From a virus: a stretch of 15,162 nt of DNA. This document shows positions 1-15,162 of the stretch, one piece after another. The translations under genes were made by a program, and so were the position numbers. The notes beneath the pieces were generated by a model. The model had not been told where the DNA came from. It ran no database searches and saw nothing but the letters and a program-made list of their open reading frames with translations. Within the stretch, counting starts at the first letter, position 1, and each line of letters starts with the position of its first letter. Location: UHGV virus genome UHGV-0253784, one strand, 5' to 3'.

Positions 1-336
1 GAGCAGACCATCAAGGGTGACACTACGGATGGCTACGGTGGCATTCCTGGGATGGGTGAGGACACCACTCGTGCGTTCCTTGACGAGCCGTACTACTTCG
101 TGCAGGAGAGTCGTGAGCTTAAGACTGGCAAGAACAAAGGCCAGATTAAGACTGAGTGGAAGAAGTATCCGAAGCGTGAAGACATGACGCTGTGGGACTG
201 CATGGTGACTCTGGCTGAGAAAGCTGGGATGACTGAGGAGGAGCTTCTGGTCCAAGCTCAGGTCGCTCGTATTTGTCGAGACTCCGACTATGACCCTAAG
301 TCCAAGGAGGTCATCCTATGGACACCATCCATGTAA
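1..336 (+). CDS. 3' end of an upstream gene, 5' truncated by the window edge; probably the T7 gene 6-like exonuclease by position
   Basis: Frame 1 is open from base 1 to TAA at 334-336 and is in frame with the listed 52..336 ORF. It lies immediately upstream of the phi6.5-like promoter, as gene 6 does in T7. Assignment is by position only; I do not recognise the C-terminal sequence. Confidence 0.45.
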   Translation, partial: EQTIKGDTTDGYGGIPGMGEDTTRAFLDEPYYFVQESRELKTGKNKGQIKTEWKKYPKREDMTLWDCMVTLAEKAGMTEEELLVQAQVARICRDSDYDPKSKEVILWTPSM

Positions 337-410
337 TTTACTGGGTCGGACTTCTGGCCCTTTACTGCATGTACAAGTGGTTCGGGTCGAACAACCGTCC
401 TAAACACTGA
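318..410 (+). CDS. Small hydrophobic peptide, 30 aa (MDTIHVIYWVGLLALYCMYKWFGSNNRPKH); possible gene 6.3 analogue
   Basis: ATG at 318 is preceded by a strong Shine-Dalgarno AAGGAGG (304-310). It overlaps the last 19 nt of the upstream gene. It has one hydrophobic stretch long enough for a membrane helix. Below the size cut-off of the ORF track; hand-translated. Confidence 0.35.
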   Translation: MDTIHVIYWVGLLALYCMYKWFGSNNRPKH

Positions 411-462
411 GGCTAGCCGATAGTCATATCCTATCAATCCAACAGCCATCCATATGTGAAAC

Positions 463-485
463 ACTAAACTATCACTATAGGGACT
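463..485 (+). promoter_or_regulatory. Phage RNA polymerase promoter, phi6.5-like position (-17 to +6, +1 G at 480)
   Basis: ACTAAACTATCACTATAGGGACT; positions -8 to +4 TCACTATAGGGA are identical to the T7 class III promoter core. It sits between gene 6 and gene 6.5 as in T7. Confidence 0.8.
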
Positions 486-546
486 TTAGGACCTAAGATA
501 TGACTATAAGATAGACTTTAGTCTTAACTTAAAGAGGAGATTCAAG

Positions 547-819
547 ATGGCAATTAATGCTATTGAAAACGTTGTTAAGCAGTTACAGGAAGAAAGACTT
601 GATGTCCCGAACATCTCCCAGCCTGCTATCCAGTTCCTTCACGTATTGTTCAACGCAAGCTACGCTGAGAGGACTGGAGCTATCAGTCTCCTCAAGCAGC
701 AAGGCTACAGCGATGCGTTCATTGCCGGGTTCATCAAGGGCCTCCAGTACTGTTCTGACACTCTCGACTCTGCGATTGCTATGCGTCGTGAGCTGAAAGA
801 TACCGTTCAGTTTGATTAA
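547..819 (+). CDS. gp6.5-like hypothetical protein (90 aa)
   Basis: Shine-Dalgarno AGAGGAGA 5-8 nt upstream of ATG 547. First ORF after the phi6.5-like promoter. Assignment by synteny. Confidence 0.65.
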   Translation: MAINAIENVVKQLQEERLDVPNISQPAIQFLHVLFNASYAERTGAISLLKQQGYSDAFIAGFIKGLQYCSDTLDSAIAMRRELKDTVQFD

Positions 820-833
820 CTGTAGGAGGGACT

Positions 834-1058
834 ATGTGTTTCAGTCCAAAGATTAGCACTCCGAAGCCTTCGGTCCAAGCACCTGAACCAGCACCTCTGA
901 GTGAGGAAGTTGCGTCAGTTGACATCGGGGCTGAATCTGATGTGGACACCAACGAGACCAAAGGTATCAAAGACCTGAAGGTCAAGAAGGAGTCTGCACC
1001 TAAAGATAAATCGTCAGTGAGTCGAGCTATGCGAGCCTCTGGCGTCAACATGGGGTAA
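834..1058 (+). CDS. gp6.7-like virion protein (74 aa)
   Basis: N-terminus MCFSPKISTPK matches the T7 gp6.7 N-terminus as I recall it (MCFSPKIKTP), and the EPAPL motif is shared. Shine-Dalgarno TAGGAGGG upstream. Confidence 0.8.
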   Translation: MCFSPKISTPKPSVQAPEPAPLSEEVASVDIGAESDVDTNETKGIKDLKVKKESAPKDKSSVSRAMRASGVNMG

Positions 1059-1062
1059 GACA

Positions 1063-1467
1063 ATGCTACCATATCTCAACTCACGCGAAGGTCGCCACAT
1101 GTGCGCCTGTCGCCTCTGGGAAGACGGGCAGTCTAACTTCAAGTCATTCGAGGACTTCAAGGCTCATACTTACCGTATGGCTGACGAGTTCGAGGGTGAA
1201 GAGTACACAATCTACGATGCCTCAGGTCAACCAGTAGCGTATCTCTACATGCTGGCTACCTCATCTTGGCACCGACCGACTCCCGGTCTTGACCTTTCAA
1301 TCGTCGCTATTCGTCGTGACTCGCAGTCCTCCCGCAAGGTTCTTGAGACTGTCAGACACATCATAGACGAAGAGTGCAAGCGTTGGGGTCTAGACTGGTA
1401 TTCTCGTGTCAAGCATGTTTCTGGGTCGGTAGACATCGTAACAACTAAGGAGATTAACCGTGGGTAA
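1063..1467 (+). CDS. gp7-like virion/host-range protein (134 aa)
   Basis: Size and position match T7 gene 7, between 6.7 and 7.3. Weak ribosome-binding site. Assignment by synteny only. Confidence 0.55.
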   Translation: MLPYLNSREGRHMCACRLWEDGQSNFKSFEDFKAHTYRMADEFEGEEYTIYDASGQPVAYLYMLATSSWHRPTPGLDLSIVAIRRDSQSSRKVLETVRHIIDEECKRWGLDWYSRVKHVSGSVDIVTTKEINRG

Positions 1468-1708
1468 ATCAATCAGTAAGGCTTTCAAGAAAGTGGTGAA
1501 AAGTACGTTAAGGACAGTGGGTCTTGGCTCTGACGATGCTCCTAAGGTTGTTGAGGCTCAGACCCCAGCAGCACCAGTGGAAGTACCGAACGACAAAGTG
1601 GAGGATGTGGATACTGAAACAACCGCATCTGACGAGAAGAAAGTGAAGCGTTCCGGTAAGCGTAGCCTTCAGGTCTCTCGTACCTCTGGTGGCGGTATTT
1701 CTATATGA
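1460..1708 (+). CDS. gp7.3-like tail/adsorption virion protein (82 aa, GTG start)
   Basis: GTG at 1460 with AAGGAG (1447-1452) 7 nt upstream. N-terminus MGKSISKAFKK and C-terminal SGGGISI resemble T7 gp7.3 (MGKKVKKAVKK ... SGGGINI, from memory). Overlaps gp7 by 8 nt. Confidence 0.75.
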   Translation: MGKSISKAFKKVVKSTLRTVGLGSDDAPKVVEAQTPAAPVEVPNDKVEDVDTETTASDEKKVKRSGKRSLQVSRTSGGGISI

Positions 1709-2121
1709 CCGGGTGCATCGAGTGGAAGTGGGCAAAATCCTCAGCAGGATACGGGCAGAAGCGTATAGACGGTAAGTTAGTGTATATGCACCTACTCGCT
1801 TACGCCGATGCGCATGGGCCAATACCAAACGGAATGCGCGTCCGTCATAAGTGTGATAATCCAGCATGTTTCAACGTAAACCACTTAGAGTTAGGAACTC
1901 AGCGTGATAACATGCAGGACGCCTCAAAGCGTGGTCGCATCAATAAAACCAAAATGGCTAGAGGTGAAGACCAAGGGTTATCGGTTTTAACAGAAGACCT
2001 TGTTCGAGAAATCCGCAAGTCAACTGTAGGTTGTACAACACTGGCTCGTGAGCTAGGCGTTAGCAAGTCTACAGTTTTGCGTGTTCGCCAAGGTAAAACA
2101 TGGAGGCACGTAGATGGCTGA
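1705..2121 (+). CDS. HNH-family homing-endonuclease-like protein (138 aa), at the T7 gene 7.7 position
   Basis: HNH motif HKCDNPACFNVNHLELGTQRDN followed by a helix-turn-helix-like tail. ATGA overlap with the gp7.3 stop and an 8-nt overlap with the portal start. Paralogous to ORF 12614..13063. Confidence 0.85.
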   Translation: MTGCIEWKWAKSSAGYGQKRIDGKLVYMHLLAYADAHGPIPNGMRVRHKCDNPACFNVNHLELGTQRDNMQDASKRGRINKTKMARGEDQGLSVLTEDLVREIRKSTVGCTTLARELGVSKSTVLRVRQGKTWRHVDG

Positions 2122-3682
2122 ACGTGAAGGATTTGCTGCTGAAGGCGCGAAGTCAGTTTATGATAGATTAAAGAACGGACGACAACCATATGAGACGCGC
2201 GCTCAGAACTGTGCTGCTGTCACTATCCCGTCACTGTTTCCTAAGGAGTCCGACAACTCGTCTACGGAATACGTGACGCCGTGGCAAGCTGTAGGTGCTC
2301 GCTGCTTGAACAACTTGGCTGCAAAACTGATGTTGGCGCTATTCCCTCAGTCACCGTGGATGCGACTTACAGTCTCAGAATACGAGGCAAAGACCTTGAG
2401 TCAGGACTCAGAGGCGGCTGCTCGTGTCGACGAAGGGCTGGCTATGGTCGAGCGTGTGTTGATGGCTTACATGGAGACTAACAGTTTCCGCGTCCCATTA
2501 TTCGAGGCGTTGAAGCAGCTTATCGTCTCCGGTAACTGTCTGCTCTACATTCCAGAGCCTGAACAGGGAACTTACAGTCCGATGCGTATGTACCGCTTAA
2601 CGTCCTACGTTGTTCAACGTGATGCTTTCGGTAACATCTTGCAGATTGTGACTCTCGACAAGGTAGCGTTTAGTGCTCTACCGGAAGACGTGAAGTCTCA
2701 ACTCAACGCAGACGACTATGATCCTGACACCGAGTTGGAAGTGTATACGCACATCTACCGTCAGGACGACGAGTATCTACGCTACGAGGAAGTGGAAGGC
2801 ATTGAGGTAACAGGGACCGATGGTTCTTACCCACTGACTGCCTGTCCGTACATCCCGGTACGAATGGTTCGACTGGATGGTGAAGACTATGGTCGTTCTT
2901 ACTGCGAGGAGTATCTTGGAGACCTTAACTCTCTGGAGACGATTACAGAAGCTATCACCAAAATGGCTAAGGTAGCCTCCAAGGTGGTGGGCCTCGTTAA
3001 CCCGAACGGTATCACGCAACCTCGTCGTCTGAACAAGGCGGCTACAGGTGAGTTTGTGGCTGGTCGCGTTGAGGACATCAACTTCCTGCAACTGACGAAA
3101 GGTCAGGACTTTACGATTGCCAAGTCGGTAGCTGATGCTATCGAGCAACGTTTAGGCTGGGCCTTCCTTCTTAATAGTGCTGTTCAGCGTAATGCCGAGC
3201 GAGTCACTGCTGAAGAGATTCGTTATGTTGCTGGCGAACTGGAGGCGACCTTAGGTGGCGTGTACTCAGTACAATCCCAAGAGCTTCAGTTACCTATCGT
3301 CCGTGTGCTGATGAACCAGCTTCAGTCTGCTGGCATGATTCCTGACCTTCCGAAAGAAGCGGTAGAGCCTACGGTCTCCACTGGTCTGGAAGCGTTAGGT
3401 CGTGGTCAAGACTTAGAGAAGCTAACTCAGGCAGTCAACATGATGACCGGGCTACAGCCTCTGCAACAGGACCCAGACATTAACTTGCCGACCCTGAAGC
3501 TGCGACTGCTGAATGCCTTAGGTATTGACACTGCTGGCTTGCTGCTGACCCAGGACGAGAAGTTGCAACGTATGGCTGAACAATCCGCTCAAGGAGCTGT
3601 GGTCAACGGTGCGTCTGCTGCTGGTGCTAACATGGGTGCTGCTGTAGGTCAGGGAGCTGGTGAAGACATGGCTCAAGCCTAA
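2114..3682 (+). CDS. Portal (head-to-tail connector) protein, gp8-like (522 aa)
   Basis: Long blocks match T7 gp8 as I recall it (AKSVYxRLKNxRxPYETRAQNC, DAFGNxLQxVT, RYVAxELExTLGGVYS). Shine-Dalgarno GGAGG 7 nt upstream of the ATG. Confidence 0.95.
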   Translation: MAEREGFAAEGAKSVYDRLKNGRQPYETRAQNCAAVTIPSLFPKESDNSSTEYVTPWQAVGARCLNNLAAKLMLALFPQSPWMRLTVSEYEAKTLSQDSEAAARVDEGLAMVERVLMAYMETNSFRVPLFEALKQLIVSGNCLLYIPEPEQGTYSPMRMYRLTSYVVQRDAFGNILQIVTLDKVAFSALPEDVKSQLNADDYDPDTELEVYTHIYRQDDEYLRYEEVEGIEVTGTDGSYPLTACPYIPVRMVRLDGEDYGRSYCEEYLGDLNSLETITEAITKMAKVASKVVGLVNPNGITQPRRLNKAATGEFVAGRVEDINFLQLTKGQDFTIAKSVADAIEQRLGWAFLLNSAVQRNAERVTAEEIRYVAGELEATLGGVYSVQSQELQLPIVRVLMNQLQSAGMIPDLPKEAVEPTVSTGLEALGRGQDLEKLTQAVNMMTGLQPLQQDPDINLPTLKLRLLNALGIDTAGLLLTQDEKLQRMAEQSAQGAVVNGASAAGANMGAAVGQGAGEDMAQA

Positions 3683-3700
3683 ACTATCACTATAGGAACA
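3678..3700 (+). promoter_or_regulatory. Phage RNA polymerase promoter, phi9-like position (+1 G at 3695)
   Basis: CCTAAACTATCACTATAGGAACA; same -16 to +2 core as the other three promoters but the transcript starts GGA rather than GGG. It overlaps the portal stop codon. Confidence 0.65.
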
Positions 3701-3785
3701 ACGGGACGCACATTCACCGCGAGTGTGCCACTGGGAGCTACCATACTCTGTCCCGTCGCCTATTAACTACCAAAGGAGAGACTTA

Positions 3786-4670
3786 ATGTCCCAATCAGTT
3801 TATGCCGAGTTCGGCGTTAGCTCTAATGCAATCACTGGTTCAGTTGAGGACCTGAACGAACACCAGAAGTCTATGCTTGAACAGGACGTAGCTGTTCGTG
3901 ATGGCGATGACGCTATTACCTTCAAGCAACTGGAAGCTGAAAATGAAGAGGCTACCGAAGAAGACGAAAACGTCGAAGAGACTGAAGGTGAAGAAGACCA
4001 CGAGTCAGATGACGAAGAGTCTGAGACCGATGGTGAGCAACCTGAGTTCGTAGAACTTGGTGATGCACCTAAAGAGCTGACCGAAAGTGTCACCGCTCTG
4101 GATGAAAACGAAGCTGCATTTGATGACATGGTGTCTTCTGCTGTAGAAGCTGGCAAGGTCACTGCTGATGAAATTACCGCTATCAAGGCTGAATACGCCA
4201 AGGACGGTAAGCTGTCTGACGCATCCTACGCTAAGTTGCAGGAAGCAGGTTACACCAAGCGTTTCGTAGATTCGTTTGTCCGTGGTCAGGAAGCTCTGGC
4301 TGAACAGTATGCTGCTGGTGTGGTTCGCTACGCTGGTGGTGCTGAACAGTTTAATCGTATCCTGTCACACCTTGAGTCCAACGACCCGTCAACTCGTGAA
4401 GCACTGGAAGCTGCTATCGTTCGTAAGGACATTGCGACTACCAAGGCCCTGCTGAATCTGGCTGGCAAGACTCTGGGTAAAGCTGTGGGAGTTAAACCTC
4501 AGCGTACCATCACCACTCAGGCTAAACCTGTGGTAGCACCTAAGGCTCCTAAGACCGAAGCATTCAGCTCTAAGGCTGACATGATTAAGGCTATGAGTGA
4601 CCCGCGATACCTGCGTGACGCTAAGTACACGATGGAAGTTCGCGCTAAGGTAGCTGCATCAAGCCTGTAG
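3786..4670 (+). CDS. Capsid assembly (scaffolding) protein, gp9-like (294 aa)
   Basis: Start taken at ATG 3786, which has the Shine-Dalgarno AAGGAGA upstream, rather than the 3723 start in the ORF track. YAEFGV near the N-terminus, an acidic central region and KAMSDPRY near the C-terminus resemble T7 gp9. Confidence 0.9.
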   Translation: MSQSVYAEFGVSSNAITGSVEDLNEHQKSMLEQDVAVRDGDDAITFKQLEAENEEATEEDENVEETEGEEDHESDDEESETDGEQPEFVELGDAPKELTESVTALDENEAAFDDMVSSAVEAGKVTADEITAIKAEYAKDGKLSDASYAKLQEAGYTKRFVDSFVRGQEALAEQYAAGVVRYAGGAEQFNRILSHLESNDPSTREALEAAIVRKDIATTKALLNLAGKTLGKAVGVKPQRTITTQAKPVVAPKAPKTEAFSSKADMIKAMSDPRYLRDAKYTMEVRAKVAASSL

Positions 4671-4671
4671 G

Positions 4672-4694
4672 ACTAAACTATCACTATAGGGAGA
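4672..4694 (+). promoter_or_regulatory. Phage RNA polymerase promoter, phi10-like position (+1 G at 4689)
   Basis: ACTAAACTATCACTATAGGGAGA; 17 consecutive bases match the T7 consensus from -8 to +6 plus shared upstream bases. Immediately after the scaffold stop. Confidence 0.85.
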
Positions 4695-4796
4695 CCAAGA
4701 GACAGACTCAAGGTTTCCCTATTACTTCAGTCCATACGGATTGGGCATACAGTAAGTAATAAACTTTATCTTTCAATTGAATAGGAGAATTATCAT
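4689..4796 (+). promoter_or_regulatory. Gene 10 5' leader: stem-loop at the transcript start, epsilon-like enhancer and Shine-Dalgarno
   Basis: GGGAGACC (4689-4696) can pair with GGTTTCCC (4712-4719) with one G-U pair, as in the T7 gene 10 leader hairpin. TAAACTTTA around 4759-4768 resembles the T7 epsilon enhancer TTAACTTTA. AGGAGA at 4783-4788 lies 8 nt before the ATG. Confidence 0.5.
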
Positions 4797-5840
4797 ATGG
4801 CAAACGTTCCGGGTCAGAAAATTGGTACAGACCAAGGTAAAGGCAAATCTGGTTCCGACGCTCTGGCGTTGTTCCTGAAGGTCTTTGCTGGCGAAGTCCT
4901 GACCGCATTCACTCGCCGCTCTGTAACTGCTGACAAGCATATTGTCCGTACCATTCAGAACGGCAAGTCTGCTCAGTTCCCTGTCATGGGTCGCACCTCT
5001 GGTGTGTATCTGGCTCCGGGTGAGCGACTGTCAGATAAGCGTAAAGGTATCAAACATACCGAGAAAGTGATTACCATTGATGGTCTGCTGACTGCCGATG
5101 TGATGATTTTCGATATTGAAGACGCGATGAACCACTATGACGTGGCTGGTGAGTATTCCAACCAGCTAGGTGAAGCTCTGGCTATCGCTGCCGATGGTGC
5201 GGTCTTAGCTGAAATGGCTATCCTGTGTAACCTTCCGGCTGCATCCAACGAGAACATTGCTGGTCTAGGCACCGCCTCCGTACTGGAAGTTGGTAAGAAA
5301 GCTGACCTCAACACTCCGGCTAAACTTGGTGAAGCAATCATCGGTCAATTGACCATTGCCCGTGCGAAGCTGACCTCCAACTACGTTCCTGCTGGCGACC
5401 GTTATTTCTACACAACGCCGGACAACTACTCTGCAATCCTCGCGGCTCTGATGCCGAACGCTGCTAACTATGCTGCTCTGATTGACCCAGAGACTGGTAA
5501 CATCCGTAATGTAATGGGCTTCGTGGTTGTTGAAGTTCCACACTTGACTCAGGGCGGTGCTGGTGAAACTCGTGGTGAAGATGGTATCACTATTGCGACT
5601 GGTCAGAAGCACGCCTTCCCAGCTACTGCTGCTGGTGATGTTAAAGTTGCTCTGGACAACGTTGTGGGCCTGTTCTCTCACCGTTCTGCTGTAGGCACTG
5701 TTAAGCTGCGCGATTTGGCGCTGGAACGTGACCGTGACGTCGATGCTCAGGGGGACCTGATTGTTGGTAAGTACGCTATGGGGCACGGCGGTCTGCGTCC
5801 TGAAGCGGCTGGCGCACTGGTTTTCAGCTCAGCGGTGTAA
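4797..5840 (+). CDS. Major capsid protein, gp10A-like (347 aa)
   Basis: Extensive match to T7 gp10A as recalled (GKSAQFPV, HTEKVITIDGLLTADV, DIEDAMNHYDV, ALMPNAANYAALIDPE, HRSAVGTVKLRDLALER, KYAMGHGGLRPEAAG). Confidence 0.95.
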   Translation: MANVPGQKIGTDQGKGKSGSDALALFLKVFAGEVLTAFTRRSVTADKHIVRTIQNGKSAQFPVMGRTSGVYLAPGERLSDKRKGIKHTEKVITIDGLLTADVMIFDIEDAMNHYDVAGEYSNQLGEALAIAADGAVLAEMAILCNLPAASNENIAGLGTASVLEVGKKADLNTPAKLGEAIIGQLTIARAKLTSNYVPAGDRYFYTTPDNYSAILAALMPNAANYAALIDPETGNIRNVMGFVVVEVPHLTQGGAGETRGEDGITIATGQKHAFPATAAGDVKVALDNVVGLFSHRSAVGTVKLRDLALERDRDVDAQGDLIVGKYAMGHGGLRPEAAGALVFSSAV

Positions 5841-5971
5841 GTACATTTAGCCAGCCTAACATCGCTACAGTAGCGGCTGCACCTGAAGAGGAGACTCTAA
5901 CCCCTCAACAGAAAGCTGCGCGTACTCGTGCTGCGAACAGGGCCGCTAAACTGGCTGAGTCCAACAACTAA
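4797..5971 (+). CDS. Minor capsid protein 10B-like, made by a programmed -1 frameshift near the end of 10A
   Basis: G GTT TTC heptamer at 5819-5825, the same slip sequence as T7 gene 10. The -1 frame is open from 5804 to TAA at 5969-5971, giving a 48-aa extension ending ...AAKLAESNN. The terminator starts 6 nt later. Confidence 0.6.
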
Positions 5972-5976
5972 TTGAA

Positions 5977-6016
5977 ACCCCTTGGGTGCCTTCGGGTGCT
6001 TGAGGGGTTTTTTTTT
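5977..6016 (+). terminator. Tphi-like late transcription terminator
   Basis: ACCCCTTGGGTGCCTTCGGGTGCTTGAGGGG plus a 9-T run at 6008-6016. It forms a 13-bp stem with G-U pairs and a UUCG loop. Close to the T7 Tphi sequence as recalled, and in the same place after gene 10. Confidence 0.85.
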
Positions 6017-6037
6017 GCTTAAAGTGAGAGGAGACTT

Positions 6038-6604
6038 ATGGCTCAATACATTCCACTGAATGCTAACGATGACTTAGACGCCATCAACGATATGTTAGCT
6101 GCTATAGGTGAACCAGCAGTCCTACAGCTTGACGAGGGGAACGCTGACGTCTCGAACGCTCAACGTATCCTGCATCGTGTCAATCGTCAGGTCCAAGCTA
6201 AAGGCTGGAACTTTAACATCAACGAAGCTGCTGTCCTGACACCTGATATCCAAGACAATAGGATTCGATTCTTGCCATCATACCTTCGTGTAATGACCGC
6301 TGGGGCCACCAGCTACTACAGCAATATGGGTGGATACCTGTACGACCTATCCACTCAGTCAACCACTTTCACCGACCCTATCACGGTAGAGCTTGTGGAG
6401 ATGAAGCCATTCTCCGAGATGCCTGTGGTCTTCAGGGACTACATCGTCACTAAAGCTAGCCGTGAGTTCAACGCTAAGTTCTTCGGTAGCCCAGAGTCAG
6501 AGCTATACCTTCGTGAGCAGGAAGCAGAACTCTATCAGCAAGTTATGGAATACGAGATGGACACTGGTCGCTACAACATGATGTCTGACATTGGGAGGGA
6601 CTAA
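6038..6604 (+). CDS. Tail tubular protein A, gp11-like (188 aa)
   Basis: Matches T7 gp11 as recalled (AIGEPxV, NAxRIL, GWxFNI, YIVTKASRxFN, MEYEMD). Shine-Dalgarno GAGAGGAGA upstream. Confidence 0.95.
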   Translation: MAQYIPLNANDDLDAINDMLAAIGEPAVLQLDEGNADVSNAQRILHRVNRQVQAKGWNFNINEAAVLTPDIQDNRIRFLPSYLRVMTAGATSYYSNMGGYLYDLSTQSTTFTDPITVELVEMKPFSEMPVVFRDYIVTKASREFNAKFFGSPESELYLREQEAELYQQVMEYEMDTGRYNMMSDIGRD

Positions 6605-6831
6605 TGGCTAGTCACAACCTGAAGATTCACCGCCAGCACTTTGGTCCGGTACAGCTAGGTCTAAAGACAGCAGAGCTGAGACTTAACGACCGGGACTTTA
6701 AGGTTGGCGATTGGCTTATCCTGAATGAGTGGGACAACGGATACACTGGACAACAGGTAGCTCGTAAGGTTGTCCACATTGCTGACGTTGGTGACATCGC
6801 TGAAGGATACGTCCTAATGAGTATGATTTAA
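6604..6831 (+). CDS. Small DUF3850/ASCH-like (PUA-fold) protein (75 aa), inserted between the tail tubular genes
   Basis: TAATG stop-start overlap with gp11 and GGGAGGGA upstream. The pattern HNLKIHxxHFGPVxLGLKTAELRLNDRDFKVGDWLILNEW ... EGYVL fits the DUF3850 signature as I remember it. T7 has no gene here. Confidence 0.7.
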   Translation: MASHNLKIHRQHFGPVQLGLKTAELRLNDRDFKVGDWLILNEWDNGYTGQQVARKVVHIADVGDIAEGYVLMSMI

Positions 6832-6840
6832 GGAGGGCCT

Positions 6841-9198
6841 ATGCCACTAATTACTCAATCAATCAAAAATCTTAAAGGTGGCATTAGCCAGCAGCCTGAT
6901 ATACTGAGGTTCTCAGACCAAGGCGAGGCACAGGTTAACTGCTGGTCATCCGAGAGTGATGGCCTCCAGAAGAGACCACCTACAGTCTTCAAGCGACGTC
7001 TTAACATCGACGTTGGGAGTAACCCTAAGTTCCACCTGATTAACCGTGACGAGCATGAGCAGTATTACATCGTGTTCAATGGGTCAAACATTCAGGTAGT
7101 TGACTTGAGTGGTAATCAATACTTAGTGTCAGGTGAGGTAGACTACGTTAAGTCCTCCAACCCACGAGATGACATCCGTGTCGTTACCGTGGCAGACTAT
7201 ACGTTCGTCGTTAACCGTAAGGTTGTCGTCAGAGGTGGAAACGAGAAGTCACACTCTGGTTATAACCGCAAAGCACGAGCTTTAATTAACCTGCGTGGTG
7301 GACAGTACGGTCGAACCCTTAAGGTGGGAATCAACGGTGGCGTTAAGGTCTCGCATAAGCTACCAGCAGGTAATGATGCCGAGAATGACCCGCCTAAGGT
7401 GGACGCTCAAGCCATTGGTGCAGCTCTGAGAGACCTTCTTGTTCAGGCCTATCCTGACTTCACGTTCGACCTTGGGTCTGGATTCCTGCTAATCACAGCT
7501 CCTTCAGGGACTGACATTAACTCAGTTGAGACGGAGGATGGCTACGCTAACCAGCTAATAAGCCCAGTCCTAGACACTGTGCAGACAATCTCTAAACTAC
7601 CTCTTGCAGCTCCTAATGGGTATATCATTAAGATTCAAGGTGAGACAAACAGTAGCGCCGATGAATACTACGTGATGTATGACTCCAACACTAAGACGTG
7701 GAAGGAGACAGTGGAGCCGGGAGCTGTTACTGGGTTCGATGTCGCCACAATGCCACATGCTCTGGTCAGACAGTCTGATGGCTCCTTTGAGTTCAAGACT
7801 CTGGATTGGTCCAAGCGTGGTGCTGGTAACGATGACACAAACCCTATGCCTAGCTTCGTGGATTCTACGATTAACGATGTGTTCTTCTACAGGAACAGGC
7901 TAGGGTTCTTGTCAGGCGAGAACGTAATCATGAGCCGTTCAGCCAGCTACTTTGCGTTCTTCCCTAAGAGTGTGGCTACACTGAGTGATGATGATCCTAT
8001 TGATGTAGCTGTAAGTAACCCTCGTATCTCAATCCTTAAGTATGCCGTTCCGTTTAGCGAGCAGCTACTACTTTGGTCGGATGAGGTTCAGTTCGTGATG
8101 ACAAGCTCTGGGGTACTTACCTCGAAGTCTATCCAGCTTGATGTAGGCTCAGAGTTTGCCTTAGGTGATAATGCCAGACCGTTCGCTGTAGGACGCTCCG
8201 TCTTCTTCTCAGCTCCTCGTGGGTCATTCACCAGCATTAAGCGATACTTCGCTGTAGCTGATGTGTCTGATGTGAAGGATGCCGATGATACAACTGGTCA
8301 CGTACTGTCCTACATCCCTAACGGGGTGTTTGATGTTCAAGGTACAGGTACTGAGAACTACATCTGCGTCAACTCTACAGGTGCATACAACCGAATCTAC
8401 ATCTACAAGTTCTTGTTTAAGGACGGCGTACAGCTTCAAGCCTCTTGGTCACACTGGGAGTTCCCTAAAGATGATAAGATTCTGGCGTCTGCTTCTATTG
8501 GCTCTACCATGTTCATTGTTCGTCAGCACCAAGGCGGCGTTGACCTTGAGCACCTTAAGTTCATCAAGGAGGCAACTGACTTCCAGTCAGAGCCATATAG
8601 ACTGCACATTGACTCCAAGGTGTCTATGGTAATTCCAATTGGCTCATATAATGCTGACACCTATAAGACTACGGTTGACATTGGTGCTGCTTATGGTGGC
8701 AACGCTCCGTCTCCCGGTCGGTACTATCTGATTGACAGTCAGGGTGCTTATGTGGACCTTGGGGACTTGACCAGTATCTCTACTGTGGTTATCCTCAACG
8801 GCGATTGGTCAGGACGCACAGTGTTCATCGGACGGTCTTATCTGATGTCCTACAAGTTTTCACGGTTCCTGATTAAGATTGAAGACGATAGTGGTACTCA
8901 GTCTGAAGACACGGGTCGTCTACAGCTTCGTCGGGCTTGGGTAAACTACAAAGACACTGGCGCTCTGAGACTCATTGTCAGAAATGGTGAGCGGGAGTTC
9001 GTGAACACCTTTAACGGGTACACCCTTGGTCAGCAAACCATCGGGACTACAAACGTCGGTGACGGGCAGTATCGCTTCGCTATGAATGGTAACGCATTAA
9101 CCACGAGTCTAACCTTAGAGTCCGACTATCCTACCCCAGTGTCAATCGTTGGGTGTGGCTGGGAGGCGTCATACGCTAAGAAAGCTCGTTCCGTCTAA
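6841..9198 (+). CDS. Tail tubular protein B, gp12-like (785 aa)
   Basis: N-terminus MPLITQSIKNLKGGISQQPDILR is nearly identical to T7 gp12 as recalled, with many downstream blocks (HLINRDEHEQYY, FRNRLGFLSGEN, LKYAVPFSE, GRLQLRRAWVNY, IGCGWE). Confidence 0.95.
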   Translation: MPLITQSIKNLKGGISQQPDILRFSDQGEAQVNCWSSESDGLQKRPPTVFKRRLNIDVGSNPKFHLINRDEHEQYYIVFNGSNIQVVDLSGNQYLVSGEVDYVKSSNPRDDIRVVTVADYTFVVNRKVVVRGGNEKSHSGYNRKARALINLRGGQYGRTLKVGINGGVKVSHKLPAGNDAENDPPKVDAQAIGAALRDLLVQAYPDFTFDLGSGFLLITAPSGTDINSVETEDGYANQLISPVLDTVQTISKLPLAAPNGYIIKIQGETNSSADEYYVMYDSNTKTWKETVEPGAVTGFDVATMPHALVRQSDGSFEFKTLDWSKRGAGNDDTNPMPSFVDSTINDVFFYRNRLGFLSGENVIMSRSASYFAFFPKSVATLSDDDPIDVAVSNPRISILKYAVPFSEQLLLWSDEVQFVMTSSGVLTSKSIQLDVGSEFALGDNARPFAVGRSVFFSAPRGSFTSIKRYFAVADVSDVKDADDTTGHVLSYIPNGVFDVQGTGTENYICVNSTGAYNRIYIYKFLFKDGVQLQASWSHWEFPKDDKILASASIGSTMFIVRQHQGGVDLEHLKFIKEATDFQSEPYRLHIDSKVSMVIPIGSYNADTYKTTVDIGAAYGGNAPSPGRYYLIDSQGAYVDLGDLTSISTVVILNGDWSGRTVFIGRSYLMSYKFSRFLIKIEDDSGTQSEDTGRLQLRRAWVNYKDTGALRLIVRNGEREFVNTFNGYTLGQQTIGTTNVGDGQYRFAMNGNALTTSLTLESDYPTPVSIVGCGWEASYAKKARSV

Positions 9199-9205
9199 CT
9201 TATTG

Positions 9206-9255
9206 AAGGGCCTATAGATTTACCTTAACTATCACTATAGGGACTATAGGCCCTT
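9206..9255 (+). repeat. Perfect 12-bp inverted repeat bracketing the phi13-like promoter
   Basis: AAGGGCCTATAG (9206-9217) and its exact reverse complement CTATAGGCCCTT (9244-9255), with a 26-nt spacer holding the promoter core. Verified base by base. Confidence 0.6.
9223..9245 (+). promoter_or_regulatory. Phage RNA polymerase promoter, phi13-like position (+1 G at 9240)
   Basis: CCTTAACTATCACTATAGGGACT; shares the -12 to +4 core with the other promoters. Upstream of the gene 13-position ORF. Confidence 0.8.
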
Positions 9256-9274
9256 AAGGTTATAAGGAGACTTT

Positions 9275-9751
9275 ATGTATATTCGCAAGGCTACGGAACC
9301 GGATGTCCACTACTTTCTGTGGCATCTTTCAGCAGATGATGTTAATGAGTGCAAAGCAAACTATGGGTCAACCGTTGGTCTCTCTGAAAGACTGCTTAAG
9401 CACCTATCTCCGTCATCTGTGGTTTTAACGAACGGTGTAGGCGAAGTGTTTGCCTATGGTGGAAACCAAGGGGATAACGTATGGTTCTTGACTTCTGGTC
9501 TGGTCCACAAGCTGAGACCTAAAGAGAAGCGAGAGTTCATAAAGCGTATCTCTGAGTACAGGGACTTAATGTTAGACCAATACGGGACCATCTGGAACTA
9601 CGTGTGGTCAGGCAATAAGTCTCACATTAAATTCTTGAAGTTGCTTGGCGCTAAATTCCATGATGATTGGACTGTAAGCCCAGTAACTGGTGAGCGTTTT
9701 CAACTATTCACTATCTCTAAGGAGGACGTATGTGCGAGCCAATTAGCATAG
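9275..9751 (+). CDS. gp13-position internal virion/assembly protein (158 aa)
   Basis: Shine-Dalgarno AAGGAGA upstream. First gene after the phi13-like promoter and directly before gp14. Assignment by synteny; I did not recognise the sequence. Confidence 0.6.
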   Translation: MYIRKATEPDVHYFLWHLSADDVNECKANYGSTVGLSERLLKHLSPSSVVLTNGVGEVFAYGGNQGDNVWFLTSGLVHKLRPKEKREFIKRISEYRDLMLDQYGTIWNYVWSGNKSHIKFLKLLGAKFHDDWTVSPVTGERFQLFTISKEDVCASQLA

Positions 9752-10317
9752 GCATGGGTGTACTGTCTGTAGCCGGGGCCACTATGTCCGCCTCCCAACA
9801 GGCAAAGGCCGAAGGTGCAGCAATTGACGCTCAGAACCGACAGGCTCAGGAAATGGTTAAGCAGATGAACTACTCTGACGCCAACCTGAGAATGCAGGAG
9901 CGAGACCTGAAGGAGCAGCAGATGGCTGAACTGACAGAGACCACGCTTAACGGTATACGCAATCAGGGCATGGTCAGAGCTGCAGTGGCTGAGTCCGGTC
10001 TGGAAGGTAACTCTATGGACAGGATTGAACGTCAGGTCAAAGGAGATACAGTCAAAGAGCGAGCAGGGATTACCGAAAGTTACAACCGCGATTATGCGGC
10101 TATCTTCGGGAACCGTATCGCCAACATTGAGAACACAAAGTCTGCTATCCGTGGTCAAGGTAGAATCATCAAGACCAGCCCACTGGCTCATGCACTTAAT
10201 GTTGCAAGCGCCGGGATGCAGGGGTACGCTGCTGGTAAGTCAATCTCTGGGGCATCAAGCTCTAGTGGTGCTGCACCAATTAGTGCTGCTAAAGGCACAC
10301 CTACAGGTCATAGCTAA
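9730..10317 (+). CDS. Internal virion protein B, gp14-like (195 aa)
   Basis: Met-Cys start as in T7 gp14, with shared blocks (EGxSMDRIxR, YxRDYxAIF, AAKGTxTG). AAGGAGGA upstream. Overlaps the gp13 3' end by 22 nt. Confidence 0.9.
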   Translation: MCEPISIGMGVLSVAGATMSASQQAKAEGAAIDAQNRQAQEMVKQMNYSDANLRMQERDLKEQQMAELTETTLNGIRNQGMVRAAVAESGLEGNSMDRIERQVKGDTVKERAGITESYNRDYAAIFGNRIANIENTKSAIRGQGRIIKTSPLAHALNVASAGMQGYAAGKSISGASSSSGAAPISAAKGTPTGHS

Positions 10318-10328
10318 GAGGAGGACTA

Positions 10329-12611
10329 ATGGCTAGTAATATTGAATCAGCTCTGGCTAATCGGACTATGGGTCGTGGAAGAGCGCCGGGTAAAGCTATC
10401 GCCGTAAACTATCAAGCAGCAAGCGTTCAGGCTCCGACTGGTGACTCCGGTCTAGCTCGTGCGCTAACCAACTTCGTTGAGTCTGGGACAGGATTGTACA
10501 AGCAGTTCAAGGACGAGGAGAAGACCAGAGCTGACGAGAGGTCTAACGAGATTATCCGTAAGCTGACACCTCAGCAAAGACGTGAGGCTATCCAGAACGG
10601 CACATTGCTGTATCAGGACGACCCTTACGCTATGGAAGCGCTTCGAGTCAAGACTGGTCGTAATGCTGCCTTTGCGGTGGATGACGAGATTAACGTTAAG
10701 ATTCAGAACGGTGAGTTCCGCACACGTCAGGACATGGAAGAGTATCGCCACCAGCGACTTCAGGACGCCGCTAAGTCCTATGCTGAAGAGGCAGGTATTA
10801 ACCCTACAGATGAGTTCTTCCAGCGCGGGTTCAACGATAACATCACAGACCGCAACATAGCTATCTATGGGTCTTTCAATAAGTATTTCAGCAAGCAGTC
10901 TGAAGAGACAGCAATGTTGAACACTCGTATTGAAATGAACTCGTTCCTTAACGATGGGGACCTGATGCGCTCGCCTGAGTCTGGAAAGACCTTCATGGCC
11001 TACCTTCGGGATGGACTAACGACTGCTGCTATCCCTTCGGACCAGCGAGCACGAGAGGTCATCACCCAGACGGTACGTGACGCAATCCAGAAGTCAGGAG
11101 GCTCAAACTTCCTACAGCAAGTCCGTGGCGAGCGTATCACCCTTAATGGCGTTGACGCTACCATCGAAGAGATTGTAGGACCTGACGTCTTCAATGCCGC
11201 TATGGTTGAGGCCCAAGGTACTGAGTATAAACTGGTGGCTAAGTATCAGGAAGACTTGGCGTTAGGAGTTCAGTCTGCAATTCTTCAAGATGACCCAACC
11301 ATTGGTCTTGCCCAGATTCAGAAACTCAAGGAGCAGAACAACCTGCTTCAGCCTGGTGAAGAACTAACGCCTCAGCGTCAGATGCTCATTAATGCCGAAG
11401 CCAGCTTACTGGAAGCGGTAAAGCGTAAGTCTGCTGAACAGGCGAAGGAGAACAAGAAGTTAATCCAGACCCAGAACAAGCAACTGGTCATAGACCAAGT
11501 GTATCAGCGACGTCTGGCTGGGGACAACGTGTCCACCAACTATGAGGACCTTCCGGTCTCATACGCTACAGGCGAGTTCAAACGTTCGGACATGAACAAC
11601 TATGCGGCTGCCAAGCTGCAGCAGATTGACCAGATGGACATCCCTGAGGCTGCTAAAGATGCTCAGAAGGTTGCACTGTTAAGAGCTGACACTAACAACG
11701 GTCCGTTCCGTAATGCCTTCCAGACTCTTACTCAGGATGCTGCTGGTGAGTGGCAGGCTGCGGTCATCCGTGGACAGTACGACACAGACAAGATGCAACG
11801 CTTCGAGTCTCTTCGTCGTGCCTACACTCAGGACCCTTCAAGTTTTGCTGCTCTGTATCCTGACCAAGCTCAGTTGTTCTCTACGTTCGACCAGATGGAC
11901 AAGATGGGTCTGGACCCTCAGACGATGATTGAAGCTGATAAGCAAGCTGCAAGTCAAAGCCGTGAGATGCGCATGGAGTCAGACAAGGCGTGGCAGGAGT
12001 TGAAGAACGACTCTAAGAACACCCAGCTGTCTCGCCTCCCAACGTCTCTGGACTCAAGTGCTCGTAAGGTCTGGGACTCATGGTACTATCGTACAGGTAA
12101 CGCTGACGCTGCAACTCAGCAGACTCAACGCTGGCTGAATGAGAACACCGTAACGTTCCAGTCTGAAGGTTCTGACGGTAAGTCAATCGGCATGGTGTCG
12201 AAGCACCAGCTTATGGTCGGGGATAACCCAGAGTCGTGGCAGGTGGGTCGAGACATTATAGACACCGCTCGTCAGCAGCTCATTAAGGCCAACCCTTGGG
12301 TAGTGAACTCTCAGTTGTCCGTTGTTGAACAGAACGGCTCTATCTTCCTCCAAGACGCTACGGGGACTATTCGTATTCGATACGATAAAGAACTTGTAGG
12401 TAAACTCTACCGCGAACAACAGCAGAAGGCACAAGATGCCGCATATGCTCAGGCAGAACGTGATGCTAACAAGCGCGCGCGTATCGTCGGGACTAAAGCT
12501 GCTGGTGACAAACGTCGAGCTGACCGAGAGGCCAACATCGAGAAGCGCGGTGGGATGTACAATGACGTCTCACTGGAGGGTATCGCAAACGTACTAATCG
12601 GTAAGGAGTAA
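10329..12611 (+). CDS. Internal virion protein C, gp15-like (760 aa)
   Basis: Strong match to T7 gp15 as recalled (IESAL, ADERSNEIIRKLTPxQRREA, NGTLLYQDDPYAMEALRVKTGRNAA, EEYRH). GAGGAGGA upstream. Confidence 0.95.
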   Translation: MASNIESALANRTMGRGRAPGKAIAVNYQAASVQAPTGDSGLARALTNFVESGTGLYKQFKDEEKTRADERSNEIIRKLTPQQRREAIQNGTLLYQDDPYAMEALRVKTGRNAAFAVDDEINVKIQNGEFRTRQDMEEYRHQRLQDAAKSYAEEAGINPTDEFFQRGFNDNITDRNIAIYGSFNKYFSKQSEETAMLNTRIEMNSFLNDGDLMRSPESGKTFMAYLRDGLTTAAIPSDQRAREVITQTVRDAIQKSGGSNFLQQVRGERITLNGVDATIEEIVGPDVFNAAMVEAQGTEYKLVAKYQEDLALGVQSAILQDDPTIGLAQIQKLKEQNNLLQPGEELTPQRQMLINAEASLLEAVKRKSAEQAKENKKLIQTQNKQLVIDQVYQRRLAGDNVSTNYEDLPVSYATGEFKRSDMNNYAAAKLQQIDQMDIPEAAKDAQKVALLRADTNNGPFRNAFQTLTQDAAGEWQAAVIRGQYDTDKMQRFESLRRAYTQDPSSFAALYPDQAQLFSTFDQMDKMGLDPQTMIEADKQAASQSREMRMESDKAWQELKNDSKNTQLSRLPTSLDSSARKVWDSWYYRTGNADAATQQTQRWLNENTVTFQSEGSDGKSIGMVSKHQLMVGDNPESWQVGRDIIDTARQQLIKANPWVVNSQLSVVEQNGSIFLQDATGTIRIRYDKELVGKLYREQQQKAQDAAYAQAERDANKRARIVGTKAAGDKRRADREANIEKRGGMYNDVSLEGIANVLIGKE

Positions 12612-12613
12612 AC

Positions 12614-13063
12614 ATGAAGAACGGGACAGCCAGTGAGAGACTGGCAGAACTGTCAGTAGCTGAAGAGTCTGGCTGTATCCGATTCACAGGCCACTTAGAC
12701 GGAGAAGGATACGGAAGGATAATGGTAGCTAGGGTTAAGTATATGGCACATCGTCTCTCCTACTCCCTAAATAATGGGCCAATACCAGATGGTTATGTTG
12801 TTAGGCATAAATGTGATAACCCATCATGCATAAATCCTGAACACCTTGAAGTAGGAACGCAGGCTGACAACATTGCAGATAAGGTTTCCAGAGGCCGACA
12901 GGCAAGAGGTAGTGGAGTAGGCAGAGCTATACTGACAGAGGAATCTGTTAGAGAAATACGCTCCAGCCCATTAAAAGTATCTGAGCTTTCCACCTTATAC
13001 GGGGTAAGCGTCGTTTCCATACGAAATATATTAAGGAGAAAGACATGGCAACACGTGGTGTAA
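12614..13063 (+). CDS. HNH-family homing-endonuclease-like protein (149 aa), inserted between genes 15 and 16
   Basis: HNH motif HKCDNPSCINPEHLEVGTQADN and a helix-turn-helix-like tail; paralogue of ORF 1705..2121. Visibly enriched in AGA, AGG and ATA codons compared with the neighbouring structural genes. Overlaps the gp16 start by 19 nt. Confidence 0.85.
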   Translation: MKNGTASERLAELSVAEESGCIRFTGHLDGEGYGRIMVARVKYMAHRLSYSLNNGPIPDGYVVRHKCDNPSCINPEHLEVGTQADNIADKVSRGRQARGSGVGRAILTEESVREIRSSPLKVSELSTLYGVSVVSIRNILRRKTWQHVV

Positions 13064-15162
13064 GGAATGCAAATCCGGGCAATATCCGTAAGTCCAAAGA
13101 CCAGTGGGAAGGTGCTATAGGCGATGATGGTGCATTCGTTATCTTCGACAGTCCTGAATCTGGGGTCCGAGCATTAGCGAAAAACCTTCAAAGCTACGGT
13201 CGCCAAGGTTATGACTCTATCGAGAAGATTATCAACCGATGGGCACCTCCTAACGAGAACGACACTAAGTCCTACATCGACTCGGTGGTGGCTGCGACTG
13301 GCATCCCTGCTACCCAGAGTCTAGACCTCTCTGACCCGGACACCCTGTCTTCTCTGGCACAAGCTATCAGCTTCCATGAGACAGGCTCCCGGTACGACCC
13401 TGAAGTCTACCAACAGGGAGTCGCAAGAGCACTCAACGGTATCAGCCCAAAGACTCCACCAGTAAGCGCTAACGTATTTGACGCACTCACGGAAGGACTC
13501 AAGTCTAAACCTAAAGTAGCTCTTGGTGAGAACCTTCCGACCGCTGCTGGTCTGAACATTGAGGGTCAAGCACCTGAAGCTCCTAACGAATCGTTCGGTG
13601 AGATGTTCTATAAGGCTACTGGAGAGACCATGCAGGAGCGAGAGGATCGCTCTACGTGGTTCGGTTTCGGTTCTGCTGCAGAAGCTGAAGTGAAGAACTC
13701 TATGGTCGGCGTGGCTATCCGAGCTGGCCAGACTGAGGACTCACTGGATGTCATTGGCGATGTGTTCAACCCAACCCGATGGAACAACCATAAGTGGTCT
13801 CGTGAGGAGCTTGACCAGATTCGTAACGCTGGGGTTCTGCCTCAGTATTACGGAGTCATTACTGGTGGCTCCCCTCAGAACCTGACCGAGCTTATTAACT
13901 TGGCGCTTGAGAACCAGAAGTTGGACCAAGAGAAGGCCAAGGCTGGGACTGGCGCTCAACTGGCGGCTGGTGTGATTGGTGCTGGCGTGGACCCTCTGAC
14001 TTACGTTCCTATTGCTGGGCAGGTAGGTAAAGGTGGGAAGCTAGTCAACAAGATGTTCACTGTGGCTGCTCAGTCTGGTGCTCTGGCTGGGGCATCAGAG
14101 ATTGCTCGAACCTCAGTTGCTGGTGGGGACGCTCATGTGGCTGAGGCAATTATGGGCGGTGCTCTCTTCGGCGGGGGAATGACAGCTATCGGGGACGCTA
14201 TCGGTAAGGCCTTAGGCAAGTCAACCAACGAGTTCGCTGGGCCAGCCACACGTCTGGAAGCCCGTGAGACTGCACGTAATGTTGATGGTCATGATCTGTC
14301 GCGTATGCCAATCCGTGAAGGAGAGGAGACCTTTAGTCACCAAGGCGTTAAGTTCGCTGACGTGCCGAATGAGCCGGGTAGTGTACGATTAGAAGATGGT
14401 TCAATCCTGATTGGTGAGAACCCTCTGAACCCTAAGACACGTAAAGTCTTTGACGAAGTGATTGAGCCTGAACGTGCCGCTGCTGGTGTGAACCTTGGTG
14501 GGCTGACTGAGATTGGCCTGAAGCTGCTTCGGTCCGAGAACCCTGAGATTCGTGGAGTCGCTGCTGACTTAGTGCGTTCACCAACTGGTATGCAGTCCGG
14601 TGCCTCAGGTAAAATCGGGACCACTGCGTCAGACGTATTCGAGAGACTTCGTGCTGTGGACCATCGGTTCTACAACGACATCGACGATGCGGTTACTGAG
14701 GCACTCAAGGATCCGTACTTCCAGACAGCATTCTGGCGAGACTCTGGCGCATTCCGTCAGGACATCTACCAGCGTGTGTCTATGGCTATCGAAGATGGTA
14801 GTGGGAACCTGAAGGCTGAACTGACTCCGGGAGAACTGAAAGTCTATGACCTACTGAAGAACCAGTTCGACGCCAAGCGTGAGATGATGGAGAACCCAGC
14901 GATGTTTGGTCGTCCAGACGCTCAGTCTATCTTTCCGGGTAGCCGCTTCAAGGGAACCTACGTCCCGCATGTGTATAGCAAACAGATGAAGGAGCTGTAC
15001 ATCAAGGAGCTTGGAAGTCCAGAGGCACTACAGGAGGCCATCAAGAAGTCATGGTTGACCAGCTATGCGTCTCGACATGAGGTCAAGAAACGTGTGGACG
15101 AGGCACTATTAGAGGCTGACCCTACGTTGACTCCAGAAGGACTTGCGGCTGCGGTCGATAAG
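13045..15162 (+). CDS. Internal virion protein D, gp16-like, 3' truncated by the window edge (706 codons present)
   Basis: ATG 13045 with AAGGAG 6 nt upstream. Frame open to the last base of the window. From about residue 200 it matches T7 gp16 as recalled (STWFGF, PTRWN, GAGVDPLTYVP, RLEARETARN, LVRSPTGMQSGASGK, ENPAMFG, KGTYVPHVY). The N-terminal ~120 aa do not resemble the T7 gp16 transglycosylase module. Confidence 0.9.
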   Translation, partial: MATRGVRNANPGNIRKSKDQWEGAIGDDGAFVIFDSPESGVRALAKNLQSYGRQGYDSIEKIINRWAPPNENDTKSYIDSVVAATGIPATQSLDLSDPDTLSSLAQAISFHETGSRYDPEVYQQGVARALNGISPKTPPVSANVFDALTEGLKSKPKVALGENLPTAAGLNIEGQAPEAPNESFGEMFYKATGETMQEREDRSTWFGFGSAAEAEVKNSMVGVAIRAGQTEDSLDVIGDVFNPTRWNNHKWSREELDQIRNAGVLPQYYGVITGGSPQNLTELINLALENQKLDQEKAKAGTGAQLAAGVIGAGVDPLTYVPIAGQVGKGGKLVNKMFTVAAQSGALAGASEIARTSVAGGDAHVAEAIMGGALFGGGMTAIGDAIGKALGKSTNEFAGPATRLEARETARNVDGHDLSRMPIREGEETFSHQGVKFADVPNEPGSVRLEDGSILIGENPLNPKTRKVFDEVIEPERAAAGVNLGGLTEIGLKLLRSENPEIRGVAADLVRSPTGMQSGASGKIGTTASDVFERLRAVDHRFYNDIDDAVTEALKDPYFQTAFWRDSGAFRQDIYQRVSMAIEDGSGNLKAELTPGELKVYDLLKNQFDAKREMMENPAMFGRPDAQSIFPGSRFKGTYVPHVYSKQMKELYIKELGSPEALQEAIKKSWLTSYASRHEVKKRVDEALLEADPTLTPEGLAAAVDK

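Follow-up and report, generated by a model that had tools for sequence, protein, structure and literature searches.

The analysed window, a stretch of 15,162 nucleotides from the viral genome UHGV-0253784, represents the structural module of a Kayfunavirus (K1F-like) phage. Two genes of the HNH type, both on the plus strand, have been identified in it: HNH_A (1705..2121; 138 aa), located between gp7.3 and the portal gene (gp8; 2114..3682, plus strand), which is the position of T7 gene 7.7, and HNH_B (12614..13063; 149 aa), located between gp15 and gp16; the ORF coordinates are exact. On both sides of the inserts the conserved reading frames (gp7.3 and portal, gp15 and gp16) are intact, and the Shine-Dalgarno (SD) spacing before the portal gene and gp16 is canonical. 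Rfam had no match in the window; the homing endonuclease genes (HEGs) are therefore associated neither with a group I intron nor with any other such element.

The two HNH proteins are identical at 60 of 136 residues (BLASTP; 44%, E 1e-37) and align colinearly from the N-terminal cysteine to the last residues, through the common blocks GPIP, RHKCDNPxCxNxxHLExGTQxDN, LTEExVREIR and KTWxHV. Their homology is far beyond chance. At the DNA level, the identity is 51% over 131 aligned codons; the same codon is used at only 29 of the 60 identical residues, and the longest exact run common to both genes, in the GPIP region (1814/12774), amounts to 14 nt. A previous sequence-only reading of the window, according to which the two ORFs are homologous up to their C-termini while their DNA has diverged, is thereby confirmed; similarity limited to the HNH core, which would have spoken against it, is not what the colinear alignment displays.

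Both proteins carry the HNH_3 domain (PF13392; 53.6 bits for HNH_A and 55.0 bits for HNH_B, at a cut-off of 24.8), with the conserved catalytic His/Asn and the zinc-binding Cys/His residues. In HNH_A this His-Me finger nuclease core comprises residues 26-71 (1780..1917, plus strand). HNH_A matches phrog_59 (E 6e-35, residues 2-136), HNH_B matches phrog_59/6254, and 1609 phage records contain a relative. Across 82 homologues, both window proteins included, residues C4, H48, C50, C55, H60, N69 and D72 (HNH_A numbering) are invariant. The AF2 model of HNH_A (pLDDT 93) contains helices at residues 97-105, 110-117 and 121-128, a predicted three-helix helix-turn-helix (HTH) DNA-binding domain (residues 97-128; 1993..2088, plus strand) which has weak Pfam HTH matches and aligns to the C-terminal HTH of I-HmuI. 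A profile search against PDB sequences gave marginal matches (DBP48 HTH, E 0.006; I-HmuI, E 0.033), and a fold search was therefore needed for the comparison with I-HmuI. In Foldseek, run with the HNH_A model only, the top PDB match was I-HmuI (probability 0.99 over 142 columns), followed by I-PpoI, in agreement with the beta-beta-alpha-metal fold of the His-Me finger nucleases. I-HmuI (PDB 1U3E), encoded by an intron of phage SPO1, has the same order of HNH nuclease, linker and C-terminal HTH. Unlike HNH_A, it is intron-encoded and 174 aa long, with only 20% identity and a TM-score of 0.45, and the likeness in fold does not establish a common subfamily.

Full-length homology to T7 gp7.7 has been found for both proteins: 45.9% identity for HNH_A (residues 4-136, E 3e-30) and 48% for HNH_B. 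The location of T7 gene 7.7 (7.3|8, with the 3' end abutting gene 8) is that of HNH_A and not of HNH_B (15|16). The orthologue of HNH_B in phage CR44b is annotated as "7.7C predicted homing endonuclease", with an HTH, where "7.7C" denotes homology only. Among the papers searched, none reports a nuclease activity, a target site or homing for T7 gp7.7, nor cleavage of the HEG-less allele or super-Mendelian inheritance for its relatives, an absence that is in itself no proof. Both ORFs are very probably free-standing genes for homing endonucleases of the HNH + HTH type, which belong to the T7 gp7.7 family and resemble I-HmuI in fold, and nuclease activity and homing may be presumed for them.

At the 5' end of HNH_A, the start codon (1705-1707) overlaps the gp7.3 stop TGA (1706-1708) in an ATGA arrangement (1705..1708, plus strand). 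The SD scan detected no recognisable SD upstream of this ATG, which points to weak, coupled translation; in CR44b-like genomes the start codon is TTG. HNH_A is thus probably made at a low level, through ATGA coupling to gp7.3. At the 3' end, the C-terminal motif K-T-W-R-H-V (2095..2112, plus strand) contains the codons TGG (2101-2103) and AGG (2104-2106), which form a GGAGG (2102..2106, plus strand) separated by a 7-nt spacer from the portal ATG at 2114. With its last codons and its stop (2119..2121), HNH_A extends into the first 8 nt of the portal gene, ATGGCTGA. The annotated gp8 start of K1F lies at the same ATGGCTGAACGT; there, with site A empty, the portal gene is preceded by TAA-GGAGG-6 nt-ATG. 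The 3' end of the cassette would have replaced this native junction, with TGG AGG supplying the GGAGG for the portal gene. The three HNH alleles found at site A have pairwise identities of only 38-49%, and TGGAGG + 7 nt is preserved in every one of them. An exact-pattern search of IMG/VR for the K1F-type empty junction found none, and the portal 5' flank exhibits no clear HEG-linked divergence spike in a comparison with only two empty-site sequences (K1F and L090).

T7 gene 7.7 and its T3-like counterparts occupy the same position as HNH_A and possess the same HNH + HTH organization with a KTWRH[IV] ending. T7 gp7.7 ends with RKTWRHI and the stop, where GGAG lies in TGG AGA and a TAATG overlap joins gene 8; in the T3-like phage VAC1 the gene 8 SD is located in TGG AGG, the same Trp-Arg codons as in HNH_A. 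In contrast to T7 gene 7.7, HNH_A is two codons longer (Asp-Gly), overlaps the portal gene by ATGGCTGA (8 nt) instead of TAATG, and the ATG within its Thr/Trp codons has gone out of the portal reading frame. HNH_B differs from T7 gene 7.7 in the junction and in the signal provided for the gene downstream, which is the embedded ATG and not a Trp-Arg SD.

At site B, the last gp15 codons contain AAGGAG (12603..12608, plus strand), which is the native gp16 SD in empty-site phages (K1F and 10 other empty sites at gp15/gp16 read GGTAAGGAGTAACATAATGGCG) and here precedes the HNH_B ATG with a 5-nt spacer. In phage ST20, the HEG ATG stands exactly at the old gp16 ATG position. The former gp16 SD at the end of gp15 would have passed to the HEG start. 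The HNH_B motif K-T-W-Q-H-V (13040..13057, plus strand) contains the gp16 start codon (13045..13047) within its ACA (13043-13045) and TGG (13046-13048) codons. The HNH_B stop is located at 13061..13063, and the resulting 19-nt overlap (13045..13063, plus strand) is dual-coding: the first six codons of gp16 (M A T R G V) correspond to (T)W Q H V V stop of HNH_B in the other frame. Just upstream of KTW lies a feature absent from the earlier reading, an AAGGAG (13033..13038, plus strand) for gp16 formed by TTA AGG AGA (Leu-Arg-Arg) of HNH_B, 6 nt before the ATG; in the proposed course of events, the AGG AGA pair would have provided this as a new SD. The pair is kept in all occupied site-B alleles, the diverged GA2A/TM1 allele included, and both allele groups keep AGG AGA together with the ATG.

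The homologous gp16 bases in empty-site phages are ATGGCGACTCGTGGTATTCGC. Occupied genomes all differ from empty ones at gp16 nt 9, 18, 19 and 21, whereby the histidine of the motif is restored and a TAA is created in the HNH frame. Between the groups (8 occupied and 10 empty genomes, with fixed differences between them), the divergence of gp16 amounts to 32-34% over nt 1-60 and 24-27% over nt 61-150, whereas the last 300 nt of gp15 are only 3-6% different; the empty-site group is nearly invariant. Site B thus displays the HEG-linked flank divergence of a homing gene, with the diverged tract (13045..13194, plus strand) as a candidate for the target of HNH_B or for its tract of immunity or co-conversion. 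The HNH_B target would fall within the first ~150 nt of gp16, which is a concrete, testable guess. As a side observation, the empty-site gp16 N-terminus (MATRG) reads W-R-L-V in the HNH frame, be it an excised-HEG footprint, a microhomology-guided insertion or a coincidence.

The overlaps of both HNH ORFs with the next essential gene, the portal SD within the Trp-Arg codons at site A and the gp16 ATG within the Thr/Trp codons at site B had been described before, and all are read directly from the DNA. Of the 15 window genes preceded by another gene, 7 have their SD inside the ORF of that gene; such embedding is routine in the window, so the phenomenon itself is not unusual. The arrangement is real but ordinary, and is already visible at the phage T7 gene 7.7/8 junction. 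Comparison with empty-site relatives indicates that each insertion displaced or took over a native signal, and hence that the insert must supply a replacement: each cassette sits where the ribosome-binding site of the downstream gene was and would have to rebuild its translation signals. From the canonical spacing and the comparative data, we infer that the embedded SD and ATG signals are used.

The previously noted idea of one C-terminal motif put to two different uses stands as regards the geometry, but the motif is generic to the family and did not evolve at the two sites. Its K, T, W and H are invariant in 7 T7-group sequences, and in an unbiased protein search W was found in 69 and H in 49 of 82 homologues. 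Conservation was re-estimated by that search because the first family survey, partly seeded with KTW[RQ]H[VI], was biased toward motif conservation; the context survey was redone with HNH-core seeds only. Judging by the homologues compared, KTW[RK]H[VI]-stop is the normal C-terminus of the gp7.7 family, whatever adjoins it downstream.

In the family codon survey, the Trp is followed by an AG-initial codon where 10-16 nt separate the Trp codon from the start of the next gene. The counts use one state per cluster, a stricter version than earlier counts, which let a single cluster give several states and were inflated; the clusters are not phylogenetically independent. The association between an AG-initial codon and tight coupling was pronounced in the discovery set (2 x 2 table 8, 2; 2, 22; p=1e-4) and not significant in an underpowered independent sample (2, 4; 1, 15; p=0.17), where TGG AAR (Lys), with no canonical SD, precedes several of the tightly coupled starts. 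Restricted to Arg codons and with both sets combined, AGR was found in 8/8 tightly coupled and CGN in 13/14 uncoupled clusters (8, 0; 1, 13; p=3e-5). These counts suggest a new detail, significant in the discovery set, the replication being underpowered: the Arg of the motif tends to be AGR if the next gene is tightly coupled, and otherwise CGN.

It is tentatively proposed that the conserved C-terminus of the gp7.7 family may act as a portable translation-initiation adaptor, in which AAR ACA TGG AGR CAY offers GGAG and ATG in a fixed register. A cassette landing on an essential start would restore translation in either of two registers, and the choice of AGR or CGN would track the use of the SD. 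At 15|16, the last five codons and the stop would derive from the gp16 5' end, with linked silent or conservative gp16 changes restoring the motif His and creating the stop. With the start signals of the essential gene inside the HEG, only precise excision would be tolerated.

The main alternative regards both embedded signals, SD and ATG, as passive consequences of a conserved motif that happens to be spelled AAR ACA TGG AGR; these bases would not be selected as signals, and the downstream genes would be translated anyway, e.g. by termination-reinitiation. The occurrence of the motif across the family irrespective of the downstream gene agrees with it; the 8- and 19-nt overlaps could support coupling, and in the independent sample the motif often provides no canonical SD for the coupled genes. 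Several observations make this explanation unlikely: the partition of AGR and CGN codons between coupled and uncoupled clusters, the scarcity of AGR in HNH_A, where only 2 of 13 Arg codons are of this type, the SD-forming AGG among them, and the retention of TGGAGG + 7 nt by the three divergent site-A alleles. Furthermore, the empty sites carry a strong SD at the same distance, which indicates that the portal and gp16 genes normally use one.

Both HNH genes are sporadically present at fixed intergenic sites, as is characteristic of homing genes. HNH_A has been found in 6/220 and HNH_B in 17/215 related records; about 97% of these close and viable relatives lack the former and about 92% the latter. 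The empty sites are clean in other relatives, different HNH alleles occupy the same two sites in some, and family members are located at many unrelated genome positions. By this comparison of genomes, HNH_A and HNH_B are optional mobile elements, a point not recognised in the earlier reading.

The DNA packaged by T7-like phages is drawn from concatemers that have direct terminal repeats and not from HK97-type cos sites. This difference in packaging mode bears on a second explanation, in which the HNH proteins are not selfish but domesticated helpers of virion assembly or packaging, comparable to HK97 gp74 with terminase and portal. The position of HNH_A directly upstream of the portal gene would fit such a role, which was also raised by the authors of Hafnia phage Ca for a terminase-adjacent homologue, where plaque size differed with and without the HEG (PMC8861465). 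A conserved, required partner of terminase and portal is not expected to be missing from most close relatives, and a packaging cofactor of the HK97 gp74 type has been rejected on this ground; the HNH + HTH architecture shared with I-HmuI and the scattered genome positions of the family also make a helper role very improbable.

As to their origin, the closest relatives of HNH_A and of HNH_B occur in other phages: HNH_A shares 71% identity with a gene of Pectobacterium phage PPWS4, each gene has orthologues 86-98% identical at the same site elsewhere, and most relatives carry neither gene or only one. The base compositions also differ, with a GC3 of 0.45 for HNH_A and 0.39 for HNH_B (the lowest in the window) and an AGR share among Arg codons of 15% and 67% (10/15), respectively; that of HNH_B is foreign. 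True paralogy by duplication within the phage lineage, each copy then adapting to its junction, as the term "paralogous" in the sequence-only reading would imply, is suggested by one family and one architecture in one genome but has been rejected as scarcely credible, since HNH_A and HNH_B (44%) are no closer to each other than to T7 gp7.7 (46% and 48%) and differ in composition and phage distribution; of that term, only the homology stands. Not being each other's closest relatives, HNH_A and HNH_B appear to stem from separate invasions, each by a member of a single mobile family, in which optional selfish cassettes would have entered 7.3|8 and 15|16 of a K1F-like phage independently.

The closest parallel within the genus is Hafnia phage Ca, a Kayfunavirus with a 397-bp HNH HEG indel between a lysis gene and the large terminase gene, a third insertion site outside the window. 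This HEG belongs to the same family, its product best matches a CR44b homing endonuclease, and a single phage stock contains both the occupied and the empty state. It overlaps both neighbours, the start lying over the upstream stop and the downstream ATG before the HEG stop (PMC8861465). Among T7-like Citrobacter phages, HEGs account for the main differences in gene content (PMC4925675).

The seg/mob genes of T-even phages ("intronless homing") are likewise optional, inserted in intergenic junctions in the same orientation and devoid of their own promoter; they also contain signals of the downstream essential gene, with a co-converted or diverged flank (PMC2988022). In T4, the promoters of essential genes located downstream lie within free-standing HEGs and favour the retention of these HEGs (PMC2988022). 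There are differences between the two systems: the signals documented in T4 are promoters (the gene 32 promoters in segG), whereas those described here are translational (SD and start codon), and the window genes encode predicted HNH_3 + HTH nucleases unrelated to the GIY-YIG Seg proteins. The adaptor reading, if true, would represent at the level of translation what embedded promoters do for the retention of the T4 seg genes.

The current understanding of homing endonucleases and of T7-like genomes is unchanged by these results. Their relevance lies mainly in annotation and phage engineering, both genes being dispensable selfish cassettes. The embedding of essential signals would make simple loss of a cassette costly: deletion of the ORF would remove the portal ribosome-binding site, or the gp16 site and start context, and would probably be lethal, and clean HEG removal needs a rebuilt junction of the K1F empty type. 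For the family, the codon pattern may serve as a small example of a mobile gene limiting the cost of landing beside an essential gene.

The 15.2-kb window comes from a K1F-like phage (genus Kayfunavirus, Autographiviridae), of which it is the structural module; 173 phage records match at least 80% of it, at about 93-95% identity. The top match and closest full-length relative, "Enterococcus phage EFA-1" (GenBank MT350292.1, 94.1%, flagged UNVERIFIED_ORG), is a Kayfunavirus 94% identical to the window, and its "Enterococcus" host label is therefore probably wrong. The genes follow the T7 order: 6.5-like, 7.3, portal (8), scaffold (9), capsid (10), tail tube A and B (11, 12) and 13-16. The capsid gene ends with a T7-type slippery GGTTTTC (5819-5825, plus strand), past which a -1-frame ORF of about 50 codons (5826-5971, plus strand) runs on; the layout resembles the T7 10A/10B frameshift, by which a minor capsid protein is made.

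Two HNH genes lie within this order exactly where the sequence-only reading had placed them: HNH_A upstream of the portal gene (1705..2121, 138 aa) and HNH_B between gp15 and gp16 (12614..13063, 149 aa). BLASTP aligns their products with 60/136 identities (44%, E 1e-37), colinearly through GPIP, the HNH core, LTEExVREIR and the terminal KTWxHV, so that the similarity is not limited to the generic HNH motif; the DNA has diverged, as claimed, to 51% identity with a longest exact common run of 14 nt. The resemblance exceeds chance and had been correctly observed. Both proteins match Pfam HNH_3 well over threshold and phrog_59 "HNH endonuclease" across their full length, and an 82-sequence alignment drawn from an unbiased protein search shows no variation at their catalytic and zinc-binding residues. 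Relatives of HNH_A are present in 1609 phage records; T7 gp7.7, encoded by the HNH gene between T7 genes 7.3 and 8, is 46% identical over residues 4-136. Orthologues 86-98% identical to the window genes are already labelled HNH or homing endonucleases in GenBank, that of HNH_B in CR44b as "7.7C predicted homing endonuclease". AlphaFold models HNH_A with confidence (mean pLDDT 93), as a nuclease domain, a linker, a three-helix helix-turn-helix (residues 97-128) and a GKTWRHV tail. Its best PDB fold match is I-HmuI, the HNH homing endonuclease of SPO1, with both domains aligned (probability 0.99, TM 0.45), followed by I-PpoI for the nuclease core; the sequence profile by itself reaches I-HmuI marginally (E 0.033).

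Scored with 400-nt flanks, HNH_A is found in 6/220 and HNH_B in 17/215 related records; the empty site is clean in most relatives, and in a few another HNH allele occupies the position. Three alleles occur at the portal site (mutually 38-49% identical) and two allele groups at the gp16 site (57-58%). The genes had been called paralogous: their homology stands, but duplication within this genome does not, since the identity between them (44%) is below that of either to T7 gp7.7 (46% for HNH_A, 48% for HNH_B) and their composition differs, which argues for separately arrived homologues. They are not each other's closest relatives, the gene of Pectobacterium phage PPWS4 being 71% identical to HNH_A. 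GC3 of HNH_B (0.39) is the lowest in the window (other genes 0.43-0.57), and AGR accounts for 10/15 of its Arg codons, compared with 2/13 in HNH_A, 5/54 in flanking gp15 and 3/37 in gp16, a composition that fits a gene recently acquired from a more AT-rich source. Judged from the sequences, both genes appear to be optional, mobile homing-endonuclease cassettes. The CR44b annotation and the literature agree with such a sporadic mobile element: T7-like Citrobacter phages differ in gene content mainly by their homing-endonuclease genes (HEGs) (PMC4925675), and within one stock of the Kayfunavirus Hafnia phage Ca a 397-bp indel at a third site consists of a homologous HEG that overlaps both neighbouring genes (PMC8861465).

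Several further observations concern these cassettes. The ST31 allele at the portal site, 66% identical to T3-like 7.7, shares its last 32 nt and first 7 nt with HNH_A, the proteins being only 44% identical; the GA2A/TM1 allele has most of its first ~25 residues and an RR-x-TWQHV end in common with HNH_B, at 57-58% identity overall. Near-identical ends on diverged bodies suggest that cassettes were exchanged through these conserved termini, or that the termini are under strong selection. Contig IMGVR_UViG_2700988881_000001 carries at least three family members, at 7.3|8, 15|16 and ~11.9-12.3 kb, and PMC8861465 cites a further homing endonuclease of CR44b, next to the terminase gene; repeated invasion of one small genome by this family thus seems common. 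Separately, a 75-aa DUF3850/ASCH-domain ORF (6604-6831, plus strand) between genes 11 and 12 overlaps the gp11 stop by 1 nt with its ATG and has its Shine-Dalgarno (SD) sequence GGAGG inside gp11. Present in 159/210 related records and missing from some, it may be another optional insert.

In K1F, where the portal site is empty, gp7.3 ends TCT ATT TAA; GGAGG comes next, 6 nt ahead of the portal ATG. In the window the cassette stands in place of this 15-nt spacer. The HNH_A ATG overlaps the gp7.3 stop (ATGA; TTG in CR44b-like genomes), and an SD scan of the window found none for HNH_A at this start. Its 3' end supplies GGAGG again: as proposed earlier, TGG AGG (2101-2106) of KTWR forms GGAGG (2102..2106). 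A 7-nt spacer separates this from the portal ATG (2114), and the HNH_A stop (2119..2121) falls inside the portal gene. No divergence spike is evident in the flanks of occupied versus empty sites here, with two empty-site sequences compared. T7 gene 7.7 ends AAG ACA TGG AGA CAC ATT TAA TG (K T W R H I stop); its Trp-Arg codons contain GGAG, and after a further 9 nt comes the gene 8 ATG, which overlaps the 7.7 stop. A T3-like phage has TGG AGG CAT ATC TAATG; the portal-site arrangement is thus that of the T7 7.7/8 junction. T7 and T3-like phages also have an ATG inside the Thr/Trp codons (ACA|TGG in T7), in frame with the annotated gene 8 start and 15 nt upstream of it; a portal begun there would be five residues (M E T H L) longer.

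At the gp16 site, the ATG (13045..13047) straddles the HNH_B codons ACA|TGG, as had been noted, and the HNH_B stop follows at 13061..13063. The gp16 SD, not mentioned earlier, is AAGGAG (13033..13038) in the Leu-Arg-Arg codons of HNH_B directly upstream, with a 6-nt spacer. Both geometries are present, but the C-terminal motif is not peculiar to these sites. In the unbiased sample the motif carries Trp in 69/82, His in 49/82 and Val/Ile/Leu in 63/82 proteins, its variable residue is Arg in 25 and Lys in 25, and 44/69 proteins end 3-4 residues past the Trp. The KTW motif is the ordinary C-terminus of the family, and the two "ways" of using it are two registers of one conserved 3' end.

Empty gp16 sites (K1F and ten other loci) read GGT AAG GAG TAA CATA ATG GCG ACT CGT GGT, which places the native gp16 SD within the last gp15 codons. 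When the site is occupied, the HEG ATG takes over this SD (in ST20 exactly at the former gp16 ATG position), and the HEG 3' end gives AGG AGA AAG AC ahead of the gp16 ATG. Codons 1-6 of gp16 are, in the other frame, the last of HNH_B (W Q H V V stop). All occupied differ from all empty genomes at gp16 nt 9 (ACT to ACA; synonymous in gp16, Leu to His in the HNH frame) and at nt 18, 19 and 21 (ATT CGC to RTA AGR), which create the TAA stop of the HNH gene, leave Arg unchanged and turn Ile into Val in the main allele group. Across the last 300 nt of gp15, occupied and empty genomes diverge by 3-6% on average; the figure jumps to 32-34% for gp16 nt 1-60 and is 24-27% for nt 61-150, then falls towards background; among empty-site genomes this gp16 tract is nearly invariant. 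Such one-sidedness would be expected if HNH_B targets the gp16 5' end of empty genomes and the occupied allele is resistant and co-converted, as established for T4 free-standing HEGs (PMC2988022). The diverged tract is a candidate HNH_B target.

An SD embedded in the upstream ORF is the norm in the window (7/15 genes having an upstream neighbour). Codon choice was surveyed in 160 family loci from IMG/VR, with proteins clustered at 60% identity, one state per cluster, and a cluster counted as coupled if the next gene starts 10-16 nt past its Trp codon. Of the first-set clusters, 8/10 coupled versus 2/24 uncoupled ones follow Trp with an AG-initial codon (AGG/AGA for Arg, AGC/AGT for Ser) and so contain TGGAG (p=1e-4). 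An independent set, gathered with HNH-core patterns only, shows the same direction without significance (2/6 versus 1/16, p=0.17), and at several of its coupled starts the preceding codons are TGG AAR (Lys), with no canonical SD. For Arg only, both sets pooled, coupled clusters have AGR 8 and CGN 0, uncoupled ones AGR 1 and CGN 13 (p=3e-5). The genes after coupled cases are unrelated (portals of ~500 aa; ORFs of 81, 101, 330 and 445 aa). The pattern has good support within the KTWRH[VI] subfamily, the clusters being phylogenetically non-independent, and is unproven outside it.

From these sequences, the embedded portal and gp16 start signals are almost certainly used, and the sequence-only reading was partly right. 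The portal-side arrangement already exists in T7 and the orthologues are already annotated; the HNH pair belongs to a known class of element and behaves as such elements do. The additions are modest: the pattern in codon choice, the 19-nt overlap coding in two frames, with the gp16 changes linked to it, and the candidate HNH_B target tract.

Follow-up and report, generated by a model that had tools for sequence, protein, structure and literature searches.

The perfect inverted repeat in the gap between genes 12 and 13 of the viral genome UHGV-0253784 is, with a probability that we put at roughly two in three, the Kayfunavirus counterpart of the R13 site of phages T7 and T3, laid out on the plan of an R6.5 hairpin and predicted to act as an RNase III processing and 3'-stabilizing element. 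A processing or 3'-stabilizing hairpin related to an RNase III site of T7 had been the leading idea of the original prediction, which was made by reading this sequence alone. Comparison with other phages now supports that idea, with cleavage standing as a prediction: T7 has a hairpin over its phi13 promoter, R13 is annotated in T3 and phiYeO3-12, and most genera of the subfamily carry hairpins at this place with compensatory changes and G·U pairs. The features discussed below are collected in Table 1, with positions numbered along the window, by which we mean the whole stretch of 15,162 nucleotides that was analysed.

Table 1. Promoter-enclosing hairpins of the window and the features around them
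Feature	Position	Strand	Basis and remarks
Second promoter-enclosing hairpin	410-517	+	Arms 410-433 and 494-517; perfect upper stem of 11 bp (AUAGUCAUAUC/GAUAUGACUAU) above a lower stem
Gene 12 (tail tubular protein B)	6841-9198	+	Open reading frame list; K1F-like phages have DNA of 97-98% identity annotated as tail tube or tail tubular protein B
Lower stem, 5' strand UAACUU	9196-9201	+	Centroid and MFE folds; pair probability 0.58-0.63 for five pairs, 0.25 for the sixth
5' arm of upper stem, AAGGGCCUAUAG	9206-9217	+	About -34 to -23, outside the annotated 23-nt promoter; on read-through transcripts only
Phage RNA polymerase promoter phi13	9223-9245	+	Same 23 nt annotated as promoter in the near-identical phage ASO2B; apical loop, last two bases overlapping the 3' arm
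Possible inner helix in the loop, CCUUA (9223-9227) with UAGGG (9238-9242)	9223-9242	+	MFE structures; absent from the centroid, low confidence
3' arm of upper stem, CUAUAGGCCCUU	9244-9255	+	+5 to +16 of the phi13 transcript
Lower stem, 3' strand AGGUUA	9257-9262	+	Predicted folds
Shine-Dalgarno AAGGAG of gene 13	9264-9269	+	Read from the sequence; 5 nt 5' of the ATG at 9275
Gene 13 (internal virion protein A)	9275-9751	+	phrog_308, E = 1.7e-44; K1F annotation

A phage promoter inside a hairpin between genes 12 and 13

The 701 bases around the inverted repeat are 97-98% identical to K1F-like phages, and on sequence grounds the source is a K1F-like phage of the T7 group, belonging to the genus Kayfunavirus and the subfamily Studiervirinae. 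Its genes stand in the order of K1F, in which gene 12 is followed by a gap of 76 nt, gene 13, and then genes 14 and 15. The TAA stop codon of gene 12 (9196-9198) sits inside the lower stem of the hairpin.

Two other reading frames of the window may be mentioned here. An HNH homing-endonuclease frame of 149 aa (12614-13063; phrog_6254, E = 9e-35) lies between genes 15 and 16, and since gene 16 of K1F begins 5 nt past gene 15, it looks like a homing-endonuclease insertion in this phage. A second frame, of 75 aa (6604-6831), lies between genes 11 and 12, and its match to phrog_986 ('RNA-binding protein') is confined to the middle of the profile (positions 95-171 of 253). K1F is without a counterpart of this frame, its gene 12 beginning at the stop of gene 11, and the frame may be a truncated insert.

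The two arms of the repeat, AAGGGCCTATAG and CTATAGGCCCTT, are 100% complementary over 12 bp and are separated by 26 nt, exactly as had been described, and the spacer holds a phage promoter. Its motif, ATCACTATAGGGA, is found at 9231-9243 with the start of transcription (+1) at G9240, and the same pattern has five matches in the window where 0.23 are expected. With +1 downstream of the 5' arm, a transcript that starts at 9240 carries the right arm only, again as first claimed. The first 8 nt of the 3' arm are a repeat of the promoter core (CACTATAGGG followed by ACTATAGGCCC). No other perfect inverted repeat of at least 10 bp with a loop of at most 60 nt occurs anywhere in the window. Length alone is nevertheless marginal against chance, as 4.2% of 500 window-wide dinucleotide shuffles produced perfectly paired arms of 12 bp or longer around a loop of 3-60 nt, and the significance of the repeat therefore rests on its placement and conservation. 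Rfam has no curated family for sites of this kind and returned no match, either at gathering thresholds on the whole window or in a permissive scan of 9100-9350.

A calculation of fold energy had been proposed as a check on the hairpin, and its outcome is favourable: the RNA from 9196 to 9262 is predicted to fold with -22.4 kcal/mol (z = -3.3), and none of 200 shuffles folds as well. The minimum free energy (MFE) structure consists of a 5-bp lower stem (UAACU/GGUUA), a 5x2 internal loop whose 3' side is A9256 and A9257, the 12-bp upper stem with pair probabilities of 0.71-1.0, and the 26-nt apical loop. Promoter positions -10 to +1 are unpaired in this fold, and pairing falls on +5 to +16. For RNA that starts at phi13, the predicted 5'-terminal hairpin is of 3 bp only.

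Other structures were considered and set aside. If the 5' arm pairs instead with the promoter core (7 bp), the energy is -6.6 kcal/mol, as against -18.4 kcal/mol, and the probability is 0. An intrinsic terminator was rejected because the stem is followed by AAGGUUAUAAGG, which has no U-run, and there is no terminator-like site in 9000-9400. The T7-type RNA polymerase terminator Tphi resembles the present element in that both are stable hairpins in late polycistronic RNA, but Tphi ends the operon, whereas the hairpin of the window surrounds a promoter and is without a U-run.

Likeness to the RNase III sites R13 and R6.5

R13 of T7 was reportedly placed by Dunn and Studier at nucleotide 27281, seven bases past the start of phi13 at 27274. 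In the T3 record, a stem-loop named 'RNase III recognition site R13' (25443-25480) contains 'T3 promoter phi13' (25457-25479), and the phiYeO3-12 record likewise has a 'putative RNase III site R13' around its own phi13. It is from these two phages that the curated annotation of R13 was taken, as the T7 RefSeq and V01146 records, in the form displayed, list phi13 and no R13. The hairpin at 9196-9262 and the R13 sites of T7, T3 and phiYeO3-12 (Dunn & Studier 1983; AJ318471, AJ251805) occupy the same gap between genes 12 and 13; all are hairpins of the sense strand that contain phi13, and both of their arms are present on read-through transcripts only. They differ in layout, since in T7 and T3 the promoter core (about -8 to +7) itself serves as the 3' arm of a stem with a small loop, whereas here the whole promoter lies in a 26-nt loop. 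They also differ in sequence, the arms AAGGGCCUAUAG/CUAUAGGCCCUU and UUCUCCCUGUGGUG/CACUAUAGGGAGAA sharing only CUAUAGG. Because the arms cannot be aligned with R13 of T7 or T3 beyond the promoter core, the relation is one of position and structure and not a demonstrable homology.

The layout has a closer parallel in R6.5. In T7, the predicted fold of R6.5 has a 10-bp upper stem (AAGGUCCCUA/UAGGGGCCUU), a 26-nt loop that is the phi6.5 promoter, a 4x5 internal loop and a 9-bp lower stem; the fold of R6.5 in T3 is alike and has in addition a small helix inside the loop. The T3 record places phi6.5 (17160-17182) within the R6.5 stem-loop (17135-17206), and R6.5 and R13 are the only RNase III stem-loops of that record that fully contain a phage promoter. 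Common to R6.5 and the hairpin of the window are an upper stem of 10-12 bp, a loop of about 24-26 nt with an entire late promoter, a 3' arm that begins from +5 to +7, and an asymmetric internal loop with a lower stem below it. Sites on the R6.5 plan have about 18-20 bp of stem in total. R6.5 stands after gene 6 rather than gene 12, and its lower stem is of 9 bp in T7 and T3 as compared with 5-6 bp here.

The window itself holds a second promoter enclosed in this manner (Table 1). The perfect 11-bp core of this repeat reads ATAGTCATATC/GATATGACTAT and surrounds a promoter at the phi6.5 position (471-483, +1 = 480), after the gene 6 exonuclease and before genes like 6.5 and 6.7; downstream of the promoter is GGGACTTTAGGACC, which is similar to the sequence after phi13. 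By analogy with T3, where R6.5 is annotated around phi6.5 at this place, the hairpin probably corresponds to R6.5. This helix at the phi6.5 position also occurs in K1F, where it lies beyond the 99th percentile of random genome positions. When the longest uninterrupted helix spanning each of the 11 promoter matches of K1F was compared with a control of 1500 random positions, only phi6.5 (11 bp, control fraction 0.009) and phi13 (12 bp, 0.001) stood out. K1F-type phages thus have promoter-enclosing hairpins at exactly the two late positions that have promoter-containing RNase III sites in T3 and T7. The same test on T7 ranked phi13 first, followed by phi6.5 and phi1.3, the last of which likewise has an RNase III site next to it. 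The RNAduplex energy between promoter flanks was dropped as a discriminator, random positions averaging -24 kcal/mol.

A different kind of hairpin was seen at the gene 10 promoter, where an imperfect stem-loop begins at -3 (4686-4722; arms ATAGGGAGACCAAGAG/CTCAAGGTTTCCCTAT of 16 nt, 81% complementary). By analogy with the phi10 leader of T7, it is the expected stem-loop of the 5' leader of the capsid mRNA.

The likeness to R13 and R6.5 bears directly on the first of the alternatives, that the hairpin forms on read-through RNA without being a substrate of RNase III and serves passively, either as a barrier to 3'-to-5' exonucleases once the RNA has been cut by other means or as an insulator that shields the gene 13 ribosome-binding site from pairing to upstream sequence. 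A stable and conserved 12-bp stem would suit such a role, and with 12 plus 5-6 bp in all, the helix is near the lower limit of length for substrates of E. coli RNase III. Promoters accompanied by RNase cleavage sites are described as common in T7 (PMC6938266). R13 of T7 is itself a weak RNase III site (PMC5592923, PMC6938266), and T7 is able to grow without RNase III (cited in PMC6938266). We nonetheless consider a passive element unlikely, since curated RNase III sites lie at the same position in T3 and phiYeO3-12 and since the plan, from the lower stem through the internal loop to the upper stem, agrees with that of the annotated R6.5 sites.

Conservation within and beyond Kayfunavirus

The 77-nt junction of genes 12 and 13 is present in 221 phage records, in 109 of them at an identity of at least 99%, and is 100% identical in K1F; a scan of metagenomes added 14 junction loci, mostly identical. 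For comparison of the arms, 43 junctions from IMG/VR, metagenomes and GenBank were reduced to 23 distinct sequences, and the 19 of Kayfunavirus type were aligned. Standard pairs fill 90% of the cells of both helices in these 19, and 86.5% of the cells of the lower stem are paired. The core of the 5' arm, GGCCTATAG, is invariant in 17 of them, and the 9-bp core of the stem (GGCCUAUAG/CUAUAGGCC) has undergone three single-base changes only: an A-to-G change that gives G·U, an A·C mismatch, and a mismatch at the pair closing the loop. Conservation does not extend to the outer end of the stem. A G-C pair at alignment columns 13/58 is found in only 7 of the 19 junctions, and the perfect 12-bp state is thus confined to the sub-lineage of K1F.

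Divergent relatives indicate how far the arms are maintained. In three of them (L025, L028 and L042), the junction is 87-97% identical while the flanking coding DNA is only 61-70% identical; for L042 the values are 97% against flanks of 65% and 69%, and for L025 93% against 66% and 69%. Three IMG/VR relatives (L020, L026 and L028) differ in the promoter specificity region within the loop and have unchanged arms. The differing specificity regions of these lineages are AAACTATTACACCCTCACTATAGGGA and AAATATTTAACACTCACTATAGGGA, and their occurrence inside the same arms implies switches of polymerase and promoter specificity in genomes that are otherwise like K1F. A junction more conserved than its flanks, together with arms that persist despite a changed promoter specificity, argues at the sequence level for constraint on the arms. 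The original prediction named as refuting signs a lack of conserved arms in related phages together with an absence of mapped transcript ends; the comparison that it called for finds the arms kept, and on that count it stands. No pair of the 19 junctions has changed on both sides (0 compensatory double changes), so covariation within the genus is uninformative for or against structure, and in principle the conservation of the arms within Kayfunavirus could be due to sequence rather than pairing.

It is on this last point that a second alternative draws, in which the 3' arm alone is functional, serving the promoter or the phi13 transcript as initially transcribed sequence or 5' structure, and complementarity is a by-product of the duplication of the CTATAG core. 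The 3' arm does begin at +5 and repeat the promoter core, in which CTATAG is palindromic, a similar sequence (GGGACTTTAGGACC) lies downstream of the promoter at the phi6.5 position, and compensatory changes are absent within the genus. Against it, the 5' arm is conserved as well as the 3' arm and lies upstream of the annotated 23-nt promoter, so that promoter function offers no obvious explanation of its conservation. The 5' hairpin predicted for RNA started at phi13, moreover, has just 3 bp, and in other genera pairing is kept with wholly different arm sequences. We give this possibility a low probability, below that of a passive hairpin.

Those other genera were compared by folding the gap between genes 12 and 13 in 16 named Studiervirinae and about 20 more relatives from IMG/VR. 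Nearly all of the gaps gave a strong hairpin overlapping the phi13 promoter. The T7 hairpin (UUCUCCCUGUGGUGG/UCACUAUAGGGAGAA) has a predicted energy of -27.2 kcal/mol (z = -4.4), and one such hairpin each was found in the representatives of Teetrevirus, Przondovirus, Berlinvirus, Ghunavirus, Jarilovirus and Pektosvirus, with arm sequences that differ. Dickeya phage Luksen has none over the promoter and instead has a GC-rich hairpin upstream of it. In Vibrio phage ICP3, gene 12 is followed by a thymidylate kinase gene, and the annotated promoter overlaps the end of gene 12.

When 20 representatives were aligned on the CACTA of the promoter (ICP3, with a different gene after gene 12, was left out), the promoter core (from -7 to -5, usually through +7) was paired with an upstream partner in the MFE structures of 15. 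The partner varies with the promoter base, giving AU, UA or GC at -1, GC or AU at +1, GC or CG at +2, and GC, CG or AU at +3, and U·G makes up about half of the pairs at -8, -4 and -2. These compensatory changes are seen on a promoter-anchored comparison of phylogenetically non-independent representatives and not on an alignment of homologous sequence. In 19 of 21 representatives, the sense strand gives a more stable fold than the antisense strand, and this bias and the G·U pairs together point to folding of the sense transcript as RNA and away from a DNA palindrome. Compared in this way, the Studiervirinae show a predicted hairpin over phi13 as a near-universal trait, the upstream arm of which tracks the evolution of the promoter.

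Kayfunavirus is the outlier in this comparison, with the core unpaired in the loop and the 3' arm at +5 to +16. Some IMG/VR relatives (L024, and L083/L084) may be intermediate in architecture between the T7 type and the K1F type. L024 has, like T7, a 5' arm (GTCCCCTAT) whose complement is the promoter itself, although its MFE fold takes another structure, and in L083 an inner stem on +1 to +6 is accompanied by an outer one beyond +6.

The strand asymmetry across genera also weighs on a third alternative, that the repeat acts as DNA, whether as a cruciform or protein-binding palindrome modulating the promoter, as the boundary of a mobile promoter cassette, or as a recombination joint. Because the repeat is perfect in this lineage, it does not by itself discriminate between DNA and RNA; a junction more conserved than its flanks is what a patch of recombination homology would give, and the loop varies between lineages while the arms stay. 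The hairpins of other genera, however, rely on G·U pairs and are more stable on the sense strand, and the differences in the loop are the promoter specificity region of each lineage. An arm of 12 bp with a spacer of 26 nt is, in addition, unfavourable for cruciform extrusion. The promoter cassette and the recombination joint had both been kept as hedges in the original prediction; with pairing that is strand-asymmetric and a loop that evolves with promoter specificity between persistent arms, neither finds support, and we regard a DNA-level role as very improbable. That the repeat is a functionless product of chance is hardly credible: 4.2% of shuffled windows do contain one of at least 12 bp, but this one brackets a promoter exactly within a 76-nt intergenic gap, is conserved in 221 records with equivalents across the subfamily, and has a similarly enclosed second promoter in the same window.

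Proposed processing and its meaning for K1F-type phages

If the repeat is the counterpart of R13, late transcripts that start upstream and read through gene 12 would carry both arms and fold the hairpin, which would form only on such transcripts, as they alone carry the 5' arm. By analogy with R6.5 of T7 and T3, host RNase III would then make a single cut at about 9256-9258, on the 3' side and close to the internal loop. The message of genes 8-12 would be left with a protective hairpin at its 3' end, and the message from gene 13 onward would be freed with a short leader 5' of its Shine-Dalgarno sequence (9264-9269), much like that of a transcript initiated at phi13. Transcripts from 9240, which lack the 5' arm, would escape processing. 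Cleavage by RNase III in this phage, the position of the cut and the stabilizing effect are all inferred; our search of the literature, in which the K1F genome paper was not included, found no transcript-end or cleavage data for Kayfunavirus.

A more speculative idea, which we think is improbable, concerns how the present layout arose. Kayfunaviruses may have rebuilt an ancestral R13 by duplicating the initiation region of the promoter (CACTATAGGG and ACTATAGGCCC), thereby decoupling the signals for transcription and processing. If this were true, the 3' arm would have moved off the promoter, and the core would have been freed from its double role as polymerase site and RNase III substrate. 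The specificity of polymerase and promoter could then change, as in L020, L026 and L028, with the processing signal untouched, and this would perhaps be why the genus tolerates switches of promoter specificity.

As a predicted counterpart of R13, the hairpin would add one more case to the RNase III processing hairpins that accompany promoters in T7-group phages, a class already known, and would not surprise a specialist. The site is unannotated in both GenBank records of K1F, and its recognition supplies a predicted processing site for K1F-type phages, which serve in phage therapy and engineering. Where the junction of genes 12 and 13 is refactored or receives a payload, both arms should be kept, as their loss or separation would probably alter the processing of the gene 12 and gene 13 mRNA. 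The comparison across genera opens no new question; it provides an example of an RNA processing signal that co-evolves with a DNA promoter.

Follow-up and report, generated by a model that had tools for sequence, protein, structure and literature searches.

The window (the whole stretch of DNA that was analysed, 15,162 nt) carries the structural-gene block of a K1F-like relative of T7 in the genus Kayfunavirus. When 2.5 kb around the HNH gene considered here was used as a query, 221 phage records were matched at up to 96% identity, with Kayfunavirus PDP21P1, Salmonella phage ST20 and Escherichia phage SD6 as the best matches. In T7 no gene lies between genes 15 and 16, as a preliminary description of this DNA had stated; the gap there measures 26 nt. 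In the window, an open reading frame for an HNH endonuclease is wedged between the two genes, a placement already proposed in that description and confirmed by the ORF itself and by its annotated flanks (Table 1).

Table 1. Coordinates of the features at and around the gene 15/16 junction, with the evidence for each.
Feature	Position in window	Strand	Evidence
Paralogous HNH_3 gene, 138 aa, at the T7 gene 7.7 position	1705..2121	+	ORF list, Pfam, comparison with T7
Gene 15, internal virion protein C, 760 aa	10329..12611	+	ORF list; annotated homologues in K1F and CR44b; PF26212 Phage_T7_Gp15 on identical neighbours
TAAGGAG Shine-Dalgarno within the end of gene 15	12602..12608	+	Sequence; empty-site junctions of 24 loci; direct repeat D3
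HNH endonuclease ORF, ATG start, 149 aa	12614..13063	+	ORF list, Pfam, PHROG
431-nt segment missing from empty-site relatives, from the HNH ATG to the base preceding the gene 16 ATG	12614..13044	+	Comparison of occupied and empty junctions
HNH_3 (His-Me finger) catalytic domain, residues 43-86	12740..12871	+	Pfam; invariant columns; Foldseek
C-terminal three-helix module, residues 109-140, putative helix-turn-helix DNA-binding domain	12938..13033	+	AF2 model; HTH feature in CR44b 7.7C
Second TAAGGAG, from HNH codons L140-R141-R142 (TTA AGG AGA), 6 nt 5' of the gene 16 ATG	13032..13038	+	Sequence; 9/10 direct repeat; GAGGAG in other alleles
19-nt overlap of gene 16 codons 1-7 with HNH codons T144 (third base)-W-Q-H-V-V-stop	13045..13063	+	Sequence; HNH+ versus empty loci
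First ~149 nt of gene 16, deeply divergent allele inherited with the HNH gene; co-conversion or candidate immunity tract	13045..13193	+	Identity, pS, near-isogenic pairs
Gene 16, internal virion protein D with N-terminal peptidoglycan-hydrolase domain; cut by the end of the window	13045..15162	+	Annotated homologues

Gene 15 closes with the codons GGT AAG GAG TAA, which contain a Shine-Dalgarno sequence and whose stop occupies 12609-12611. Two bases (AC) then lie between this stop and the HNH ATG, where a distance of 3 nt had previously been given. The accompanying claim that the ORF runs into the start of gene 16 was sound: the HNH stop codon (TAA, 13061-13063) lies beyond the gene 16 ATG at 13045, an overlap of 19 nt, and the identical gene 16 start and overlap are annotated in seven relatives (CR44b, ST20, CHRF_10022, U8, PH1061, ZH4 and Ro103C3lw). 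The second HNH gene of the window overlaps the portal ATG (2114) by 8 nt and its product is 44% identical to that of the 15/16 junction; its position is that of T7 gene 7.7, annotated as an HNH endonuclease, which directly precedes gene 8. A search of the whole window at Rfam gathering thresholds returned no group I intron nor any other Rfam family, so the HNH gene has no group I intron context; its place at the gene 15/16 junction puts it outside any intron or intein. Between 12300 and 13400, no sigma-70 promoters or intrinsic terminators were found above shuffled expectation, in a scan that does not cover T7-type phage promoters.

By sequence, the 149-aa protein is a member of the HNH, or His-Me finger, nuclease family. 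Pfam HNH_3 (PF13392, curated cutoff 24.8 bits) matches it with E=6.1e-15 and 55 bits over nearly the whole profile, and PHROG HNH endonuclease families match it down to 9e-35, so that its first identification as an HNH endonuclease withstood an HMM search. Nine residues (C21, H65, C67, D68, C72, H77, N86, D89 and R95) are invariant in a 50-sequence alignment of the protein with 49 homologues at 42-82% identity. An AlphaFold2 model built on this alignment (pLDDT 92.9) predicts N-terminal strands, a beta-beta-alpha core as expected of a beta-beta-alpha-metal fold (strands 62-65 and 78-81, then a helix at 83-92) and three C-terminal helices (109-117, 122-129 and 133-140). The solved structure returned first by Foldseek is I-HmuI of Bacillus phage SPO1 (1U3E; E=1e-3, probability 1.0, 146 columns), followed by I-PpoI. 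As modelled, the protein has the modular build of I-HmuI, with the same order of N-terminal beta strands, catalytic HNH domain and C-terminal helix-turn-helix, although the two share only 14% identity, the TM-score is low (0.38) and the relationship is undetectable by sequence. Searched by sequence, the protein matched no PDB entry at E<=1 and no NCBIfam family. I-HmuI is an intron-encoded nickase, whereas the 15/16-junction enzyme is free-standing, in a window where a group I intron was not found. The C-terminal module is the part of the protein that diverges most among alleles (pN 0.26-0.44 there).

The gene is distributed sporadically. By tblastn, the HNH protein was recovered at 56-99% amino acid identity in 24 records, representing 21 phages and all at the gene 15/16 junction; carriers there include CR44b, ST20, CHRF_10022, SD6, PH1061, U8, ZH4, EFA-1, EPr2, GA2A, Ro45lw and Pipis. 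The remaining tblastn matches fall below 50% identity and are paralogues at other sites in many Autographiviridae. With some 230 records containing this gene 16 region, carriers amount to about 1 in 10 phages, and 3 of 24 loci in IMG/VR are occupied. The identical HNH protein was read on 24 metagenome contigs (the index gives 56 blocks), and at all six of the places inspected on such contigs it lies between gp15 and gp16. Neighbour-joining trees of gene 15 and of gene 16 (nt 400-1500) place carriers scattered among non-carriers in both major clades. Carriage by all close relatives, which would have spoken against an acquired gene, is thus not the case: most have an intact empty site, and the gene displays the pattern of presence and absence at an intact site by which free-standing homing endonuclease genes are recognised.

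Alignment of relatives across the junction, as recommended at the outset, delivered both the empty site and an insert of 431 nt, which lies exactly at the point where an empty genome begins gene 16. The empty site occurs in K1F and 23 other related loci; empty junctions were read directly in these 24 loci of the aligned set and in HC13, Esher7 and pO91. Most of them run ...GGTAAGGAG TAA CATA ATG GCG ACT CGT GGT ATT CGC..., with the spacer TAATAACA in a second clade, and occupied junctions run ...GGTAAGGAG TAA AC ATG AAG AAC ... TTA AGG AGA AAG AC ATG GCA ACA CGT GGT GTA AGG.... All 14 occupied loci examined share the 431-nt insert, the 149-aa ORF and the 19-nt overlap with gene 16. The boundaries of the insert were set by tblastn anchors and direct reading, MAFFT having misplaced the gap in a three-way alignment of the junction.

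Insertion at this point rearranges the start signals of gene 16. Phages with an empty site have a single Shine-Dalgarno sequence for gene 16, the TAAGGAG at the very end of gene 15, with a spacer of 7-8 nt; in the window this motif now sits 5 nt before the HNH ATG. The HNH codons L-R-R-K-T-W (TTA AGG AGA AAG ACA TGG) provide gene 16 with a TAAGGAG, a 6-nt spacer and an ATG, the latter formed from the Thr and Trp codons (ACA TGG). A repeat finder reports the two copies as a 9/10 direct repeat (TAAGGAGTAA and TAAGGAGAAA, 430 nt apart), and other HNH alleles have GAGGAG in place of the second TAAGGAG. The segment TTAAGGAGAAAGACATGG at 13031-13048 reads L140 R R K T W145; the preliminary description had correctly located the gp16 Shine-Dalgarno and ATG in these codons, but they are not the last of the ORF, since four more (Q H V V) precede the stop. 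Because TAAGGAG is duplicated and the ATG lies inside HNH codons, the takeover of gene 16 start signals is directly visible in the sequence. That translation of gene 16 in fact depends on the embedded Shine-Dalgarno, the stronger form in which the takeover had been claimed, we infer from this replacement. For a hairpin sequestering the ribosome-binding site, like those of T4 endonucleases, there was no evidence in RNA-folding z-scores of -1.4 at the HNH site, -0.2 at the gene 16 site and -0.5 at the empty junction of K1F.

To read the element as a clean insert between two genes, as was done at first, is too narrow: it includes gene 16 codons 1-7 and the next ~130 nt. Over its final 19 nt the HNH frame coincides with gene 16 codons 1-7, which are not the same in carriers as in non-carriers. 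Position 9 of gene 16 is A in all 13 distinct HNH+ loci aligned and in none of the 24 empty loci, this A being the middle base of the His codon in the conserved C-terminal T-W-x-H-V motif of the HNH family; positions 17-19 are TAA or TGA, the HNH stop, in the same 13 loci. Among the 24 empty loci of the alignment, 22 have ACT CGT GGT ATT CGC. The divergence continues downstream of the overlap and is one-sided. Compared with the closest empty relatives, the last few hundred nucleotides of gene 15 are 96-100% identical, while gene 16 is ~70% identical over its first 100 nt, ~86% over nt 100-300 and 92-97% thereafter, a weaker divergence extending to about nt 267 (13311). Proportional synonymous divergence (pS) reaches 0.72-0.79 in gene 16 nt 22-150, against 0.15-0.19 in gene 15 and 0.10-0.16 in gene 16 nt 301-900, and non-synonymous divergence is some tenfold higher in the tract. 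One value was disregarded: the pN of 0.63 between Ro103C3lw and the IMG/VR locus L016 in gene 16 nt 301-900 is an indel artefact of ungapped comparison.

Two near-isogenic pairs fix the edge of the tract. In gene 15, just 3 of 2400 nt distinguish CHRF_10022 (HNH+) from CHRF_10037 (empty), two phages of Dhaka sewage, but within gene 16 nt 1-149 they differ at 48 positions. Ro103C3lw (HNH+) and its empty IMG/VR relative L016 differ at 54 of these 149 nt and, beyond nt 149, by a single difference as far as gene 16 nt 672; in both pairs, near identity returns abruptly after the 149-nt tract. These differences indicate that the mobile unit comprises the HNH gene and gene 16 up to about nt 150, which are inherited as one cassette, with a linkage that is not absolute. 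SD6 has the window's HNH allele and another tract after gene 16 nt ~50, PH1061 has the window's tract and another HNH allele, and in pO91 the tract type switches near gene 16 nt 65. In HC13 and Esher7 the junction is empty, but gene 16 begins with ATGGCAACACGTGGTGTAAGG, which includes the base of the HNH His codon and the stop codon; this start may be what HNH loss left behind, or else the allele that received the first insertion. Deletion between ACATG or TAAGGAG repeats was considered as a source of HC13, and the junctions that it predicts are not an exact match to the TAATAATA spacer of that phage. A flanking tract like those left by co-conversion, expected of homing, is present (gene 16 nt 1-149, ~30% divergent), with incomplete linkage in HC13, pO91 and SD6. 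Such a flank pattern could also come from a mosaic module exchanged by ordinary homologous recombination, with no drive by the endonuclease.

The codon usage of the gene is as unlike that of its neighbours as first described, with AGA, AGG and ATA all frequent. Its Arg codons are AGR or CGN in a ratio of 10/5, against 29/179 in the structural genes (Fisher p=1.4e-5), and its Ile codons ATA or ATY in a ratio of 7/2, against 9/182 (p=1.7e-7). GC3, at 0.389, lies under all 255 structural-gene windows of 149 codons (mean 0.53, sd 0.044, minimum 0.416), and the CAI of 0.506 under a structural-window minimum of 0.631. What does not hold is the conclusion once drawn from this usage, that the gene is a recent acquisition. 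All 14 alleles examined, which span down to 56% amino acid identity, are rich in AGA and AGG, which make up 6-11 of their 12-18 Arg codons, and ATA is abundant in most of them. Between allele groups dS exceeds 1.6 and is saturated, and the flanks of the same genomes are ~95-97% identical; dN/dS is 0.04-0.21 in the 12 comparisons, out of 13, that had an estimable dS (GA2A is saturated), as under purifying selection. Since alleles at such distances are all AGR-rich, the bias is a stable family trait and not a fading trace. A stable codon bias of this kind, in a long-resident family under selection, is common among homing endonuclease genes. It is the near-isogenic HNH+/HNH- pairs, and not codon usage, that point to a real recent gain or loss of the gene in some lineages.

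We accordingly consider it very improbable that the gene was recently imported from a foreign genome of different composition. Such an import would account for values of GC3 (0.39) and CAI (0.51) beyond the range of all structural-gene windows and would sit well with the very recent gain or loss in some lineages. It is opposed, however, by the maintenance without decay of AGR-rich and mostly ATA-rich usage in alleles at dS>1.6, by the ordinary codon usage of the linked gene 16 tract (GC3 0.52) and by the location of all relatives of at least 56% identity at the same site in the same phage group; the embedded Shine-Dalgarno moreover forces 2 of the 10 AGR codons.

The earlier proposal that the gene is an intron-less homing insert, by contrast, draws support from the empty sites, the sporadic and interspersed distribution and the conversion-like flanking tract. 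In our estimate the gene at the 15/16 junction is, with a probability of about 0.75, a free-standing HNH homing endonuclease cassette that spreads by intron-less homing. The HNH gene would be co-transcribed with late genes 13-16 on the late polycistronic message, and in mixed infections its product would nick or cut alleles that lack the gene, at or close to the 15/16 junction or the 5' end of gene 16. The damage would be repaired with the HNH+ genome as template, so that the HNH gene and the adjoining gene 16 tract are copied in together. The HNH+ genome itself would be immune, its target destroyed by the insertion and by the numerous substitutions within gene 16 nt 1-149. With the start signals of an essential gene embedded in the HNH gene, an imprecise deletion would probably be lethal, which would help the element to persist. 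Cleavage, target, immunity and drive are all parts of this scheme that we infer from sequence comparison.

The same cassette might instead be a passive mosaic module, its HNH protein no longer active in homing, gained and lost only by general homologous recombination between co-infecting phages. Mosaicism is pronounced in Kayfunavirus genomes, where gene 16 nt 900-1300 is one example of an independent patch, and the allele of the HNH gene is not strictly linked to that of the flanking tract. Within the HNH gene, the first 50-100 nt and the last ~50 nt are near-identical across allele groups around a core of ~70% identity, which suggests that HNH cores have been exchanged between conserved 5' and 3' ends. 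We nonetheless find passive inheritance unlikely: a dN/dS of 0.04-0.2 with invariant catalytic and zinc-ligand-like residues argues for a functional protein, the ORF is 149 aa long in 14 of 14 loci, and a sharp, one-sided tract at the insertion site is typical of break repair.

Strong purifying selection across deep divergence could also mean that the nuclease has been domesticated and is retained for a benefit to the phage (exclusion of competitors, degradation of host DNA or an aid to packaging) rather than as a purely selfish element. The strong, well-spaced Shine-Dalgarno of the HNH gene, with no hairpin to sequester it, is compatible with such a role, and terminase cofactors exist among the HNH proteins of phages (cited in PMC8861465). 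Carriage by only ~10% of otherwise near-identical phages, among them near-isogenic HNH-free phages that are viable isolates, makes domestication distinctly unlikely, and exclusion of competitors would in any case be the same mechanism as homing. T7-like phages package from direct terminal repeats, and no need for an HNH packaging cofactor is known in them. A terminase-associated packaging factor like HK97 gp74, the gene for which would adjoin the terminase/portal packaging module of a cos-type phage, was considered and rejected, the present gene lying between genes 15 and 16, away from the terminase genes, and being dispensable in ~90% of relatives.

An extension of the homing reading, which we regard as doubtful, would turn the HNH gene, together with gene 16 up to nt ~150, into an endonuclease/immunity cassette whose parts co-evolve and which comes in several allelic specificities. 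Cassettes would then compete with empty sites, whether naive or resistant (of the HC13 type), and this competition would drive the unusual hypervariability at the N-terminus of gp16. Strict pairing of HNH allele and gene 16 tract, sought as a sign of co-evolving specificity and immunity, is absent among the loci compared, being broken in PH1061, SD6 and ZH4, so that the tract is not proven to be an immunity determinant. If the extension were true, cassette competition would decide which internal-virion module wins in mixed infections, and the placement of the gene 16 Shine-Dalgarno and ATG inside HNH codons would guard the element against deletion.

Sporadic HNH homing endonuclease genes are known in T7-like phages, and the gene at the 15/16 junction is an ordinary element of a known kind; more than 20 deposited genomes have it annotated at this junction. 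It is not new: it was already in GenBank at the same site, for example as 7.7C of Citrobacter phage CR44b, a 'predicted homing endonuclease', the other labels in use for 15/16 orthologues being 'HNH endonuclease', given in several genomes deposited after CR44b, and 'hypothetical protein'. In the literature found, there is no experimental characterisation or discussion of HNH genes at this junction. CR44b 7.7C and the Kayfunavirus orthologues share with the window the site, the 149-aa length and the 19-nt overlap with gene 16, at 56-99% amino acid identity; the HNH proteins of ST20 and CHRF_10022 are 98-99% identical to the window's. The SD6/ST20-type allele of the window differs from CR44b 7.7C more deeply (86% protein and ~74% DNA identity), the first 100 nt being identical and the rest about 70%. 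What is added here is the exact anatomy of the element, namely the 431-nt insert, the duplicated Shine-Dalgarno, the 19-nt overlap, the linked gene 16 tract of ~150 nt and the deep allelic diversity.

With sharply defined cassette edges and near-isogenic isolates or relatives (CHRF_10022/CHRF_10037, and Ro103C3lw with its IMG/VR relative), the junction offers a clean natural system, convenient for measuring homing, co-conversion and marker exclusion in podophages of E. coli and Salmonella of the type used in therapy. It also carries a caution for phage engineering, as careless deletion of an 'accessory' HNH ORF would strip gene 16 of its ribosome-binding site and start context.

Comparable designs occur both within T7-like phages and beyond them. 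T7 gene 7.7 and the window's paralogue at 1705..2121 belong to the same HNH_3 family, are of similar size, share the C-terminal K-T-W-x-H-V motif and likewise abut or overlap the start of an essential downstream gene, that of the portal. They differ in insertion site, the window's paralogue is only 44% identical, and codon usage in the 7.7-type gene is nearer to that of the host phage (CAI 0.59, against 0.51 for the 15/16 HNH gene). Intron-less homing, co-conversion of flanks and overlap or coupling with neighbouring genes have been reviewed for the seg and mob genes of T4 (PMC2988022), and the mechanism proposed here agrees with that framework and with a sister case in Hafnia phage Ca. T4 mobE, mobA, segF and segG (HNH and GIY-YIG) are likewise intergenic, overlap or are coupled to their neighbours, co-convert their flanks and spread sporadically (PMC2988022), but they belong to another phage family and to other protein subfamilies. 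The free-standing endonucleases of T4 often cleave hundreds of base pairs from their own genes, whereas here the strongly divergent tract adjoins the insert; unlike them, the 15/16 HNH gene encodes the downstream Shine-Dalgarno and ATG inside its own codons. Alike in design is an HNH homing endonuclease gene of Hafnia phage Ca, also a Kayfunavirus, which lies upstream of the gene for the terminase large subunit and whose stop is situated past the terminase ATG (PMC8861465). Genus and overlap design are those seen here, at another site (the junction of lysis gene and terminase) and with another paralogue. In stocks of phage Ca, a spontaneous variant with a 397-bp deletion of the endonuclease gene co-exists (PMC8861465).

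The HNH gene between genes 15 and 16 is itself a mosaic when set against its counterpart in the related phage CR44b (window 12614-12800 versus 1515-1700 of locus L002), its first ~100 nt being 100% identical to those of CR44b and U8 and its last ~50 nt holding 85-97% identity, while the core reaches only 46-74%. Because near-identical ends enclose so divergent a core, the alignment points to an exchange of HNH allele cores between conserved ends. Upstream, metagenome contigs that encode the identical HNH protein are of two kinds, with 2 nt or 5 nt separating the stop codon of gene 15 from the HNH start codon (L042 and L045 versus L043, L044, L046 and L047 at positions 2495-2501, with ST20 and CHRF_10022 also compared); thus, the left junction varies even inside one allele.

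In pO91 (L040, 1174-1430), gene 16 opens with the naive sequence of an empty site, as found in K1F, and from nt ~65 continues as the HNH-linked tract, the divergent ~150-nt start of gene 16 that is inherited with the HNH gene. As the sequence changes from one type to the other near nt 65, a recombination breakpoint within the tract is indicated. The 15/16 junctions of HC13 (L038, 1170-1310) and Esher7 (L039, 1170-1310) are empty, with the spacer TAATAATA, and gene 16 in both opens with the HNH-type ATGGCAACACGTGGTGTAAGG and also possesses the linked ~150-nt tract. Such a start either was left behind when the HNH was lost or represents the pre-insertion allele, and these junctions would be candidate empty sites resistant to cleavage. 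A second mosaic patch lies further into gene 16 (nt ~900-1300), where identity to relatives is 67-86%, the same relatives being 92-99% identical on either side; its occurrence is independent of HNH status.

The first HNH gene, whose 3' end shares 8 nt with the start of the portal gene (ATG at 2114), also varies in presence and absence among related records. Only 36 of 221 such records cover window 900-2900 to at least 80% in a single piece, and ~400 nt are absent at this site in K1F, ST20 and most other relatives. With a CAI of 0.59, the gene is nearer to the phage's own codon usage than is the 15/16 copy. Elsewhere, T7 has only a 23-nt gap between genes 11 and 12, whereas the window has a 75-aa ORF adjoining the gene 11 stop, which may be a further accessory insertion.

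First HNH gene, possible accessory ORF and second gene 16 patch in the window
Feature	Window position	Location	Size	Domains
First HNH gene	1705-2121	T7 gene 7.7 position	138 aa	
Possible accessory ORF	6604-6831	between tail tubular genes 11 and 12	75 aa	DUF3850/ASCH (E=2e-19)
Second mosaic patch	~13950-14350	gene 16		

Both HNH genes occur in GenBank MT350292.1 (hits H10, H49 and H206). This genome is typical of Kayfunavirus, and its record bears the name 'Enterococcus phage EFA-1' and gives Enterococcus faecalis as the host. Such a host is implausible for a member of this enterobacterial phage group, and the entry possibly reflects a labelling or contamination issue.
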